Source of the DNA: Rickettsiales bacterium
Lineage (GTDB): Bacteria > Pseudomonadota > Alphaproteobacteria > Rickettsiales > UBA3002
NCBI GenBank assembly: GCA_022763105.1
Contig: JALEGK010000011.1
Span: 15,671-79,670 of the forward strand
Direction of reading: 5' to 3'
DNA: 64,000 nt
Made by a program: the position numbers and the translations under genes
Notes under the pieces: generated by a model
The model's input: the letters and a program-made list of their open reading frames with translations, nothing else
What the model was told of the DNA's origin: nothing
Databases searched by the model: none
Shown: positions 1-64,000 of the stretch, one piece after another
Numbering within the stretch: position 1 is the first letter of the stretch
Layout: the number at the start of each line of letters is the position of its first letter

Positions 1-107
1 TCTTCGACGCTGATATAGCAATCGCCTAAATTAAGTGCATCTTGTGCCGCCACGTTCGCAGCGATCAGGCACAGGCAGGTGGAAATGAGGATGCGGAGTG
101 CGGTCAT
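1..107 (-). CDS. N-terminal fragment of a putative secreted protein (ORF runs off window start)
   Basis: ATG at 105-107 (minus). Translation MTALRILISTCLCLIAANVAAQDALNLGDCYISVE has a signal-peptide-like N-terminus. Frame is open to position 1. Confidence 0.3.
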   Translation of the reverse strand, partial: MTALRILISTCLCLIAANVAAQDALNLGDCYISVE

Positions 108-253
108 GGCCCCAGTCTATGGGAAGCGCAGAAAAAAGCCAACGGAATCCATCTGACAGAAGGTACGGGTAACTAAACGCAGAGAGTTACCCTATCTGTC
201 ATTCTATCGGCTATATTTCCGCAGCGTGAGCCGCGGATCAATACAGGGAAGGA

Positions 254-460
254 TTAAGAAACCAGTTTCAGCTCAGCAGCTGCGGTTTTGCCTTTGTTGG
301 TTGCTAGCTCGTAGCTAACTTTTTGACCTTCGTTAAGCTCGGCTAGACCTGCTTTTTGTACTTCACTGATGTGAACGAATACGTCGCTCGCACCATCTTC
401 TGGCTCGATAAAGCCGTAGCCTTTAGTAGGGTTGAACCATTTTACTGTTCCATTCGCCAT
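254..460 (-). CDS. cspA: cold-shock protein, CspA family
   Basis: 68 aa with RNP1 KGYGFI and RNP2 VFVHIS motifs. SD GGAGA lies upstream of the ATG. Confidence 0.95.
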   Translation of the reverse strand: MANGTVKWFNPTKGYGFIEPEDGASDVFVHISEVQKAGLAELNEGQKVSYELATNKGKTAAAELKLVS

Positions 461-687
461 TTTTATCTCCTCATAAGCAAATGTTAAGAGTCATTCTCCC
501 GGAAATCTGCCCATGCAGATACCGATTTACTCTTTCCAAACGCCTTAGATCAACATGAAGAGGATCGCTTGGGCCTGACTCGGCCAGCCACATATAGCGG
601 CTACAGATGTTAAGAGCATACGAAAACTCCCCCTCTTACTACGCGAAGTGGGCGCGCATAGCAAGTGATTCGTGGGTAAATCGACGT

Positions 688-1782
688 TTAACGGCCAATA
701 CCGACCTGTAAGCGTGCACTACCCTCAATATCGCCGCCCTGAATCTGCGCGTCTGGCGTGGTGGGAATGGCGGTTTCTTGCGCTTTTTGAGCTAGCAAAA
801 TATCTGATTCGCTCACCCCTGCCTTTTCGTCCCTAACCTGCTCTAGCAGCTCAATATTATGTTGAGTTGGTGGGAAATGATGCAAATGAGCGGTGCTGCT
901 GCAGTCATAGATCGCAATGGTTGGCTGCGCGATATGGGCTTTTGGATGTTTGGCGTGATATTCATCGATCACCTGCTTGGCAATCGCGGCATGGCGTACC
1001 GCATCGAGCAAGTACATCGCCACTTCTTTGCCGCCATCCGCATGCAAAAACGTATCCCAATCGATGGGATCAGCACTATCGGGCATTTTGTCTGTTACAT
1101 TGACGAAGATGCCGCCGAAATGCTCTAATTTTGCATTGACCACTGCTTCATTATGCCAATGCGGCTTTGCGTCTCTTCCTAGGGCGTCGTAAAATTCCAT
1201 CAGCGCGTCATAGGCCGCACGTGCTTTGCCCTGACGCTCTGTGCTTTTAGGGTCAATACTCATACGTTTTTCTTTTCGCCCCAAATTTGGGCTATCAAAT
1301 TGTAGACCATCGAGCACTTCGTCGATCTCTGGAAAGAGGCTTTTCTCATTGCGCGGCCATTGCAAAACCCCTACCTGTTTGCTTGAAGGCTTCTCGCTGT
1401 GCACGTCATTCTCCATATAGATAGAGTTGATATCGTGACGGCTAATAAAGGATATCGGTGGATTGATCAGGCACAGACCGGAGCCAGTTCTCCATAAATG
1501 TATCGGGCTGGCTGGCGTGATGGCTGTAGTGGCCATACCAATCATGCCATGCTTTGGATCACCCTTTTGCAGACGAAATTGTTTGCCGGTGGCGGTGTCA
1601 TCATAGATGGCTTTGGGCTCACCCGACATGACACGAAACACCGAACGCATCTCTTCATCGGTCATCTCATCGGTGAATTCGCATGTATGCACACAAAAGG
1701 GTTCGGCCTTAGTATTACCCCATGCGGTTTGCATGCGCTGATAGGCGTCATCATAGGCTTTGTTCGAGCGTGGGTCTGACAT
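688..1782 (-). CDS. hypothetical protein (ORFan, no recognisable domain)
   Basis: 364-aa uninterrupted ORF with an ATG start. No signal peptide, no TM segment, no motif I recognise, and only a weak SD. Confidence 0.55.
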   Translation of the reverse strand: MSDPRSNKAYDDAYQRMQTAWGNTKAEPFCVHTCEFTDEMTDEEMRSVFRVMSGEPKAIYDDTATGKQFRLQKGDPKHGMIGMATTAITPASPIHLWRTGSGLCLINPPISFISRHDINSIYMENDVHSEKPSSKQVGVLQWPRNEKSLFPEIDEVLDGLQFDSPNLGRKEKRMSIDPKSTERQGKARAAYDALMEFYDALGRDAKPHWHNEAVVNAKLEHFGGIFVNVTDKMPDSADPIDWDTFLHADGGKEVAMYLLDAVRHAAIAKQVIDEYHAKHPKAHIAQPTIAIYDCSSTAHLHHFPPTQHNIELLEQVRDEKAGVSESDILLAQKAQETAIPTTPDAQIQGGDIEGSARLQVGIGR

Positions 1783-1969
1783 GGCTGCATTTTACACCAA
1801 TTACATCGATGAAACTAGGTGCCGGTTTAAACTGTCATCGATTTTTCATGAATATGAATGACTTATTTTGGGACAGTCACCTCGCCCAAATCGGCCATTT
1901 TCTTTACTTAGCCACCACCCAGCCATACCATTTCCTTATATAAAAACACTTCTTTTCAGGGGGGAACAG

Positions 1970-3682
1970 ATGTTTTTTGGACGCAACAACTCACATAACT
2001 CATTAAACCGCAAAGAACTGGAAGCGCTCGAGCGTTCTCAGGCCGTTATTCGCTTTACGCCGGATGGCAGCATTATCCACGCGAATGAAAATTTTTGTAA
2101 CACCATGGGGTATGATCTTCGCGATATCGTCGGGCAACATCACAGCATGTTCGTTGATCCGGACTACGCACAATCCGATGATTATCGCATGTTCTGGAAA
2201 TCACTGCGACGCGGTGACTTTCTAGCCCAGCAATTTAAGCGTTTTGCCCGAGGTGGACGAGAAATCTGGATTGAAGCATCCTATAACCCGATTCTGGACG
2301 ATGATGGCGAAGTGGTACAGGTCGTTAAATATGCGACCGATATTACCGAGCAGAAAAAACAAGAAGCCTCTTTTAAAGGGCAGCTTGATGCCATTTCGCG
2401 CTCACAAGCCGTCATTGAATTTGAGCTGGATGGCACCATCATTACTGCCAATGAGAATTTCTGCGCGGCAATGGGTTATGCATTAGAGGAAATTCAAGGC
2501 AAGCATCACAGTATGTTCGCTGACCCTGAATATGCTAAAAGCACTGAGTATGGAAACTTCTGGACGCGCTTGCGTAATGGCGAATTCTTCTCTGGTGAAT
2601 TTCAACGTTTTGGTAAAGGCGGCAAAGAAATCTGGATTCAGGCATCTTATAACCCGATCATGGATGCGAGTGGCATCCCCATGCGTGTGATCAAATATGC
2701 CAGCGACATTACCGAACAAAAGACGAAGAACGCCCTATTTGAAGGGCAAATGGGCGCCGTTGAGCAATCTTATGCCGTGATTGAATTTGAGCCGGATGGC
2801 ACCATTATTCGCGCCAACCCCAATTTTCTGGGCGCAATGGGCTATAGCCTAGAAGAAATTGCTGGCAAACATCACAGCATGTTTGCGACGACTGAATATG
2901 CCAGCAGCGCTGAGTATCAACATTTTTGGGATGATTTGCGTGCGGGTCATTTTAACACCGGCTTCTTCCAGCGCTTTGGTAAGGGCGGCAAAGAAGTCTG
3001 GATTCAGGCGACCTACGCCCCGATTATGGATGCGAATGGCAAGGTAATCCGTGTGATGAAAACCGCGATTGACGTCACGGATTTGGTGAAGACCACCCAC
3101 ACGGCAGAAGATGCTTCGGGCAATGTACAAAGCGTGGCATCGGCTGTAGAGGAACTCTCTGCATCGGTGCAGGAAATCACCTGCAACATGTCTGCTTCCA
3201 ACACCTCTACGCACGACATTCTGCAAGTCGCCATTGAGTCTGATGCTGAGACTGAACGGCTGGTTACCAGCATGCAGCAAATGGAAAATGTGATTGAGTT
3301 GATCAACACCATTGCCGGTCAGATCAATTTGCTGGCACTCAATGCGACCATCGAATCTGCGCGTGCTGGCGAGGCTGGTAAAGGCTTTGCCGTGGTAGCG
3401 TCTGAGGTGAAAAGCTTAGCCAATCAGACCACCAAAGCAACCGAAGGCATTACCGCTGAGATTCAGGCGGTTCAGGAGATCTCGCAAGCCGTATCCGAAA
3501 GCGTGAAGCGCATTCGCGAATTTGCCGAAAGCGTGAGTGAGAAAGTATCGGGCACGGCGTCTGCGATTGAAGAGCAAAGCGCGGTCACCAACGAGATTTC
3601 AAGCAATACGCAGCGGGTCGCCAATTCGATCACCGAAATTGCTGGAAATATGCGTCGTGCAACGGGGCAAGAAGCCGCTTAG
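1970..3682 (+). CDS. soluble methyl-accepting chemotaxis protein with three tandem PAS domains
   Basis: ATG at 1970 is preceded by AGGGGGGAA. Three 122-aa PAS-like modules are followed by an MCP signalling hairpin ([32 protein letters not shown]). No TM or HAMP. Confidence 0.9.
2018..3115 (+). repeat. three tandem 366-nt (122-codon) PAS-module repeats inside the MCP gene
   Basis: Modules start at 2018, 2384 and 2750. Shared blocks: SQAVIEFxxDGTIIxANENF, [27 protein letters not shown], VIKYAxDITEQK. Confidence 0.85.
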
Positions 3683-3713
3683 CGATTGGGTGATATCAAC
3701 ATCAAACCATCAC

Positions 3714-3741
3714 ATGACTGACATCAAACAGTCATAATTTT
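3714..3741 (+). terminator. possible weak intrinsic terminator after the MCP gene
   Basis: Inverted repeat ATGACTG(3714-3720)/CAGTCAT(3729-3735) followed by AATTTTG. Confidence 0.35.
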
Positions 3742-3781
3742 GCGCTATTATCTAATTAGTTAGAATATTGCGCGGGATGAG

Positions 3782-4936
3782 ATGGCAGATAACGGCACAC
3801 AAACACCGACAAGGCCCAATACCATTCGGGAAATGATCTCGAATTCGGTCAGCAATTCACGTACACGCACCGATTCAGGCTGGCAGCCTATTAACGGACA
3901 ATTCGTTGATTCGGGGCGCGAGCATTCCATTTTCAAGCTTAAAGGATTCGAGGCTGGTTCACGCCTTAGCAATGGCGAATCATCAGAGAAAGCTTTTGGG
4001 CTTCGTCTATCGAACGAACTGCTAGAAAAACGCGGGCGTACCGAGAAATGGGATTGCCCGGCTCAGACATTCGAGGTCGCACTAAAAAGCACAACACACC
4101 TGACCCCTGCACCGTTCATCTTTAAAGGGTTTGATCTCGGCCAAACCTATTTGCAAGGCGTTGATCGTCAGGGTCAAAAGACCGGCATTGAAGTGATTAA
4201 ACGCATGCCCGGCTTCTCGCTGGAGCGTTGGATGGAGAATTGGAAGAATCGTCAGCATGGCACAGATGATGGCGCACGTCATGCGCTGATGGAGCGTCTG
4301 GTGAGCGACACATCGATTGCTGACAGCAAGATGCCGGAGTTGCAGCATCTTATTGAGCAAGTTGCAGAGCTTGGTTGGTATGGCTTGCATCGTATCGACA
4401 ACCAACTAGCTGCCGTGCCAAGCAACATCTTGATCGAAGATAAGGGCGGCTCATTCTCATTGCATTTGGTGAATCTGACGGGTGAGCATTTAGAGCCTTA
4501 TGCAGAGAAAGGTACCGTCGATAAAACCCGTGCACAAAACGCCATTTACGCAGTGCGCGAATTACTGGGCAATTTGATTCAGGATTTAGCAGGTGAAGAG
4601 GCGGCGCGTAGCTATCGCGATCCTGATGCACCGATGCCAAAGCCAAACACGCCAGCGGGTCGATTCTTAGCGAATGTAAAAGAGGTTTACCGCAATAGTG
4701 ATCTGATTAAGGCACTGAAAGAAACCTATGAGAACCCTGCAAAAGATCGCATGAGCGAGGACCGTGCATTACTAAAATCTCGCTTTCCTGACAAAGAGCC
4801 ACCACTCGCCCATGTGAATATGGGTGTGGTGGGTGCAAACACACAAGGTGTTGGTTTGCAAACGCGTTCACCAAACTTCCTGAAGCTGCTGGACAGCATC
4901 AATAAGCAAATTCAATCAGACGATCGTAGTGTGTAG
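3782..4936 (+). CDS. hypothetical protein with protein-kinase-like motif pattern
   Basis: 384-aa ORF. Motifs in kinase order: FEVALKS (VAxK-like), IKRMPGFSLERW (hinge-like), GLHRIDNQLAAVPSNILIE (HxD...N catalytic-loop-like), HLVNLTG (DFG position, N instead of D). Confidence 0.55.
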   Translation: MADNGTQTPTRPNTIREMISNSVSNSRTRTDSGWQPINGQFVDSGREHSIFKLKGFEAGSRLSNGESSEKAFGLRLSNELLEKRGRTEKWDCPAQTFEVALKSTTHLTPAPFIFKGFDLGQTYLQGVDRQGQKTGIEVIKRMPGFSLERWMENWKNRQHGTDDGARHALMERLVSDTSIADSKMPELQHLIEQVAELGWYGLHRIDNQLAAVPSNILIEDKGGSFSLHLVNLTGEHLEPYAEKGTVDKTRAQNAIYAVRELLGNLIQDLAGEEAARSYRDPDAPMPKPNTPAGRFLANVKEVYRNSDLIKALKETYENPAKDRMSEDRALLKSRFPDKEPPLAHVNMGVVGANTQGVGLQTRSPNFLKLLDSINKQIQSDDRSV

Positions 4937-4949
4937 TTGTAGCGCGTAG

Positions 4950-5300
4950 TTAAAGCGCTGCCGTTACCGTAATTTCCACCAATATATTTGGCTTGGCCAT
5001 TTCCGCCTGCACGCAGGTGCGCGCGGGTCTTGGGCCATCGCCCAGCCATTCGCCCCACACCTCGTTCATTTGCGCGACTTGGGTAATGTCTTTGATATAG
5101 ATGGTGGCCGATAGCATGCGGTTACGGTCGGTGCCTGCCTCGGCTAAATGCTCATCAACGCGCTCTAGCATGGTGCGGGTTTGTTCTTTTAAATCTGCTT
5201 CGTAATCTTTAGCGACCTGTCCGCATAGATAGATAATGCCGTTATGCACGACGGCACGGCTGAGTTTTGGTCCTGATTGGTATCGGGTAATGTCAGTCAT
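4950..5300 (-). CDS. RidA/YjgF family reactive-intermediate deaminase
   Basis: 116 aa, typical RidA-family length and sequence (GQVA...TxxML..V...L..AG........ATIYI.D). Confidence 0.85.
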   Translation of the reverse strand: MTDITRYQSGPKLSRAVVHNGIIYLCGQVAKDYEADLKEQTRTMLERVDEHLAEAGTDRNRMLSATIYIKDITQVAQMNEVWGEWLGDGPRPARTCVQAEMAKPNILVEITVTAAL

Positions 5301-5333
5301 GGATACTCCTTGGTGAATATTCGAAGCGAGACT

Positions 5334-6650
5334 CTAGCTCGCCACCTTCTCGATTGATTCCATTTTTCCTAGCAATTCGAGCACTTCTTTCGATGCGCCT
5401 TCGACTTGTTTGATCTCAGCCAGAGCTGCATCGACCTGACCGCTATTGTAGTATTTCACGGCCTGAATACCGTGCTGATGTACACGCTTGTGAGGGTCGA
5501 CCAACTTTTTATAATCCGCGTTATTTTTGTAGCGCGGGTCTTGGACCGCATCATACCATTTACCCAATCGGCACGTATGATGATCAGCCAGCTCATCTGG
5601 GTTTAACCCTTCGCGCCCGGCGATCATATTGGCTAGGCGCTTCTTCCAAATCACATGATCGGATTGCGCAAGCTTAACTACTTTTGCCGGAACATTCAGC
5701 TCGGCCATAAAGGCGACTTGCACCGAGATCATTTTCTCGACCTCGTTCATGGCGTCGACGATCTGCTCGACATCTTGAACATTCTTCGCGCTGCTTGTCG
5801 CGATAGCGGCCACACCCTCTGCCACCTCGTTCGACGCGACTGCTTGCTCTTGAAGGGTATTAGAAATATGCACCGTATCTTTTGACACTTCATCAATGCG
5901 CTGGCGAATGATGGTGATTTTTTCACTCAAGTCAGCGATTGAAATCTCGCCGGACTCCACAGCTTCCGAGCTGCGCTTCATCGAATCCATGATCGCGCTC
6001 ATATCACTTTTAAGCTGCACGACAATGCTATCAATTTCTTCGGTCGCTTTTGCGGTTTGGTTCGACAAACTCTTCACTTCTGATGCAACCACGGCAAAGC
6101 CTCTGCCCGCCTCACCAGCACGCGCCGCCTCGATGGTGGCATTGAGCGCCAGCAAATTGGTCTGAGATGCGATGGTTTTGATGGTAGCCAGAATATTTGA
6201 AATTTTTGCGGATAGTTCATCCAGCGTTGCAACGCGTTGTCCGGTTTCTTCTACGGTTTGCGAGATATCATTCATACGGTCTTTGGTGGCAAGCGAGGCA
6301 TGCTCACCTTCCATCGTTGCTTCTTGCGCCATCTGCGCTTGATCCGAAATATTGATACCGTATTTGCCAATCTCGCCGACCGTCGCGGTCATCTCCTCAC
6401 TGGCTGCGGCAATCGATTGGGTTTGCTCATCTACCTTGCGCAGGGTAGAAAGCATTTCAGCTGAGAAAATAGCGGTTTCATTCGCTTTTACCGATACGGA
6501 AACGACGCGGCTCATCTCTTCTTCGACGCGCGATCGCAACATAGAAGCCAGTTCATTGAATTTGAGCGCCAGCGAATCATCGCCGTCCATACTCACCGTA
6601 TAATCACCCTGCAAGAGTGCATCAATGGCATCTTCGATTTCTTCTGTCAT
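5334..6650 (-). CDS. cytoplasmic methyl-accepting chemotaxis protein with C-terminal CZB (chemoreceptor zinc-binding) domain, TlpD-like
   Basis: MCP hairpin [33 protein letters not shown]-terminal HVIWKKRL...[10 protein letters not shown]...HKRVHQHG matches the CZB pattern. Start trimmed to the ATG at 6650 (SD AGGGAA) to avoid overlap with osmC. Confidence 0.88.
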
Positions 6651-6731
6651 GATTTCCCTGTTTATTTTTGTGGTCTTAAGCCGTGCCAGAATGCTACATT
6701 TCGCATCATTTTGCAAAGAAAGGATGTCCAA

Positions 6732-7139
6732 ATGGTTGCTATTACCATCGATTATCAAGGAAATTTACGCACGCAAGCCACGCATGAGCCTTCTGGCACT
6801 ACCATGCTCACCGATGCACCGGTTGACAATCATGGCAAGGGCGAGAGCTTCTCGCCGACTGATCTGGTGGCAACCGCGCTTGGCAGCTGCATGCTGACGT
6901 TGATTGGCATCTACGCCAATAAACATAACATTGATGTATCTGGCTCGACGGCACGCGTTGAGAAGTCAATGGCAACGGCACCATCGCGCCGCGTGGGTGA
7001 ATTAAACGTGCATTTGCATATCCCTCATGCGCTGAGTGATGAGCAAAAAGAGATTCTGAAAAAAGCGGCACTCACCTGCCCTGTGCATCATAGCCTGCAC
7101 CCAGACATCTCGATTCCGGTGGAGTGGGAATGGGGTTAA
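6732..7139 (+). CDS. OsmC/Ohr family peroxiredoxin-like protein
   Basis: Two family cysteines in LGSCMLT and ALTCPVH. ATG at 6732 lies after AAGAAAGGA. Confidence 0.85.
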
Positions 7140-7222
7140 TCTCCCCCATAATCGCTGATCTTACTTGCATTGCTGCATTATATGGTTAAGTTCCGCCCAG
7201 ATTTGATGGGAAGGGACTCCGC

Positions 7223-8773
7223 ATGGTTGGCACATTATCGCCTCAGACAATTAAAACCGAAATTCTATCTGGCTTGACCGTTGCACTGGCATTGGTACCA
7301 GAAGCCGTGGCCTTTGCGTTCATCGCAGGGGTTGAGCCTCTGGTTGGCCTATATGCCGCCTTCTTGGTCGGGTTGATCACTTCTGCTTTTGGTGGCCGCC
7401 CTGGCATGATTTCTGGCGCGACCGGTGCTCTGGCTGTTGTGATGGTCAGCTTAGTGGCGCAGCATGGTGTTCAATATCTCTTCGCTACCGTCGTGCTTAT
7501 GGGCGTATTGCAAGCGTTAGCAGGCTTCTTCCGTTTGGGTAAATTCATCCGCATGGTGCCCTACCCTGTCATGCTTGGCTTTGTGAATGGCTTAGCGATT
7601 GTTATCTTTCTGGCTCAGCTGGGCCAGTTTAAAGTCGAAGATGCATCAGGCGCATTAGTCTGGATGCAGGGTGACCCGCTGCTGGTGATGTTTGGCATTA
7701 TCTCGATTACGATGGGCGTCATTTTGTTTCTGCCGAAGCTGACCTCTAAATTCCCTGCTCCGTTGGCCGGTATTCTGGTTGCCTCAGCTGTGGTGATTTT
7801 TGGCGACATCGATACGCGCACGGTGGGCGATATGGCAAGCATTGCCGGTAGCCTCCCTAGCTTTGCACTTCCCGATGTACCGCTTAACTTTGAGACTTTG
7901 CGTATCATCTTTCCTTATGCGCTGATTCTGGCGGCCATTGGTCTGATCGAGTCGTTGCTGACGCTGACTTTGATTGACGAGATGACCGAAACACGCGGAC
8001 GTAATAGCCGCGAATGTATTGCGCAAGGCGCGGCTAATGTCGTGACCGGATTTTTTGGCGGCATGGGCGGTTGTGCGATGATCGGCCAGAGCATGATTAA
8101 CATCAAGTCCGGCGGACGTCAGCGCTTAGCCGGTATTAGCGCCGCGTTATTCTTGCTGTGCTTTATTCTGTTTGCCTCACACTGGATTGAAATGATCCCA
8201 GTCGCCGCACTTATTGGCGTGATGTTTGTTGTCGTCATTGGCACGTTTGAATGGTCGTCTTTCCGTATCATTCACAAGATTCCACGCAGTGATGCGTTTG
8301 TGTTGATTCTGGTTTCTGCCGTTACGGTTGCCACTGACCTCGCTATTGCTGTGGTCGTTGGTGTCATCGTTTCTGCATTGGTGTTTGCATGGGAATCGGC
8401 TCGTTCAATCTATGTTGAGGCGAGCGAGGAAAAAGATGACCACATCACCTACACGTTGCATGGGCAGCTCTTCTTTGCGTCGATTAGCCGCTTTAAAGAA
8501 TTATTTGATCCGAGTAATGACCCGAAAGATGTCACGATTGATTTTCGCTATTCACGCGTGTGGGATCACTCAGCGCTTGAAGCGATTGATGCGCTGGCAG
8601 AGCGTTATATTCGCAATGACCGTCAATTGCATTTGCTGCATCTAAGTCGTGATTGTCGCGGTCTGCTCAAGCGCGCCGGACACCTTATTGAGATTGATGC
8701 AGAGAGTGACCCGCGTTATCGCGTGGTGGTGGATTATAAAAGTCATCCGCCGAAAGAGGAAGAGCTCGCTTAG
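7223..8773 (+). CDS. SulP family inorganic anion transporter with C-terminal STAS domain
   Basis: 516 aa, polytopic. SulP-like N-terminus ([21 protein letters not shown]) and a STAS-like tail ([19 protein letters not shown]). Confidence 0.9.
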
Positions 8774-9327
8774 TTATTAGGCGTCGCGGTGATGCTAAGC
8801 TTCACCGGAATCTCGCGGCTCACCCATTCGGCAGCACCGTCTGATGATTTGCCAATATCGTAAGCCAAACGGTCAATGGTGAGCGCGCCAGTGGCGATCA
8901 CCGGATTAGCGTCTAGATCTTTGATCGCAAACACCATGGTGACCGGCTTCGTGATGCCGCGTATCGTCAAATCACCGATTACTTTATATGTCCCATCTTC
9001 GGTAAGCGCAAAGCTCGATGAGGTAAAGCTCGCTTTGGGATGCTCCTTTACATTGAACCAGTCTTTGGTTGGCAATGTGCCGTCATACATGCTGTTGCCA
9101 GTGGTGGCGGTGCTAACATCGAAGCTGGCAGTAAAGCGGCTGGCGTCTAGTTTAGCTGGGTCGAATGATATCTCTGCTGACCAACCTATGAACGCCCCGT
9201 CAAAGACATTGCCCGCATGCTCACCAGAAAACGTCACCATGCTGTTCTCATAATCAATGGCGTAGTCTTTGGCCCATGCACCATGCGCAAAGAGCATACA
9301 TGCTAATGCTGTGATGATATGTTTCAT
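8770..9327 (-). CDS. YceI family periplasmic polyisoprenoid-binding protein
   Basis: Signal peptide [19 protein letters not shown] and YceI-like fold motifs. ATGA stop/start overlap with the upstream cytochrome b561 gene. SD GGTGGAG. Confidence 0.85.
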
Positions 9328-9887
9328 GCTTTGCTCCACCACATGCGCGTTAGCAGATTATGCTTATCGATGATGCGGTGTTTGATGACCGCACCGACAT
9401 GACCAATAATCATCAGCCCAAACAGAATCGCTAGATAGAAATGGGCGCTGTTTGATGCCTGATAGATTGCCTTATCATCAGATGTGATGGTGGGGATGTG
9501 CGGCCATTCAAACCAACCAAACACGATGGTGGGCAAGCCAAATGGGCTGGATGACACCATGACCCATCCGCTGAGCGGCATCAGGATCATGATGGCATAT
9601 AAGCCCCAATGACCGGCTTTGACCGCCAGACGTTCCAGCCCTTGGAGGTAGGCTGGAATATCTGGAGTATGTGTGATCAGGCGCACAAGCAATCTGAGTG
9701 CCGCAGCACAGAGCAATATTACCCCACCCGATTTGTGCCATTGATAGAGCTTGAAGGTCAGCGATTTTTCTAGCTCGATATAACTCATAGTGATGCCGCT
9801 ACCCAGCATCAGCAGGAAGCCAATCGCCATTAGCCAGTGCAGCACAATCGCGGCACTATGATAACGCGTAGGCGTTGACTCGTTCAT
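9324..9887 (-). CDS. cytochrome b561 family protein (CybB-like)
   Basis: 187 aa, 4 TM segments, conserved His (HWLMA, HKSGG, GHWGLY, HVGAVIKH). Confidence 0.85.
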   Translation of the reverse strand: MNESTPTRYHSAAIVLHWLMAIGFLLMLGSGITMSYIELEKSLTFKLYQWHKSGGVILLCAAALRLLVRLITHTPDIPAYLQGLERLAVKAGHWGLYAIMILMPLSGWVMVSSSPFGLPTIVFGWFEWPHIPTITSDDKAIYQASNSAHFYLAILFGLMIIGHVGAVIKHRIIDKHNLLTRMWWSKA

Positions 9888-10525
9888 TACTCGGCTTTCG
9901 CTTCTTCGGCTTTTTGCCCAAATTCGGTTTCAAGCAGAATCGTGATATCATCGCCGATCATAGGCACGTAAGTATCGAAGCCCCAGTCCGAACGTTTGAT
10001 ATTTGCTTTAGCAGAAAAACCCATTGCCGGTGCATTAGAGAATGGCTTTTTGGCATAGGCACCGTTGAAGACAACATCGAACATGACCGGCTTGGTTTCA
10101 CCCAGCATGGTCAGATCGCCCGTCATCACACCCGTATTCTCACCTGTCTTTGACACTTTGGTTGATTTAAATGTAATGGCTGGAAATTTGCCTGCATTAA
10201 ACCAATCCTCGCCTTCGGCCAATTTCATATTGAAATCTTCTTTCTCGGTGGCGGGAAAATCGGTTTCGATAGATAATGGGTCAATCGTTGCCGTCACTTT
10301 ACTTTTGGTCACGTCTTTGGGGTCATAATGAAGGGTCGCATCGATATCGGTAAAACGTGCAGTGTAATTCGACAGCCCTAGGTGATTCACCTTCCAGGTC
10401 ACGCTCGCATGGGTTTTATCGAGCGTATATTCACCGGCTGGCATTTCATTAGCCGGCGTCATATCAGCGGCGGCAGCCATCATCGGCAACAGCGCAGCGC
10501 CTATCATAAGCGTTTGTTTTAACAT
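9887..10525 (-). CDS. YceI family periplasmic protein
   Basis: Signal peptide MLKQTLMIGAALLPMMAAAA and YceI-like sequence. TAATG overlap with the downstream b561 gene. Confidence 0.85.
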   Translation of the reverse strand: MLKQTLMIGAALLPMMAAAADMTPANEMPAGEYTLDKTHASVTWKVNHLGLSNYTARFTDIDATLHYDPKDVTKSKVTATIDPLSIETDFPATEKEDFNMKLAEGEDWFNAGKFPAITFKSTKVSKTGENTGVMTGDLTMLGETKPVMFDVVFNGAYAKKPFSNAPAMGFSAKANIKRSDWGFDTYVPMIGDDITILLETEFGQKAEEAKAE

Positions 10526-10619
10526 ATTCTTTCTCCCTTACATGGTCAGATATGACCGTTATGTCTTGTTTATAGATGTGGCGAGGATGGCAGCGGGTTT
10601 CAAGATGTGCAATGCAAAA

Positions 10620-10672
10620 AGTTGAAAAAAGTAACCCCGCCAGTCAGGGCTTGGGGGCAGCGACTGGCGGGG
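10620..10672 (-). terminator. rho-independent terminator downstream of hsp20
   Basis: Perfect 11-bp stem CCCCGCCAGTC (10635-10645)/GACTGGCGGGG (10662-10672), followed on the minus strand by TTACTTTTTTCAACTTTTT. Confidence 0.65.
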
Positions 10673-10723
10673 CGCTAAGCCTTGGGAGCTTAGTTTATCA
10701 AGAAGGAGTATGGTTTGCTTACC

Positions 10724-11209
10724 TTACGACTTGAGCTTTTTGGCCTTTCCCTCTATGAGCTTTGCGTCATTACCACGCTCTGCATTGATTGGAATCATAC
10801 GCGGCTTGGCTTCTTCGGGCACGATGCGGGAGATCAGCACGCGCAGTAGCCCGTCTTTATGTTCTGCCGATTGCACGCGCATGTAATCGGCAAGTCGGAA
10901 GGTGCGTTCGAAGGCACGGGTCGCAATACCACGATGCAGGTACTCGACCTTATCCTCTTCTTCACGCGCTTCGATACGACCAGAAATTTTTAGCTCTTCC
11001 TTCTCGAGCGTTATGTTCAAATCTTTATCGGAGAAGCCAGCGACTGCCATGGTGATGGTGTAGTCATTGTCATTATGCTTCTCGATATTATAGGGCGGAT
11101 AGGCCAGCGAAGAATCATCTGTTTCGGACAGGCGATTAAACAATTCATCGAAGTGATCAAAGCCGACGCTTCGTCTGAAAAGCGGGGCGAACGAAAGGGC
11201 TGTTGTCAT
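10724..11209 (-). CDS. small heat-shock protein, Hsp20/IbpA family
   Basis: Alpha-crystallin domain (PPYNIEKHNDNDYTITMAVAGFSDKDLNITLEKEELKISG). SD AAGGAGG. Confidence 0.9.
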   Translation of the reverse strand: MTTALSFAPLFRRSVGFDHFDELFNRLSETDDSSLAYPPYNIEKHNDNDYTITMAVAGFSDKDLNITLEKEELKISGRIEAREEEDKVEYLHRGIATRAFERTFRLADYMRVQSAEHKDGLLRVLISRIVPEEAKPRMIPINAERGNDAKLIEGKAKKLKS

Positions 11210-11330
11210 GAGTGAACCTCCTTAACAAGCAAGATTAAACAACAAAATTAAACTAAACATAAGAGCACCACACCCGCACTGGCATGTGGTTACACGGCCA
11301 TGCATGCACCGTGTCTCTTACGTAATAAAA
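11210..11330 (-). promoter_or_regulatory. ROSE-like RNA thermometer in the hsp20 5' leader
   Basis: On the minus strand AAUCUUGCUU-GUU-AAGGAGGUU-CACUC-AUG. The UUGCU box can pair with the SD, leaving a bulged G. An upstream GC-rich hairpin is also present. Confidence 0.45.
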
Positions 11331-11397
11331 TTTAGTGCGCTGTGAAATTATTCAAGAGGTCAGATGAAATTTTTTGCAAAAAAATGCTGCAGCAATT

Positions 11398-12219
11398 TTA
11401 AAAGCCAAGCGCGACCACGTCTGCTACAAATTCTTCTGCATCGGCAAAACGAACCTCGTCTTCGCCTAACGTCGTAATGTTGGTGAGTGTTAGGGTGTGC
11501 CCGCTACCAAAGTCGATGACCAAACCGGTTTCTCCAAGTTCAGAATTCTCGATCATGGTGGCGTAATCTTCGATTTCGTTTGAACCTAAACCTGTCGCTA
11601 AGATGAGTACATCTTCAAAGCGGGTGAAATCGCTGACGACATCGACGTTACCGATCTGTGTGAAGAAGAACTGATCCGCACCATCGCCACCAATCAACGT
11701 ATCAGCACCGAGCTGGCCGATCATGACGTCATCACCGTCTTGTCCGTAGATGATATCGTCTCCCGCACCGCCAAAGAGTGAATCGCCTCCGGTGCCACCA
11801 TAAATACTATCGCTGCCACCATTACCCACGACGGTATCAGAACCTGCACCGCCATTTATGACATCTGCATCATCTTCCGGGTGCGCCAGACCGCCGCCAC
11901 CAGATAGCACGTCATCGCCATCTTGCCCGTCAATAATGTCCAGCCCGATACCTCCGTAAATGGTGTCGTTGCCACTATCTAAGCTTTCCTCTAAACCGCC
12001 GCCATAGATGGTGTCGTTACCTGCATTTCCGAACAGCCAATCCTCGCCACCTTCACCTGCCATTACATCGGCTGTGTCGATGGTATCGGCAATGGCAGTG
12101 CCGCCATAGATCGTATCGTCGCCATCGCCACCGAGCATACTGTCGATGCCGATTGTGCCGATTAACGTATCATTTCCGTCTGTACCAATGGTGCTTGAGA
12201 TAGCCGAGCCTCCTGTCAC
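11398..12219 (-). CDS. RTX (hemolysin-type calcium-binding) repeat protein
   Basis: About 15 GGxGxDxxx nonapeptide repeats (GGDGDDTIYGG, GNAGNDTIYGG, GGAGSDTVVGNGGSDSIYGGTGGDSLFGGAGDD) and an acidic/hydrophobic C-terminal tail. The only start is a GTG at 12219, directly after an in-frame TAA, with no SD. Confidence 0.75.
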   Translation of the reverse strand: MTGGSAISSTIGTDGNDTLIGTIGIDSMLGGDGDDTIYGGTAIADTIDTADVMAGEGGEDWLFGNAGNDTIYGGGLEESLDSGNDTIYGGIGLDIIDGQDGDDVLSGGGGLAHPEDDADVINGGAGSDTVVGNGGSDSIYGGTGGDSLFGGAGDDIIYGQDGDDVMIGQLGADTLIGGDGADQFFFTQIGNVDVVSDFTRFEDVLILATGLGSNEIEDYATMIENSELGETGLVIDFGSGHTLTLTNITTLGEDEVRFADAEEFVADVVALGF

Positions 12220-12331
12220 TTACTTGTATCAGCGTGTCATCTTGGTTTGCAACACGTTACTCTTAAATTTAGCATGACTGCCGCAGCGATCAAACACGGA
12301 ATATCGCTATTCATTTCAGCCATTTAAGGCG

Positions 12332-12820
12332 TTACATCGCATGCGTTAATGGCTCATGGGCCGTTTCATCGAGTAAAATACCCATATGAAAGGCGTCTAG
12401 CAGCCGGATCACGGCGTGTAATTTTGTGAGATCGAGCGGCTTATCCATATAGATATAAACGCCCTGCTCACGTGCTTGGTGCAATCGCTCGACACTGGTT
12501 TTACCCGACATGATGACAACGGGATAATGATTGGAGCTATCACGGGCGAGCCAGTCAGATGGAATGACCTGATTGGACAAAAACTCTAGCCCATTACCAT
12601 CAGGCAACTCGATGTCGAGGAACAACAGATCAACGTGATGATGCTGCATGTAATGTGCCGCCGATTGAATGGTACCGCAAAACTGCACATCATTGGTTAG
12701 GTTGTTACCGTCAAAAAAGGCTTCGAGCAATTTGCAATCCACCGAGTCATCTTCGACGACGAGAATATTAGCCAATCGCCATTGCCAGTGAATGGCTTTC
12801 TGTGTGTCTTTATCTGTCAT
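12332..12820 (-). CDS. stand-alone response-regulator receiver domain protein
   Basis: VVEDD, LLFLDIELPDGNG (phospho-acceptor Asp) and MDKPL (conserved Lys). No output domain. ATGA overlap with the upstream orf104. Confidence 0.85.
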   Translation of the reverse strand: MTDKDTQKAIHWQWRLANILVVEDDSVDCKLLEAFFDGNNLTNDVQFCGTIQSAAHYMQHHHVDLLFLDIELPDGNGLEFLSNQVIPSDWLARDSSNHYPVVIMSGKTSVERLHQAREQGVYIYMDKPLDLTKLHAVIRLLDAFHMGILLDETAHEPLTHAM

Positions 12821-13131
12821 GATGCGCTCATCATTTGTTGAATATAGCTATGCACGCCAAGGCCAATGATGGCGGCAAAGGCAATCGCCAATGCCTTGAA
12901 TAACGTCGCCCATAGAATGCGCATGGATTGGTGGAAGCTGCGGCGCACATCGCGCAGCAATTGAAAGTCGGCACGGGTTTGTTGCAGGTTGGCGCTTGGG
13001 TCAATGATGCCATAATGCAGCAACCAGTGATGCACCGGATCTGTTTTGTGCTCAGCATCGGCATGCTCTGTGAGCTTTAAAATATCGGCATGCAATGCGT
13101 CGTCATGTTTTGAAGATGTGATGTAATACAT
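12817..13131 (-). CDS. His-rich tail-anchored small membrane protein (ORFan)
   Basis: 104 aa with a strong SD (CAGGAGAG). Seven His in the first 40 residues and a single C-terminal TM segment (ILWATLFKALAIAFAAIIGLGV). Confidence 0.6.
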   Translation of the reverse strand: MYYITSSKHDDALHADILKLTEHADAEHKTDPVHHWLLHYGIIDPSANLQQTRADFQLLRDVRRSFHQSMRILWATLFKALAIAFAAIIGLGVHSYIQQMMSAS

Positions 13132-13169
13132 AGGCTCTCCTGATGAGAGCTTAGCGTGGCGCCCGCCCG

Positions 13170-13730
13170 TCAGGAAGGGTCAGCGGATGCTTCGATCATC
13201 TGCTCGATCTGTAATAGGTCCGGAATGTTCAGCTCGCCGACATATTTTTTCACCATGCGCCCTTCTCTATCGATCAAAATCGATTCGGGTAGACGGTAGG
13301 TTTGGAAGATTTCATTGCCAATCGTGCCACCTTCATCCCAGCTATGAAAGGCATTCTCTAACGATGATTCATCTGAGCCTTGCAAGGCATCGATAAAGGT
13401 TTTGGCTAGCCGCGGGGTTTTATCTAAGCTGAGCGTGATGAGTTGTAGATCCTCTGAATTATCTGCGGCAAATTCTAACAATCGGGGGAATTCTTTGACG
13501 CATGGCCCACACCAGGTCGCCCAGAAATTTAGCAGCACATATTGCCCACGATAATCAGATAGCTCTGCGGCATCGTCATCATAGAGCGAGAGGAAGGTCA
13601 CATCGGGCGCCAGGTTGCTCTGGTCCGCTTCTGTACTCGCGGCGCGTGACGCGTCGCGCTGCATATCCGAGAACATCCAGATTGCCGCAGCGATTACCAC
13701 AAAAGCTATCATCATTTTTTTCGGACTCAT
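13170..13730 (-). CDS. TlpA/ResA-like periplasmic thiol:disulfide oxidoreductase
   Basis: N-terminal anchor MSPKKMMIAFVVIAAAIWMF and thioredoxin motif WATWCGPC. ATGA overlap with the ccsA stop at 13727-13730. Confidence 0.85.
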   Translation of the reverse strand: MSPKKMMIAFVVIAAAIWMFSDMQRDASRAASTEADQSNLAPDVTFLSLYDDDAAELSDYRGQYVLLNFWATWCGPCVKEFPRLLEFAADNSEDLQLITLSLDKTPRLAKTFIDALQGSDESSLENAFHSWDEGGTIGNEIFQTYRLPESILIDREGRMVKKYVGELNIPDLLQIEQMIEASADPS

Positions 13731-15568
13731 GCTGTCTGCCTTTTCCGTAAAGATCGCGTGCGCATATATAGCACCGAAATGAGCGCTACCTCTATAGCAC
13801 AAAATGCGGCCAACCCAAAGGCGGCTTCTTCGGTGAAGCCATAAGAATGCAATCCGACATTGAGCAAGTTCACGCCAAACCATGACAGCGCAACAATGAT
13901 CGTGCTGCAGCTAAGCAATGCCGCAAAGCCATAGCGTCCTAGCTTGCCTGCCCATTTGCCATGCAGCAACCACACCAGCCAGAGCACGATGAGTAATGCG
14001 CCATTTTCTTTTGGGTCCCAACCCCAGAAACGCCCCCATGATTGATCGGCCCAGATGCCTCCTAAAATGGTGCCGACTGTGGTAAAGAGCAATGCTATAA
14101 TGGTGAGCATGAGCAATGCAGAGTGACGTGATTTATCGGGCGCAATCAGTGCAACATGCCCTGCCAGTCCGGCAATGAGTGTGGCGCCGTAGCCAATGGT
14201 GATGCAGACCACATGCGTTGCCAGCCAGAAGTTGGTATTGAGCACAGCGACCAGCACGCCCATACCGTCTTCGCCTTCGCCTAAATACAGCCCACTAATG
14301 CTAAGCAGAAATGCACCTAGCCCCGCGCCGATTACCATGCCTTCGGGGTAGGCTTTGCGTTTGGCAAGCCACAGCCCTAGCAGGGCCGCAATGAATGCCA
14401 CGAAGAGCACGGATTCGTAGAGCGTGCCAATGGGTGGGCGGCCAAGCACCAAAATGCGAATAATAATAGCAGCTGCATGCAATACGACGCTGGCGCCGAG
14501 CACATGACACGCCATGCGAGCTGCACGTAGATGTGGCTTGGATAGAGCGTAACATGCCAATAGTAGCGCGGCGACATAGCCCAGCATACTTAGCTCAATC
14601 AAATGGGCATCATAGTATAATTGCTCTAGCACCAAATCCCAACTTGAGACCATTTCTTGGCTTTGCATGCTCGCATTCAGCGCTGCAATCGATTGCAACC
14701 ATTGCGCCTGATCGCCTGCATGATACGCATCCATCAAGCCTTGCCATGAGGCAAACAGCTTGGCGGTGCTCGGCGAGCCTTTGCCATCATTGATAATCTC
14801 CCACGGCGAGAACCATTCTGGCTCTTCGCTCCAATCCGACGGGATAACGCGCAACAAATGATTATCGCGGCCGATGGAATGCAGCGATGCGTAGCGGTAG
14901 GAAAGCATGAGCAAGCGCTGTTCCCAATCGCTGTAGCGGCTGACATCATCGCCTTTCTTTTTCGCGATACGCTTCACTTCATTCTCAAGTGGGTTGAGCA
15001 TGTTGGCGACATCGATATAACGCCAGCGACTTTGTTTTGATTGCTGCATCCAATCGCGCAGCTTATCGTTCGTCTCAATCTTTTGCGGCAAGAGTAGTGA
15101 TAGGCTGCCGGTGATCTGCGTCATCGCATCGACCGCTTCGTATAGCTGCCAGATTCGACGTTCGGTCGCGCTGTAGCTATTGGCGTCTTTATTAGCCAGA
15201 CGTGTTAGCAGCGCCTTGTGTTTTTCCAGCGCCGGAGTGACTTCGCTATAGGCATAAAACCCGGATTCGCGTTCGGTGAGGTTGAGGAAACTCACCAGCG
15301 TATCATCGGCAATGGCAAAGACTGGCTGGTGGATGGCAAGGTCCGGGCGGAAGAGTGCTTGTGCCAACCATTCTGTCGCATTCATATTGGGAAGCTGCTC
15401 GGCCTTATGCATACGTCTTAGCTCTAGTTGGGCAAAGCGCTCTATCGGCTTAATGCGCCCTTCATGCAGAATGGGCAGCGCACCCAGTGCGTTGACATTA
15501 AGTGACTCTGCCTGCGCCGTGTGAGCAAGCAGCAACCACGCCATAAGGCTCAGTAGCAGCGCTCTCAT
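13727..15568 (-). CDS. ccsA: System II cytochrome c biogenesis protein CcsA/ResC with a long N-terminal periplasmic extension
   Basis: Signal peptide MRALLLSLMAWLLLAHTAQA and WWD domain WGRFWGWDPKENGALLIVLW. SD GGAGGAG. ATGA overlap with the resB stop. Confidence 0.9.
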   Translation of the reverse strand: MRALLLSLMAWLLLAHTAQAESLNVNALGALPILHEGRIKPIERFAQLELRRMHKAEQLPNMNATEWLAQALFRPDLAIHQPVFAIADDTLVSFLNLTERESGFYAYSEVTPALEKHKALLTRLANKDANSYSATERRIWQLYEAVDAMTQITGSLSLLLPQKIETNDKLRDWMQQSKQSRWRYIDVANMLNPLENEVKRIAKKKGDDVSRYSDWEQRLLMLSYRYASLHSIGRDNHLLRVIPSDWSEEPEWFSPWEIINDGKGSPSTAKLFASWQGLMDAYHAGDQAQWLQSIAALNASMQSQEMVSSWDLVLEQLYYDAHLIELSMLGYVAALLLACYALSKPHLRAARMACHVLGASVVLHAAAIIIRILVLGRPPIGTLYESVLFVAFIAALLGLWLAKRKAYPEGMVIGAGLGAFLLSISGLYLGEGEDGMGVLVAVLNTNFWLATHVVCITIGYGATLIAGLAGHVALIAPDKSRHSALLMLTIIALLFTTVGTILGGIWADQSWGRFWGWDPKENGALLIVLWLVWLLHGKWAGKLGRYGFAALLSCSTIIVALSWFGVNLLNVGLHSYGFTEEAAFGLAAFCAIEVALISVLYMRTRSLRKRQTA

Positions 15569-16698
15569 TGCTCCTCCTGCATGCGCTTATCGCGCTCTTT
15601 CATGCGGGTGATGCTGTGCCAGATCAGCCCCACCCCAATCACGAAACTTGAGATGTAGGGGAATAACCAGCCGTCATTTTTGACCACCGCTAACACGCTG
15701 ACCGTGCGGTCACGCTCTTGTGCGAGCGATGCTTGGTAGAGTGTATAGCCCTGAATACGCAGCGGCTCATTCATACGGATAAGGCTGCTATATTCAATAT
15801 CCTCTTGTTCGTGGATGGTCACCGCTGATTGATATTCGCGCGCCATCTCGCTTCCCGGATGGGTGAATTTCTCGACGGATTGCAGTGAGATCGCAAAGGG
15901 CAATTCGCGCTCGGTGCGGCGCATGGCAAGCTGATAGGTCGCGCCACCCAACTCAAAGGATGATGGGTGCGGCAAACTCTCAAACGCAATATAGATGCCG
16001 TCGATCTCATCGGATGCGCCGGTAACATATAGCATGGCACCGGTTTGGTTTTCCTCATCCTGCTTCATCAGGTTTGCATCTTTCAGATCAAAGCGCGCAG
16101 CAATATGATGGCGCGGCGTATCTGATTCTGGCACTTCGGTAGGCATACAATTGCGGCAATAATTCACGATGCGGATATCAAATGGCATTGCCTCTGCTTG
16201 CAGCACCATCTCGTCATGCAGATCATGATGCGGCAGTTGCAGGATCACCTCATCGTCTTTTATCACGACGAACTCGCGCGCATGATAATCGGAGACGATG
16301 TGCTTCTTATCACCTGCCCCAAGCGCCACATAGCCTTCTTGTGCCGTCAGTGACGTCAGCACGCCACCCAGCAATAACAGCAACGCACCGATATGCGTTA
16401 GGATAATGCCCGCATTGCGCCAGCTCCAATAGGTAGCAAACACAGTTTTGATGAAAAGCGGAATGGTGATGAGGCTGAGCACTAGATACACGCCGGGCAT
16501 GGGAATGGGACCATACCACACCACCCAAGAGGCAAAAAATAGTCGCTCCGCCTCATATAGCCCGATGGCACGCTGCGCCAATGTGCCCAGAATTAGTAGC
16601 ACCATTAGATAGGGCATGACGTAGAAAATAATCGCCGGGGAGCTGAGCGTTTTCAGACGTGTTTGCATGCGCCCTGTTATAGGGGCATGGTTAAGCAA
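15565..16698 (-). CDS. System II cytochrome c biogenesis protein ResB/CcsB-like
   Basis: 377 aa. N-terminal TM pairs, a large periplasmic loop, and a C-terminal TM after the YTLYQAS motif. Start is ambiguous: TTG at 16698 or ATG at 16668. Confidence 0.75.
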   Translation of the reverse strand: MLNHAPITGRMQTRLKTLSSPAIIFYVMPYLMVLLILGTLAQRAIGLYEAERLFFASWVVWYGPIPMPGVYLVLSLITIPLFIKTVFATYWSWRNAGIILTHIGALLLLLGGVLTSLTAQEGYVALGAGDKKHIVSDYHAREFVVIKDDEVILQLPHHDLHDEMVLQAEAMPFDIRIVNYCRNCMPTEVPESDTPRHHIAARFDLKDANLMKQDEENQTGAMLYVTGASDEIDGIYIAFESLPHPSSFELGGATYQLAMRRTERELPFAISLQSVEKFTHPGSEMAREYQSAVTIHEQEDIEYSSLIRMNEPLRIQGYTLYQASLAQERDRTVSVLAVVKNDGWLFPYISSFVIGVGLIWHSITRMKERDKRMQEEQ

Positions 16699-16719
16699 AT
16701 TCTATTACTTTTGGATTTG

Positions 16720-17841
16720 TTAGCCTTTATTACCACCAAACATGCCACCGACTGCGTCCCATTCGCTGTCGATTGCTTCCTTCATGGCTTCCATATCGAT
16801 CTCTTCTTCACCCAGCACTGCTTCGCGCTCATCAGCCAGCTTGGCTTCTGCCTCTTGTTTGGCAGCTTGCTGCTCTTGCTCAGATTTGATCGCCCGGGCT
16901 TTATCATCATCCCAATCTTTCAGGCATTCAAACGTCAAGCCGTATTGGGTGCTGCTGCGTGCTGCAACATAGACAGCGACATGTGGCAGGCGCGTCTCGA
17001 TGATTTTGATAAAGCGCTCTCGGATATGGTCTGGGGTGGCACAGCCAAAATAGATCGCATCGATGGCGAGCGGGTTGTATGGCACGTCTTCAAACTTATC
17101 GCGGCTAATACGGCGCAGGCAGCGCCATTCTTTTTCATAAGACCATTCCAGTGCTTTGGTGAAGCACAGATCTTCAAAGACTTTGCGCGGGTTTGGTGGC
17201 TTGGCTACCGCCACTTTGAATAGCTCGTGGTTTAGCGCTTCGGGCATATTATTCGAATATTGCACTGGCTGGCAGACAGCGAAATCGTAAGAGCCATTAT
17301 GACGCTGCGTGCGCAGTTGAATCACCACGCCTTTATGGTTGTCGGCATAATGCGTCCACATTTGCATGTTGTTTTTCGTGGCCGAAGCGCAGAAAAAGCC
17401 CAGCTGTCTTGAGAAGGCATCGACCTGGTGGTTGACCTTGCGCGAGACCTCTTCGATCTTGCGGTATTTCGCCTTAATATTGCTCTCTAGCGTCGCGTAT
17501 AGCTGCTGGCGGTTACTTTCCTGCTCGCGCTTGATCGACATAATCACCGACTTGATCGCCGGATTCATATCGCCACCTTCAAAGTACGGGTTGGAGACCA
17601 TGGTGCGCGCTTCACGCATGAATTGCTTGGTTTCCTGATCGGCATCAAACTTACGCAGCAGATCAAACTGCATCTCGTACGGATCGTGGAATTGGTCTTG
17701 CAAGCTCCAGCGGAAAACTTGTGATTCCACGGCATTCATGCCGGCATCCAAATCCATATATTTATATAAGGTCACATTTCGCTTCTGTGACAGCATCTCT
17801 TTGAGGTCTTCGGTAAAGATACGTTTGACGGCTTCTTCCAT
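16720..17841 (-). CDS. DUF2971-like protein with acidic/Lys-rich coiled C-terminus
   Basis: N-terminal LYKYMDLDAGMNAVESQVFRWSLQDQFHDPYEM resembles the DUF2971 signature (Y.Y....l....l.fs....fNDP.E). Identification is from memory only. Confidence 0.5.
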   Translation of the reverse strand: MEEAVKRIFTEDLKEMLSQKRNVTLYKYMDLDAGMNAVESQVFRWSLQDQFHDPYEMQFDLLRKFDADQETKQFMREARTMVSNPYFEGGDMNPAIKSVIMSIKREQESNRQQLYATLESNIKAKYRKIEEVSRKVNHQVDAFSRQLGFFCASATKNNMQMWTHYADNHKGVVIQLRTQRHNGSYDFAVCQPVQYSNNMPEALNHELFKVAVAKPPNPRKVFEDLCFTKALEWSYEKEWRCLRRISRDKFEDVPYNPLAIDAIYFGCATPDHIRERFIKIIETRLPHVAVYVAARSSTQYGLTFECLKDWDDDKARAIKSEQEQQAAKQEAEAKLADEREAVLGEEEIDMEAMKEAIDSEWDAVGGMFGGNKG

Positions 17842-17993
17842 GCTCAGCCTTATGTTTGGTTAGTCGCCTATTTAGTGTATGGATTCCACGCGATTGTGCA
17901 ATCAATTGCTTCACATTAAATCGTCTAGAAACTAATCAATGTCACATCCGTTCGATTCTGCAACATGGGTGAGGAAATGCGCCGGATAGCGGC

Positions 17994-19241
17994 TTAATCA
18001 TCCGTCATTTTGAGGGCTGCGATAAAGGCGCTTTGCGGGATATCGACATTGCCGATAGAGCGCATCTTTTTCTTACCTTTTTTCTGCTTTTCCAGAAGCT
18101 TGCGCTTACGGGTAATGTCACCGCCATAGCATTTTGCGGTCACATCTTTACGCATGGCAGCGATGGTCTCGCGGGCGATGATTTTACCGCCAATTGCGGC
18201 TTGCACCGGAATCTTGAACAGGTGGCGTGGGATGAGGTCTTTGAGCTTCGCGCACAAAGCCCGACCACGTGTTTCTGCCTGGCTGCGGTGGACCATGAGC
18301 GCCAGCGCATCGACCGGCTCGCTATTGACCAGCACGCTCAGCTTGACCAGATCACCCGGCTCGTGGCCTGCCATTTCATAATCGAAAGACGCATAGCCTT
18401 TTGAGCAGCTTTTTAGACGGTCATAAAAATCAAACACCACCTCGTTGAGCGGTAGCTTGTAAATCGCCATGGCGCGGGTGCCGACATAGGTCAGCTCTTC
18501 TTGCACGCCTCGTTTTTCGGTACATAGATTCAGCACATTGCCCAAAAACTCGTCGGGCACCATGATGGTGGCACGAATCCAAGGCTCGCGCACTTCCTGA
18601 ATTTTGACAACGTCGGGGTAATCGACCGGATTGTGCAGCAAAATCTCTTCGCCATCGGTCATGGTTAGCTCATAGACCACGCTTGGCGCGGTGGTGATCA
18701 GATCGACATCATATTCGCGCTCTAGCCGTTCTTGAATAATCTCTAGGTGCAGCAGCCCCAAAAAGCCGCAGCGGAAGCCTAGTCCCAATGCCGACGAGCT
18801 TTCTGGCTCGTAAAGAAAAGACGCATCATTCAGATGCAGCTTGCCCAAAGAATCGCGCAAGTGGTCATACTCGCCATTATCCGTCGGGTAGATACCGCAG
18901 AACACCACAGGCTGCACGGGTTTGAAACCTGCGAGTGGCTTCTCGGTCTGGCGTTTTTCTTCTGTAATCGTGTCACCGACCTTGGTATCGGCCACCTGCT
19001 TAATACCGGTGATGATATAGCCAACTTCACCCGGACCAAGCGATTTGACTTCTTCCGTCTTTGGGGTGAATACGCCCACCTGGTTCACATCTTGCGTGAC
19101 TTTCGCATTCATGAAGCGGATTTTCTGGCCCTTCTTCAGTTCGCCCTCATAGACGCGCACCAAAATAATGACGCCGAGATAGGTGTCGTACCAGCTATCG
19201 ATGAGTAGCGCTTTGAGCGGATTATTGATCAGACCAGACAT
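17994..19241 (-). CDS. lepA: elongation factor 4 (LepA), C-terminal piece (domains II-V plus CTD); gene interrupted
   Basis: [30 protein letters not shown] ... [24 protein letters not shown] ... [23 protein letters not shown]. 415 aa, no frameshifts. The ATG at 19239-19241 directly abuts the resumed LepA sequence. Confidence 0.9.
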
Positions 19242-20887
19242 GGGGCATGGTTATGCACGACTAACACGGCGTTGACAACCAGTAGATCGTATAAAAACAC
19301 GGTTATTTTTGGCCATCCTAAGGCTTTATTAATATTTTGATGCTAGGGTACGATGGGGAAATAAACACATCTTTACAGGGATTTATGGCCACCAACTGGG
19401 CAAAAGAACTAGAAGCATTGGGTATCACGCTGGGCCGAGTCGAGCGCGATCCTGCTAAACGTGCAAAAAGTTTGGCTGGAGAGTCAGTCAAATTACCTGC
19501 CACAGCGCAAGCATGGCTAAATGCCAGAACAACAGATGACACACTGATCGACCCCGCTATTGCTGGAAACGCCAAGATGAGAGCCTTGTTTGAGTTAACT
19601 CAGGCCGAGGCATCGCTCGGCAATATGGCAAACAGGCTTTATAATGGTGGCATAACACATGTGATTTCTGTCGATGAAACAGAATTTATCCTCGGCAGGC
19701 CTGATAGTACCAAGTTTGACGAAGGTGGCATATATTTGCAAAAAGAGAAGCTCTCTACCACAGAGCTCGCTTCTTTAAGCCAAGATGTTATTGTGCATGA
19801 GGCTGGACATGCGGTTAGCTATCTACTGGCCGAACCAGTGCAAGATGCGATTGATCGCCATTTGCCTGAAGCGATTAGCGCATTCAAAAAAGACATTAAA
19901 GCATTGCCACCTGAAACATGGCAAGCGCTTAAAAGCCATTCCAACCCAATGGTACAGACATGGGCTTCGACACAAGGCAAGCTTCATCAAGATTTGGTCA
20001 ACCGCCCGAGTGGTACGTTGCATTACCTTGAAATTGTTATGAACCCTGATGATTATAAGCTTGGCAATTATATGGTTGATCCATTTTCTTCTACGCTTAC
20101 TGCTATTGGGGCCATCAATTCTGATCCGGAATTAGCCAAACATTTCCCACAGCTGACCGGGGTCAGAGACAAACACCAAGCCATTTTCAGCACCATTCAA
20201 ACAGAAGGGTTTGCACTTAAAATGATTGGGGAGATTGCTCATCACCCCAAGCTGATGGAGGCTATGAAAAAAGATATTGAGCATATCAAGCGAAATGGTT
20301 ATGCAGCCAGCAATGATGGGTATTTGCGCGGGCATCCTGCCGGTGATTTTAATGCACATCATTATTTAACACGTGCTTTGGGCGGCGAGCATGACACCGA
20401 GCCACAAATGGCTACAGAAGCATTTGCCGAGCTCTTTGCAGATGTTGTAACCGGTACGCAAAACCCGCGCTTATCTGTTTACATGCCCAATATGACCAAA
20501 GAAGTGTCTGCTTTGGTTCATACGTTGAAAGATACCAGTTTAGGGGTCGCCAAAGACAGAAAGGCAGCCGTTACTGTTGATCAAGGTGGCGCAGAGCAGC
20601 CTTTGACTTGTGGGTTCGCTTTTTCGAAGCTGGATGATGCCATTAAAGACACAATGAAAACCGCCCGCGCTACTGGCGTGGCGTATGACCGAGATGCCGC
20701 TTTAACGTCTGGACTTAAAAAGATTCGCGAAGAGACCGGACAGTCTGAAGGCATGTCTGATGCTGATATGCTAGAGAAGATTAAAGCGGATGGGTGCAGC
20801 TTGCCCATGATGCTGAAGAATGCGAAGGTTAAAGACGATGCTCAACCGGCTAAAGACGGTCAGGGGCGATAGCGCAATCTAATAGGC
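19239..20887. other. 1649-bp insertion interrupting lepA; no transposase, integrase or reverse transcriptase
   Basis: Boundaries were inferred by matching LPAP (20888-20899) and [11 protein letters not shown] (from 19238 downward) to the conserved PxP-x6-PL(K/Q)AL spacing of intact LepA. The insertion contains one opposite-strand ORF. Confidence 0.7.
19385..20872 (+). CDS. HExxH zincin-like ORFan (putative metalloprotease) carried by the lepA insertion
   Basis: HEAGH at 19796-19810 and TEAFAELFAD at 20414-20443. The ORF is open from 19337; the ATG at 19385 is preferred. At least five in-frame AGA/AGG Arg codons. Confidence 0.65.
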   Translation: MATNWAKELEALGITLGRVERDPAKRAKSLAGESVKLPATAQAWLNARTTDDTLIDPAIAGNAKMRALFELTQAEASLGNMANRLYNGGITHVISVDETEFILGRPDSTKFDEGGIYLQKEKLSTTELASLSQDVIVHEAGHAVSYLLAEPVQDAIDRHLPEAISAFKKDIKALPPETWQALKSHSNPMVQTWASTQGKLHQDLVNRPSGTLHYLEIVMNPDDYKLGNYMVDPFSSTLTAIGAINSDPELAKHFPQLTGVRDKHQAIFSTIQTEGFALKMIGEIAHHPKLMEAMKKDIEHIKRNGYAASNDGYLRGHPAGDFNAHHYLTRALGGEHDTEPQMATEAFAELFADVVTGTQNPRLSVYMPNMTKEVSALVHTLKDTSLGVAKDRKAAVTVDQGGAEQPLTCGFAFSKLDDAIKDTMKTARATGVAYDRDAALTSGLKKIREETGQSEGMSDADMLEKIKADGCSLPMMLKNAKVKDDAQPAKDGQGR

Positions 20888-21451
20888 TGGCGCTGGAAGT
20901 CGGGTGACAATCGCTTCCAGTAAATCTTCAATACCTATTCCCGTTTTGGCCGAGACCATCGCAGCATCCGATGCATCGATGCCGATCACCTCTTCGATTT
21001 GTTCTTTCACACGGTCTGGCTCAGCCGCGGGCAGATCGATCTTGTTGAGCACGGGGATGATCTCTAGATCCTGATCGATGGCTTGGTAGACGTTTGCAAG
21101 CGTTTGCGCTTCTACGCCTTGCGCAGCGTCAACAACCAGCAGCGCACCTTCACACGCACTTAAACAACGTGACACTTCGTAGGCAAAGTCAACGTGACCC
21201 GGCGTGTCCATTAGATTGAGTATATAGGTTTCGCCATCTTTTGCTTTGTAAACCAAACGCACCGTTTGCGATTTAATGGTAATGCCGCGCTCGCGCTCAA
21301 GCTCCATATTATCGAGCATCTGCTCTTGCAAATCGCGCTCTTCCACAGCGCCACAATGCTGAATCAGTCGGTCAGCCAGCGTCGATTTGCCGTGATCAAT
21401 ATGGGCAATGATCGAAAAGTTGCGGATGTTTTGTGGTTTATCTTGAGCCAT
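20879..21451 (-). CDS. lepA: elongation factor 4 (LepA), N-terminal GTPase-domain piece; gene interrupted
   Basis: [15 protein letters not shown] (G1), DTPGHVDF (G3), LNKIDL (G4). Ends [10 protein letters not shown]-stop (TAG at 20879-20881). Confidence 0.92.
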
Positions 21452-21493
21452 GCGCGTTTATGTAGGGTATTTGCGCGTAAGTTGCGAGTGTTT

Positions 21494-22156
21494 TTATCGG
21501 TCCTTGGAGTGGCTTTGGTCATGAATGAGCTGCTCATACATATCTTGAGCCAACACGGCTGAGGGAATCGCGCCGCAAATCATAGTCAGATTCGCCACCA
21601 CGGCTTCTGAGAATTTGGTGTTTGCCCCAATTTTCACTTCGTTAAAGGCGTATTTATCAAGCGCCTTTTCAGCGTCGCCAATGAAGTTATTGATGGCCTT
21701 GTTGTTGCCCTTGCCTTTGCGCATGAAGGTATTGGCTAGCTCCCACGCGGTTTGTGATCCGGCAACGCCTGCCAGCCAGCCGGTAGCCACGCGGCGCGTG
21801 TCTTGGCCCACACTGTAATCTTTATCGGAACCTTCACGATCTCTTCGTCTGCGCGCTTGGCCTACCGCTGTGGTGACGGTGGTGGTGAAGCCAGCGGCAT
21901 ACATGACCGCGTTATTGACGATCATGCGCGAATATTCATGGGTATATTCCGGCGAGAAATCGGGGCGGTATTTCTGCACAATCTTCTCTACTGCCTGTGC
22001 TGCATGGTCCAGCTTGGTAGGCGCCACGCTACGCCCCACCCATACCGCGCCAATGGCAGCGGCGATGCCCACAATCTGGCTTTGGACAAACTCCATCGCC
22101 CGCGCGCTATGCACGTTGCTTTTGCTTACTTCCTGCGATGTGCCTTTATCGCTCAA
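21494..22156 (-). CDS. hypothetical membrane protein (ORFan)
   Basis: 220 aa with hydrophobic segments (IVGIAAAIGAVWV, AVMYAAGFTTTV, LTMICGAIPSAVL). TTG start at 22156 after GAAAGG. Stop lies 42 nt upstream of the lepA start. Confidence 0.5.
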   Translation of the reverse strand: MSDKGTSQEVSKSNVHSARAMEFVQSQIVGIAAAIGAVWVGRSVAPTKLDHAAQAVEKIVQKYRPDFSPEYTHEYSRMIVNNAVMYAAGFTTTVTTAVGQARRRRDREGSDKDYSVGQDTRRVATGWLAGVAGSQTAWELANTFMRKGKGNNKAINNFIGDAEKALDKYAFNEVKIGANTKFSEAVVANLTMICGAIPSAVLAQDMYEQLIHDQSHSKDR

Positions 22157-22351
22157 AATGCGCCTTTCGATTACAGTTTCTCACCCTTTCATTATAGCAG
22201 CGCCATTTGGTGCCAACATGACATTTAGATGAAGAAAACCCCTTATTTTATATGCGTTTTTTTGCTTATCCCGCAGATTATCCACACGCCTAATCACGCT
22301 TTTTTTGTTGTCCGATAGTGCTATAGTGAAGGTAGCGATGAGGGAGCGGGG

Positions 22352-23194
22352 ATGCAGACACTCTTCGACACACAAGATGACGACGAATCAGACCGGAGTG
22401 AGGCTTATATTGAGCCGCGCCAATACCGCACCATCTGGGTGTCGGACATCCATTTAGGCACCAAAGATTGCAAAGCCGAATACCTACTCGATTTTCTGAA
22501 ATTCAACGAATCGCAAACGCTCTATCTGGTGGGCGATATCATTGATGGCTGGCGGCTCAAGCGCGGCTGGCACTGGCCGCAAGCCCATAGCACAGTGATT
22601 CAGAAAGTGCTGCGTAAATCACGTAAAGGCACGCATGTTGTCTTTGTGCCTGGCAATCACGATGAATTTTTGCGTGATTATTGCGGGCTGGATTTTGGTG
22701 GCATTTCGATGGAGCGCGAGATGATCCACACCACCGCCGATGGCCGCCGCCTGCTGATTGTGCATGGCGATGAGTTTGATGGCATCATGAAATATGCGAA
22801 ATGGCTCGCCTTCGTCGGCGATTATGCCTATGTCTTCGCGCTTCGGCTGAACCGCTATTACAATTTTGTCCGTCAGAAATTAGGCTACCCTTATTGGTCG
22901 CTATCTGCGCATCTCAAACATAAAGTAAAGCAGGCCGTGCAGGTGATTAGCGACTATGAAATGTATCTGGCAGATGCCGCCCGTTCTAAGGGTTTGGACG
23001 GCGTTGTCTGTGGACATATCCACCATGCCGAGATACGAGATATTGACGGCATCACCTATTATAACGATGGTGACTGGGTGGAAAGCTGCACCGCTTTGGT
23101 GGAGCATTTTGACGGGTCGATGGAAATCATCCACTGGACCGAGGAAATGAACAAAAGAGGACAGGATGACAGTCAGCTCCAACTCGATGTCTGA
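22352..23194 (+). CDS. LpxH-like calcineurin-type metallophosphoesterase (UDP-2,3-diacylglucosamine diphosphatase family)
   Basis: VSDIHLG, LVGDIIDGW, VPGNHDE, HGDEFD and GHIHH motifs. Confidence 0.85.
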   Translation: MQTLFDTQDDDESDRSEAYIEPRQYRTIWVSDIHLGTKDCKAEYLLDFLKFNESQTLYLVGDIIDGWRLKRGWHWPQAHSTVIQKVLRKSRKGTHVVFVPGNHDEFLRDYCGLDFGGISMEREMIHTTADGRRLLIVHGDEFDGIMKYAKWLAFVGDYAYVFALRLNRYYNFVRQKLGYPYWSLSAHLKHKVKQAVQVISDYEMYLADAARSKGLDGVVCGHIHHAEIRDIDGITYYNDGDWVESCTALVEHFDGSMEIIHWTEEMNKRGQDDSQLQLDV

Positions 23195-24206
23195 TTCAGG
23201 GCCCAAGCATATTGCGCTGGTGACCGATGCATGGTTGCCGCAAGTCAATGGCGTGGTGCGCACATTGCAAACGGTGGTGCGCCAACTAGAGAGCTTTGGG
23301 CATACCGTCACCATCTATTCGCCGGATATGTACAAATCGATTGCCTGCCCGACTTATCCAGAGATTCGACTGGCTTATGGCGGCATATTTAAGTTAGGCG
23401 AACAGCTAGAAGCGTTAGAGCCTGATATTATTCATATCGCCACAGAAGGCCCGCTGGGCTTTGCCGCACGCGCCTTGTGTACCCATAAGGGTTGGCGCTT
23501 CACCACCTCGTTTCACACCAAATTTCCGGAATATGTCTCCGCACGTTTCAAGATTCCTAAAAGTTGGTGCTACAAATATCTTAAATGGTTTCATAACCAT
23601 GCACACAAAATGATGGTCGCCACCCCTACCCTGCACGCCGAACTGGAAGGGCGCGGCTTTACCCGCTGTACGCCGTGGAGTCGTGGGGTCGATACGACGC
23701 TATTTCACCCAGAGCAACGCATTGAGCTCGATTTACCACGACCGCTATATTTGTATGTTGGCCGCGTGGCAGTCGAGAAGAACTTAGAAGAGTTCTTAGA
23801 GCTAGAGCTTGAAGGCACCAAAGTGGTAGTAGGCGATGGCCCGCAGCGCGAGGAACTGGAAGAAGAATATGAGGATGTCGTGTTCTTGGGCCAAAAGCAC
23901 GGCCATCATTTAGCGGAAATCTATGCATCAGCGGATTGTTTCGTCTTCCCCAGCCTAACCGATACGTTTGGCTTGGTGATGTTAGAAGCTCTTGCTTGCG
24001 GTACACCAGTGGCCGCCTATCCGGTGACTGGCCCGATTGATGTGATTAAAAACCCGGCCGTTGGTTGCCTGCATGATGATTTGGAAACCGCGATTGAGAC
24101 CGCGCTGACATTAGACCGCAATGCGTGCGTCGCCTATGCGCAGAACTACTCGTGGGAAGCCTGTGCGCGCATGCTAGAAGAAGCGTTTGTGCTCACCCAT
24201 AAGTAA
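23166..24206 (+). CDS. glycosyltransferase family 4 (GT-B, group 1)
   Basis: N-terminal ALVTDAWLPQVNGV and C-terminal FPSLTDTFGLVMLEALACGTPV (E-x7-E). SD AGAGGA precedes the ATG at 23166. Overlaps the upstream gene by 29 nt. Confidence 0.85.
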   Translation: MTVSSNSMSDSGPKHIALVTDAWLPQVNGVVRTLQTVVRQLESFGHTVTIYSPDMYKSIACPTYPEIRLAYGGIFKLGEQLEALEPDIIHIATEGPLGFAARALCTHKGWRFTTSFHTKFPEYVSARFKIPKSWCYKYLKWFHNHAHKMMVATPTLHAELEGRGFTRCTPWSRGVDTTLFHPEQRIELDLPRPLYLYVGRVAVEKNLEEFLELELEGTKVVVGDGPQREELEEEYEDVVFLGQKHGHHLAEIYASADCFVFPSLTDTFGLVMLEALACGTPVAAYPVTGPIDVIKNPAVGCLHDDLETAIETALTLDRNACVAYAQNYSWEACARMLEEAFVLTHK

Positions 24207-24259
24207 GTCGGATTACGTAAATCAGATTCGGTATTTCTTAGAATTTTGAGAGACAGAGA

Positions 24260-24301
24260 CTGACCGATGGCAAAATCCCATCTTTTTTTACCATCGGTCA
24301 G
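24260..24301 (+). terminator. hairpin/terminator between convergent genes
   Basis: An 11-bp stem CTGACCGATGG/CCATCGGTCAG encloses a smaller GATGG..CCATC hairpin followed by T7 (24283-24289). Confidence 0.45.
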
Positions 24302-24346
24302 ACGCAGATCAGGCGAGGTGGCACCCCTCAAGCCCGAATTTGGCGT

Positions 24347-24508
24347 CTAATAGAACCCAGGCGATATCAGCGACTTGATGTTACTCACCTTCGCTACTTG
24401 GCCATTGCCGTAAAAGCTCGTCCAATCGGTCGTAGGCTTTTGCGTATTAGCGGTAGCACATGCGGAGAGTAGCAACCCGGTCACGATCACTGTAGTTAGT
24501 CGTCTCAT
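24347..24508 (-). CDS. small lipoprotein (53 aa), absent from the ORF track
   Basis: Strong SD GGGGGGAAAAG then the ATG at 24508. Translation is MRRLTTVIVTGLLLSACATANTQK..., with lipobox LLSAC. TAG at 24347-24349. Confidence 0.55.
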   Translation of the reverse strand: MRRLTTVIVTGLLLSACATANTQKPTTDWTSFYGNGQVAKVSNIKSLISPGFY

Positions 24509-24658
24509 CTTTTCCCCCCAACTGTAGGATGATTCCTACTGTTGTGCTGAAGGTATATGACGCGGTGCAGCATGAGTAGTGCTGAAACGGAAAAGCGGTT
24601 ATGCGTCTAGCGCATAGCAATGTGAATAACTTAAATAATTTATTGAAATATATGTGAT

Positions 24659-25099
24659 TTAGCCGATTCCGCGGCCACCGCCGGACTTGCCACCTACCCC
24701 GCTTGGAGCGGCTTCGCCGAACTCACCAGAATAGGAAATAATGGCACCAGAATCATCAACACCTGAATAATTGGCATAGGATGTACTGCCCTGCATTTCG
24801 CTCATCATCGCCATCAACTCTTCAATGCCTTCCACATGGCTGAACGGGTCGGTATTACCCATATTGAATGCCTCAAACAGCATATTCGCGAGCGGGCTTG
24901 GATTACCTTGCGGAAAGAGCTTCGCAGCGGTCAATACCTTGGTTGGATCGGGGAAAACCGAGATCATCATCGCCTGTAAATCACCGAATGATTTAAAGTC
25001 CAGCTCAGGCGCCCAACCAAACACACGCTGCCCAGAGCTACCAGAACCACCGTTCTGATTGGCCTGCAACATGGCTAAGGTATTGATTAAACTACCCAT
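24659..25099 (-). CDS. hypothetical Gly-rich protein (ORFan)
   Basis: 146 aa with a strong SD (AGGAGAG). Gly/Ser-rich N-terminal tract and C-terminal GVGGKSGGGRGIG. No TM or signal peptide. Confidence 0.5.
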   Translation of the reverse strand: MGSLINTLAMLQANQNGGSGSSGQRVFGWAPELDFKSFGDLQAMMISVFPDPTKVLTAAKLFPQGNPSPLANMLFEAFNMGNTDPFSHVEGIEELMAMMSEMQGSTSYANYSGVDDSGAIISYSGEFGEAAPSGVGGKSGGGRGIG

Positions 25100-25222
25100 T
25101 TGATATATCTCTCCTGTTCATTAGATAGGTACTACTCTATCCTACATGAGAATTATGACAGAATGATGACAATAAAAGGTTAAAATCGCAGTTTTTTAGA
25201 TAAAACAGCTAGATAGCGACAT

Positions 25223-25627
25223 CTAATTGATACGCTGATGCGGGCTATCGAGCGAAAATGGCGGGATTTCGACCTCAAATGACAGGCCATTATCGCAGAC
25301 CATCTCATATTCGCCGCGCATAATGCCTGATGGGGTATGCAGGGCCGTGCCACTGGTATAGCGGAATGCCTCACCGGGCTTGAGTACCGGCTGCTCGCCG
25401 ATCACCCCTTCGCCTCGCACTTCCTGCATCTGGCCTAGCGCATCGGTAATTTGCCAATGGCGATTGATCAACTGCACTTTATCGTCGCGCAGATTCTCGA
25501 CCTGAACCGTGTAAGCCCAGACATATAAATGATCTTCTGGCTCTGACTGGTCGTTCAGATAGGTCGGCACAACCGATACGCGGATGCTATCGGTGGTTTG
25601 GCTGAATACGGTTTCATTCTCTTCCAT
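25223..25627 (-). CDS. apaG: ApaG (DUF525) protein
   Basis: 134 aa: YVWAYTVQVENL...VQLINRHWQITDALGQMQEVRGEGVIGEQPVLKPGEAFRYTSG. Confidence 0.9.
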   Translation of the reverse strand: MEENETVFSQTTDSIRVSVVPTYLNDQSEPEDHLYVWAYTVQVENLRDDKVQLINRHWQITDALGQMQEVRGEGVIGEQPVLKPGEAFRYTSGTALHTPSGIMRGEYEMVCDNGLSFEVEIPPFSLDSPHQRIN

Positions 25628-25677
25628 ACCGGCTATATGGTAGGGTGAGTGCGCAATGTCAAGAGCAGGCTATGCGA

Positions 25678-27126
25678 TTAGTCGCGCCAGAAACTTGGGG
25701 TGAAGAGCACCAGCACGGTGAATAATTCGACACGTCCCATAATCATAGCGAAGGCGAGCATCCATTTTGGTCCATCAGGTAGCGTGCTGTAATTGCCAGC
25801 GGGGCCGATAATATCGCCCAAGCCGGGGCCAACATTGGCCAGCGCCTGCGCGGATGCACTCATGGCGGTTAAGAAATCCAGCCCATAAAAGGACAGCGCC
25901 ACCGCAAGGAAGGTAAAGCACAGTGCGAAACAGATAATAAAGCTCATCACCGAGTTAGAGATTTGGTCCGTGATCGGCTTGCCATGATAGCGCGGAATGA
26001 ACACACCATGTGGATGAATCAGCTGATGCACCTGCGCTTTAGCCGTTTCGAATAAGACCTGAATACGGAAGATCTTGATACCGCCGGAAGTAGAGCCGGT
26101 ACAGCCCCCCACCACAATAAGCATAAAGAAAATGCAGGTAGCGAAGGTGCCCCAATTACCATAATCGACCGAGCTATAGCCTGTGGTGGTGACGACCGCG
26201 ACGACATTAAACATTGCCATGCGCAGCGCATCGATAAAGCCCGTTGATTTCTCAATGATCAGCCAACCCGCCAGCACAAGCGTCGCCAGCCCAACGATAA
26301 TGAAGAAGCCTTTTACTTGCGCATTTTGCAAAAGCGCTGAGGCTTTACCCTTCATCATCTGATAATACAGAATAATCGGCAATGCGCCGGAGATCATGAA
26401 GATAATGGCAATCCACTCAATGGCCGGGTTTCTGAAATGACCAATCGATGCATCATGTGTGGAGAAGCCACCCGTCGCAATGGTGGTGAGCGCATGGTTG
26501 ATAGCGTCAAAGCCGCTCATACCGGCAAGCCAATAGCAAAAGGCGCAGATCAGCATGAGGGAGATGAACACACCAGAGATCACTGCGGCGATTTGCGGTG
26601 CGCGTGGCAGCACTTTGTCCATCGTTTCTGATGATTCGGTGCGGAAGAGCTGCATACCACCGATTCGCAACATGGGGAGTAACGCCATTGCCAAGACCAC
26701 AATCCCGATACCGCCCATCGCATTGAGCAGTGAGCGCCAAAGCAGCAAGCCTGGCGGCATGCGGTCTAGCCCGACCAGCACCGTTGCGCCGGTTGCGGTA
26801 ATGCCTGAAGTTGATTCGAAATAGGCATCGGCGAGTGAAAGGTCGAGCTCGCTTAAATACAGTGGCAGCGATGCGAAGATCGACATGATCACATAGGTGA
26901 AGGTGGTAAAGATAAAGGCCTGACGAATCGTCATGGTGCTGCGATAGCCACGATTGGTCAGAAACAAGATGCCGCCAACAAAGCCCGTGATGAAAGAGGA
27001 CATGCCAAAGACTTTCCAATCTTCATTCAGCAAGGCCAAATCGAGCATCAACGGGATGAGCATGATCAGGGATAAAAGCCCGAGCAAGATACCGTTGACC
27101 AATAATATCGGACGCATTTCAAACAT
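25678..27126 (-). CDS. trkH: TrkH-family potassium uptake protein
   Basis: Polytopic, with repeated selectivity-filter-like segments (TATGATV, ATGGFST, TTTGYSS, GCTGSTSGGIK). Start trimmed to MFEMRPILLVNG. Confidence 0.9.
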   Translation of the reverse strand: MFEMRPILLVNGILLGLLSLIMLIPLMLDLALLNEDWKVFGMSSFITGFVGGILFLTNRGYRSTMTIRQAFIFTTFTYVIMSIFASLPLYLSELDLSLADAYFESTSGITATGATVLVGLDRMPPGLLLWRSLLNAMGGIGIVVLAMALLPMLRIGGMQLFRTESSETMDKVLPRAPQIAAVISGVFISLMLICAFCYWLAGMSGFDAINHALTTIATGGFSTHDASIGHFRNPAIEWIAIIFMISGALPIILYYQMMKGKASALLQNAQVKGFFIIVGLATLVLAGWLIIEKSTGFIDALRMAMFNVVAVVTTTGYSSVDYGNWGTFATCIFFMLIVVGGCTGSTSGGIKIFRIQVLFETAKAQVHQLIHPHGVFIPRYHGKPITDQISNSVMSFIICFALCFTFLAVALSFYGLDFLTAMSASAQALANVGPGLGDIIGPAGNYSTLPDGPKWMLAFAMIMGRVELFTVLVLFTPSFWRD

Positions 27127-27198
27127 AGTGCGAGCATAGCGAAGGGTTGGTGCACTCACCAGCAAAAAGCAGGATTCGCATGGGTTTAGGAGACAGAG

Positions 27199-28185
27199 TT
27201 AATCCCGATGGCGCGCATAAGGCACAAAGGCATCGACCTTTTCTGTGCCCAGCGTGGTATCGACCAGATAAAGCGGGCGACGTTTGGTCTCGCGGTAGAT
27301 GCGGCCAATATATTCGCCGATCACGCCTAGGCTAACCAGCTGTATGCCGCCCATAAAGAGCACCGCCACCATGAGGGATGCATAGCCGGGAACATCCGCA
27401 CCGTACAGCATGGTGCGACCGATCAGGTAAATGGCATAGCCGAAGGAGACGCTCGCGATGATCGCGCCCATATAGGTCCAGATTTGCAGTGGCACGGTTG
27501 AGAAAGAGAACACACCATCGAGTGCCAACTTCCAGAGCTTCACGAAGTTGAACTTGCTCTCGCCTGCGGCACGGTCTGGCCGATCATAATAGACATGGGT
27601 GGTTGGGTAGCCGACCCAAGACAAAATTCCCTTCATAAAGCGGGTACGTTCGGGCATGCGTTTAATCGCCTCGACAACTTCGCGATCCATCAATCTGAAA
27701 TCGCCAGTATTTTTGGGAATCGCCACATGGGATAGCCGGCGAATGATGCGGTAAAACATAAGTGCCGATTGGCGCTTGAACCAACCATCGCCGCGGCGGA
27801 AGCGTCGGGTCGCCAGCACCACCTTGTAGCCCTCGCGCCATTTCTCGACCATTTGCGCGATCAGCTCTGGCGGGTCTTGCAAATCCGCATCCATCGGAAT
27901 CACGGCATCGCCTTGCGCGTGGAATAGCCCTGCGGTGAGTGCGATCTCTTTACCGAAATTACGGGACAGGCGCACCAGCTTGATGCGATCATCGGCATCG
28001 AAGCATTCGGCAATCGCGTCAGCGGTGCTGTCGCGGCTACCATCATCGACGCAAATCAACTCCCAATCTTGGGTAATCTTATCAAGCGCTGGCTTCAGCG
28101 TCTCCATGAGCTGGGGGATGCCCTCTGCCTCATTATACATCGGCACGATAATCGAGAGCATGGGGGTTAAGCGTTTACTACTCAT
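27199..28185 (-). CDS. GT2 polyprenyl-phosphate glycosyltransferase (GtrB/ArnC/DPM1-like)
   Basis: SIIVPMYNE, VDDGSRD and MDADLQDPPE motifs, plus two C-terminal TM segments. ATGA-type overlap with the upstream ubiH-like gene. Confidence 0.85.
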   Translation of the reverse strand: MSSKRLTPMLSIIVPMYNEAEGIPQLMETLKPALDKITQDWELICVDDGSRDSTADAIAECFDADDRIKLVRLSRNFGKEIALTAGLFHAQGDAVIPMDADLQDPPELIAQMVEKWREGYKVVLATRRFRRGDGWFKRQSALMFYRIIRRLSHVAIPKNTGDFRLMDREVVEAIKRMPERTRFMKGILSWVGYPTTHVYYDRPDRAAGESKFNFVKLWKLALDGVFSFSTVPLQIWTYMGAIIASVSFGYAIYLIGRTMLYGADVPGYASLMVAVLFMGGIQLVSLGVIGEYIGRIYRETKRRPLYLVDTTLGTEKVDAFVPYARHRD

Positions 28186-29393
28186 GAGGCTTTCCTTTGC
28201 ATCATGCTTGGCAGGTCGCCATTTAACCCCATCGCGTCGCGCATGAGGAATGATTTGAGCGGCTTTGTACGATTGACGACTGACAACCCGATATTGCGGG
28301 CGAGCTTAACAGGCAGCCAATTGTTTGAGAATAGTCGGTTCAGCCCATCGGTCACGCTTGCCATGCTGGTAATGTCCAGCTCGCGCCAGCGCGCATAATG
28401 ATCGAGCACGGTGCCAGAGCCAATGTCTAGCCCGAGCTTTGCCTGATCGGTGATCAGATCGGCCATGACGGCAACATCGCGATATCCCAGATTCACCCCC
28501 TGCCCTGCAATCGGGTGGATGGCATGGGCCGCATCGCCAATGAGTGCGATACGGGGGCGGGTAATTTCAGCAGCGCGCAGGAGTTTTAGCGGATAGGTAA
28601 AGCGCGGCCCCGCTAATGAGACATCACCTAAATAATCGCCCGCACGCAATTGAAGTTCCTCGATAAACGCGCCTTCATTGAGGCTCATTACATGCGCGGC
28701 CATCTCGTCAGATTCGGTCCAGACGATGTTGCTGCGCCCCTCAGTCATTGGCAGCATCGCGAATGGACCGGCGGGCAGGAATCGCTCTAGCGCGAGACCG
28801 TTATGCGGATTGGAATGGGCGATGGTGCAGACCATGGCCGTCTGGCCGTATTCACTGATCTTGACATCGATGCCCAGCATTTTGCGGGTATGCGATAGCT
28901 TGCCATCCGCGACCAGCAATAGGTTCGCTTTGATGTTCGTGCCATCTGATAGCTTCAACTCGGCATGCGAGCCTGTGGTTTCAATCTGCTCGCAGGTGGT
29001 TGGCGCCACCAACTCAATTTCAGATTCTGCTTCAACCGCTTTTTGTAATGCTTTGCGAATTAAACGGTTTTCTATGATATGGCCGAACGGTTCTTCGCCA
29101 ACATCCTGGTAATGGTAATCGACATGCGCAGGCACGTCTTGGTCGCAGACTCTGATATGCAGAATCGGCTCTGCTTCGGTAATGTGTTGCCAGACGCCGA
29201 CCGATTCGAGCACACGCTGCGAACCAAGGGCAATCGCCGATGCACGCCCATCATAGCCACGTTCTTGCTGGTGTTTGGCATCTTCGCGGTCAATCAGCGC
29301 CACGGAAAAACCACGCTTGGCACATGCCAGCGCCATTGCAGAGCCAACGAGGCCCGCGCCGATGATCGCAATATCCGTGGATTTATCTGCCAT
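28182..29393 (-). CDS. UbiH/UbiF/COQ6 family FAD-dependent ubiquinone-biosynthesis hydroxylase
   Basis: IIGAGLVGSAMA (FAD-binding motif) and GDAAHAIHPIAGQGVNLGYRD. Confidence 0.9.
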   Translation of the reverse strand: MADKSTDIAIIGAGLVGSAMALACAKRGFSVALIDREDAKHQQERGYDGRASAIALGSQRVLESVGVWQHITEAEPILHIRVCDQDVPAHVDYHYQDVGEEPFGHIIENRLIRKALQKAVEAESEIELVAPTTCEQIETTGSHAELKLSDGTNIKANLLLVADGKLSHTRKMLGIDVKISEYGQTAMVCTIAHSNPHNGLALERFLPAGPFAMLPMTEGRSNIVWTESDEMAAHVMSLNEGAFIEELQLRAGDYLGDVSLAGPRFTYPLKLLRAAEITRPRIALIGDAAHAIHPIAGQGVNLGYRDVAVMADLITDQAKLGLDIGSGTVLDHYARWRELDITSMASVTDGLNRLFSNNWLPVKLARNIGLSVVNRTKPLKSFLMRDAMGLNGDLPSMMQRKAS

Positions 29394-29593
29394 GCGCTAC
29401 TTCTATAGCGCTTTGCGTTTAATGCCAAGTGCTACGACGCACGCCGCGCTTTTTAGACTGCTTTGTCAGCAAAATGTGGTCATTGAACGAGCAGCCTGCT
29501 TAAAAACTGTGCAGCGCAGCACGATGCTTGACTTCATATAGCAAAGGCGCTCTTGTCCATCCTAAATCAACCATCATTCAGGAGTGTAGCCCT

Positions 29594-30934
29594 ATGTCTG
29601 CCCTGTTCTCTAAATCGGTATTTGTCTCTTTACTTGGCGCGGCAGTGCTGGCGTGTTTGCCGCAAGTTGCCTTAGCCGAGGTTTCGCTTGAAACCCAGTT
29701 TATCTTCAATAGCCTACTCTTCCTTATTGGTGGCTTTTTGGTGATGTTTATGGCGGCTGGTTTTTGCTGCTTAGAGGCGGGTATGGTGCGCTCTACCAGC
29801 GTATCGACCATTTGTGTAAAGAATATCTCGCTCTATGCCATTGCTGGTACCATGTATTTCCTACTTGGTTACAACCTGATGTATGATGGCGTGGATGGCG
29901 GTTATATCGGTTCATTCACCATGTGGGGCCCAGATGATTCTGGCAGCATCGCGCAGGACGGCACCTTTGCTGGCACCGAAGCAGGCTACGCCGCATCGTC
30001 TGACTGGTTCTTCCAGATGGTATTTGTTGCGACCGCAGCCTCTATCGTGTCAGGCACGATTGCAGAGCGCGTGAAGCTTTGGTCTTTCCTTGCTTTTTCT
30101 GCAATCCTCACCGGTATCATTTACCCAATTGCTGGTTCATGGCAATGGGGTGGCGGCTGGTTGTCTGTCGCTGGATTCTCTGATTTTGCTGGCTCTACCA
30201 TCGTTCACTCTGTGGGTGGCTGGGCTGCACTTGTCGGCGTATTGCTTATTGGCCCTCGTAAAGGTCGCTACACTGCCGACGGCCAGCCCGTTGGTATTCC
30301 GGGTTCGTCGCTACCATTGGCAACGCTTGGTACGTTCATTCTGTGGTTAGGCTGGTTCGGTTTTAACGGTGCATCGCAGCTTGCGATGGGTACCGCGGCT
30401 GATGTAGCTGCCGTGTCTGTGATTTTCGCTAATACCAATATCGCGGCATGCGGTGGTTTGGTGATTGCGCTGTTTGCGACTCAGATCATGTATAAAAAGG
30501 TTGATCCATCGCTTGTGCTAAACGGTGCGTTGGCTGGTTTGGTCAGTATTACCGCTGAGCCGCTCACCCCATCAATGGGTGAGGCATTCCTGATTGGTGC
30601 TGCGGGCGGATTCATTATGGTGCTAGCGGTACCAATGCTTGATAAGCGCCGCATCGACGATGTGGTCGGCGCGATTCCGGTTCACTTGGTGTGCGGTATC
30701 TGGGGTACGATGGCCGTGCCATTCACCAACCCTAACGCTGATTTCTACACCCAGTTTATTGGTGTGGCGAGCTATGGTGGCTTCACCATTGTCGCGAGTC
30801 TGGTGGCTTGGAAGATAGTTCAACTCGTCTTTGGCCTGCGCATCTCTGATGAAGATGAGCAAACTGGCATCGACCGTGCCGAAGTTGGCTTGGACGCGTA
30901 TCCAGACTTTGTGCGCACCAGCGCTCACTCATAA
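29594..30934 (+). CDS. amtB: ammonium transporter Amt
   Basis: Signal peptide MSALFSKSVFVSLLGAAVLACLPQVALA; FMAAGFCCLEAGMVR; STIVHSVGGWAAL; VHLVCGIWG. SD CAGGAG. Confidence 0.9.
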   Translation: MSALFSKSVFVSLLGAAVLACLPQVALAEVSLETQFIFNSLLFLIGGFLVMFMAAGFCCLEAGMVRSTSVSTICVKNISLYAIAGTMYFLLGYNLMYDGVDGGYIGSFTMWGPDDSGSIAQDGTFAGTEAGYAASSDWFFQMVFVATAASIVSGTIAERVKLWSFLAFSAILTGIIYPIAGSWQWGGGWLSVAGFSDFAGSTIVHSVGGWAALVGVLLIGPRKGRYTADGQPVGIPGSSLPLATLGTFILWLGWFGFNGASQLAMGTAADVAAVSVIFANTNIAACGGLVIALFATQIMYKKVDPSLVLNGALAGLVSITAEPLTPSMGEAFLIGAAGGFIMVLAVPMLDKRRIDDVVGAIPVHLVCGIWGTMAVPFTNPNADFYTQFIGVASYGGFTIVASLVAWKIVQLVFGLRISDEDEQTGIDRAEVGLDAYPDFVRTSAHS

Positions 30935-30967
30935 TTTCCCTACTTACCCGTTTGGGTGAGTCACATT

Positions 30968-31004
30968 GGGCGGCTTTTCTTTTGACAGGCCGCCCTTTTG
31001 TTTG
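30968..31004 (+). terminator. rho-independent terminator of amt
   Basis: GGGCGGC (30968-30974)/GCCGCCC (30989-30995) followed by TTTTGTTTG. Confidence 0.7.
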
Positions 31005-31016
31005 TTCAGTAGCGCC

Positions 31017-31832
31017 ATGACAGATTCAACCACCCGCATTGCTTCGTGGAACATCAACTCGGTGCGTATTCGCCAGCCGATTCTGCAAGCCTATATTGAT
31101 CAGGCCAATCCCGATATTTTGTGCCTTCAGGAAACCAAAGTAGAAGACCATCTCTTCCCGGAGATGGAGATGAAGGCGCTCGGCTTTGAGCATGTCGCCT
31201 TTGCCGGACAGAAGAGCTATAACGGCGTCGCGATTCTCTCGAAGCTGCCGCTTAGCGATGTCAGCGCCGATGATATCATTGGCAATGGCGAGAAGCGCCA
31301 TATTGCGGCCACCCTGCCTGATGGTACGCGTTTGCATAATGTCTATATTCCGGCGGGCGGCGATATTCCCGATCCGGAAGAAAACCCGAAATTCAAAGAC
31401 AAGCTCGCCTTTCTTGATCGATTAACGCAATGGTCTGCCGATGAAGTTGCGGGCAAACAGAAGAGCATTATTGTTGGCGATATGAATATTGCGCCGTTTG
31501 AGCATGATGTCTGGTCGCACAAGCAATTGCTGAAAGTGGTTAGCCATACCCCGATTGAGGTTGAGCGGATGGCCGCCTTCCGCGCAGCAGGCGAATGGAT
31601 TGATACGCATCGCGAGCATGTGCCGATGGAAGAAAAGCTTTATAGCTGGTGGAGCTATCGCTCGCGCGAATGGCCCGGCTCTAACCGTGGCCGCCGCTTA
31701 GACCATATCTGGATTACACCGCAATTGCGCAGCCAGCTCACAGCCAGCGACATTCTGCCTGAAGCGCGCGGCTGGGAGAAACCGTCTGATCATGTGCCCA
31801 TCAGCATTGATTTAGAAGGGATGGCCGCATGA
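31017..31832 (+). CDS. xthA: exodeoxyribonuclease III
   Basis: IASWNINSVR, LCLQETK, VGDMNIAP and PSDHVPI motifs. Confidence 0.9.
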   Translation: MTDSTTRIASWNINSVRIRQPILQAYIDQANPDILCLQETKVEDHLFPEMEMKALGFEHVAFAGQKSYNGVAILSKLPLSDVSADDIIGNGEKRHIAATLPDGTRLHNVYIPAGGDIPDPEENPKFKDKLAFLDRLTQWSADEVAGKQKSIIVGDMNIAPFEHDVWSHKQLLKVVSHTPIEVERMAAFRAAGEWIDTHREHVPMEEKLYSWWSYRSREWPGSNRGRRLDHIWITPQLRSQLTASDILPEARGWEKPSDHVPISIDLEGMAA

Positions 31833-32866
31833 TCATGTTCGGCATGTTGATCTTAAGCCTATTGTTTGTGATCGGCATGGTCACGATGATGCCGCTTTAC
31901 TCGCACGCCTTTAGCCTTCAATTGCCGGTGGAATGCGAGATCAATGCCGAGTGCTTTATTCAGAATTACGTCGATCTAGACACGGCAGAAGGCGCATGGC
32001 GCGATGCGAATTGCGGGCATTTAAGCTATGACGCGCACAAGGGCACCGATTTTCGCCTCAAGAATGTGCAGCAGATGCGCGAGGGCGTGTTTGTACTCGC
32101 CGTGGCGGATGGCAAGGTCGAGGCGACCCGCGATGAAATGGCGGATGTGAATATGAATGACACCGTGCCCGCGCAGATTGAGGGTAAGGAATGCGGCAAT
32201 GGCATGCGCATTTCGCACAGCAATGGCTATGTCAGCCAATATTGCCATATGAAGCGCGGCAGCCTTTTGGTGAAAGCCGGTGAGAAGGTAAAAGCCGGTG
32301 ACCGGTTGGGCGAGATCGGCCTATCAGGCGCGACCGAATTTCCGCATCTGCATTTGCAAATTACCGATAAGGACGGCCAGATCATCGACCCGTTTACCGG
32401 CCCGATGCAAAATAGCGTCTGCATGCATGGTCAAAACCTGTGGCACAAGGATGCGCAGGAGCAAATGCCCTATACCGGCACTCGCCTGCTGCAGGCGGGA
32501 TTTGCCAATGTCGCGCCAACCGTCAAGATGGTGCGTGATAACCCTGACGCCTTCGCTCAGGTAGAAGCCGAGAGTGACGTGATGGCGTTTTGGGCTGAAA
32601 TTATCGGCCCACGCAAAGGTGATGTGCTTTACTTGATGATTTTTGGGCCAGATGGGAAGCATTTGGTGCAGCATGATACGGTGATGGAGAAGAACCGCGC
32701 GCTGCATTTTCAGTTTATTGGCAAGAAACGTCAGGAAGAGGTGTGGCCCAGCGGGCATTATCAGGCGGTCGTCACCTTAAAACATGGTGTGGACGCCACC
32801 GCCCCGACTGCTTTTTCGCATACATTCGACCTGATTATCGGCGATCCGGCGTCCGATAGCGAATAA
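31829..32866 (+). CDS. M23 family metallopeptidase
   Basis: HKGTDF and GATEFPHLHLQI motifs with an N-terminal TM/signal segment. ATGA overlap with xthA. Confidence 0.85.
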   Translation: MIMFGMLILSLLFVIGMVTMMPLYSHAFSLQLPVECEINAECFIQNYVDLDTAEGAWRDANCGHLSYDAHKGTDFRLKNVQQMREGVFVLAVADGKVEATRDEMADVNMNDTVPAQIEGKECGNGMRISHSNGYVSQYCHMKRGSLLVKAGEKVKAGDRLGEIGLSGATEFPHLHLQITDKDGQIIDPFTGPMQNSVCMHGQNLWHKDAQEQMPYTGTRLLQAGFANVAPTVKMVRDNPDAFAQVEAESDVMAFWAEIIGPRKGDVLYLMIFGPDGKHLVQHDTVMEKNRALHFQFIGKKRQEEVWPSGHYQAVVTLKHGVDATAPTAFSHTFDLIIGDPASDSE

Positions 32867-32892
32867 AACAGCGTTTTCTAGCGTAATTTCTT

Positions 32893-33114
32893 CTAATGTA
32901 AGCGTACTGGGGTCAATTCATGCTCCTGAATTGAACGAAACGCCTCTTCCTGACATTCAAATTCGGCTAAAGCCGTGCCATCTGCCGCGAAAACGGTGTA
33001 GATTGCACGATCAGCCTGACGAATTGGCTTAATATAGGCCATACGATTAACACCCATCATGGTCATGATCATGTCGGTCACGAGTTCGTATTCTGCGGTG
33101 TCTTTCGTCGTCAT
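32893..33114 (-). CDS. DUF1150 family protein
   Basis: 73 aa: MAYIKPIRQADRAIYTVFAADGTALAEFECQEEAF...ELTPVRLH matches the alphaproteobacterial DUF1150 pattern as I recall it. Confidence 0.7.
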   Translation of the reverse strand: MTTKDTAEYELVTDMIMTMMGVNRMAYIKPIRQADRAIYTVFAADGTALAEFECQEEAFRSIQEHELTPVRLH

Positions 33115-33270
33115 TTGCTTACCTATGAATATGTTGTTCTTGGTCTAATCAATGTAGCTAATTTTAGAAATTTAGTGTGTGACAGTTTCGTGAAAGATGC
33201 ATGGGTTGGGGGCTTATCCACACACCTTTCGTTTCAATATGTTATACTGCATCACAACAGGAGATGGATT

Positions 33271-33489
33271 ATGAGCACCAAACGAGACCATATGCAGCGA
33301 CAGAGCCAACGAGCAGACGCTGCCGAACGCAGGGAAATGACAGAGCGTTTAGCTGAAGAGCGTGGTGTAGAAGTAGGCGAGATTACTAATGCCGAAGTGA
33401 CGACCGCTATTGAAGCTGCCAGAAAAGAAGAGTCGCAAAGAGCGTTGAGAGATATGTTGGAGCAAAAGCTAGGCAGAGGTCAGGGCTAA
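33271..33489 (+). CDS. small highly charged protein (72 aa, ORFan)
   Basis: SD AGGAGA (33259-33264) then the ATG at 33271. Arg/Glu/Lys-rich and helical-looking, with many AGA/AGG codons. Its stop lies 1 nt from the convergent BTLCP stop. Confidence 0.45.
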   Translation: MSTKRDHMQRQSQRADAAERREMTERLAEERGVEVGEITNAEVTTAIEAARKEESQRALRDMLEQKLGRGQG

Positions 33490-33490
33490 T

Positions 33491-34537
33491 TTATAGACGT
33501 TTTGGTCCATCATCGCGCTTTGGCAAGGATGCATCGAGTGGGCGCATTTCCGCATCAGCATCCAACGTAATCTTCGTCTGATCAGGCAACACACCTTTGG
33601 TAATAATGTCATTCGGCTTATGCTCTGCATTTGGCGGAATGAACGTGGTTCCAGCCTTCTCCCAAGCCGTGATCGGTCTGAACGTACCGCCCGTTTTAGG
33701 GTCTAATACTGCCTTAACCCAAGACACGTCTGATGTATTTGATTGTCGGCTTTGCAGCGTATATTTGGCTTGGATCTTTCCTCTATCCGTCACCAATTCT
33801 TGCAATGGCAGGATCAGATCGGACTGGTTATCGAGCACAAACGCGCCTTTATCGGTATTCACCGTTAGGAACACATGGCCTGCCCCATCTTGTTCTTTCA
33901 CTACAGTTAGAAACAGCGCGCTTACAGGCAAGCCATTCTCGCGGAAATACTCTTTTAGCATCACATATTTCGTGAGTGCATATTCGTCGCAATCGCCTTT
34001 TACTTTCGGAACAAACGGAATGCCGTCCCTTAATTCCATCAACCAGCCCGTAGGGTTACTCTTCAATAATCGCGCTTGCCGGTTGGCCTCATCCATTACG
34101 TGAGCTCGTTGCTGGTAGAAAATCCAGTTTTCGTCGCGTTTTCCTTGTTCAGGGTTCTCATCATCTTTTACTCCCACAATAAACTCGTCGACCCGACGGT
34201 CCACCTCATTCATTTTGGTCCATAAGTCTCGTGTGAGCTTTACGACAAACCCGCCTTCCGTATCAGGCTGAACGGTTCCGCCCTTACCGTTTGGTCTTTC
34301 TTCTGCAACAATACGCGTTGCGGTGCGCACCTGTGCTGGCGTGATTGGTTCTCCATTATAGATAGGAGGCGTGAGACCAGCGCTGACAAAGGCTTTCTTC
34401 GTATCGTCGTCCTTGATGGCGGCAAACATCTGTCTCAGCCCTAATGGCGGCTCAAGAAAGCTATTGGAATGGGCAAAGCGTTGATAGCTCTCCCCTTCTG
34501 GGTATGGTTGTATCGTGTAAAACGGTTCATCTGCCAT
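33491..34537 (-). CDS. transglutaminase-like cysteine protease (BTLCP / peptidase C93, LapG-like) with N- and C-terminal extensions
   Basis: Cys-His-Asp pattern: GDCDEYALTKY ... GAGHVFLTV ... FVLDNQ. The upstream MNEVDRRVDEFIVGVKDD...ENW resembles the BTLCP N-lobe. No signal peptide. Confidence 0.65.
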   Translation of the reverse strand: MADEPFYTIQPYPEGESYQRFAHSNSFLEPPLGLRQMFAAIKDDDTKKAFVSAGLTPPIYNGEPITPAQVRTATRIVAEERPNGKGGTVQPDTEGGFVVKLTRDLWTKMNEVDRRVDEFIVGVKDDENPEQGKRDENWIFYQQRAHVMDEANRQARLLKSNPTGWLMELRDGIPFVPKVKGDCDEYALTKYVMLKEYFRENGLPVSALFLTVVKEQDGAGHVFLTVNTDKGAFVLDNQSDLILPLQELVTDRGKIQAKYTLQSRQSNTSDVSWVKAVLDPKTGGTFRPITAWEKAGTTFIPPNAEHKPNDIITKGVLPDQTKITLDADAEMRPLDASLPKRDDGPKRL

Positions 34538-34584
34538 AGTGCCAGACTACAGGCCAGATGTTAAATTACCTTTAATTCAATGGC

Positions 34585-35307
34585 TTAAGATGCGGCCTTG
34601 AGGGAGTTTTTGGCCGAGCCATCGAGCATAAAATCAAGCCCTGCGCGCACATGAATGGCGGTGGTGTCATACAGGCTGACATTGCACATATCTTGCTGAA
34701 TTAGCAGCGGAATCTCGGTGCATCCAAGCACGATTCCTTCCGCGCCCTGCTCTGCCAATTTGGCAATAATCATCAGGTAGCTATTGCGCGAGGCATCCAG
34801 AATCTCGCCTTGGCATAATTCCTCGTAAATGATGCGGCTGATCTCATCGAAATCCTCGCCTTCGGGGATGATGGTCTCAATATCCTGCTGGGCTAAGCGG
34901 TCTTTATAGAATGGCTCGGCCATAGTGAATTTAGCACCCAGCAGCGCGACCTTGCTTTGGCCGTTGGCTTTGATCGCATCGGCGACAGCATCGCCAATAT
35001 GGATCAGCGGAATGTCACATTCTTTTTGAATATGCGGTGCGAATTTATGCATCAGGTTGGTGCAGATCATCAGCGCGTCTGCGCCTGCCGCCTCCAATCC
35101 TTTTGCGGCGTTCACCAACATGTCTGCCAGCGCGTCCCATTCGCCCGCATGTTGGCGCTGCGCTATTTCAGCGAAGTCAAATGAATGCATGAGCAGCTTG
35201 GCGGAGTGCAGCCCGCCCTTGGCATCACGCACGCCTTCGTTGAATAGGCGGTAATATTCGCGGGTAGATTCCCAACTCATCCCGCCGAGTAGGCCGATGG
35301 TTTTCAT
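34585..35307 (-). CDS. aspartate/glutamate racemase family protein
   Basis: MKTIGLLGGMSWEST and VLGCTEIPLL catalytic-Cys region (second Cys at MICTNLMH). Confidence 0.9.
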   Translation of the reverse strand: MKTIGLLGGMSWESTREYYRLFNEGVRDAKGGLHSAKLLMHSFDFAEIAQRQHAGEWDALADMLVNAAKGLEAAGADALMICTNLMHKFAPHIQKECDIPLIHIGDAVADAIKANGQSKVALLGAKFTMAEPFYKDRLAQQDIETIIPEGEDFDEISRIIYEELCQGEILDASRNSYLMIIAKLAEQGAEGIVLGCTEIPLLIQQDMCNVSLYDTTAIHVRAGLDFMLDGSAKNSLKAAS

Positions 35308-35311
35308 GGTG

Positions 35312-35797
35312 CTAATCTCTAAAATTATTGAAGTCGAGTGGTAGCTCTAGCCCCATGCCTTTAATATGGGCGATGGCTTCTTGCAGATCGTCGCGCTTCT
35401 TACCATTCACGCGCAGGCTGTCACCTTGAATGGATGCTTGCACCTTCAGCTTGCTGGCTTTGATTTCCTTGGTGATCTTTTTGGCATTCTCTTGGTCGAT
35501 GCCCTGCTTGATGATGATCTCTTGGCGCAAGGTGTTACCGCTTGCACGCTCGGCTTCTTTGAATTCGAACGCAACGGGATCAATTTGGCGGCGCACGGCG
35601 TGGGTTTTGATCAGCTCGTTGATCTGGCCGAGCTTATAATCATCATCTGCGGTGATGGTGATGGTCTGCTCTGCGCGCTCAACGGTGCAGTTGCTGCCTT
35701 TAAAATCGTAACGGTTGGTGATTTCGCGCACGACGTTGCCGATCATATTATCGACTTCCTGCAAATCGGTTTCGCAGACAATGTCAAAACTTGGCAT
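35312..35797 (-). CDS. yajQ: YajQ family nucleotide (c-di-GMP)-binding protein
   Basis: 161 aa, MPSFDIVCETDLQEVDN... typical YajQ/UPF0234. Confidence 0.9.
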   Translation of the reverse strand: MPSFDIVCETDLQEVDNMIGNVVREITNRYDFKGSNCTVERAEQTITITADDDYKLGQINELIKTHAVRRQIDPVAFEFKEAERASGNTLRQEIIIKQGIDQENAKKITKEIKASKLKVQASIQGDSLRVNGKKRDDLQEAIAHIKGMGLELPLDFNNFRD

Positions 35798-35817
35798 GAG
35801 ATATCCTTGGGCTGTAA

Positions 35818-36501
35818 TTAACGACGGTAATTACGTAACCGCGATTTACGTGGGTCGTCAAATACAAAAAGATCGTTCTTTAGTGCCACGCCATATTGCT
35901 GGTCTTTAAAGGTGACATGGACAATCTGCCCTGCCGCATCGGTCATGCTCATGCGTTCGATGCTTAGCGGGTTGTCGGTGAACTCTAGCGTTACGCGGCC
36001 TTCATTGGGTTGGCGCGCATCGAGCACGGTAAAACGAATCGAGTCTGCCCCGCGGCGAAAATGGATTACACGCAGCTCATCATCTGCAAAATTGATGCGC
36101 TTTCGGGTGAGCAATGCGGCGAGCGAGTCCTCGATATCGACGTAATTGATTTGATCGAGCTCGTAATCGACATACACCAAGCGCGTGCCGTCTGCATACA
36201 TCACCACAGGTGTTGGCGGGTCATATTGCCAACGCATTTTACCGGGGCGTTTAAGTAGCATAGTGCCGGTTGCGAAATTGCCGTCGGGCGAGCTTTGCGT
36301 GAAGGTCGCGACCATGGTGGTGAGGCTATTGAGGTAAAGCTCCACGCGGCGCAATGTTTGAATATCATCGATTTCGCTAGAGGTTTGCTCCTCTATTGCG
36401 GGTGTATCGGGGTTCCATGGGAGTGGCGCTTTGAAGGTTTCGGCAGTTGCCGGGCTAGCCAGCCATAGCAGAGCGATGCAGCACTTCGCGCTTACCGACA
36501 T
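35818..36501 (-). CDS. lolA: LolA-like outer-membrane lipoprotein carrier protein
   Basis: Signal peptide MSVSAKCCIALLWLASPATA; F.Q......G.....G.L.LKRPGKMRWQY pattern. Start trimmed and overlaps the ftsK 3' end. Confidence 0.8.
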   Translation of the reverse strand: MSVSAKCCIALLWLASPATAETFKAPLPWNPDTPAIEEQTSSEIDDIQTLRRVELYLNSLTTMVATFTQSSPDGNFATGTMLLKRPGKMRWQYDPPTPVVMYADGTRLVYVDYELDQINYVDIEDSLAALLTRKRINFADDELRVIHFRRGADSIRFTVLDARQPNEGRVTLEFTDNPLSIERMSMTDAAGQIVHVTFKDQQYGVALKNDLFVFDDPRKSRLRNYRR

Positions 36502-38785
36502 GATTCGCGGCGCTGACCACGCCATCTTCTTCCATTTGTTCAATAATGCGAGCTGCACGGTTGTATCCAATCTTCAGTTTGCGCTGTATATAACTAGTCG
36601 ATGCTTTCTGGTCGCGCAAGACAATGGCTACCGCCTGATCATAAAGCTGCTTGTCAGCATCGCCTGTGTCATCGCCACCCATTCCTAATACGTCGAAATT
36701 CTCATCATCCTTCGTGACATCCTCGACATATTCCGGCTCGCCTTGAGTTTTCAGGAATGCGACGATCTCTTCGACTTCCTTATCGGAGATGAATGGGCCA
36801 TGCACACGTTGGATGCGCCCACCACCAGCCATATAGAGCATATCGCCTTGCCCCAATAGCTGCTCGGCGCCCTGCTCGCCTAAAATGGTGCGGCTATCGA
36901 TTTTGCTGGTCACTTGGAAACTGATGCGCGTTGGGAAGTTGGCTTTGATTACGCCGGTAATCACATCCACCGATGGGCGCTGCGTTGCCATGATAATATG
37001 GATGCCCGCAGCACGCGCCATTTGCGCAAGGCGCTGAATGCTCGCTTCAATGTCTTTACCAGCCACCAACATTAGATCAGCCATTTCATCGACGACGACG
37101 ACAATATAAGGCAGCGGATTCATATCGATAGGCTGCTTCTCCATTACCGGCTTGCCCGTTTCTGGGTCAAAGCCTGTCTGGACGGTGCGGAACAGCTCCT
37201 CGCCTTTCTTGGCGGCGTCTTTGATGCGTTTGTTGTAATTGTCGATATTACGCACACCGAGATTGGACATCAGGCGGTAGCGGTTTTCCATTTCCTTGAC
37301 CGTCCATTTTAGCGCAACGACGGCTTTGCCCGGCTCGGTCACAACCGGCGACAGCAAATGCGGAATGCCATCATAGACCGAGAGTTCCAGCATCTTCGGA
37401 TCGATCATGATGAAGCGGCATTGCTCTGGCGTGTGGTGATAGATCAGCGACATGATCATGGTGTTGATGGCAACCGACTTACCTGAACCCGTCGTACCCG
37501 CCACCAGCAAATGCGGCATGCGTGCGAGATCGGCAATGACCGAATCGCCGCCAATGTCTTTACCCAGCACCAATGGCAGCTTCTCTTTGGTGCGCTTATA
37601 TTTTTCATGCTCGAACATCTCGCGCAAGAACACCATCTCGCGGCTTGGGTTTGGCATTTCTATACCAATCGCGTTGCGTCCCGGAATGACCGCGATACGC
37701 GCAGAGACCGCACTCATCGAGCGGGCAATATCATCAGCCAAGCCAATCACGCGTGATGATTTTACGCCCGGTGCTGGCTCAAGTTCGTACAAGGTCACCA
37801 CAGGTCCTGGACGGACGCGGGTGATCTCGCCTTTGATGCCGAAATCCTGAAGCGTCGATTCGAGCAATGCAGCATTTTGCGACAAAGACGCTTCACTGAC
37901 TTTGCGCTTTTTCGATTTGGCTGGGCCTTTGGAGAGCAGTTGCACCGATGGCAAGCTGTAATGGCCGTGCTTCTCGAGCAAGTCGAAGGAAGCCTGCGCC
38001 TCTTCTTCGAATTCTTCTATCTCGTCATCATCGCCGCGTGGTGTCACATTCTTCACATGCAGCTTCGGCTTAGGCGGGGTTTTCACTTTCGCCTGACGAG
38101 GATTCTCGGTGATCTTGATATGAGAGCCTTCTTCGCTGGTACCGCGAAGCGCAACTTTGATCACATGAATGACGTGACGTGCAGCGACCATTGCAGCAAC
38201 GGCGCCTTTCGCCACCCAAGAACCAATGGTTTTCCATTCTTGGCTTCGCAGGCCAATGGCGAGCGGCACGGCCAGCAAGCTGATAGCGACCAGCAGCGCG
38301 ACTGAGCCTTCTGGCCCAATAAAGGTAGCAAGCGGCTGGCGCACGATGAGTCCGATTGAGCCGCCAAGACCGGTGACAATCGGCCATTCACTCCACGGGG
38401 TGATGGCGGCACACACGCCTGATACAGTGATGAGGCCAATGAATAGCATGATAGTGCGCATAACAATGCCGCGACTGCCGCGCTTCATCATAAAGCGCCA
38501 GCCCCACCCCATCATGGTGAGTGCGAATAGCCATGAAGCCAAGCCCGTTGTTTGCAGTAGAATATCTGAGAGATAGGCGCCAATCAGCCCGCCCCAATTC
38601 TCTATCATGCCTTCGCCGGTGATATTGAGCGATGGGTCGCCCGGATGAAAGCTGTAAAGGGATGCACCGACATAGGCAGCAACGAGCAACAGCCCGACCC
38701 CGATCAGTTCGTGCATGCGTCTTTGGATAAAACTGCGTCGCGGCGCAGCCTCCGCTTTCTGACGTTTTTTGGCTGTGCGAGCCAT
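36455..38785 (-). CDS. ftsK: DNA translocase FtsK
   Basis: N-terminal TM segments; Walker A GTTGSGKSV; VVVDEMADLM; gamma domain ASTSYIQRKLKIGYNRAARIIEQME. Confidence 0.95.
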   Translation of the reverse strand: MARTAKKRQKAEAAPRRSFIQRRMHELIGVGLLLVAAYVGASLYSFHPGDPSLNITGEGMIENWGGLIGAYLSDILLQTTGLASWLFALTMMGWGWRFMMKRGSRGIVMRTIMLFIGLITVSGVCAAITPWSEWPIVTGLGGSIGLIVRQPLATFIGPEGSVALLVAISLLAVPLAIGLRSQEWKTIGSWVAKGAVAAMVAARHVIHVIKVALRGTSEEGSHIKITENPRQAKVKTPPKPKLHVKNVTPRGDDDEIEEFEEEAQASFDLLEKHGHYSLPSVQLLSKGPAKSKKRKVSEASLSQNAALLESTLQDFGIKGEITRVRPGPVVTLYELEPAPGVKSSRVIGLADDIARSMSAVSARIAVIPGRNAIGIEMPNPSREMVFLREMFEHEKYKRTKEKLPLVLGKDIGGDSVIADLARMPHLLVAGTTGSGKSVAINTMIMSLIYHHTPEQCRFIMIDPKMLELSVYDGIPHLLSPVVTEPGKAVVALKWTVKEMENRYRLMSNLGVRNIDNYNKRIKDAAKKGEELFRTVQTGFDPETGKPVMEKQPIDMNPLPYIVVVVDEMADLMLVAGKDIEASIQRLAQMARAAGIHIIMATQRPSVDVITGVIKANFPTRISFQVTSKIDSRTILGEQGAEQLLGQGDMLYMAGGGRIQRVHGPFISDKEVEEIVAFLKTQGEPEYVEDVTKDDENFDVLGMGGDDTGDADKQLYDQAVAIVLRDQKASTSYIQRKLKIGYNRAARIIEQMEEDGVVSAANHVGKREVLHRSAMAG

Positions 38786-38926
38786 ATACGTAACCTAAAT
38801 GTTATTATTGTTTAGCGCCTTACTATAACCAAAATTGGCCGCTCATTCAAATCCGTAGCGCAAAAAACGCCACATTAGCCCGAAAATCACTGGAAAATGC
38901 GGCCTATTGGCACTATAACGCATCAA

Positions 38927-39021
38927 GTGGTTGGCGGCGGGCGATGCCCCTGTTTACCCAGGTCAGGCCCGAGAGGGAGCAGCCAAAGCGGGTGTGCGTT
39001 CGGGTCGCTCGCCAGCCACAC
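38927..39021 (+). ncRNA. ffs: signal recognition particle RNA (4.5S, small bacterial type)
   Basis: CCUGUUUACCCAGGUCAGGCCCGAGAGGGAGCAGCCAAAGCGG matches the conserved domain IV core of E. coli 4.5S (CUGUUUACCAGGUCAGGUCCGGAAGGAAGCAGCCAAGGCAG). Closing helix GUGGUUGGCG.../...CGCCAGCCAC. TATAAC -10 box at 38914-38919. Sits in the usual position upstream of dnaX. Confidence 0.8.
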
Positions 39022-39049
39022 CTTGTAAAGCTTAGCGATTGGGGGAGCT

Positions 39050-39622
39050 ATGCGTCGATGGATTAGCGGCATGCTACTCGCTATCTTTGCACTCCATAGT
39101 GCGGGCTGCGCGACGCTGATTGGTACCACCCAGCAACAAATTCAAGTTCACACCTACCCGCCGATGCCTGCACATTGTGGCTTGGCGAATTCCAAGCGTA
39201 GCTGGCGTATTGCCAATGACATTCCATTAAAGGTCGAGCGTGACTCCAGTGATTTGCAGATTACTTGCGTGAATCAGAGTTATGCCGGTCAGGCCGTAGG
39301 TGATTACACCGTGCAGCCTTGGACATTTTTGAATCTTATTACTGGCCTGCTTGGGCTGGTTGGATTTGGCGTTGATGCGGCAACGGGCGCAATGTTCTCT
39401 TATGACAACCATATCACGGTCCCTATGCAGCCGCGCCAAAGCATGGCTCCTAGCGCTGTTCAGCCGCGTTTAGCACCGCAGCCACAAGGGCAAATGCCGC
39501 ACGCTGGCACCATGCCTCATAACGCGCCTCATGCCGTGCCACATACCACGCCCAGCACCACGCCCGACTATTCGCAACGCTATCAGGCTCAGCCGCGCCT
39601 AAATTTGTTACACTCACCCTAG
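39050..39622 (+). CDS. lipoprotein with Pro/Gln/His-rich C-terminal tail (ORFan)
   Basis: MRRWISGMLLAIFALHSAGC lipobox. The C-terminal third is low complexity (PQPQGQMPHAGTMPHNAPHAVPHTTP). Confidence 0.6.
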   Translation: MRRWISGMLLAIFALHSAGCATLIGTTQQQIQVHTYPPMPAHCGLANSKRSWRIANDIPLKVERDSSDLQITCVNQSYAGQAVGDYTVQPWTFLNLITGLLGLVGFGVDAATGAMFSYDNHITVPMQPRQSMAPSAVQPRLAPQPQGQMPHAGTMPHNAPHAVPHTTPSTTPDYSQRYQAQPRLNLLHSP

Positions 39623-39665
39623 CGATAAGGCTTTACAGCAGCGAAAAACCGACTAGTTTTAACGC

Positions 39666-41441
39666 ATGTCTGATTCTGCCTATCGCGTGCTCGCACGTAA
39701 ATATCGCCCACAGCGCTTTGATGATCTGATTGGTCAGGAAGTGTTGGTGCGCACCCTTACCAATGCGTTTGCATCGGGCCGGATTGCGCATGCGTTTTTG
39801 CTGACTGGTATCCGCGGGATTGGTAAGACAACCACGGCACGTATTATCGCACGTGGCCTGAATTGTATCGGCCCCGATGGCATGGGCGGTGCGACCACCG
39901 ATCCGTGCGGGGAATGCCCGAACTGCCAAATGATTCTCGATGACCGCCATGTCGATGTGATCGAGATGGATGCCGCTTCGCGCACGGGTATTGATGATAT
40001 CCGCGATATTATCGAGACAGTGCATTACGCCCCGACCTCGGCGCGCTACAAAATCTACATCATCGATGAAGTGCACATGCTGTCGAAGAACGCGTTCAAC
40101 GCGTTGCTGAAAACGCTGGAAGAACCGCCAGCCCATGTGAAGTTTATTTTTGCAACCACTGAGCTGCGCAAAATTCCGATTACCATTGTCTCGCGTTGTC
40201 AGCGTTTTGATTTACGCCGACTCGATGTTGAAATGCTGGCCAATCACCTTGGCAATATCTGCGCGCAAGAATCGGTGGATGTGGAAGCCGATGCACTTCA
40301 GCTAGTTGCCACTGCGGCAGAAGGCTCGGTGCGTGATGCGCTGTCGCTTCTCGATCAGGCGATTGCGATGGGCACCGATGCAGGCGGCTCAGTCAAAGTA
40401 GGCGAAGAGATGATTCGCGACATGCTGGGCATGGCGGATAAATCTCGATCCTTCGCGTTGCTAGAGCATATCTTTAAAGGGCAAGCACAAGAAGCCATCA
40501 CCATTTTGCGTGATGCGTATGATCGCGGTAGCGACCCGCTGCTGATGCTTCAGGACTTGCTGGAAATCACTCACTATTTAACACGCATTCGTCTGGCACC
40601 TGATTTGGCCGACAATGTGAAATACTCTGATATTGAGCAGCAAAAAGCCAAGACCATGGTCGAGCAATTGGGCATGGCTGCCTTAACACGCGGCTGGCAG
40701 ATGCTGCTGAAGGGCATAGAGGAAGTGAAGCAAGCACCGCAGCCATTAGCCGCAGCGGAGATGATTGTCGTGCGCCTCACCCATGGCGCGAATTTACCTT
40801 CGCCTGAAGAGATCATTCAGCAGATTCAATCGGGGCAAATTACTGCACCGAGTGGCGCTAGTGGCAATGGTGGTGCGCCTGCATCGTCAGGTGGTGGTAG
40901 TAGCGCATCGGTAACGTCCGCTGTCAGTCAAAGCGCTGTTGGTAGTGCTCCGATGAGCGGCGCAACCAATCATGCAACAACTGGTAATCTGGCACTCGCC
41001 ACTCAAGCCGAAGTGATGCCGCTTGAGACACCACAAGCGCAAGAAGAGCCCCAAGAAGCGCTAGTCCTTGAGACCATGCAAGATGTACTCAAAGCCTTTG
41101 CGGATGAGCCATTGCTCTACAGCCATCTGTTTAATGATGTCCGCCCTGTGAGCCTGAAGCCCGGCCATTTAGCTATTCGCCCAACCGGTCATTTATCGGC
41201 TGATTTTGCTGCACGCATTAAGCGCGTACTGTCAGAGAAAACCGGACGCGATTGGGTTGTGGCCTTCTCGGAAGAAGAAGGTGAGCCAAGCTTGCGCGAG
41301 CAAGAGATGATCGAGCAAAAGCAACGCGAGGCGTATGTGAGTGCGCACCCAAGCGTGCAGAAAGTGATGACACTCTTCCCCGGTGCGGAAGTGGTAAAAG
41401 TAGAAGCGATAAAAGAAGATGATGAAGGAGACGCGTCATGA
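39666..41441 (+). CDS. dnaX: DNA polymerase III subunit gamma/tau
   Basis: GIRGIGKTTTARI Walker A; zinc module CGECPNC; IIDEVHML. Confidence 0.95.
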   Translation: MSDSAYRVLARKYRPQRFDDLIGQEVLVRTLTNAFASGRIAHAFLLTGIRGIGKTTTARIIARGLNCIGPDGMGGATTDPCGECPNCQMILDDRHVDVIEMDAASRTGIDDIRDIIETVHYAPTSARYKIYIIDEVHMLSKNAFNALLKTLEEPPAHVKFIFATTELRKIPITIVSRCQRFDLRRLDVEMLANHLGNICAQESVDVEADALQLVATAAEGSVRDALSLLDQAIAMGTDAGGSVKVGEEMIRDMLGMADKSRSFALLEHIFKGQAQEAITILRDAYDRGSDPLLMLQDLLEITHYLTRIRLAPDLADNVKYSDIEQQKAKTMVEQLGMAALTRGWQMLLKGIEEVKQAPQPLAAAEMIVVRLTHGANLPSPEEIIQQIQSGQITAPSGASGNGGAPASSGGGSSASVTSAVSQSAVGSAPMSGATNHATTGNLALATQAEVMPLETPQAQEEPQEALVLETMQDVLKAFADEPLLYSHLFNDVRPVSLKPGHLAIRPTGHLSADFAARIKRVLSEKTGRDWVVAFSEEEGEPSLREQEMIEQKQREAYVSAHPSVQKVMTLFPGAEVVKVEAIKEDDEGDAS

Positions 41442-41758
41442 ACATCCAAAAGATGATGAAACAGGCCCAGCAGATGCAGGCCAAAATGCAAGAAATGCAA
41501 GAAGAGATGGAGTCGAAGGAATTTGAAGGCTCCGCTGGCGGTGACATGGTGAAAGTCACACTCACCGGCAAGGGTGCGCTGAACGGTTTGGCAATTGACC
41601 CGTCGCTGATTGATCCGGAAGACCCAGACATGCTGATCGATCTGATTATTGCGGCACATGCAGATGCAAAGAAAAAAGCCGATGAAGGCATGGCGGATGC
41701 GATGAGCGATCTAACCGGCGGCATTCAACTTCCACCAGGCATGAAGATGCCGTTTTAA
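41438..41758 (+). CDS. ybaB: YbaB/EbfC nucleoid-associated protein
   Basis: MNIQKMMKQAQQMQAKMQEMQEEM...VKVTLTGKG. ATGA overlap with dnaX. Confidence 0.95.
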   Translation: MNIQKMMKQAQQMQAKMQEMQEEMESKEFEGSAGGDMVKVTLTGKGALNGLAIDPSLIDPEDPDMLIDLIIAAHADAKKKADEGMADAMSDLTGGIQLPPGMKMPF

Positions 41759-41770
41759 TGGCGCGGCGTT

Positions 41771-42283
41771 ATGCCATCGATTCGCGCTGCCACCCCTGAT
41801 GATATCCCCGCACTGAGTCACTTTGCGGCGGAAATGTTCGAGCATACCTTTGGTGAGCTATACTCAACGCATGATTTGCATGCGCATTTGAATAATCATT
41901 ATCAGCCAGAACATTTCGCCAAACTGCTCGATGATGAGACGGTGCATTTCTCGGTCATCTCGGAAGATGGCAACATGCTCGCCTTCGCACAATATGGCGG
42001 GCTACGTTCTCCGGTAGAAAACCCTAAGCAGCCTTGTGCGGAATTACATCGTCTCTATGTGCATCCCGATTGTAAGGGGCGCGGCATGGGCAAGGCACTG
42101 ATGGCAACGGTTGAAGATTTCTTCAAGCCGGATATTCGCTATTTGTATCTCGGCGTGTATTCCGAGAATTACTCCGCGCAGGAATTTTACAAACGCTTTG
42201 ATTTTGAAAAAGTCGCCGAGGCGATCTATCCGGTCGGCAACCATAAAGACCGCGAATTTATTATGCTGAAGGAATTGGTCTAA
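41771..42283 (+). CDS. GNAT family N-acetyltransferase
   Basis: [20 protein letters not shown] acetyl-CoA binding motif (Q/RxxGxG/A). Confidence 0.85.
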
Positions 42284-42876
42284 TGGCGGGCGCATCGATT
42301 GAACGGCTGATTCAGCAATTCTCCAAACTTCCGGGCATTGGTCCGCGCTCGGCGCGTCGCATTGTATTGCAGCTCATACGCAAAAAAGAGCCGCTGATGC
42401 AGCCACTCATTCATGCACTACAAGACACGCTGGAGGCGATTGTGACCTGCACGGTTTGCGGCAATCTCGACACGTCTGACCCCTGCCCGCTTTGCACCGA
42501 CCCTAAGCGTGATGATGCAGTGATTTGCGTGGTCGAGGAGTTATCGGATTTATGGGCGATTGAGCGCAGCCATATGTATAATGGCCGCTATCATATTTTG
42601 GGTGGCACGCTTTCTGCCATTGATGGTCGCGGACCGGATGCGCTGAATATCGCGTCGCTGATTACCCGCGCCTCAACCGATGCCGTGAAAGAAATTATTT
42701 TGGCGACCAATGCTACTGTCGATGGGCAGACCACCGCGCATTACATTACCGAGAAACTATCCGATGCAAATGTTGAGATTTCGCAGTTAGCGCAAGGCAT
42801 TCCGATGGGTGGCGAGCTGGATTATCTGGATGAAGGCACGCTGGGAGCGGCGCTGCATGCGCGTCACAAGCTCTAG
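42283..42876 (+). CDS. recR: recombination protein RecR
   Basis: HhH N-terminus ([11 protein letters not shown]), Cys4 zinc finger [16 protein letters not shown], and a Toprim domain. Confidence 0.95.
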
Positions 42877-42932
42877 CCGATAATCGCACAAACCTTCATA
42901 AAACTGACATATCAACATGTTATGCTTAAAGC

Positions 42933-43106
42933 ATGACTCAGGAATTAGAACAGGCTGGACATGGTGGCGATTGTGCGTGCAATGCGTGCAACAAGACCGG
43001 TGACGAATTAGACCTTAACGGACCAACCAGTGCTGTGTTCACTTCAGATTTAAAAGCCATGCCTATGCAAGAAGAGGCAACGCTCGACAAAGCGCCCGTT
43101 CGCTAA
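42933..43106 (+). CDS. possible small Cys-containing ORF (57 aa), speculative
   Basis: ATG at 42933 and TAA at 43104-43106. MTQELEQAGHGGDCACNACNKTGDELDL... No clear SD. Below the ORF-track length cutoff. Confidence 0.2.
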   Translation: MTQELEQAGHGGDCACNACNKTGDELDLNGPTSAVFTSDLKAMPMQEEATLDKAPVR

Positions 43107-43115
43107 GCTTTCACA

Positions 43116-43430
43116 CTAAACCAGTAACTGGCTAACCAGCTTTTCCACCTCTGCATCAATGGTGGCACCGGCTGCTAACATCAGACGAATATTCACATCC
43201 CCCGCGATCATAACATTGCGCTTGGTTTTATCATCTGCCAGCGGCACAGAGCTGAATGGAATGTCGGCTTCGCGCAGCTCGTAATAGAGCGCATCTTCAT
43301 TGAGGTGCTCGGCTGAAAAGGTGGTGCGGATGGCCGTTGGCATACCGAAAATGGTACCGCCCACCGATCGCCACGGCAGGGTGGCTGATAGGGGTAAATC
43401 GAGGGTTTGTTCAACTAATGGCTGGGTCAT
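43116..43430 (-). CDS. hypothetical protein co-transcribed with rmuC
   Basis: 104 aa from the ATG at 43430, 1 nt after the rmuC stop. No recognised domain. Confidence 0.5.
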   Translation of the reverse strand: MTQPLVEQTLDLPLSATLPWRSVGGTIFGMPTAIRTTFSAEHLNEDALYYELREADIPFSSVPLADDKTKRNVMIAGDVNIRLMLAAGATIDAEVEKLVSQLLV

Positions 43431-43431
43431 A

Positions 43432-44820
43432 TTAAGCACTCCGCTTTTCTTCGATGGCGAGGGTGCCATCGCTTTCTTCATTTGTATCATTTTCTGCGTC
43501 AATCGTCACCACCTCATCTGAGCGACGGACCTCGTATGAGGCAATCGCATGGGGCAGCGATTTGTTCTTCGCTGGCTGCACGCCAAGCGATTCGAGCTGA
43601 CGCAATTTTGGTAGCAGGCGCGCATTGAGCGAGCGGGCAAAGGCATCGAGTTTATCGGCCGATGTTTTCACCCCGCGACCAATGCCGTCCACATGGGTGA
43701 GTGCGGTGGCGAAGCTATCCATCACCTCGCGCACCAGCGCAATAATGGTTTGCTGGTTGGCGTCTTGTTTGGCTGCGGCAATTTGCTGACGCGCGAGCGA
43801 GAGCAATCCGGCCAGTGCGGCTGGGCCAGCAAGAATAATATCGGCGCGCTCCGCTTTTGCGGATAGGCCATGATCTGCCGCGCGGATTTTCTCTAGCATC
43901 GCATCGGATGGCAGATACATGACGTTTAACATGCGGCCCATCGTGCGGCCTTGGGCTTGCAATGTTTTCGCCACCGCCTCGGCATATTGTTTGCGCGCGA
44001 GTGCATCAAGGTGCGTATGGGTGGTTTGCAGCAATTGCTTCATCACACGTGGCTCATCTTCGGTGCCTTCTGCCTCTGCTAAATCGAGCAGAAACTTCGA
44101 TGCTTTTGAATCGATCACCATGACCAAATCTTGCGGCAGATAAGTGACGACATCGGGGCGCATATTTTGCGACTCGCCTGCGACATGGAATTGCTGGATG
44201 AAATCTCGTCCTTCTTGAAGCCCCAGATCGTTCAGCGAATTAGCCAAGCCAATCTCTGCCATTTTACCGGCACCGGACGGGTTGGTGAGTGCGCGCATGA
44301 CGGTTTCGACCTGCTGTGCGGTTTGCGATTCGCGTTGCTGAATTTTGGCAACCGCTTGGGTCAGCTCATGCCAGTGTTTCATTAGCTCGTCTTTGTTTTT
44401 CTTCTCGCGCGCTTCGGAATCTTTCTTCGCCTGCTCGGATTCGCGCTTATGATCTTCCAGCAGTTTCGATGACATTTTACTGCCCGCTTCTAAAATACTC
44501 GCCTTGGATGCTTTGAGCATTTCCTCGCGGTTAGCTTCCCAGTCGCGCATGCGCTGATTGGCAGCGGCGACTTTTTCACCTGCGACGCTGACTTGCTTTT
44601 CGGCTTCAATGCGGGCATCGATGGCTTCTTGTAACTCGGCTTTTAGGCTTTCAATCTGTTCCTGATAGGACTCGACTGAGGCCAGCTCGACCTCTAGCTG
44701 GTGGGCGCGACGGCGCGCAACGGCTGCCGCTCGCCAGTTAAAATAGGCGATCACCATGAAAATGAGCGCTGCCGCAGAGCTAAGGATAAATAGTAAATCG
44801 CTGTTTTGTTGAAGAAGCAT
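43432..44820 (-). CDS. rmuC: DNA recombination protein RmuC
   Basis: N-terminal TM, a long coiled coil, and a C-terminal RmuC nuclease-like region (VVTYLPQDLVMVIDSKAS...NVMYLPSDA). Confidence 0.9.
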   Translation of the reverse strand: MLLQQNSDLLFILSSAAALIFMVIAYFNWRAAAVARRRAHQLEVELASVESYQEQIESLKAELQEAIDARIEAEKQVSVAGEKVAAANQRMRDWEANREEMLKASKASILEAGSKMSSKLLEDHKRESEQAKKDSEAREKKNKDELMKHWHELTQAVAKIQQRESQTAQQVETVMRALTNPSGAGKMAEIGLANSLNDLGLQEGRDFIQQFHVAGESQNMRPDVVTYLPQDLVMVIDSKASKFLLDLAEAEGTEDEPRVMKQLLQTTHTHLDALARKQYAEAVAKTLQAQGRTMGRMLNVMYLPSDAMLEKIRAADHGLSAKAERADIILAGPAALAGLLSLARQQIAAAKQDANQQTIIALVREVMDSFATALTHVDGIGRGVKTSADKLDAFARSLNARLLPKLRQLESLGVQPAKNKSLPHAIASYEVRRSDEVVTIDAENDTNEESDGTLAIEEKRSA

Positions 44821-44864
44821 CTATGCTACCACCTATTTTGTAAGACCTAAGACAGGATAGCCTG

Positions 44865-46259
44865 ATGAGTGATTCGAGCACAAGTAAAAGCCCACAAACG
44901 CACACAGCTTCGCACAGCACTGCCGCGATTATTTTAGCCGCCGGTAAAGGCACGCGCATGAAGTCGGATTTGCCAAAGGTGCTGCATCCGTTAGCGAATA
45001 CGCCAATGGTCGCGCATGTGATGTCTGCTGCGAAAAAAGCCGGATGCCATCCGGTGGTGGTGGTCACCTCTCCGGGGCAAGATGATGTGCGCGCGGTGAT
45101 TACCCAAACGGATAAGACCGCTTTGCACGCCACGCAGACCGAACAGTTAGGCACGGGCCATGCGGTGCAATCCGCGCATGAGGTCTTGGCCGGACATCAG
45201 GGCCATGTGCTGGTGCTATTTGGTGATAGCCCGCTGATGCTTCCTGAGACGTTTGAACGCATGCAGCGCGTGCTCGCATCGGATGCCAATGTTGGTGTGG
45301 TGGTGCTTGGTTTCTCAGCTAACCCTACCCCGCCATATGGCCGCCTGATTACCAATGATGCAGGTGATTTAGAACGCATCGTTGAAGCCAAAGACGCAAC
45401 AGCCGAAGAGCTTGCGATTGAGCGCGTGAATTCGGGCGTGATGGCGATTCGTGGCACGATTGTGTGGGAGCTTTTGGGTGATTTAAGCAATGATAATGCG
45501 CAAGGCGAATATTACCTTACCGATGTGATCGCGGGTGCGCGTGATCAGGGCTATGTCTGCAAGATTGTCGATGGTTCTGCCGATGAGGTTATGGGCGTCA
45601 ATTCACGCAATGATTTAGCGGCGGCGGAAGCCATTATGCAATCGCGCCTGCGCGCGAAAGTCATGGAAGATGGCGTAACATTGCAAGACCCTGAGAGTGT
45701 TTATTTAAGCGCTGATACGGAATTGGGGCGCGATGTGGTGGTGCAGCCCAATGTCTATTTCGGCCCGAATGTGGTGGTCGGAGACAAGGTTGAGATTCGT
45801 GCCTTCTCGCATTTAGAAGGAACCGTCATTGGACACAGCGCTATGGTCGGACCGTTTGCTCGATTACGACCGGGTACGAATATTGGCGAGGATTGCCGCA
45901 TTGGTAATTTCGTTGAGATTAAAAAAGCCAATGTTGAATCGGGCGCGAAGATTTCGCATCTATCATATATTGGTGATGCGCATGTTGGCGCAGATGCCAA
46001 TATTGGTGCAGGCACCATCACCTGTAACTATGATGGCTTCAGGAAGTATCACACCGAGATTGGGCGCGATAGTTTCATTGGGTCAAACACCGCGCTCGTT
46101 GCCCCTGTGGTGATTGGTAAAGGTGCGATTGTTGCGGCTGGTTCTGTCGTCACAGAAGATGTGCAAGGCGATGCGCTTGCCGTGGCACGTTCTCGTCAAT
46201 CTCAGAAAACCGATTGGGCGCGCGACTTCCGCACCAAAATGGAAGACGAAGCAAGCTAG
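44865..46259 (+). CDS. glmU: bifunctional UDP-N-acetylglucosamine pyrophosphorylase / glucosamine-1-phosphate N-acetyltransferase
   Basis: AIILAAGKGTRMKSDLPKVLH followed by C-terminal left-handed beta-helix hexapeptide repeats. Confidence 0.95.
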   Translation: MSDSSTSKSPQTHTASHSTAAIILAAGKGTRMKSDLPKVLHPLANTPMVAHVMSAAKKAGCHPVVVVTSPGQDDVRAVITQTDKTALHATQTEQLGTGHAVQSAHEVLAGHQGHVLVLFGDSPLMLPETFERMQRVLASDANVGVVVLGFSANPTPPYGRLITNDAGDLERIVEAKDATAEELAIERVNSGVMAIRGTIVWELLGDLSNDNAQGEYYLTDVIAGARDQGYVCKIVDGSADEVMGVNSRNDLAAAEAIMQSRLRAKVMEDGVTLQDPESVYLSADTELGRDVVVQPNVYFGPNVVVGDKVEIRAFSHLEGTVIGHSAMVGPFARLRPGTNIGEDCRIGNFVEIKKANVESGAKISHLSYIGDAHVGADANIGAGTITCNYDGFRKYHTEIGRDSFIGSNTALVAPVVIGKGAIVAAGSVVTEDVQGDALAVARSRQSQKTDWARDFRTKMEDEAS

Positions 46260-46270
46260 TCTCTCTAGTA

Positions 46271-46759
46271 TTACAAAATACGATCGCGCAGCATTTGAAT
46301 GGCAGCCTCAACAGCTTGCGCGCGTACCATGTGACGGTCACCTTTAAAATGGAAATGCTTGGCGATGGTATCATAGCCTTCGAATTTGGTCGCCATATGA
46401 ACAAGCCCAACAGGCTTGTGCTCGGTTCCACCACCCGGCCCCGCAATGCCCGTTACCGAAACTGACAACGTAGCAGGTGCACGCTCTAATGCATTCTCGG
46501 CCATCATGCAGGCCACCGATTCACTGACCGCACCATGCTGCTCAATGATCTCCGGCGGGACTCCCATGATACGCGTTTTCGATTCGTTAGAATAGGTAAT
46601 GGCACCGCAGCATAGCACGTCAGATGCGCCGGGAATTTCGGTGAGTGTAGCAGCGATTAAACCGCCCGTGCATGACTCGACGGTGCAGATTTTTACATCG
46701 CGGTTACGTGCCTCATTGATGAGTGACGTTGCGCTATCATGAAGGTGTTGCAAGTCCAT
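46271..46759 (-). CDS. CinA C-terminal domain / nicotinamide-nucleotide amidohydrolase PncC-like
   Basis: TVESCTGGLIAATLT...SVSVTGIAGPGGG. Confidence 0.9.
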   Translation of the reverse strand: MDLQHLHDSATSLINEARNRDVKICTVESCTGGLIAATLTEIPGASDVLCCGAITYSNESKTRIMGVPPEIIEQHGAVSESVACMMAENALERAPATLSVSVTGIAGPGGGTEHKPVGLVHMATKFEGYDTIAKHFHFKGDRHMVRAQAVEAAIQMLRDRIL

Positions 46760-46771
46760 ACCCTAGGCCCC

Positions 46772-47299
46772 CTAGTGGGTTAGACGAACGCTCACCATAC
46801 CAAGATATGACAGCACATGTCCAGCAAAACCTAAAGTTGCAAGCGCATAAATCGCGGCCAGAATATCGTCAAGCATGACACCGAGCGCGCCTTTGATTTT
46901 TCGATCTGCCCAGCTCACCGGCCATGGTTTGACAATGTCAAAAAACCGGAACGCAAAGAAGGCGGCGATATAGACATAGAGAATGGTCTCTTGGGTTGGG
47001 CCTAGCCACATGAGCGGCATAGCGGCGATGGTTAACCACATACCCGCCACTTCATCGATGACGATTTCGCCCGGATCATCCATGCGATTATTGCGATGCA
47101 TGTAGATATGAGATGCCCACCACCCGACGAAGAAAGCCAGAATTGTTGCAGCGCACAATGCAACCATGCCGAGTTCGGTTTGAATAATGTACGCCACTGG
47201 AAGTGCGAAAAAAGAGCCAGATGTGCCTCGCGCTTTGGGCACTAATCCGCTTGTGAACCATGTGACAATGAGAACGATTGGGTGATACCATTTAAGCAT
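46772..47299 (-). CDS. pgpA: phosphatidylglycerophosphatase A
   Basis: GLVPKARGTSGSF...IVIDEVAGMW...FRFFDIVKPWP. Start trimmed to the ATG at 47299. Confidence 0.85.
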   Translation of the reverse strand: MLKWYHPIVLIVTWFTSGLVPKARGTSGSFFALPVAYIIQTELGMVALCAATILAFFVGWWASHIYMHRNNRMDDPGEIVIDEVAGMWLTIAAMPLMWLGPTQETILYVYIAAFFAFRFFDIVKPWPVSWADRKIKGALGVMLDDILAAIYALATLGFAGHVLSYLGMVSVRLTH

Positions 47300-48455
47300 G
47301 CGTCGTCTCTCCTGATGGTACACGTAGAGTAGCAACTGCCTGCGCGGCCATGCCCTCACCTCTTCCGGTGAATCCTAATTTCTCGGTGGTGGTGGCTTTG
47401 ATGCTGATATGGCTGATCGGCACGCCACAAAGTTTTGCAACGCATTTGCGCATCGCCTCGCGGTGTGGGCCGACTTTCGGCTTTTCGCAGATGAGTGTGA
47501 TGTCGAGATGGTCAAGCGTGCCGCCCGCCTCTTGCATGAGCGTGATCGCATGTTCGATAAAAGCTGATGATGGCGCACCCTTCCATTGATCATCAGATGG
47601 TGGGAAATGCTGCCCGATATCTCCGGCACCCAGCGCCCCCAAGATTGCATCGACGGCTGCGTGCAATCCGACATCCGCATCGGAATGTCCTTTGAGTGAT
47701 AACGGCGTGTCGATTTCGATGCCACAAACCATCATCGGCTTATCCGATTCTTCCAGCGCGTGGACATCAAAACCCTGTCCGACTTTGGTGATCAGGTTGG
47801 GGGTGTTGGCCATCATACGGCTCCAATCTTCTGGGGTGGTGAGTTTGGCATTGGTCGCCTCGCCGAGCACGGTATGCACCGGAATGTCGGCAGCCTCTGC
47901 TATCGATGCATCATCCGTCGCATCGCCCGTGAACTCCGCGTGCGCTTTGCAAATCAGATCATAGCGGAAGGCTTGCGGTGTTTGCACGGCGCATAGCTCA
48001 TCGCGCACCAAGGTCTCGGTAATCACGCCTTTGCGCTGACGTTTAATGGTATCGTTGACGGGCAGCACAGGAATGACGGCACGGTGGGTTTGCATCGCTT
48101 CGATAATCCGATCAATCAGTGCGGAGGTAAGCCCCGGGCGTGCCGCATCATGAATGAGGATGATATCCGGCGCTTCATCTTCGAGCGCATCGAGTCCGTT
48201 CTTGACCGATTGTTGTCTGGTGACACCGCCAATGACTGACTCTTTCACATCTAGCCCGTCAATCGCTTTGACATACCATTCCGTATGATCGGCATGGCGC
48301 ACCACGCGCACCGAGTCGATGGCGGGATGGGCAAGCAATGCCTTGACCGAATGACGCAAAACCGGCTGACCATCGAGCATCATGTAGGGTTTGGGCACTT
48401 CGCCGCCCATACGCCTAGAATGGCCGGCTGCCACCACTAAAGCCGCGATTTTCAT
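47292..48455 (-). CDS. ispDF: bifunctional IspD/IspF (MEP cytidylyltransferase / MECDP synthase)
   Basis: AALVVAAGHSRRMGGEVPK (IspD) and GHSDADVGLHA...GDIG (IspF). Start trimmed to the ATG at 48455. Confidence 0.95.
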   Translation of the reverse strand: MKIAALVVAAGHSRRMGGEVPKPYMMLDGQPVLRHSVKALLAHPAIDSVRVVRHADHTEWYVKAIDGLDVKESVIGGVTRQQSVKNGLDALEDEAPDIILIHDAARPGLTSALIDRIIEAMQTHRAVIPVLPVNDTIKRQRKGVITETLVRDELCAVQTPQAFRYDLICKAHAEFTGDATDDASIAEAADIPVHTVLGEATNAKLTTPEDWSRMMANTPNLITKVGQGFDVHALEESDKPMMVCGIEIDTPLSLKGHSDADVGLHAAVDAILGALGAGDIGQHFPPSDDQWKGAPSSAFIEHAITLMQEAGGTLDHLDITLICEKPKVGPHREAMRKCVAKLCGVPISHISIKATTTEKLGFTGRGEGMAAQAVATLRVPSGETTHA

Positions 48456-48571
48456 AGGCTTGGCTCCGTTTGGCCCGCCGGGCGTGAGAATAAAAGATGG
48501 TCCATTTCGTTGAAAATCATTGCATTTTTCGCTATTTTTTCTATGCAAGGCGCATAAATGAGGAGCTAAGC

Positions 48572-49636
48572 ATGAGCGAGAGCCAACCGCAAGTAGAAAT
48601 GAATGAGATGCCACCGCTGAAAAAGCGTGAGATGGCACCGATTCATATTGGCCCGGTTACGCTTGATGCTCCGGTGATTTTAGCACCGATGACCGGCGTG
48701 TCTGATCTGCCGTTCCGCAAGCAAGTGAAGCGCTTTGGCGTGGGCATGGTGGTATCGGAAATGATTGCCAGTCAGGCGGCGATTTTAGAGACGATAAATG
48801 CCGAGCGCATGTCGCGCTTTGAGCCGACTGAGCGTCCATTCTCGATACAGCTTGCTGGTTGCTGCCCAGAAACGATTGCTGAGGCCGCCAAGCTAAATGA
48901 AGGACGCGGCGCTGATATCATTGATTTGAATTTTGGTTGTCCGGTTAAAAAAGTCGTCAATGGTATGGCCGGTTCTGCGCTGATGCGCGAAGAGAAATTA
49001 GCCGCGCAGATTTTAGAGTCTGCGGTAAAGGCGGTCAGCATTCCGGTAACACTCAAAATGCGTATGGGCTGGGATCATGATTCGCTGAATGCGCCGAAGC
49101 TTGCAAAGATTGCCGAAGAAGTCGGCATTAAGATGATTACGATTCATGGGCGCACGCGCTGCCAGATGTATAAAGGCTCTGCCGATTGGGGCTTTGTGCG
49201 CAGCGTGAAGGAAGCGATTGATCTGCCCGTGATTGTCAATGGTGACATCACCGATTTTGAATCGGTCGATCGCGCACTCGATGAATCGGGTGCGGATGGC
49301 GTGATGATTGGTCGCGGCACTTATGGTCGCCCGTGGTTCCCGAATCAGGTGATTCAATATTTAAATGGCGAGCATTGCGCTGCACCGAGCCTGCCAGAGC
49401 AGCTCGATACATTATTAGAGCATTATGATGAGATGCTATCGCTTTATGGCCGCGATGTTGGGGTGCGTGTTGCCCGCAAACATATTGGCTGGTATTCGAA
49501 CGGGCTGCATGGCTCGGCCGAGTTCCGCCGCGCAATGAATGTCATGCATGATGCGAATGAGGTCGCGCAATTCATCACTGATTTTTATAACCGCGTGTTA
49601 GACCATCAAGCCGCCAGCGATGCGGTGATTCACTAA
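48572..49636 (+). CDS. dusB: tRNA-dihydrouridine synthase B (NifR3 family)
   Basis: [21 protein letters not shown] and ITIHGRTR motifs. SD AGGAG at 48561-48565. Confidence 0.9.
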
Positions 49637-49640
49637 TCCC

Positions 49641-50423
49641 ATGACCGCGCTATTACCTGAGGACGATCAGGCGTCGCTTCGCACTTACGAGAAGCCCGCG
49701 CTGCACGCCACGCATGATATTACCCCGTCAGCCTCGCTCATGGCTGCCATGCTTGCGCATGAAATTAAAAACCCGCTTTCCGGTATTCGTGGTGCGGCGC
49801 AGCTGCTTGCACAGAATGTGTCGAAGGACGATCAGGCGCTCACCGAGCTGATCTGCCGTGAGGTGGACCGCATTAGCGGCTTGCTGAAAAAGATCGAATT
49901 CTTCTCGAACCAACCCGTACCGTGCGATCAGGCCGTGAATATTCACGAGGTGCTGATGGATGTGTGCGAACTGACGCAATCACAGCGCGACACGAAGATT
50001 AGCTTTGCGACACAATATGACCCGTCACTCCCCGAAGTGCGCGGCGATCGGGCGCTGCTGACCCAACTCTTTATGAATCTGGTGCAAAATGCGATTGAGG
50101 CATGCCTGTCTGAAGGCGTTGTGCCCGACATTAAACTCGGCACGCATTACCAGATCAACCACACGTTTCGTATGCATAAAAGCGAAGGCGAGCTGCGCGC
50201 TTTGCCAATCGCAATCACGGTGGAAGATAATGGTGGCGGCCTAGATCCGGCGATTGTCGATGCCATGTTTGACCCGTTTGTGACCACCAAAACATCGGGC
50301 ACGGGCTTGGGTCTGGCGATTGTCGCCAAGATCGTGGGTGAGCATGGCGGGATGATCTCGCTGGAGCCACCTGATGCAGGAACTACACGCTTTAAGGTCA
50401 TGCTGCCCGCTTTTCGTGGCTAA
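49641..50423 (+). CDS. ntrB: NtrB-like histidine kinase lacking an N-terminal sensor domain
   Basis: H-box LAHEIKNPLSGIRGAAQLL at residue ~38; N-box NLVQNAIEA; G-box TSGTGLGLAIV. Only 260 aa. Confidence 0.85.
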   Translation: MTALLPEDDQASLRTYEKPALHATHDITPSASLMAAMLAHEIKNPLSGIRGAAQLLAQNVSKDDQALTELICREVDRISGLLKKIEFFSNQPVPCDQAVNIHEVLMDVCELTQSQRDTKISFATQYDPSLPEVRGDRALLTQLFMNLVQNAIEACLSEGVVPDIKLGTHYQINHTFRMHKSEGELRALPIAITVEDNGGGLDPAIVDAMFDPFVTTKTSGTGLGLAIVAKIVGEHGGMISLEPPDAGTTRFKVMLPAFRG

Positions 50424-50492
50424 ATCGCGCAGAAGCCCTTGCCTTTTGCCGTGCCCTCCACTAGCCTGCCTAAAAATTAGGCAAAGCAAGCA

Positions 50493-51962
50493 ATGAGCGA
50501 CACGAAAAAACCCACTATATTAATCGCGGATGACGATGAGGCAATTGGCGTTGTTTTAAGCCAAGCGTTGCGCCGCGCCGGTTACGAGCCGATGGTCACG
50601 CACAACCTCCCCACCCTTATGGAATGGGTTGAGGAAGGACTTGGCGATGTCGTGATTACAGACATTATGATGCCCTCTGGCAACGGGCTAGATGCGCTGC
50701 CCGTGATTCAGAAGATGCGCCCTGAGCTGCCCATTATTGTCATTAGCGCGCAGAATTCTTTAATGACGGCCGTGAAAACCAACGAGCTGGGCGCGTTTGA
50801 TTATTTGCCCAAGCCGTTTGATTTAGATGATGTGATTGCAAGCGTTGGTCGTGCATTGTCAGACCAGCCGCATGAACCAGAGCAGCCCACCACGCTTGAA
50901 GGGCTGGATGATGACGCCGCTTTGATCGGCCATTCGGCGAGCATGCAAGATGTGTTCAAAGTGATTGCACGGCTGATCCATAATGATCTGATGGTGATGG
51001 TGCATGGTGAATCGGGCACGGGCAAAGAGATGGTCGCGCGCGCGCTTCACAAGCTTAGCCCTCGCAAGGATGCGCCGTTTATTGTCGTCAATATGGCCTC
51101 TATCCCCGAAGATCAGATTGAGCGCGAATTGTTTGGCGATGCCAACCATGAAGGCCGCTTTTTGCAAGCTAAAGGCGGCACACTCTATCTTGATGAAGTC
51201 GGTGATATGCCTGCTGCCGCGCAAAACCATCTGCTACGCATTTTGCAGCAGGGTGATTCCGAGCAGGCCGATGTGCGTATTATCAGCTCCACGCATCGCG
51301 ATTTAGAAAGCATGATTCGCGATGGTAGCTTCCGCGAGGATTTATATTACCGTCTCAATGTGGTGCCGGTGCGCATTCCGCCACTGCGTGATCGCCGCGA
51401 TGACATTCCAGAATTGGTGCAGCATTTTCTGCATAAGGCGACCGGCAAAGGCTTGCCGAAAAAGCAGCTAGAAGATGCCGCGCTGAATGTGATGCATGGA
51501 CATGATTGGCCGGGCAATGTTCGCGAGTTAGAGAATTTAATTTACCGACTCTGCGCCCTATGTTCTGCCAGCACCGTAGATGCCGAAATGGTCTCGCAAG
51601 AATTGCGTCAGGCCGCGCCGATTCCATCGAGTGATGCTTCTTCTAATGTTGAAACACTCAGCTACAGCAAGGCCACCAAAGCCATGCCGAATCAGGCACG
51701 TGGCGGGCTAGAGCATGATATTCATAATCATCTGCGCGCTTATTTTGATGCGCATCCGCATGCATTACCGCCTGATGGTTTATATGATCGCGTGTTAGAA
51801 GTGGTGGAGCGTCCACTGATTGAAGAGACGTTGCGCGCTACCGATGGCAATCAATTGCGTGCAGCCAAAGTGCTTGGCATTAACCGCAATACGCTGCGCA
51901 AGAAAATCACCCAACTTGGCATTGGCCGCGCGCGCCGCGAAATGCTCAGACGACAGGCATAG
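50493..51962 (+). CDS. ntrC: sigma-54-dependent response regulator NtrC
   Basis: REC (ILIADDD...VITDIMMP), AAA+ (GESGTGKE, ...YLDEVGDM) and Fis-type HTH (NQLRAAKVLGINRNTLRKKI). Confidence 0.95.
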   Translation: MSDTKKPTILIADDDEAIGVVLSQALRRAGYEPMVTHNLPTLMEWVEEGLGDVVITDIMMPSGNGLDALPVIQKMRPELPIIVISAQNSLMTAVKTNELGAFDYLPKPFDLDDVIASVGRALSDQPHEPEQPTTLEGLDDDAALIGHSASMQDVFKVIARLIHNDLMVMVHGESGTGKEMVARALHKLSPRKDAPFIVVNMASIPEDQIERELFGDANHEGRFLQAKGGTLYLDEVGDMPAAAQNHLLRILQQGDSEQADVRIISSTHRDLESMIRDGSFREDLYYRLNVVPVRIPPLRDRRDDIPELVQHFLHKATGKGLPKKQLEDAALNVMHGHDWPGNVRELENLIYRLCALCSASTVDAEMVSQELRQAAPIPSSDASSNVETLSYSKATKAMPNQARGGLEHDIHNHLRAYFDAHPHALPPDGLYDRVLEVVERPLIEETLRATDGNQLRAAKVLGINRNTLRKKITQLGIGRARREMLRRQA

Positions 51963-51964
51963 GT

Positions 51965-54199
51965 ATGAGCAGCGTGGCAACCCCTGTGAACGAACCGGAT
52001 CATTTAAGCCATATTCCGAAATGGTTTAAAAAACTGCGCCCTTCAAAAGTGATGGCGGTAGCACTAGCCATTGCTGTGCTTAGCTCTGGTGTGGCGGTAT
52101 GGTTTGCCATTTCATCTGCTGAAACACCGCTGAGCACGACCTCGCAAACACTCACGACGCTAAGTCTGATAAATGCCGGTCTGCTGGTTATCTTATTCTT
52201 CCTGATTGGTCGCCGTGTGCTGGGGTTGTGGCGCACCATGCGCGCCGGTGAAGTAGGCTCGCGCCTGCAAACACGTATTGTGCTGGTGTTTGGTTTGGTG
52301 ACGATTATTCCGACCATTATGGTCTCGCTCTTTTCTGGCCTGCTCTTTCATTTCGGTATTCAAAGCTGGTTTGATGACCGCATTGCCACCGCACTGGAAA
52401 AATCGGTCGCGGTAGCAGAAGTCTATTTAGATGAGCATAAAGAAACGATTCGCGCCGATGCGCTGGCGATGGCGAATGACATTCGCCGTGAGTTGCCAGT
52501 GCTGATGACCGCACCACATAATTTTCAGCAGATCATTGATGCGCAGGCTGCGCTTCGTAACCTGACAGAGGCCATTGTCTTTACACCTAAGCGTGTGGTG
52601 GCGCGTACGCAGCTAAGCTTCTCGCTCACCTTTGAGCGCTTACCCAGCCATGTGATGGAGCAGGTTGATGTCGGCGATATTGTGATTCTGGCGGATGAAG
52701 ATAATAAAATCCGCGCCGTGCTCAAGCTTGATGATCTGGCAGATGTCTATTTAATGATTGGCCGAATTGTGGATTCGAAAGTCATCGACCATATGTTGGT
52801 GAGTCAGGGCGCGGTGAATGAATATCGCAAGCTACGTGGTGACATTACCGATATTCAGTTCCAATTCTCGCTGCTCTTTGTGCTGGTTGCCTTGCTCTTG
52901 CTGCTCTCTGCAATCTGGTACGGTATCTATGTAGCCATTGAATTGATCGTACCGATTACCCGCCTTATCTCGGCGGCTGAGCAAGTACGCGCCGGTGATT
53001 TTGATACGCGTGTGCCGGTAAGTGGCAAGGAAGATGAGCTTTCTCAGCTCGCGCGCACCTTTAACCGCATGACCTCGCAGCTCAGCAAACAGCGTAGCGA
53101 GCTGGTTGAAGCGAACCGTCAGCTTGATATGCGTCGTCGCTTTACCGAGGCGATTTTTGCTGGCGTATCCGCCGGAGTAGTCGCGCTTGATCGCGAATTC
53201 ACCATTTCGCTCAATAACCGTACCGCCGCCGAGTTGTTACAAAACGACCCGCAGCAATCGCTCAAAGGCATGCCGATTAAGGCGCTGATGCCCGATATTG
53301 CTGAACTGCTAAAAAATGCCAGCTCAATGGATGGCGGTCAGGCTGAGGCGAATGTCACCTTCTTGCGCGGCGAGAAGAAGCTGAACTTACATGTGCGGGT
53401 GACGGCGGAGCTGAATGATAAAGATATTGAAGGCTATATTGTTACCTTTGACGATATTACCGAGCTGGTCTCTGCCCAGCGAAGCGCGGCATGGGCCGAT
53501 GTTGCCAAGCGTATCGCCCATGAGATTAAAAACCCGCTCACGCCGATTACGCTGTCTGTGGAGCGCCTGCGCCGTAAATATATGGAGCAGTTGGAGTCGG
53601 AAGAAGACCGCGAATCATTTAAACGCTACACTGATACGATTGCACGCCACACAGCCGATATCGGCCAGATGGTGGAGGAGTTTGTCTCGTTTGCGCGCAT
53701 GCCAGCGGCCGTTATGGTCGAGCATGACATTACCAACACGCTGCGCGATGCCGTCTTTTCGGCGCGCACCGCCTTCCCTGATGTCGTTTACAGCTCCGAT
53801 ATTCCAAAAGATGGGCTGATTATGAAATGTGATGAGCGTCAATTGGGCCAATTGATGACGAATCTGCTGAAAAATGCCGCGGAAGGTATCGAATCGCGCT
53901 TCGAAGAGGAGCCAGATGGGCCAAAAGGTGAAGTTAGCCTGAACGTTACGTCGGCAAAGAGCGCATTGGTCATCACGATTGAAGATAATGGCATCGGATT
54001 CCCCGCTGATAAGATCAATCAATTGACCGAACCCTATGTCACCACCCGTGCAAAAGGCACCGGGTTGGGGCTCGCTATCGTTAAGAAGCATGTGGAAGCC
54101 CATAAGGGCACCTTGACACTTGAAAACCGTGAAAGCGGCGGTGCGCGTGTGATTCTACGTTTTGCTAAACGCAAAAAGGACGCCGAGGCCACAGGGTGA
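51965..54199 (+). CDS. ntrY: sensor histidine kinase NtrY
   Basis: N-terminal TM segments, HAMP, PAS, H-box IAHEIKNPLTPI, G-box GTGLGLAIV. Confidence 0.9.
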   Translation: MSSVATPVNEPDHLSHIPKWFKKLRPSKVMAVALAIAVLSSGVAVWFAISSAETPLSTTSQTLTTLSLINAGLLVILFFLIGRRVLGLWRTMRAGEVGSRLQTRIVLVFGLVTIIPTIMVSLFSGLLFHFGIQSWFDDRIATALEKSVAVAEVYLDEHKETIRADALAMANDIRRELPVLMTAPHNFQQIIDAQAALRNLTEAIVFTPKRVVARTQLSFSLTFERLPSHVMEQVDVGDIVILADEDNKIRAVLKLDDLADVYLMIGRIVDSKVIDHMLVSQGAVNEYRKLRGDITDIQFQFSLLFVLVALLLLLSAIWYGIYVAIELIVPITRLISAAEQVRAGDFDTRVPVSGKEDELSQLARTFNRMTSQLSKQRSELVEANRQLDMRRRFTEAIFAGVSAGVVALDREFTISLNNRTAAELLQNDPQQSLKGMPIKALMPDIAELLKNASSMDGGQAEANVTFLRGEKKLNLHVRVTAELNDKDIEGYIVTFDDITELVSAQRSAAWADVAKRIAHEIKNPLTPITLSVERLRRKYMEQLESEEDRESFKRYTDTIARHTADIGQMVEEFVSFARMPAAVMVEHDITNTLRDAVFSARTAFPDVVYSSDIPKDGLIMKCDERQLGQLMTNLLKNAAEGIESRFEEEPDGPKGEVSLNVTSAKSALVITIEDNGIGFPADKINQLTEPYVTTRAKGTGLGLAIVKKHVEAHKGTLTLENRESGGARVILRFAKRKKDAEATG

Positions 54200-54352
54200 T
54201 GCTGCTCTGCAATGCAGATTATCCACAGCGTGACGTTTTTGCATCACTTTGTGCTTGCTATTCCAATCAAATGTTGTAGCATTTGTGCAACAACAAAATA
54301 ACACCCATCGGCAAAGATGTGTAACTCCAATTGATTAGAAGGAGCGGTGCAG

Positions 54353-55759
54353 ATGAATCTTGATATTCTCGTCATTGACGATGAGTCTGACATTACTTCC
54401 CTTATTTCCGACATTCTCTCAGATGAAAAATTCAATGTACGCGTTGCTAATAATAGTGACACCGCATTGAAGGCGCTGGCTGAGCGTGTGCCGTCGGCGA
54501 TTATCCTAGATATCTGGCTACAAGGTAGCGAGCTGGACGGGCTGGGCATTTTAGAGCGTGTTCAAGCGAAATACCCGCATGTACCGGTGATTATGATTTC
54601 CGGTCACGGTAATATTGAGACCGCTGTATCGGCGATTAAGCTGGGTGCGTATGACTTTATCGAGAAGCCATTCACCAGCGAACGCCTATTGCTTGTACTT
54701 AAACATGCGCTGGAAACCGCCCTGCTGAGACTTGAGAATCGTGAGCTACGCCTGCGTGGCAAGCCAGAGACCGAGTTGATCGGTGGTTCGACCGCTATTA
54801 CCAATGTGCGTCAGATGATTGAGAAAGTCGCACCAACCAATAGCCGCGTACTGCTAACCGGTGCGCCGGGTACAGGCAAGGAAGTGATTGCGCGTCTGGT
54901 TCACTCGAAGTCGCATCGTGCACGTAATAAGTTCGTGGTACTGAATGCTGCAAGCATCTCGCCTTCACGCGTGGAGCAAGAGTTGTTCGGTGTCGAAGAT
55001 CCGAATCCGAATGGTGGTGCAGAAAAAGTGGGCATGCTAGAACGTGCACATGGCGGCACCCTATTCATTGATGAAGTCGCTGACATGCACCTAGAAACGC
55101 AAAGCCGTTTCCTTCGTGCACTTCAGGCGCAGACCTTCACCCGCGTGCATGGTAGCAAGCAGATTGAGGTCGATGTGCGCGTGATTGCCGCAACCAATAA
55201 AGACCTTCAGGCCGAGATCGCCGCGGGCCGTTTCCGTGAAGATCTGTATTACCGCTTGAACGTGGTACCGTTAAAAGTACCTAGCCTTCAGGAGCGACGC
55301 GATGATATTCCTGATCTGTGTCATTATTTCGTGCGCCGTGCCGCTGAGCTTTCGGGCCTGCGCGAGCGTCGCCTGTCAGAAGATGCAGTGGCAGTGCTTC
55401 AAGCTTATAATTGGCCGGGCAATGTGCGCCATCTTCGCAATATCATGGAATGGCTGCTGATCATGACGCCGGGTAACCCGCAAGAGCCGATTAAGGCAGA
55501 TCATTTGCCGCCGGAATTGTTCAGCACTAACCGTGCGGTAGTGTCACCTGAAATGAACAGCGATATTATGTCTATGCCATTGCGTGAAGCACGTGAGATG
55601 TTTGAAAAACAGTATCTTGCGGCGCAAATCAACCGCTTTGGTGGCAATATCTCGAAAACCTCCCACTTCGTTGGAATGGAGCGTTCTGCTTTACATCGTA
55701 AGCTAAAAATGCTTGGTATCCATAACGAAGATAAAGAGAAAGCAGTAGCCGCCGCGTAA
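54353..55759 (+). CDS. ntrX: response regulator NtrX
   Basis: REC (ILVIDDE...ILDIWL), AAA+-like (GAPGTGKE) and a C-terminal HTH. The ATG at 54353 is preferred (SD AAGGAG, 8 nt upstream). Confidence 0.9.
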   Translation: MNLDILVIDDESDITSLISDILSDEKFNVRVANNSDTALKALAERVPSAIILDIWLQGSELDGLGILERVQAKYPHVPVIMISGHGNIETAVSAIKLGAYDFIEKPFTSERLLLVLKHALETALLRLENRELRLRGKPETELIGGSTAITNVRQMIEKVAPTNSRVLLTGAPGTGKEVIARLVHSKSHRARNKFVVLNAASISPSRVEQELFGVEDPNPNGGAEKVGMLERAHGGTLFIDEVADMHLETQSRFLRALQAQTFTRVHGSKQIEVDVRVIAATNKDLQAEIAAGRFREDLYYRLNVVPLKVPSLQERRDDIPDLCHYFVRRAAELSGLRERRLSEDAVAVLQAYNWPGNVRHLRNIMEWLLIMTPGNPQEPIKADHLPPELFSTNRAVVSPEMNSDIMSMPLREAREMFEKQYLAAQINRFGGNISKTSHFVGMERSALHRKLKMLGIHNEDKEKAVAAA

Positions 55760-55811
55760 GCTTCGTGCTTGCCGCTCACGCTCACCGCTTTCATCACTTA
55801 GGGAGCACAGC

Positions 55812-57191
55812 ATGCGCATTTTGATCTGTGGGGCCGGTCAGGTCGGCTACTCGATTGCGCGACAGCTTAGCCGCGAAGATAATGAAATCACGGTGATCGA
55901 CTACAAGCCGGAGTTGATTCAGAAGATCAATGACAATCTGGATTGTACGGCGCTGCTTGGTCATGCATCGCACCCTAGTGTGCTGAAGCAAGCGGGCGCA
56001 GAAGATGCCGATTTGCTGATTGCGGTGACCTATTCCGATGAGGTGAATATGGTGGCGTGCCAGATTGGCTACTCACTGTTCAACATTCCAACGCGTATTG
56101 CCCGCATCCGTAATCAGGATTATCTGAATCCGGATTGGTCGAGCCTGTATGCGAATGACCAGCTCGCACTGAATGTCATCATCTCACCAGAGATTGAGGT
56201 GGCGCGCGCGATCTTGCGTCGTCTGCATGCGCCCGGCACGCTTGATATGATTCCATTTGCGGATGATCGCGTGCGTGTGGTCGCGATTCATTGCGATGAG
56301 AATTGTCCGGTATTGAATCTGCCTGTCTCTATCATCAAGCAGCGAGCGCCTGAATTGATGATGAATGTCATTGGCCTTGTACAGGATGGTCGCTTCGTAA
56401 CGGCCAATAAAGACACCGTCATTCGCTCAGGTGATTCTGTTTATTTCATCTGCGACAGCAAAGATATGCGCGCCACCATGTCACTATTCGGCCATGATGA
56501 ATGTGAAGCACGTCGCGCGATCATTCTGGGTGGCGGTAATATCGGCATGTTTTTGGCGCAGGAAGTTGAGCAAGACCAAAAGCATGATCTGCGCGTGAAG
56601 ATGATTGAATATGATCGCAAGCGCGCCGAGTTTTTGGCCACACATCTCGACAAAACCCCTATCCTGTGCGGTAGCGCGCTGGACCGCGAGATTTTGAGCG
56701 AAGCGAGTATTGAACACACCGAAACGGTGATTGCAGTCACCAATGATGACGAAACCAATATTCTGGCATCGCTGCTTGCAAAGCGTTTTGGTGCCGAGCG
56801 CTCGATTGCGCTGGTAAACAACGCCACTTACGCGCCGCTACTTGGTGCGCTGGGTGTTGACGTAACCGTGAATCCGCGTGAGACGACGGTGTCTCGCATT
56901 TTAGAGCATGTGCGTCGTGGTAAAATTTCTGCGGTGCATGCGATCTTTGATGGCGCAGCAGAAATTATTGAAGCCGAAGTGATGGCGAGTTCCTCATTGG
57001 CGGGTAAGACGCTCGCGCAGATCAAGCTGCCAAGCGGCATTGTCTTTGGCGCGTTGCTACGCAAGGATGATTTGATCATCCCCGATGACAACACCATCCT
57101 GCATGAAGGCGATCATATCTTTATTCTGGCGACGGCCAAAATGGTGCGCAAGGTCGAGAAAACCTTCTCGGTCAGCATCGACTTTTTCTAG
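55812..57191 (+). CDS. trkA: Trk system potassium uptake protein TrkA
   Basis: Two RCK/NAD-binding modules ([12 protein letters not shown]; [10 protein letters not shown]). Confidence 0.95.
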
Positions 57192-58909
57192 ATATCCGCA
57201 AAGGCTTTCACTTCTGCCTTGCCGCCCGGATGGGTGGTGGCACCCTTCTCGGCTGACTCAACGGTTTGCGCATATTTCCAAAGCGTGCCCGACTGATAGT
57301 CATGGGTATGCGGCTTCCAGTCTTGTTTGCGTTTGGCAAATTCCTCGTCACTCACCTCAACATCAATTGTGCGTTTAACCGCATCGATGGTGATGATGTC
57401 GCCGTCTTTGATGAGGCCAATTGGTCCTGCGACTGCCGCTTCGGGGCCAACATGGCCAATGCAGAATCCGCGGGTTGCGCCAGAGAAACGGCCATCGGTA
57501 ATGAGAGCGACTTTATCACCGGCACCCTGACCATAGAGCGCTGCGGTGGTTGCCAGCATCTCGCGCATGCCGGGGCCGCCTTTTGGTCCTTCATTACGAA
57601 TCACCAAGACTTCACCTTCTTTATATTCGCGCTTCTCGACTGCGGCGAAGGCATCTTCTTCGCATTCAAAGACACGCGCTGGCCCTGAGAATTTCAGATT
57701 GCTCATGCCTGCGACTTTTACAATGGCCCCTTCTGGAGCAAGATTCCCTTTCAGCGATACCACGCCACCCGTTTCGGATAGCGGGTTAGAGAGTGGGCGC
57801 ACCACGTCTTGCTCTTCCGGGAAGCTGACATCGGCCAGATTTTCGGCAATGGTTTTGCCGGTCACAGTGATGCAATCGCCATGCAGATATCCGCCATCGA
57901 GCAACACTTTCATGACCACCGGAATGCCGCCAATGCCATACATATCTTTCGCCAGATAACGGCCGCCCGGTTTTAAATCTGCGATGTATGGCGTCTTTTG
58001 GAAGATTTCGCCGACATCGTGAATATCAAATTCAATGCCGCATTCATGCGCCATCGCTGGCAGGTGGAGGGCTGCATTGGTCGAGCCACCCGTTGCTGCC
58101 ACCACGGCTGCGGCATTCTCGAGCGCTTTGCGCGTAACAATATCGCGTGGGCGGAGTTTGTTTTTTAGTAGCTGCATGACCGCTTCGCCGGAAGCAAATG
58201 CATAGGCGTCGCGTGATTCGTATGGTGCAGGCGCACCCGCAGAACCGGGCAGCGCCAAGCCCACCGCTTCAGACACACAGGCCATGGTGTTAGCGGTGAA
58301 TTGACCGCCGCATGAACCCGATGATGGGCAGGCGACTTGTTCCAGCTCGTCTAATTCTTCATCGCTCATCGTGCCTGCGGCATGCATGCCGACGCCTTCA
58401 AAGACATCCTGCACCGAGATTTGTTTGCCTTTGAATTGGCCGGGCAGAATCGATCCGCCATACATGAACACGCTTGGGACATTCAGGCGCAGCATCGCCA
58501 TCATCAGACCGGGCAATGATTTATCGCAGCCCGCTAACCCAACGAGCGCGTCATAGCAGTGGCCGCGCATGGTTAGCTCTACCGAATCGGCAATGACTTC
58601 GCGGCTGACAAGTGATGATTTCATGCCCTGATGGCCCATTGCGATACCGTCTGTGACGGTAATGGTGGTGAATTCGCGTGGCGTACCACCCGCTGCCGCC
58701 ACACCTTTTTTGGCGACCTGCGCTTGGCGACCCAGTGCGATATTACACGGTGCGGCTTCATTCCAGGTGGTGGCAACACCGATGAGTGGCTGGTCGATGA
58801 GGGTGCGGTCCAACCCCATAGCATAGAGGTATGAACGGTGTGGTGCGCGCTCTGGCCCTTGCGTTACATAGCGGCTAGGCAGCGTAGATTTGCCATAGGT
58901 TTTGGTCAT
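57188..58909 (-). CDS. ilvD: dihydroxy-acid dehydratase
   Basis: [27 protein letters not shown] and TDGRFSG motifs. Confidence 0.95.
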
Positions 58910-58984
58910 GCGAGTCTCTCTATCATGTGTTTTTGATTGGATGCTAGGTTTAACGAGTTGTGACGCCCAAGTAAAGTGCTGGCT

Positions 58985-59764
58985 TTACTCTTCTTCTGGC
59001 TTTGGCTGGGCGTAGGTAGGTGTTTGGGCAGAACGCACCGCCACCAAGGTTTGCGTATCATAGCGCGAAGGCTGTTGCGCACCAAAATGCGTCACGCCTT
59101 TTGCGAGCAAATAGCGCAGCGTTGTGTGTGCGTTATTACGAGCCGCCACACCGGCCAAAGTTTCACCTTGCGGGTTAACCATAGTCAGGCTGCGGCCACT
59201 ATTGATGAGGGCACGTAGTCCATGCAGATTATTGCGAGCAGCGGCCTGAAAGGTCGCAGCATCATATTCATGCTCATAGAAAGCCGTTGGCAAATGGCGG
59301 TTTTCTGGGCGGTATTGCTTTTTATAAATCTCATGCGGCAAGCGCTGATTGCGGTAATTGAACAGGCGCTGATAGGTTGGGCGCGGCTTAGCCACTTTCT
59401 TAGGCTTCACGACTTCCTTCTTGTTGCTGTCATCATCGGTCAGCTTTTTATTTAGATCATCATCGGTTAGCTGATAGCCAGGCTGGAAGAAGTCAAACAC
59501 CTCTTCATCGACTGGTGCGGGCAAGGTGGTGGCATCGGTTTCAAAGTCCTGATCTGGCAGCTCCACCGGCTCAATCGGCGTGACGGGCGCAGGCGAATTG
59601 GCAATCGGGTTATTGGGGTCGAACGGTGCGGTTGGGTCAAAGGTTGACGCCGGATCGAACATGGTCGGGTCAATGGTTGGAAATGCAGCCTGAGCATGGG
59701 CAGCATGTGAGAGAAATATAAATGAGAGGCTTAGAGCAAGAGGCGCGAATCGTTTAGCGATCAT
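58985..59764 (-). CDS. secreted Pro-rich protein with C-terminal ankyrin repeats
   Basis: Signal peptide MIAKRFAPLALSLSFIFLSHAAHAQA and a Pro/Asp-rich linker. Two ANK-like repeats: AARNNLHGLRALINSGRSLTMVNPQGETLAGVAARNNAHTTLRYLLAKG. Confidence 0.65.
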   Translation of the reverse strand: MIAKRFAPLALSLSFIFLSHAAHAQAAFPTIDPTMFDPASTFDPTAPFDPNNPIANSPAPVTPIEPVELPDQDFETDATTLPAPVDEEVFDFFQPGYQLTDDDLNKKLTDDDSNKKEVVKPKKVAKPRPTYQRLFNYRNQRLPHEIYKKQYRPENRHLPTAFYEHEYDAATFQAAARNNLHGLRALINSGRSLTMVNPQGETLAGVAARNNAHTTLRYLLAKGVTHFGAQQPSRYDTQTLVAVRSAQTPTYAQPKPEEE

Positions 59765-59774
59765 GAAGGCCCCA

Positions 59775-60302
59775 TTACTTACTGATTCGGCGAATCTCAC
59801 GCTCAACCATATCTTCGACCATGCCCGGCAGATTGGCATCGAGCCATTCTTTTAACATTGGGCGTAATGCTTCGATCACCAGATCTTCGACCGTGGTGCC
59901 AGAACGGAATGATGGCGACTCGGTGCGTGGACGTGGGGTAGATGGCACATTTTTAAGCTTATCCATGGCGGAAGAGCTGGCAGCAGCCGCTTCGTCGGAT
60001 AGGATATCAGCAAGTGGATCGACGGGTTCTGGCTCAGCTGCAGGTTCTGGCTCCGGCTCCGGCTCTGGCTCGGCCGCAGAAATTTCTTCCATCTCAGGAA
60101 CTTCCTGAGGTTCATCTTCGATTAAATCGGTAAGCTCGAGGATATCTTCTTCCTCGTCGCCTTCAATTTCAGGCTCTTCAGGAGCAAGCATCGCCTCTTC
60201 TCCTTCATCTTCATCGATATCGTCGGCAATAATGCGCTTGATCGATTGGAGGATCTCCTCCATCGATTGGTCCTGATCTTCTAAGTTTGCCTCTGGTGCC
60301 AC
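59775..60302 (-). CDS. popZ: DUF2497 / PopZ-like pole-organising protein
   Basis: N-terminal MEEILQSIKRIIADD, an acidic PE-rich middle, and a conserved C-terminus TVEDLVIEALRPMLKEWLDANLPGMVEDMVEREIRRI. Start is GTG at 60302 or ATG at 60263. Confidence 0.75.
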   Translation of the reverse strand: MAPEANLEDQDQSMEEILQSIKRIIADDIDEDEGEEAMLAPEEPEIEGDEEEDILELTDLIEDEPQEVPEMEEISAAEPEPEPEPEPAAEPEPVDPLADILSDEAAAASSSAMDKLKNVPSTPRPRTESPSFRSGTTVEDLVIEALRPMLKEWLDANLPGMVEDMVEREIRRISK

Positions 60303-60404
60303 TAATGCGCCCTTTTCTTCTTACGTGCCCCCCTCATCAAAGACATCTGCTCATTCTAATAAGCTTATCCCTGATCTGACAAGTAAATGTTTTCATCTAC
60401 CCAC

Positions 60405-61766
60405 CTAGAAGCCAAACCAACGCCATTTTACGTCTTTATAGTGGTCTTTAGGATTGTAGGTGTCCACATTTAAGCCCAAAATATCGGGGTTCAGTTGGCC
60501 TAACACTAACAACATGTTGTAAAAAGAAACCACACGGTTGCGTTGTGCGCGTACAAGATTCACCCGCGCGCCAAATAATTCCTGCTCGGCATCGAGCACA
60601 TCGAGCACGGTTCGCGAGCCATATTGGTTCTCTTGACGCACGCCATCGAGCGCAATTTCAGCCGCTCTAATATTCTCCTGCACCGCATCAATGGTAGCGC
60701 TTGCGGTCTGCAAACTCTCCCACGCCTCGATCACGGCCTGGCGCACCTGACGTGCGGTTGAAGTTGCATCGAAGCCGAGTTTGCGAGCATTTAACTTTGC
60801 TGCACGCACGCGCGAATAATCCGAGCCGTTGCGGTAAAGCGGGATGGTGACATTGACACGCACCGAGTCATTGTCAAAGTCGCTATTACCAAATACGCCC
60901 GCACCTTCTTGACGACTCATGGTGCCGATCAAAGAAATCTGGGGCAAAATGGTGCCGACACGCGCATCGACCACATTTTCGGCGGCATCCTTATCGCGGT
61001 CCGCAGCTTCCAGATTTGGGTTGGCATCCATCGCCACTTCCACTGCCTGATCAAGATTTTGCGGCAAATCCGGGAAGCGCTCTGGCATCAGCAGGATATT
61101 TTCTGGCTTGTAACCCATGACCTGCTCGAAAGTTGCTAGTGCAATTTCAACATCACCTTTGGCCTGAATCACATCGGATTTGGCACGTGACAGGCGCGCT
61201 TCGGATTGCGCCACATCGGTACGTGTGACATCGCCCACCTTGAAACGGTCTTTCGATGCTTGTAACTGCTTTTCCAGCACCTCTGCATTATTCTCGCTCA
61301 AATCAAGCACGGCCTGATTTTGCACCACATCCATGTAGGCGACGACCGCATCGAGCAGGATATTTTGTTCAAACGAGTTCAAACGCGCACGCGCGGCTTT
61401 CACCTCATCTTTGGTGCTTTCGTATGTGAAGTAATTACTGCCCCCCAAAAAGAGTGGCTGCACCAGATTGATCTCGCGTGTTTCCGTGTCGTTGCTCGCA
61501 TCGGCCGAACCGGCGAATGAGCTTTTCTGGCGCCCCTTCGAATAGGTCGCGCTGATGTCGGGACGAAACGCAGAAATCGCCTGATTGACGCGCTCATTGA
61601 CCTGCTCCATCGAGCGGCGCTGTGCTTTGATCTCCGGGTTAGACAAATAAGCCGAACGCAGCGCATCTTCGAATGTGCCCGCCTGCGCAGAGACCGCTAT
61701 TCCCGTGATGATGGCCGTTGTTGCCACTCCGCATAAGAGCTGGCGCGCTTTTGATTTAAAAGACAA
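60405..61766 (-). CDS. tolC: TolC family outer-membrane efflux/secretion channel
   Basis: Two OEP repeats and a signal peptide ending AVSAQA. TTG at 61766 is preferred (SD AGGAAGGA, 7 nt upstream). The longer track ORF overlaps pcm. Confidence 0.88.
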   Translation of the reverse strand: MSFKSKARQLLCGVATTAIITGIAVSAQAGTFEDALRSAYLSNPEIKAQRRSMEQVNERVNQAISAFRPDISATYSKGRQKSSFAGSADASNDTETREINLVQPLFLGGSNYFTYESTKDEVKAARARLNSFEQNILLDAVVAYMDVVQNQAVLDLSENNAEVLEKQLQASKDRFKVGDVTRTDVAQSEARLSRAKSDVIQAKGDVEIALATFEQVMGYKPENILLMPERFPDLPQNLDQAVEVAMDANPNLEAADRDKDAAENVVDARVGTILPQISLIGTMSRQEGAGVFGNSDFDNDSVRVNVTIPLYRNGSDYSRVRAAKLNARKLGFDATSTARQVRQAVIEAWESLQTASATIDAVQENIRAAEIALDGVRQENQYGSRTVLDVLDAEQELFGARVNLVRAQRNRVVSFYNMLLVLGQLNPDILGLNVDTYNPKDHYKDVKWRWFGF

Positions 61767-62439
61767 AGCCTGAATCCTTCCTGAATGCCGAGAGAACTGG
61801 CACCGCCGTATCGAACAATGCGCGCTCGACGCACTGCCCATCAAATTTCTCAATGATAATGGCCTCGCCCATGCCAACGGGCTCGCCTGGTTTTAGCTGC
61901 TTGTTACGTACCGTGATCAAGCGCCCCGAATCAGATAGCTGGTCGAGAATGGCTTGAGGCACATCTTCTACTGCACCATCGATTAGAATGATGTCGTAAG
62001 GTGCTGATTCCGGGCACCCCTGATGCTGTGCAGCGGTACGAATCGAAATGTTTTGCTGACCCAAATCTTGCAAAATCACACGAGCCTTATTGGCCAGCTC
62101 GCCGGACTCTTCAATTACGGTAACATCTGCACCTAAATGCGACATCACCAATGCGCTGTATCCGGTAGAACCGGCAATGACGAGCGCTTTTTCTTTTGGC
62201 ATGATTTGCGCGGCCTGCAACATGCGGCCCAGCGCCAACGGGCGCATCAGATAGCGGCTTGATCCAAACGGAATATTATCATCGACATAGGCGCAATTCT
62301 CAAAACCTTCCGGCACAAAGCGTTCGCGCGGCGAAATGCCCATGGCCGCCACGACTCGCTCATCTTGCACTTGATTTGGCTCAAGCTGACCATCGATCAT
62401 ATGGTGGCGCGCAGCCGTAGAAACATCCATATCTAGCAC
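61756..62439 (-). CDS. pcm: protein-L-isoaspartate O-methyltransferase
   Basis: SAM motif ALVIAGSTGYSALVMS; IIIDGAVEDVP. Confidence 0.9.
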   Translation of the reverse strand: MLDMDVSTAARHHMIDGQLEPNQVQDERVVAAMGISPRERFVPEGFENCAYVDDNIPFGSSRYLMRPLALGRMLQAAQIMPKEKALVIAGSTGYSALVMSHLGADVTVIEESGELANKARVILQDLGQQNISIRTAAQHQGCPESAPYDIILIDGAVEDVPQAILDQLSDSGRLITVRNKQLKPGEPVGMGEAIIIEKFDGQCVERALFDTAVPVLSAFRKDSGFVF

Positions 62440-62608
62440 TCTCTTGTTATCGCAGGGTTACTGATATCAGGGGTAAAAAGCAATGGAAAAGCCCAACCTA
62501 TCCACGACCTGTGATCATGACTGCGCCCACTAGATAATACGCATTTTTAAAGATTCAAGGCTTGATTTTGCCCCGCCTAGGGTCTAAGTGTGCCTTTCTG
62601 CGCTAAAT

Positions 62609-62682
62609 GGCCCGGTGGCAGAGTGGTGATGCAGCGGATTGCAAATCCGTGTACGGCGGTTCGATTCCGTTCCGGGCCTCCA
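62609..62682 (+). tRNA. tRNA-Cys (GCA)
   Basis: Acceptor stem GGCCCGG/CCGGGCC; anticodon loop UUGCAAA; T-loop GGTTCGATTCC; encoded CCA. D-arm resembles E. coli tRNA-Cys. Confidence 0.85.
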
Positions 62683-62982
62683 GATTTCTCACCCATATCA
62701 CGCCAATCAACCCGCTTATCTATCGCTCGCATAAAGCACTAGCTTTCGCTTCGCTTCCATCTCGCTCAAGAAGTCTTTGTGGCTTAGTCGTCAAAAAGTG
62801 CCACTGGCACCTTTTAATCTCTTGCGCTCCGTTCCGCCCCCCAGCTTCTCATTATAATACAACCCCTTATCATTTCATCAAACTGTCATGTTCGCGTCAT
62901 ACAGATGACCCGCATTTTTGCTACTATTCACCTTGGGACACTGTGCCTTAGCACAGTATTGGTGTAATCGCATGGGACGGGA

Positions 62983-64000
62983 ATGGCAAAACAACCCAAA
63001 CAATTTGACAGCACACGCGCAGAATTCACGGATCGTCACTATCAAGAGGCGGCCGACACAGGCTATATTCAGCAAAAAGATCGCCTTGCACGCCGCATCA
63101 CCGATTCTTATACCATCGACAATGTTCCTGCGACCACGGCGTCAGATCGTGATGATGCGATAAATGTTAGTAAAACCGAGCATGGCTATCATGTTGAGGT
63201 GACCATTGCCGATGTGGCTGGTCATGTCCCGCTAGCATCTCAAGATGAGAAATCGCTTGACCATGTCGCCCATAGCCGTGCCACCACCATTTACCGCCCT
63301 TGGGGGAATGACCCGATGTTCCCTGAGCCATTAGAAAAACGCATGAGCCTAGAGCATTTGAGAAAGCGTTTGGGCATGTGCGTGCATATCGACTTAGATG
63401 AAAACTTCATGCCCATTGATGGCAGCACCCGCTTTGAGCCGGTGATTACCCGCGCTGTTGCCACCGATTATGCAGGGGCGTATAAGCGCATCGAGTCACA
63501 AAAATCAAGTACGGCACGCGATACATTCAAACTGATGAAGCAAGTCTCTGATGGCTTGCAACGCAACTTCTTTGGACGCACTGGCAACCTTGATAAATTT
63601 GCTAAAGACGAGCGCGCCTACGATCCGAACACCGCCAATTTGGATGAGAACAAACTCAGCATTATGAAAATGGTTGAGACCTATATGTTGCTCGCCAATA
63701 ACCGCGTGGCGAGCTTCTTCGAAGAAACCGATTTGCCGTTCGTGTATCGTAATTTTGATGGCAGCAATGTTGGTCGTGACGGCATTGAGCGCGCCTATTA
63801 TAGCCCCGATTGCACCAAACATACCGAGCTTGCTAAAGACGGATTGAAGGGAGCTTATTGTCACTTCACTTCTCCGATTCGTCGTGGTGCAGATTACTTC
63901 AATGAGCATATGGCACATTATGCGGTAGAGGCCATCCAGACGATTGAAAATTTGGTGGAAGCACGAATCCCTGAGGATCAAAAAGAAACGCTCAAACCCA
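62983..64000 (+). CDS. RNB-domain exoribonuclease (RNase II/R family), 3'-truncated by window end
   Basis: Open frame absent from the ORF track. Motifs: TIDNVPATTASDRDDAINV, VEVTIADVAGHV, SRATTIYRPWGNDPMFPEPL, MLLANNRVA, CHFTSPIRRGADYFNEH. No N-terminal cold-shock/OB domains before the RNB core. Confidence 0.85.
   Translation, partial: MAKQPKQFDSTRAEFTDRHYQEAADTGYIQQKDRLARRITDSYTIDNVPATTASDRDDAINVSKTEHGYHVEVTIADVAGHVPLASQDEKSLDHVAHSRATTIYRPWGNDPMFPEPLEKRMSLEHLRKRLGMCVHIDLDENFMPIDGSTRFEPVITRAVATDYAGAYKRIESQKSSTARDTFKLMKQVSDGLQRNFFGRTGNLDKFAKDERAYDPNTANLDENKLSIMKMVETYMLLANNRVASFFEETDLPFVYRNFDGSNVGRDGIERAYYSPDCTKHTELAKDGLKGAYCHFTSPIRRGADYFNEHMAHYAVEAIQTIENLVEARIPEDQKETLKP

Follow-up and report, generated by a model that had tools for sequence, protein, structure and literature searches.

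In the 64-kb stretch of DNA analyzed here (the window), lepA, the gene for the translational GTPase EF4, is divided into two open reading frames, and this arrangement is most probably an old and heritable fission, through which EF4 would be made as two polypeptides in a group of uncultured marine Alphaproteobacteria. Because the same split is found under strong selection in many relatives, a working two-piece factor is the most likely explanation, ahead of gene breakage or misassembly. A sequence-only reading of this locus had left three options side by side, namely a functional two-piece EF4, a very recent insertion, and an assembly artefact; recurrence and purifying selection speak for the first of these, and the comparison with related loci speaks against the other two.

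Two adjacent pieces of one LepA

Both open reading frames (Table 1) lie where the sequence-only reading had placed them and carry the sequences that it quoted, and the domain content that it assigned to each is borne out by Pfam, by the NCBIfam lepA equivalog TIGR01393, and by alignment with E. coli LepA. The Pfam domain GTP_EFTU is found in the N-half only (E = 8.5e-58), and GTP_EFTU_D2, EFG_III, EFG_C, and LepA_C (E = 1.3e-50) are found in the C-half. The G1 (AHIDHGKST), G3 (DTPGH), and G4 (NKID) motifs of LepA/EF4 are all located in the N-half, which ends in RLPAPAY directly before its stop codon, and the C-half runs through to the LepA C-terminus. Alignment to intact LepA, which had been suggested as a check, places the two halves end to end: the N-half covers positions 1-183 of the TIGR01393 profile (E = 7e-100; at 335 bits, this half alone is below the 533.9-bit cut-off) and residues 2-183 of E. 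coli LepA (3cb4), and the C-half covers profile positions 186-594 (E = 1e-187, 625 bits) and residues 188-594. Thus, the profile coordinates identify the two halves as adjacent, non-overlapping pieces of one LepA. In place of the single polypeptide of ~600 aa that characterizes LepA/EF4, there is one ORF of 190 aa and one of 415 aa, and the ~1.65 kb between them hold one antisense gene, which had gone unmentioned in the sequence-only reading. The search for a second lepA covered 64 kb of this genome, so that an intact paralogue may still be present elsewhere in it.

Table 1. Features of the split lepA locus, in positions of the window
Feature	Position	Strand	Basis or details
DUF2971 protein, downstream neighbour of lepA-C	16720..17841	-	Pfam DUF2971; PADLOC PDC-S31 (candidate phage-defence family), E = 4e-42
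lepA-C: EF4 domains II, III, V, and LepA C-terminal domain, 415 aa	17994..19241	-	ORF list, Pfam, TIGR01393, E. coli LepA alignment
Promoter-like element ending at the lepA-C ATG (19241-19239)	19239..19278	-	TTGTCA (19278-19273), 17 nt, CATAAC (19255-19250), 8 nt, ATG
Divergent intergenic region between lepA-C and the cargo gene	19242..19384		Sequence
Cargo gene, rare HExxH (HEAGHAVSY) protein	19385..20872	+ (antisense to lepA)	ORF list; 495 aa from the likely start M17
Non-LepA tail of lepA-N: Ala-Tyr-stop	20879..20887	-	Codon-level comparison with the intact lepA of L010 and L098
lepA-N: free-standing EF4 G domain (domain I), 190 aa	20879..21451	-	ORF list, Pfam, TIGR01393, E. coli LepA alignment
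220-aa ORF, upstream neighbour of lepA-N	21494..22156	-	No family match (Pfam, NCBIfam, PADLOC)

On the N side, codon-level comparison with the intact genes of two related loci (L010 and L098) shows that the homology to lepA stops at the Pro codon 20888-20890. On the C side, alignment with the intact gene of L010 shows that it picks up again at the Pro codon before LKALL, at ~19220. The 1649 bp (19239..20887) that had been counted as foreign to lepA are arithmetically correct, but the alignment gives roughly 1667 bp in place of a linker of 18-21 bp. The non-LepA tails at this locus consist of two residues at the end of the N-half and eight residues at the head of the C-half. In the relatives, the N-tails comprise 0-9 residues and the C-heads 2-13 residues, so that the rule of exactly six linker residues with Gly in second place, which had been taken as general, turns out to be a coincidence of this locus. 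The tails are variable in the group of the window, and the other group alone shows conserved tails (PR[VI]L and NPNxLP). The canonical alphaproteobacterial “KGDxxAP” linker is missing throughout the wider group, including its intact members. Among the neighbours, no homologue of the DUF2971/PDC-S31 gene was found beside lepA in the related loci; this gene is context that marks a variable region and is not part of EF4.

The DNA between the halves

The cargo gene is convergent with lepA-N, their stop codons being 6 nt apart, and divergent from lepA-C; an alternative TTG start at 19337 would give a protein of 511 aa. No match to this protein was found in Pfam, NCBIfam, or PADLOC, and a word-based homologue search returned the query itself only. 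An exhaustive search among 1.84 billion proteins placed it in a family of only 17 representative clusters, with the conserved motifs G.TH, HEAGHALSY, HY.P..GG, and EEAFAE. When these 17 members were scanned singly against Pfam, isolated non-significant matches were obtained in one member each (SprT-like, E = 0.008; HNH_5, E = 0.28). The AF2 model of the cargo protein (pLDDT 74) has no significant match in a fold search of the PDB and viral structures, and its weak, non-significant matches are to anthrax lethal factor and PPEP-1, which are metalloproteases and not nucleases. The exact protein has a record in one contig only, and no other assembly was found to contain it, and a metagenome scan with the cargo alignment gave no confirmed locus. 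An orthologue (P0122; 33-36% identity) is located in L101 at the same place and in the same orientation. This HExxH family is represented in the gaps of the window, L101, L091, and L090, and unrelated ORFs fill other gaps; a more distant member (P0126) is not located in lepA. The G+C content of the intervening DNA is slightly lower (0.45-0.50 vs. 0.52-0.56).

Several kinds of insert were considered and rejected. An IS element, transposon, or integrative island is not indicated, as no transposase or integrase domains were detected by Pfam or NCBIfam and nothing beyond short chance matches came up around the insert when terminal inverted repeats and a target-site duplication were looked for. For an intein or split intein, no Hint/intein domain was found by Pfam, and tails of 2 and 8 residues are too short for intein halves. 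For a group I or group II intron, no Rfam match of any kind was obtained at E ≤ 1 in 19100-21000 (at the gathering threshold, the whole window yields tRNA-Cys only), and the sole long ORF in the gap is antisense, unlike the optional sense-strand ORF of such introns. A homing-endonuclease insert would require a nuclease, but no nuclease domain was detected in the cargo by Pfam, NCBIfam, or PADLOC, and the weak fold matches are to metalloproteases. The label “foreign”, if taken to mean that a mobile element was inserted, is therefore unsupported, because neither transposase, integrase, repeats, intron, nor intein was found.

The same split in related genomes

In dozens of related MAGs and metagenome contigs, drawn from independent assemblies (NCBI MAGs, ENA, JGI, and Logan), lepA is broken at the same linker, right after RLPxP. 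The submitters' labels are “Rickettsiales bacterium” and “Alphaproteobacteria bacterium”. Free-standing proteins of 411-433 aa, starting 2-13 residues before P-LKALL, make up about 31 of the 120 closest C-part homologues. The list of N-half homologues is skewed toward short proteins and left out the full-length P0138 (93% identical), so that the share of close relatives that are split is overstated by it.

The content of the gap varies locus by locus: it comprises a 207-aa antisense ORF in L003 (GCA_028279475.1), ORFs of 82 and 422 aa in L007/L008/L009 (GCA_002346425.1, ENA, and JGI), three ORFs in L091-L093, the orthologue of the window's cargo in L101/L102 (GCA_964564675.1 and Logan), and 3.2 kb of DNA in L090. 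Moreover, the halves are not always neighbours. The C-half is inverted and located 5.4 kb upstream in L005, the two halves lie in separate neighbourhoods of a genome with a 1.76-Mb contig in L001/L100, and there is no C-half within 8 kb in L094. The N-half is accompanied by a C-half in the same genome or contig wherever both can be traced, and pairs with matching contig sizes are P0019/P0173, P0021/P0150, P0033/P0153, P0008/P0147, and P0024/P0149, with P0008 being represented by 24 contigs. The window and L101 share Metallophos and GT4 genes on the lepA-N side. The closest intact loci (L010 and L098), considered for an empty-site comparison, share no flanking genes with the window.

A promoter-like element lies exactly at the lepA-C ATG in four divergent loci (the window, L101/L102, L007/L008, and L091-L093), with 17 nt between TTGNNN and CATAA(C/A) and a spacing of 7 or 8 nt to the ATG. 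The pattern TTGNNN-N16-18-CATAA[AC]-N6-9-ATG, which was first noticed by eye and defined post hoc on the very loci for which it is given here, has a single match in the 64-kb window and gave 0 matches in 50 shuffles. The element is devoid of the canonical T at position 6 of the −10 hexamer, and a generic sigma-70 scan called no promoter for the C-half. Its position implies that lepA-C may have a separate transcript that is leaderless or nearly so.

Selection and age of the split

All pairwise comparisons of N-halves or of C-halves gave dN values of 0.05-0.21, dS values of ~1 or more (saturated), and dN/dS ratios of 0.03-0.12; for the window against its relatives, the ratio is 0.03-0.12 for lepA-N and 0.04-0.11 for lepA-C. 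These values equal those between intact LepA sequences (0.10-0.12). No internal stop codon was found in the halves of eight split loci, and the frameshifts, stop codons, and dN/dS ratios approaching 1 that are typical of pseudogenes are seen in neither half. The divergence of split C-parts from the outgroup (0.294) does not differ from that of intact ones (0.289; p = 0.42), showing no acceleration. The split is also likely to be old because the cargo orthologues, although only 33-36% identical, occupy the same position and orientation and share flanking genes. On the LepA tree, whose backbone is weakly supported, split alleles are intermingled with intact ones; parsimony over bootstraps gives 7-12 state changes, and at least one intact allele looks like a re-fusion. 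On the other hand, the shared flanking synteny and the promoter-like element at the C-half point to common descent of the split loci.

Alternative explanations

An assembly or binning artefact, in which a chimeric join would have been created within lepA, is extremely improbable. The confinement of the window's exact cargo protein to one contig would fit such an error; however, both junctions, with the same architecture, recur where other samples were assembled independently (L101 vs. L102, L007/L008/L009, L091/L092/L093, and the 24 P0008 contigs), and a chimera would not be expected to set start and stop codons, along with a promoter-like element, precisely where two domains meet. It is also very improbable that a recent insertion disrupted lepA and that the fragments are young pseudogenes heading for decay. 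Two intact ORFs and an insert of slightly lower G+C are what would be seen shortly after such an event, but the split is shared by lineages whose synonymous sites are mutually saturated, in which every half is open with dN/dS ≤ 0.12, and the cargo orthologue at the same site in L101 is no more than 33-36% identical; the conserved promoter-like element at the C-half start is likewise at odds with decay. A single EF4 chain might still be restored, be it through splicing of an intron, trans-splicing, a split intein, or bypass by the ribosome, and repair of this kind is known from other fragmented essential genes, such as the split-intein DnaE and the “fractured genes” (PMC2677866). Here, such repair is hardly conceivable, since neither an intron nor an intein domain was detected, the tails leave no room for intein halves, the intervening gene is antisense, and the halves are inverted or far apart in some genomes.

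Two further readings accept the recurrence of the split and explain it differently. The interleaving of split and intact alleles, with its repeated state changes, and the presence of the HExxH family in four gaps would be compatible with a site-specific mobile element that repeatedly targets the lepA linker in many independent recent events, with the HExxH protein or other cargo as the agent. This is quite improbable: no nuclease, recombinase, or transposase domains and no repeats were found, a more distant family member resides outside lepA, unrelated ORFs occupy other gaps, the synteny and promoter-like element shared by split loci favour common descent, and the tree that suggests repeated events has a weak backbone. 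Alternatively, both halves may have been kept but no longer cooperate, having taken up stand-alone roles, for example as an independent GTPase and a ribosome-binding C-part. lepA is dispensable in laboratory E. coli, so that each half could, in principle, be selected for a function of its own, and their unlinking or inversion in several genomes, together with short, variable tails that contain no evident docking module, would be in keeping with this. However, the company of N-half and C-half wherever both can be traced and dN/dS ratios in both that are as low as in intact LepA, when a change of function would be expected to alter them, make separate roles unlikely.

A proposed two-piece EF4

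The preferred reading is thus a heritable two-piece EF4, for which the following model may be proposed. Fission would have occurred at the flexible linker between domain I (the G domain) and domain II, creating two independently expressed genes, lepA-N for the GTPase domain and lepA-C for domains II-III-V-CTD, the latter with its own putative promoter directly before the ATG. The two products may bind each other non-covalently by way of the native domain I/II interface, either free in solution or when on the ribosome, and so form a working two-subunit EF4; both the physical assembly of the two proteins and their EF4 activity are inferred. The space between the half-genes may have come to house accessory genes that evolve quickly or can be replaced, as exemplified here by the antisense HExxH gene. 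In some lineages, the halves would subsequently have moved apart or been inverted, and occasionally they may have been re-fused, or a split allele may have been swapped for an intact one. It is tempting, if distinctly more speculative, to regard EF4 here as a true two-component translational GTPase with reversible fission, in which ultra-conserved half-genes bracket a heritable cargo slot and may serve as homology arms that swap accessory genes and split or intact alleles between lineages. If this tentative view is correct, cells tolerate, and perhaps exploit, having the G domain of a translation factor expressed apart from its ribosome-binding body.

To our knowledge, the G domain of translational GTPases (EF-Tu, EF-G, IF2, RF3, BipA, and LepA) is always covalently joined to domain II, and the coupling of these two domains is central to the GTP hydrolysis that is triggered by ribosome binding. 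A natural, long-lived, and selected cut in this link would provide a ready-made test of how far the coupling needs covalent continuity. In addition, lepA is widely used as a single-copy marker for phylogeny and genome completeness, and annotations of split lineages will present it as a pair of genes, as a fragment, or as a pseudogene; the plain label “elongation factor 4” has been given to at least two deposited C-halves (MBN67566.1 and TAF75370.1). The locus is also a clear case of a core gene that has become a slot for variable genes.

Comparison with known systems

Compared with single-chain LepA/EF4 (E. coli 3cb4; T. thermophilus 4w2e), the two halves retain all five domains, the G1-G4 motifs, and 60-70% identity across both parts, and differ in that domain I is not covalently joined to domain II. 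Stable fissions of core genes are represented by cyanobacterial rpoC1/rpoC2, archaeal rpoB'/rpoB'', and the split genes of Nanoarchaeum equitans, which are fixed in whole phyla and encode subunits of large complexes. The split of lepA resembles these fissions in being lineage-wide, vertical, located at a domain boundary, under purifying selection, and sometimes unlinked. By contrast, it is polymorphic, with intact alleles in close LepA relatives, and it affects a monomeric translational GTPase.

Literature searches for a split lepA or EF4 returned nothing relevant. In the split-intein “fractured genes” of marine metagenomes, a conserved gene is found in two pieces around an inserted gene (Dassa et al., 2009, PMC2677866), as is lepA here; however, the lepA halves carry no intein halves, and with such short tails their chains cannot be ligated by trans-splicing. 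The nearest analogue is nrdA of phage Aeh1, whose arrangement nrdA-a/mobE/nrdA-b yields a two-polypeptide product with neither RNA nor protein splicing (Crona et al., 2011, PMC3045599). In both cases, the gene of a conserved single-chain enzyme is cut into two retained ORFs by DNA that bears another gene. The phage insert encodes a homing endonuclease, and the tails made by the insertion are essential interaction domains (PMC3045599), whereas the insert in lepA has no nuclease signature and the tails of 0-13 residues, being short and variable, provide no obvious added interaction module. Furthermore, unlike the phage gene, split lepA has a gap content that depends on the lineage, has halves that can be unlinked, and resides in a cellular lineage.

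Two pieces of one EF4

Both lepA-N, the G domain of EF4, and lepA-C, its domains II-III-V-CTD, were compared with intact LepA. In TIGR01393, the NCBIfam lepA equivalog (595 positions), lepA-N covers positions 1-183 and lepA-C 186-594, and in E. coli LepA (3cb4) they match residues 2-183 and 188-594, respectively. This makes the ORFs neighbouring, non-overlapping parts of a single EF4, as the sequence-only reading had proposed. Pfam assigns GTP_EFTU to lepA-N only and not to lepA-C, and, as judged from the alignments, the cut in EF4 falls in the linker of a few residues that joins domains I and II. The residues foreign to LepA are a two-residue tail on lepA-N (AY) and an eight-residue one on lepA-C (MSGLINNP). 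That reading had also raised the matter of another intact lepA; within the 64-kb window, no second lepA-like sequence occurs.

Occurrence of the split in relatives

Many free-standing N-halves (187-197 aa, ending 0-9 residues past RLPxP) and C-halves (411-433 aa, starting 2-13 residues ahead of P-LKALL) were found in NCBI, ENA, JGI and Logan assemblies, many of them on long contigs. About 31 of the 120 best matches in the C-half search are free-standing C-halves, and at 77% identity or more, split forms exceed intact ones by about 2:1. A word-based search using the 190-aa N-half brought up little but short proteins and missed a full-length LepA that is 93% identical (P0138), so its length distribution is biased; the C-half matches give the more balanced sample. 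Because both junctions recur in independent assemblies, the assembly artefact considered at the outset is ruled out as a general explanation. Two 417-aa free-standing C-halves (P0153, MBN67566.1; P0165, TAF75370.1) are titled just "elongation factor 4" in nr, and five N-halves that were looked up all lack both accession and name; the split is thus hidden by public annotation.

Features of the window and of related loci (L) from other assemblies; N and C, lepA halves; P, homologous proteins
Locus	Feature	Position (strand)	Description
Window	lepA-N	20879..21451(-)	190 aa; NKID motif; Pfam GTP_EFTU
Window	lepA-C	17994..19241(-)	415 aa; ends with LepA tail; Pfam GTP_EFTU_D2, EFG_III, EFG_C, LepA_C
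Window	long ORF between halves	19337..20872(+)	opposite to lepA; from ORF list
Window	cargo, HExxH protein	19385..20872(+)	likely gene, 495 aa; family members P0122-P0137
Window	DUF2971 protein	16720..17841(-)	just downstream of lepA-C
Window	273-aa protein	11398..12219(-)	contains four calcium-binding RTX nonapeptide repeats (HemolysinCabind, E=2e-31); separated from lepA-C by about 6 kb
L003 (GCA_028279475.1)	split lepA		N, 207-aa antisense ORF, C
L007/L008/L009 (GCA_002346425.1, ENA, JGI)	split lepA		N, 82-aa and 422-aa ORFs, C
L091-L093 (three samples)	split lepA		N, three ORFs, C
L090	split lepA		N, four ORFs including MscS channel, C
L101/L102 (GCA_964564675.1, Logan)	split lepA		N, antisense orthologue of window cargo, C
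L005 (692-kb scaffold)	split lepA		C 5.4 kb upstream of N, opposite strand
L094 (100-kb contig)	split lepA		both halves on the contig; C not within 8 kb of N
L001/L100 (genome with 1.76-Mb contig)	split lepA		halves in unrelated neighbourhoods
L003, L005, L090	overlap of lepA-N and convergent ORF	L003:8567-8570; L005:8539-8570; L090:8582-8585	3' ends, 4-32 nt
L091	shorter cargo relative	10370-11350(-)	antisense, adjoins C
L090	shorter cargo relative	8582-9385(-)	convergent on N
L005, L094	lepA-N neighbours	L005:8539-10900; L094:8613-10202, 15368-16570	ABC/AAA_21 ATPase with 475-aa partner; HerA/DUF87 ATPase; MmeI-type restriction-modification enzyme
L103	neighbours of P0126	3272-3637; 8359-13161	Rap1a (T6SS immunity-like) gene; 1600-aa ORF without family match
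L098	intact P0141	8001-9860	18-residue linker insertion

The DNA between the halves

Homologues of the cargo begin at Met17 of the long ORF, which defines the likely gene. Its stop lies 6 nt from that of lepA-N and its start 143 nt from that of lepA-C, so that it is convergent with the former and divergent from the latter. In three related loci, the 3' end of lepA-N overlaps that of a convergent ORF; together with the close stops in the window, this indicates that the variable N-tails are partly set by the antisense gene.

Neither a recognisable mobile-element insertion nor splicing is the case. A search around the insert for terminal inverted repeats and a target duplication came up empty, Pfam and NCBIfam detected neither a transposase or integrase nor a nuclease or Hint domain, and the insert matched no Rfam family at a threshold as loose as E<=1. 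The 2- and 8-residue tails are far too short for intein halves.

Nothing in Pfam, NCBIfam or PADLOC matches the cargo. Its family is very rare: 1.84 billion representative proteins, searched exhaustively, yielded only 17 clusters, with the motifs G.TH, HEAGHALSY, HY.P..GG and EEAFAE. The AF2 model of the cargo is of moderate confidence (pLDDT 74, pTM 0.72), and its fold matches to anthrax lethal factor and to the Pro-Pro endopeptidase PPEP-1/Zmp1 (E 0.2-3) are weak and non-significant, as are those to phage polyvalent proteins; that the cargo is a zinc metallopeptidase is no more than a reasonable guess. It is curious that an HExxH protein with weak PPEP-1 likeness adjoins a break after the Pro-rich RLP(A/P)P. 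The closest relative, P0122, occupies the same place and orientation in the L101 gap and is only 33-36% identical. Since relatives of the cargo occupy the gap in three other loci (L101, L091, L090), a more distant one (P0126) lies elsewhere in its own genome and other gaps hold unrelated ORFs, the cargo looks like a long-resident, fast-evolving passenger and not the agent of the split. The neighbours of P0126 hint at a possible antagonism or effector setting for the family.

The DUF2971 protein is a match to PDC-S31, a candidate defence family in PADLOC (E=4e-42), and no homologue adjoins lepA in related loci, so that the surroundings look variable and defence-island-like. The genes that adjoin lepA-N in L005 and L094 are further defence-like content around the split; they include an ABC/AAA_21 ATPase with a 475-aa partner that overlaps the N-half stop by 32 nt.

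Selection and function of the halves

In all pairwise Nei-Gojobori comparisons among eight split and two intact loci, dN is 0.05-0.21, dS is saturated at about 1 or more, and dN/dS is 0.03-0.12 for both halves, the intact-intact pair giving 0.10-0.12. None of the halves of the eight split loci contains an internal stop, and within the same group the distance to an outgroup is no greater for split than for intact C-parts (0.294 vs 0.289, p=0.42). Both halves are under strong purifying selection. Decaying pseudogenes are incompatible with the low dN/dS, saturated dS, lack of stops and unchanged rate, and the very recent disruption of lepA that had been envisaged is not borne out, because such dN/dS values and outgroup distances cannot arise in that way. 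The main rival reading, that the halves now work separately, has only a slim chance, as they co-occur and their evolutionary rate is unchanged. Most likely, EF4 is here a two-subunit protein from separate genes: the two genes would yield two polypeptides, the G domain, we infer, would dock onto domain II of the C-part via the native interface, and the pair would act as EF4 on the ribosome.

Upstream of lepA-C in the window, TTGTCA, 17 nt, CATAAC and 8 nt precede the ATG, and the pattern TTGNNN-17-CATAA[C/A]-7/8-ATG also occurs at the lepA-C ATG of L101, L007 and L091, where spacers and upstream genes differ. It occurs once in the 64-kb window and never in shuffles, which is an observation and no independent test because the pattern was derived from these same loci. 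This suggests that lepA-C has a dedicated promoter and a leaderless or near-leaderless mRNA, and that the junctions of these four loci are homologous. L003 and L005, of the other split group, have a different motif, TGTATGTA, 7-9 nt ahead of the ATG.

History of split and intact alleles

The neighbour-joining tree of C-parts (407 columns, 100 bootstraps) has two groups, one almost wholly split with conserved junctions (N-tail PR[VI]L, C-head NPNxLP); the window's group (99% support) holds split and intact forms together. Parsimony gives 7-12 changes of state over the bootstraps, on a weak tree backbone. Common descent of split alleles is indicated by the shared promoter-like element, by the N-half-side synteny (Metallophos, GT4, TrkH, GT2, UbiH-like, Amt) common to the window, L090, L101, L007, L091 and L094, and by genes downstream of the C-half common to L003 and L101; the closest intact loci, L010 and L098, have none of these N-half-side genes. 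At least some reversal is indicated as well, because intact P0148 and split P0149 are sisters (90%) within a clade bearing the old PRVL / NP.ELP junction, the unusually long linker of P0148, DEIEGSDDPRSLP, resembles the P0149 head MSENPRELP, and intact P0141 carries its insertion in the linker. Such reversal would reflect either re-fusion by deletion or recombination that put an intact allele in place of the split one. No member of the whole wider group, split or intact, has the canonical alphaproteobacterial KGDxxAP linker, and thus a relaxed linker may predate the fission. In several intact LepAs (P0141, P0214/P0240/P0252, P0191/P0250) this linker is expanded in frame by 6-18 residues; it tolerates insertions well beyond the split lineages.

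Comparison with known systems

We found no paper describing a split lepA or EF4; the case falls under gene fission, or "genes in pieces". Split inteins of the "fractured genes" type (PMC2677866) are ruled out for lepA. The nearest described case is nrdA of phage Aeh1, which the homing endonuclease mobE split in two and whose product is rebuilt from two chains (PMC3045599); unlike Aeh1 nrdA, split lepA has no endonuclease and no obvious tail-mediated docking. The split is notable because its target is the gene of a translational GTPase and because it is polymorphic and apparently reversible.

Follow-up and report, generated by a model that had tools for sequence, protein, structure and literature searches.

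The lepA gene, which encodes elongation factor 4 (EF4), is present in this DNA as two open reading frames with a gene on the opposite strand lying between them. The question raised by the locus is what this intervening gene encodes, and whether its arrival broke lepA or whether it lies in a space between two genes that already functioned separately. Throughout, the window refers to the whole 64,000-nucleotide stretch that was analysed; its relevant features are listed in Table 1. The explanation that we favour, with moderate confidence, is that the intervening gene (termed the zincin gene below) is a rare accessory gene for a protein resembling zinc metallopeptidases, that it circulates horizontally, and that it occupies the gap of a two-gene lepA that it has not recently disrupted.

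Table 1. The lepA locus of the window and the main features of the gene in its gap (zincin residues are numbered from the ATG at 19385).
Feature	Coordinates	Strand	Basis
lepA C-half, EF4 domains II, III, V and CTD, 415 aa	17994..19241	-	Pfam D2/III/EFG_C/LepA_C
Candidate promoter of the lepA C-half, with its start codon	19239..19278	-	Geometry shared by five of six split loci
Gap between the lepA halves, 1637 nt	19242..20878		No gene besides the zincin gene, which has a 143-nt region upstream of it
Gene for the zincin-like protein (P0001), 495 aa	19385..20872	+	ORF list; homologue N-termini; 16 homologue clusters; AF2 model
G-I-T-H (G89...H92) of the N-x-G-x-T-H motif	19649..19660	+	Conserved; opens first strand of the predicted catalytic-domain sheet
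HEAGH; H138 and H142 proposed zinc ligands, E139 proposed catalytic base	19796..19810	+	Conservation; helix 133-172; aligned to HETAH of PPEP-1
H326-Y327; Tyr proposed for oxyanion hole	20360..20365	+	Near-invariant
TEAFAELFAD; E345 (20417-20419) proposed third zinc ligand	20414..20443	+	Conservation; helix 339-356; aligned to PEEFFAES of PPEP-1
lepA N-half (G domain of EF4), 190 aa, ending in RLPAPAY and stop	20879..21451	-	PF00009 (GTP_EFTU), E 8.5e-58

The longest version of the zincin ORF (19337..20872, plus strand, 511 aa) begins with a TTG at 19337. The likely start is instead the ATG at 19385, because the homologues open with M-x-T-(D/N)-W in register with that methionine. The composition of the ORF is atypical: its GC3 is 0.442 compared with 0.572 +/- 0.043 in the 41 other ORFs of the window (z = -3.1), its codon usage fits the window more poorly than that of any other ORF (z = -2.5), and AGA or AGG accounts for 6 of its 19 arginine codons compared with 39 of 854 in the rest of the window ORFs. 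Its stop codon (20870-20872) is separated by 6 nt from that of the lepA N-half (20879-20881). The protein contains no TM segment and no signal peptide (maximum KD19 0.82), and a signal-like N-terminus is seen in just one homologue. Pfam, NCBIfam, PHROG and PADLOC gave no match to the ORF, and searches of the gap with the same four resources found no transposase, integrase, recombinase, nuclease or RT. An earlier note on this DNA, made from the letters alone, had described a 511-aa ORF with a preferred ATG giving about 495 aa, unusual arginine codons, the 6-nt spacing, the positions of the HEAGH and TEAFAELFAD motifs, and a lack of membrane segments, export signals and recognisable transposase, integrase or RT; all of these observations were borne out. 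The note also raised a possible role as an effector or toxin-like protease. A positively charged C-terminal tail was considered as a type IV secretion signal and dropped, the net charge of the tail ranging from -4 to +3 across the family. An open frame of 495 codons in DNA of 47% GC, with motifs that are kept at 21-33% identity, is far beyond chance.

Residues 3-415 of the lepA C-half align to intact LepA straight after the linker between domains I and II. This is also where other split genes begin: among the best 120 LepA matches there are at least 30 clusters that consist of the C-half only, and all of them share one start in the domain I/II linker, with the form M-x(1-12)-(P)LKALLxDSW. Comparison of the orthologous halves from the window, L001 and L090 gave dN values of 0.08-0.12 for the N-half and 0.10-0.16 for the C-half, with dS saturated in both cases, and these substitution rates indicate strong purifying selection on each half in several lineages. 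Intact lepA was found at all 80 of the alphaproteobacterial genome loci examined. A metagenome scan with the tail of the N-half gave no split lepA among the matches listed, 79 of the 80 loci listed carrying intact lepA and the other (L155) an in-frame stop. In the LepA tree the split and intact forms are interleaved, with P0030 grouping with P0029 (95% bootstrap) and the window sequence with P0019 (68%). As part of the explanation favoured above, lepA would probably be a two-gene system in this alphaproteobacterial group, with the cut in the linker that joins the G domain to domain II; the two products may assemble and work as EF4. A full-text search found no published report of a split EF4/LepA or of any other split translational GTPase.

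If EF4 is made as two gene products in this way, the C-half would be expressed from a promoter of its own. A candidate lies directly upstream of it and consists of TTGTCA (19278-19273), 17 nt, CATAAC (19255-19250), 8 nt and the ATG (19241-19239). The same geometry (TTGnnn-17-YAYAAn-7/8-ATG) is present in five of the six split loci, i.e. the window, L001, L090, L104 and L108, although the surrounding DNA is unalignable; it has one match in the 64-kb window, and its background frequency is 4.7 per Mb. This conservation suggests that the element acts as the promoter of the C-half, and the short distance to the ATG fits an mRNA that is probably leaderless. A simple sigma-70 scan of the 143-nt divergent region predicted no promoter; the element was missed because the last position of its -10 sequence is C, A or G, which the scan excluded.

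The contents of the gap vary between lineages. In three lineages it holds the zincin gene, in the same place and orientation; in L104 it holds an unrelated 422-aa ORF; and in two further lineages (L094-L103 and L108) there is no N-half within 5-6 kb of the C-half. No terminal inverted or direct repeats were found at the gap ends in the window, nor was a target duplication. On balance we take the gap to behave as an ordinary intergenic site that carries different genes in different lineages. Because many of the related alphaproteobacteria also have lepA in two halves, both probably working, the zincin gene would not have arrived by a fresh insertion, and it would not be the cause of any recent lepA disruption. 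Two proposals of the earlier note are not supported: that the gene is the cargo of a lepA insertion, given that the same-linker split recurs in the related clusters with differing gap contents or none, and that it is the module of a gene-targeting element, given that most of its relatives (at least five) lie outside lepA in varied contexts and that repeats, duplication and recombinase are all lacking.

Zincin genes have a GC3 of 0.33-0.45 and are enriched in AGA/AGG relative to their neighbours in all nine hosts examined, and this foreign composition is kept even in a nested host with a GC3 of about 0.70 (0.66-0.76). One relative (P0004, at L089) is the sole passenger accompanying tnpA (DDE_Tnp_Tn3) and a tnpR resolvase between perfect 30-nt terminal inverted repeats. 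Because the composition is foreign in every host and one relative is Tn3-borne, the zincin gene appears to circulate horizontally as an accessory gene, a route of acquisition that we infer. Compared by eye, the L089 inverted repeat and the gap ends have a 6-nt GTGCAT in common, which was judged to be chance.

The relationships of the lepA-nested copies bear on how the gap was filled. These copies are mutually 32-35% identical, resemble one another no more than they do P0003, which is not nested, or the Tn3-borne P0004, and are not monophyletic in the unresolved family tree; as this tree is saturated, one gain in the gap cannot be separated from several. The shared site and orientation in three lineages, the foreign composition and the non-monophyly of the nested copies are the reasons for considering repeated capture at the gap. 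We regard as unlikely, but worth stating, the combined possibility that EF4/LepA, which ranks among the most conserved proteins of bacteria, works as two polypeptides (the G domain, and domains II to CTD) in a broad group of uncultured Alphaproteobacteria and that the gap is a preferred landing site, which has captured the same zincin more than once without a recognisable recombinase. Were this correct, it would imply either an unknown mechanism of site-specific capture or that the protease and the split factor are functionally linked. Another proposal, that the zincin is part of a mobile cassette that lands repeatedly and site-specifically in lepA or its gap, could draw on the same observations and on the interleaving of split and intact forms in the LepA tree, but we consider it quite unlikely. 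The gap shows none of the domains, repeats or duplications expected of such a cassette, other split loci contain unrelated genes or unlinked halves, the divergence of the nested copies is unlike recent spread, family members are found outside lepA, and the geometry of the C-half promoter is common to loci with and without the zincin.

As to what the occupant of the gap encodes, a word-index homologue search, either with the ORF or with the family alignment, returned only the ORF itself, so an exhaustive HMMER search was required. From 1.84 billion representatives this recovered 16 clusters of distant homologues, which makes the term 'ORFan', applied to the gene in the earlier note, too strong. 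A metagenome scan with a five-member alignment gave zero confirmed loci, a tblastn search found no phage or plasmid homologue, and none of the 17 family members has a Pfam match. Overall identity among the relatives is 21-33%, and the zincin dN of 0.75-0.78 compares with 0.08-0.16 for the lepA halves. We consider it reasonably probable, as a component of the favoured explanation, that these proteins form a family which is very rare, evolves fast and had not been annotated before.

Against this background of divergence a small set of residues is retained. In the alignment of 17 sequences G89, H92, H138, E139 and H142 are invariant, and E345, H326, Y327, E127 and S145 are near-invariant; E349 is less conserved than E345. 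The family also shares a conserved stretch of about 60 residues at the N-terminus, for which no counterpart is known. P0005 and P0013 lack the insert in the middle of the protein but retain both motif helices. The Tn3-borne P0004 reads HEGFGH, i.e. HExxxH in place of HExxH, and activity is therefore not required of every member.

AF2 gave a useful model when supplied with the family alignment (pLDDT 78.2, pTM 0.71), the single-sequence model being useless (pLDDT 44). The model contains strands at 91-95, 115-118 and 123-127 followed by helix 133-172, near the start of which HExxH is located (pLDDT 92-94), and a further helix at 339-356 that includes E345 (pLDDT about 95); these two confidently modelled motif helices are placed behind the small beta-sheet. 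Foldseek ranked lethal factor first to fourth among PDB matches (E 0.037-0.22, probability up to 0.91, with 0.90 for the match at E 0.037; TM 0.16), followed by PPEP-1/Zmp1 (TM normalised to target 0.33-0.37), Certhrax and MATCAP, and no PDB match had an E below 0.001. When PDB sequences were searched, the single protein gave no match, and PPEP-1 was the best match both of the full profile (E 1.1) and of the profile with the insert spliced out (E 0.3, not significant). The alignment from the spliced profile pairs HEagHAL with HETAHAI and rEEaFAEiF with PEEFFAESF of PPEP-1, in that order. In a viral fold search the best E was 2.9e-3, and the matches, all weak, were to zincin domains of the polyvalent-protein, MuF and IrrE-like kinds. 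The zincin reading of the earlier note, in which E345 was numbered E361, thus agrees with the near-invariance of HExxH, the distal glutamate and the His-Tyr pair and with the identity of the best matches. In the structure prediction that it suggested as a check, the motifs fell on confident helices and lethal factor and PPEP-1 headed the list of fold matches, none of them significant. We describe the product as a putative zincin-type protein resembling lethal factor and PPEP-1, with its fold class assigned at low significance; it is not placed in a family because none of the lethal factor/PPEP-1 matches is significant.

These data can be combined into a tentative catalytic scheme, in which the active site would be of the gluzincin type seen in anthrax lethal factor and in PPEP-1. 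Zinc would be bound by H138 and H142 on the HExxH helix and by E345 on the E-x-F-A-E helix, with E139 activating a water molecule. Y327 is proposed to stabilise the tetrahedral intermediate, by analogy with Tyr178 of PPEP-1, which has an oxyanion-hole role (PMC12828418). The three-stranded sheet in front of the helix would offer its edge strand to a peptide substrate in extended form. An insert of about 135 helical residues parts the two motif helices, and the enzyme would act without an export signal.

It is also conceivable that the zincin-like fold here serves something other than peptidase activity: the protein might bind or regulate a partner, in the way that MtfA relates to Mlc, or be a different type of hydrolase. 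The lack of significant similarity to known peptidase families by Pfam, profile, Foldseek and hhalign searches, the large helical insert and N-terminal region without known counterpart, and the absence of an export signal are all compatible with this. We judge it rather improbable, however, because H, E, H, the distal E and the Tyr are kept at 21-33% identity, as one would expect if the protein is an active enzyme and not a scaffold. That the ORF is a decaying, functionless foreign relic beside a lepA reduced to a two-piece pseudogene is hardly credible, for although codon usage is atypical, zincin dN is high and E. coli lepA is dispensable in laboratory conditions according to PMC4324249 and PMC4245954, the idea is already contradicted by 495 open codons, by zincin frames that are also open in L001 and L090 despite saturated synonymous sites, by the conserved catalytic residues, and by lepA halves that have low dN, keep their frames intact across about 30 lineages and share a conserved promoter.

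On the favoured explanation, the zincin family, which is absent from Pfam, NCBIfam, PHROGs and PADLOC, is a modest extension of the zincin catalogue, its unusual feature being a lethal-factor/PPEP-like active site whose two halves are parted by the helical insert. The split lepA matters more. Selected in about 30 lineages, it would permit asking whether an EF-G-like G domain can act in trans on the ribosome, and it would be a naturally occurring case in which to study how a gene is split, and possibly re-fused, at a domain linker. A consequence for annotation is that 'Elongation factor 4' proteins of 411-433 aa in these MAGs should not be read as truncated gene calls.

The known proteins that the zincin resembles are those of MEROPS family M34 (the catalytic domain of anthrax lethal factor and the Pro-Pro endopeptidases PPEP-1/Zmp1, PPEP-2 and PPEP-3). 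In the PPEP architecture, with its active-site helix, sheet and edge strand (PMC12828418), as in the zincin model, a small sheet that has an edge strand stands in front of the HExxH helix; the distal Glu is in a helix of the E-(E)-F-F-A-E type and a Tyr lies upstream of it. The differences are that HExxH and Glu are about 200 residues apart in the zincin compared with about 40-45 in M34, as a result of the helical insert, that the zincin family has its own conserved N-terminal region, that PPEPs are secreted and the zincin lacks a signal peptide, and that the hosts are Alphaproteobacteria in the one case and Firmicutes in the other. In addition, counting by the numbering of the lethal factor ligands and to Glu185 of PPEP-1, the Tyr precedes the Glu by 7 residues in these two enzymes, whereas Y327 is 18 residues ahead of E345 with a variable loop between them. 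None of the 17 family members shows significant sequence similarity to M34. A cytoplasmic counterpart is MtfA (MEROPS M90, E. coli b1976), which has HExxH, a distal Glu and a lethal-factor-like fold. Its alignment with the zincin spans the strands, HExxH and the following helix, but hhalign gave a probability of just 6.5% and PF06167 did not match, so that the zincin is not placed in M90 either.

As regards mobility, the zincin resembles a Tn3 passenger in that its relative P0004 lies between Tn3-type inverted repeats; it differs in being fixed in a chromosomal gap, with no transposase, resolvase or inverted repeat in the window. For lepA the comparison is with cyanobacterial rpoC1/rpoC2, a naturally split gene whose products assemble. 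Unlike that case, the lepA halves are unlinked or have an opposite-strand gene between them, and the split forms have intact ones nested between them; as in that case, there are two separately started ORFs, the cut falls at a domain boundary, and purifying selection is seen across many lineages.

The widespread, selected split of the gene for EF4 (lepA) is the most notable feature of the region. In the window the two halves of lepA are separate genes, and between them, on the opposite strand, is the ORF from 19337 to 20872 that the earlier note had described; the ORF is present, its HExxH and TEAFAELFAD motifs lie where they had been placed, and its stop codon converges on that of the N-half with 6 nt between them. 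All homologues of its product begin M-x-T-(D/N)-W, and because these N-termini align to the ATG at 19385 we take this as the start of the protein (P0001, here called the zincin). Its homologues P0002 (locus L001, GCA_964564675.1) and P0005 (locus L090) are likewise encoded in the gap between a C-half and an N-half of lepA, on the other strand, and the same point in intact relatives reads RLPAPK-GELDEPL.

Features of the window and of loci fetched from other genomes and metagenomes
Locus	Feature	Position	Strand	Description
Window	RTX gene	11398-12219	-	calcium-binding repeat protein
Window	DUF2971 gene	16720-17841	-	directly downstream of lepA C-half
Window	lepA C-half	17994-19241	-	415 aa; domain II, domain III, EFG_C, LepA_C
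Window	zincin	19385-20872	+	495 aa
Window	lepA N-half	20879-21451	-	190 aa; complete EF-Tu-type G domain
Window	220-aa protein gene	21494-22156	-	directly upstream of lepA N-half; no assigned function
Window	Peptidase_C93 gene	33491-34537	-	BTLCP-type transglutaminase-like cysteine peptidase
Window	lepA junction			N-half end PAPAY*; C-half start 10 residues (letters not shown)
L001	lepA junction			N-half end PPPAGN*; C-half start MSDALDQEPLK
L090	lepA junction			N-half end PSP*; C-half start MTDLLSKPLK
L001	glycosyltransferase-HAD fusion	3487-6780	+	1097 aa; sucrose-phosphate-synthase-like
L007	stretch with immunity gene	2574-4163		Rap1a-type, type VI; near the zincin homologue P0006; preceded by a 405-aa ORF without family match
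L089	transposon	1-5326		complete, small, Tn3 family; tnpA, resolvase, P0004
L155	lepA stop	~1075-1158		inside conserved DSWYD (DS*YD)

Intact lepA was found in 80/80 other alphaproteobacterial genome loci and in 79 of 80 metagenome loci among the matches listed, the exception (L155) having an in-frame stop that is a sequencing error or marks a pseudogene. When the C-half was used as query, 30 of the 120 top-ranked LepA clusters proved to be C-half-only; these are 411-433 aa long without a G domain, are 75-88% identical to the window C-half, and every one starts M-x(1-12)-(P)LKALLxDSW. Full-text searches of the literature found no earlier report of a split EF4/LepA.

When the window, L001 and L090 are compared, the N-half has a dN of 0.08-0.13 and the C-half one of 0.10-0.16, and synonymous sites are saturated in both; dN of the zincin is 0.75-0.78. 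Judged by sequence, both lepA halves look like functional genes. The pattern TTGnnn-17 nt-YAYAAn-7/8 nt-ATG precedes the C-half ATG in five of six loci, the surrounding DNA being unalignable; the 64-kb window contains it a single time, at precisely this ATG, and its frequency across all fetched DNA is 4.7 per Mb. No Shine-Dalgarno sequence precedes the C-half ATG, and the ATG lies at a distance from the -10-like box that would fit a leaderless mRNA.

Intact LepAs are nested among split ones, P0029 grouping with the split P0030 (95% bootstrap) and P0019 with the window protein (68%). The linker between domains I and II is usually ~6 residues long; it has 14 residues in the nested intact P0029 and 24 in P0022, another of the nested intact LepAs, and its segment SDDPRSLPL in P0029 matches the head SENPRELPL of the split sister P0030. 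The P0029 linker fits re-fusion by deletion, and both long linkers could be scars of re-fusion. Alternatively, lepA may have undergone independent fissions.

The earlier note had read the zincin as insertion cargo, or as part of a gene-targeting element. This is not supported, as the window gap between the halves encodes neither a recombinase nor a nuclease and has no terminal repeats or target duplication, and gap contents vary: three lineages have the zincin there, and the Tara Oceans contig L104 has two ORFs, one of 422 aa that is unrelated and resembles its host in composition and one of 82 aa. L094-L103 and L108 have no lepA N-half within 5-6 kb. The setting of the zincin in lepA does not read as a fresh insertion.

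The suspicion of foreign codon usage, in contrast, was confirmed by GC3 (0.442 vs 0.572 +/- 0.043 for the 41 other window ORFs), by codon fit (the poorest match to window usage of any window ORF) and by AGA/AGG share (6/19 Arg codons vs 39/854 in the remaining ORFs). In all hosts examined, genes of the zincin family are low in GC3 (0.33-0.45) and rich in AGA/AGG codons, and the L001 relative keeps its low GC3 though neighbouring genes have values of 0.66-0.76. The 5.3-kb contig L089, whose ends are perfect 30-nt inverted repeats, encodes a resolvase and a Tn3-type transposase besides P0004, and further members are flanked by unrelated housekeeping genes. From this foreign composition, the Tn3-borne homologue and the varied neighbours we infer that the family moves horizontally as a passenger. 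The three copies found in lepA gaps may stem from several separate gains, since zincin composition stays foreign, the nested zincins are not monophyletic (in a saturated tree) and intervening lineages hold different gap contents; they may also descend from one old gain, as place and orientation are the same in all three.

Among the other genes, the DUF2971 protein has matches to phrog_1762 (E 5e-42) and to PDC-S31 (E 4e-42), a family that PADLOC lists as a defence candidate, and the 220-aa protein has no family match and a 233-aa syntenic counterpart in L001. The Peptidase_C93 gene is atypical in codon usage (AGA/AGG 5/20 Arg, GC3 0.50, second-worst codon fit in the window), and the L001 fusion gene is strongly foreign (GC3 0.39 in a genome of ~0.70; AGA/AGG 29/71 Arg). 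Two chemoreceptors carrying PAS or CZB domains are also encoded in the window; together with the RTX protein, which is probably exported by type I secretion, they make the organism look free-living and motile.

The zincin had no match in Pfam, NCBIfam, PHROGs, PADLOC or, by single-protein sequence search, the PDB, and a word-index search returned only the zincin itself. A HMMER search of 1.84 billion cluster representatives brought up 16 clusters of homologues (E 8e-48 to 5e-5; 21-33% identity), and the gene is therefore rare, yet not the ORFan it had been called. The family alignment has invariant G89, H92, G115, H138, E139, H142, A293 and D297, nearly invariant E127, S145, H326, Y327, G334 and E345, and conserved motifs NxGxTH, AVTE, HEAGHAxS, AYxxDL, HYxP and EEAFAE; P0004 carries HEGFGH in place of HExxH. 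P0005 and P0013 lack ~130 residues between the HExxH and AYxxDL helices, so this segment is an insert. No member checked has a TM helix, and only P0014 has a signal-like N-terminus.

An AlphaFold2 model built with the family alignment (pLDDT 78.2, pTM 0.71) has, all at high confidence, strands 91-95, 115-118 and 123-127, a long helix from 133 bearing HExxH and a helix 339-356 bearing E345. Anthrax lethal factor was its top Foldseek match in the PDB (E 0.037, probability 0.90), followed by PPEP-1/Zmp1, Certhrax and MATCAP; no match had E < 0.001 and TM-scores were low. With the insert spliced out of the profile, PPEP-1 was the best PDB sequence match (E 0.3), its HExxH and PEEFFAE helices aligning in order; the PPEP architecture and the oxyanion-hole role of Tyr178 have been described (PMC12828418). 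Comparison with E. coli MtfA by hhalign gave 6.5% probability. Motifs and fold class support the reading of the protein as a zincin, and we propose for it a gluzincin-type site with the arrangement seen in M34 (the MEROPS family of lethal factor and the PPEPs). We regard the zincin as a predicted zinc-dependent peptidase, putatively acting on a protein or peptide, and its gene as an accessory one that circulates horizontally. Membership in M34 is not demonstrable, and the zincin is likened to that family by the gluzincin-type layout of its predicted site.
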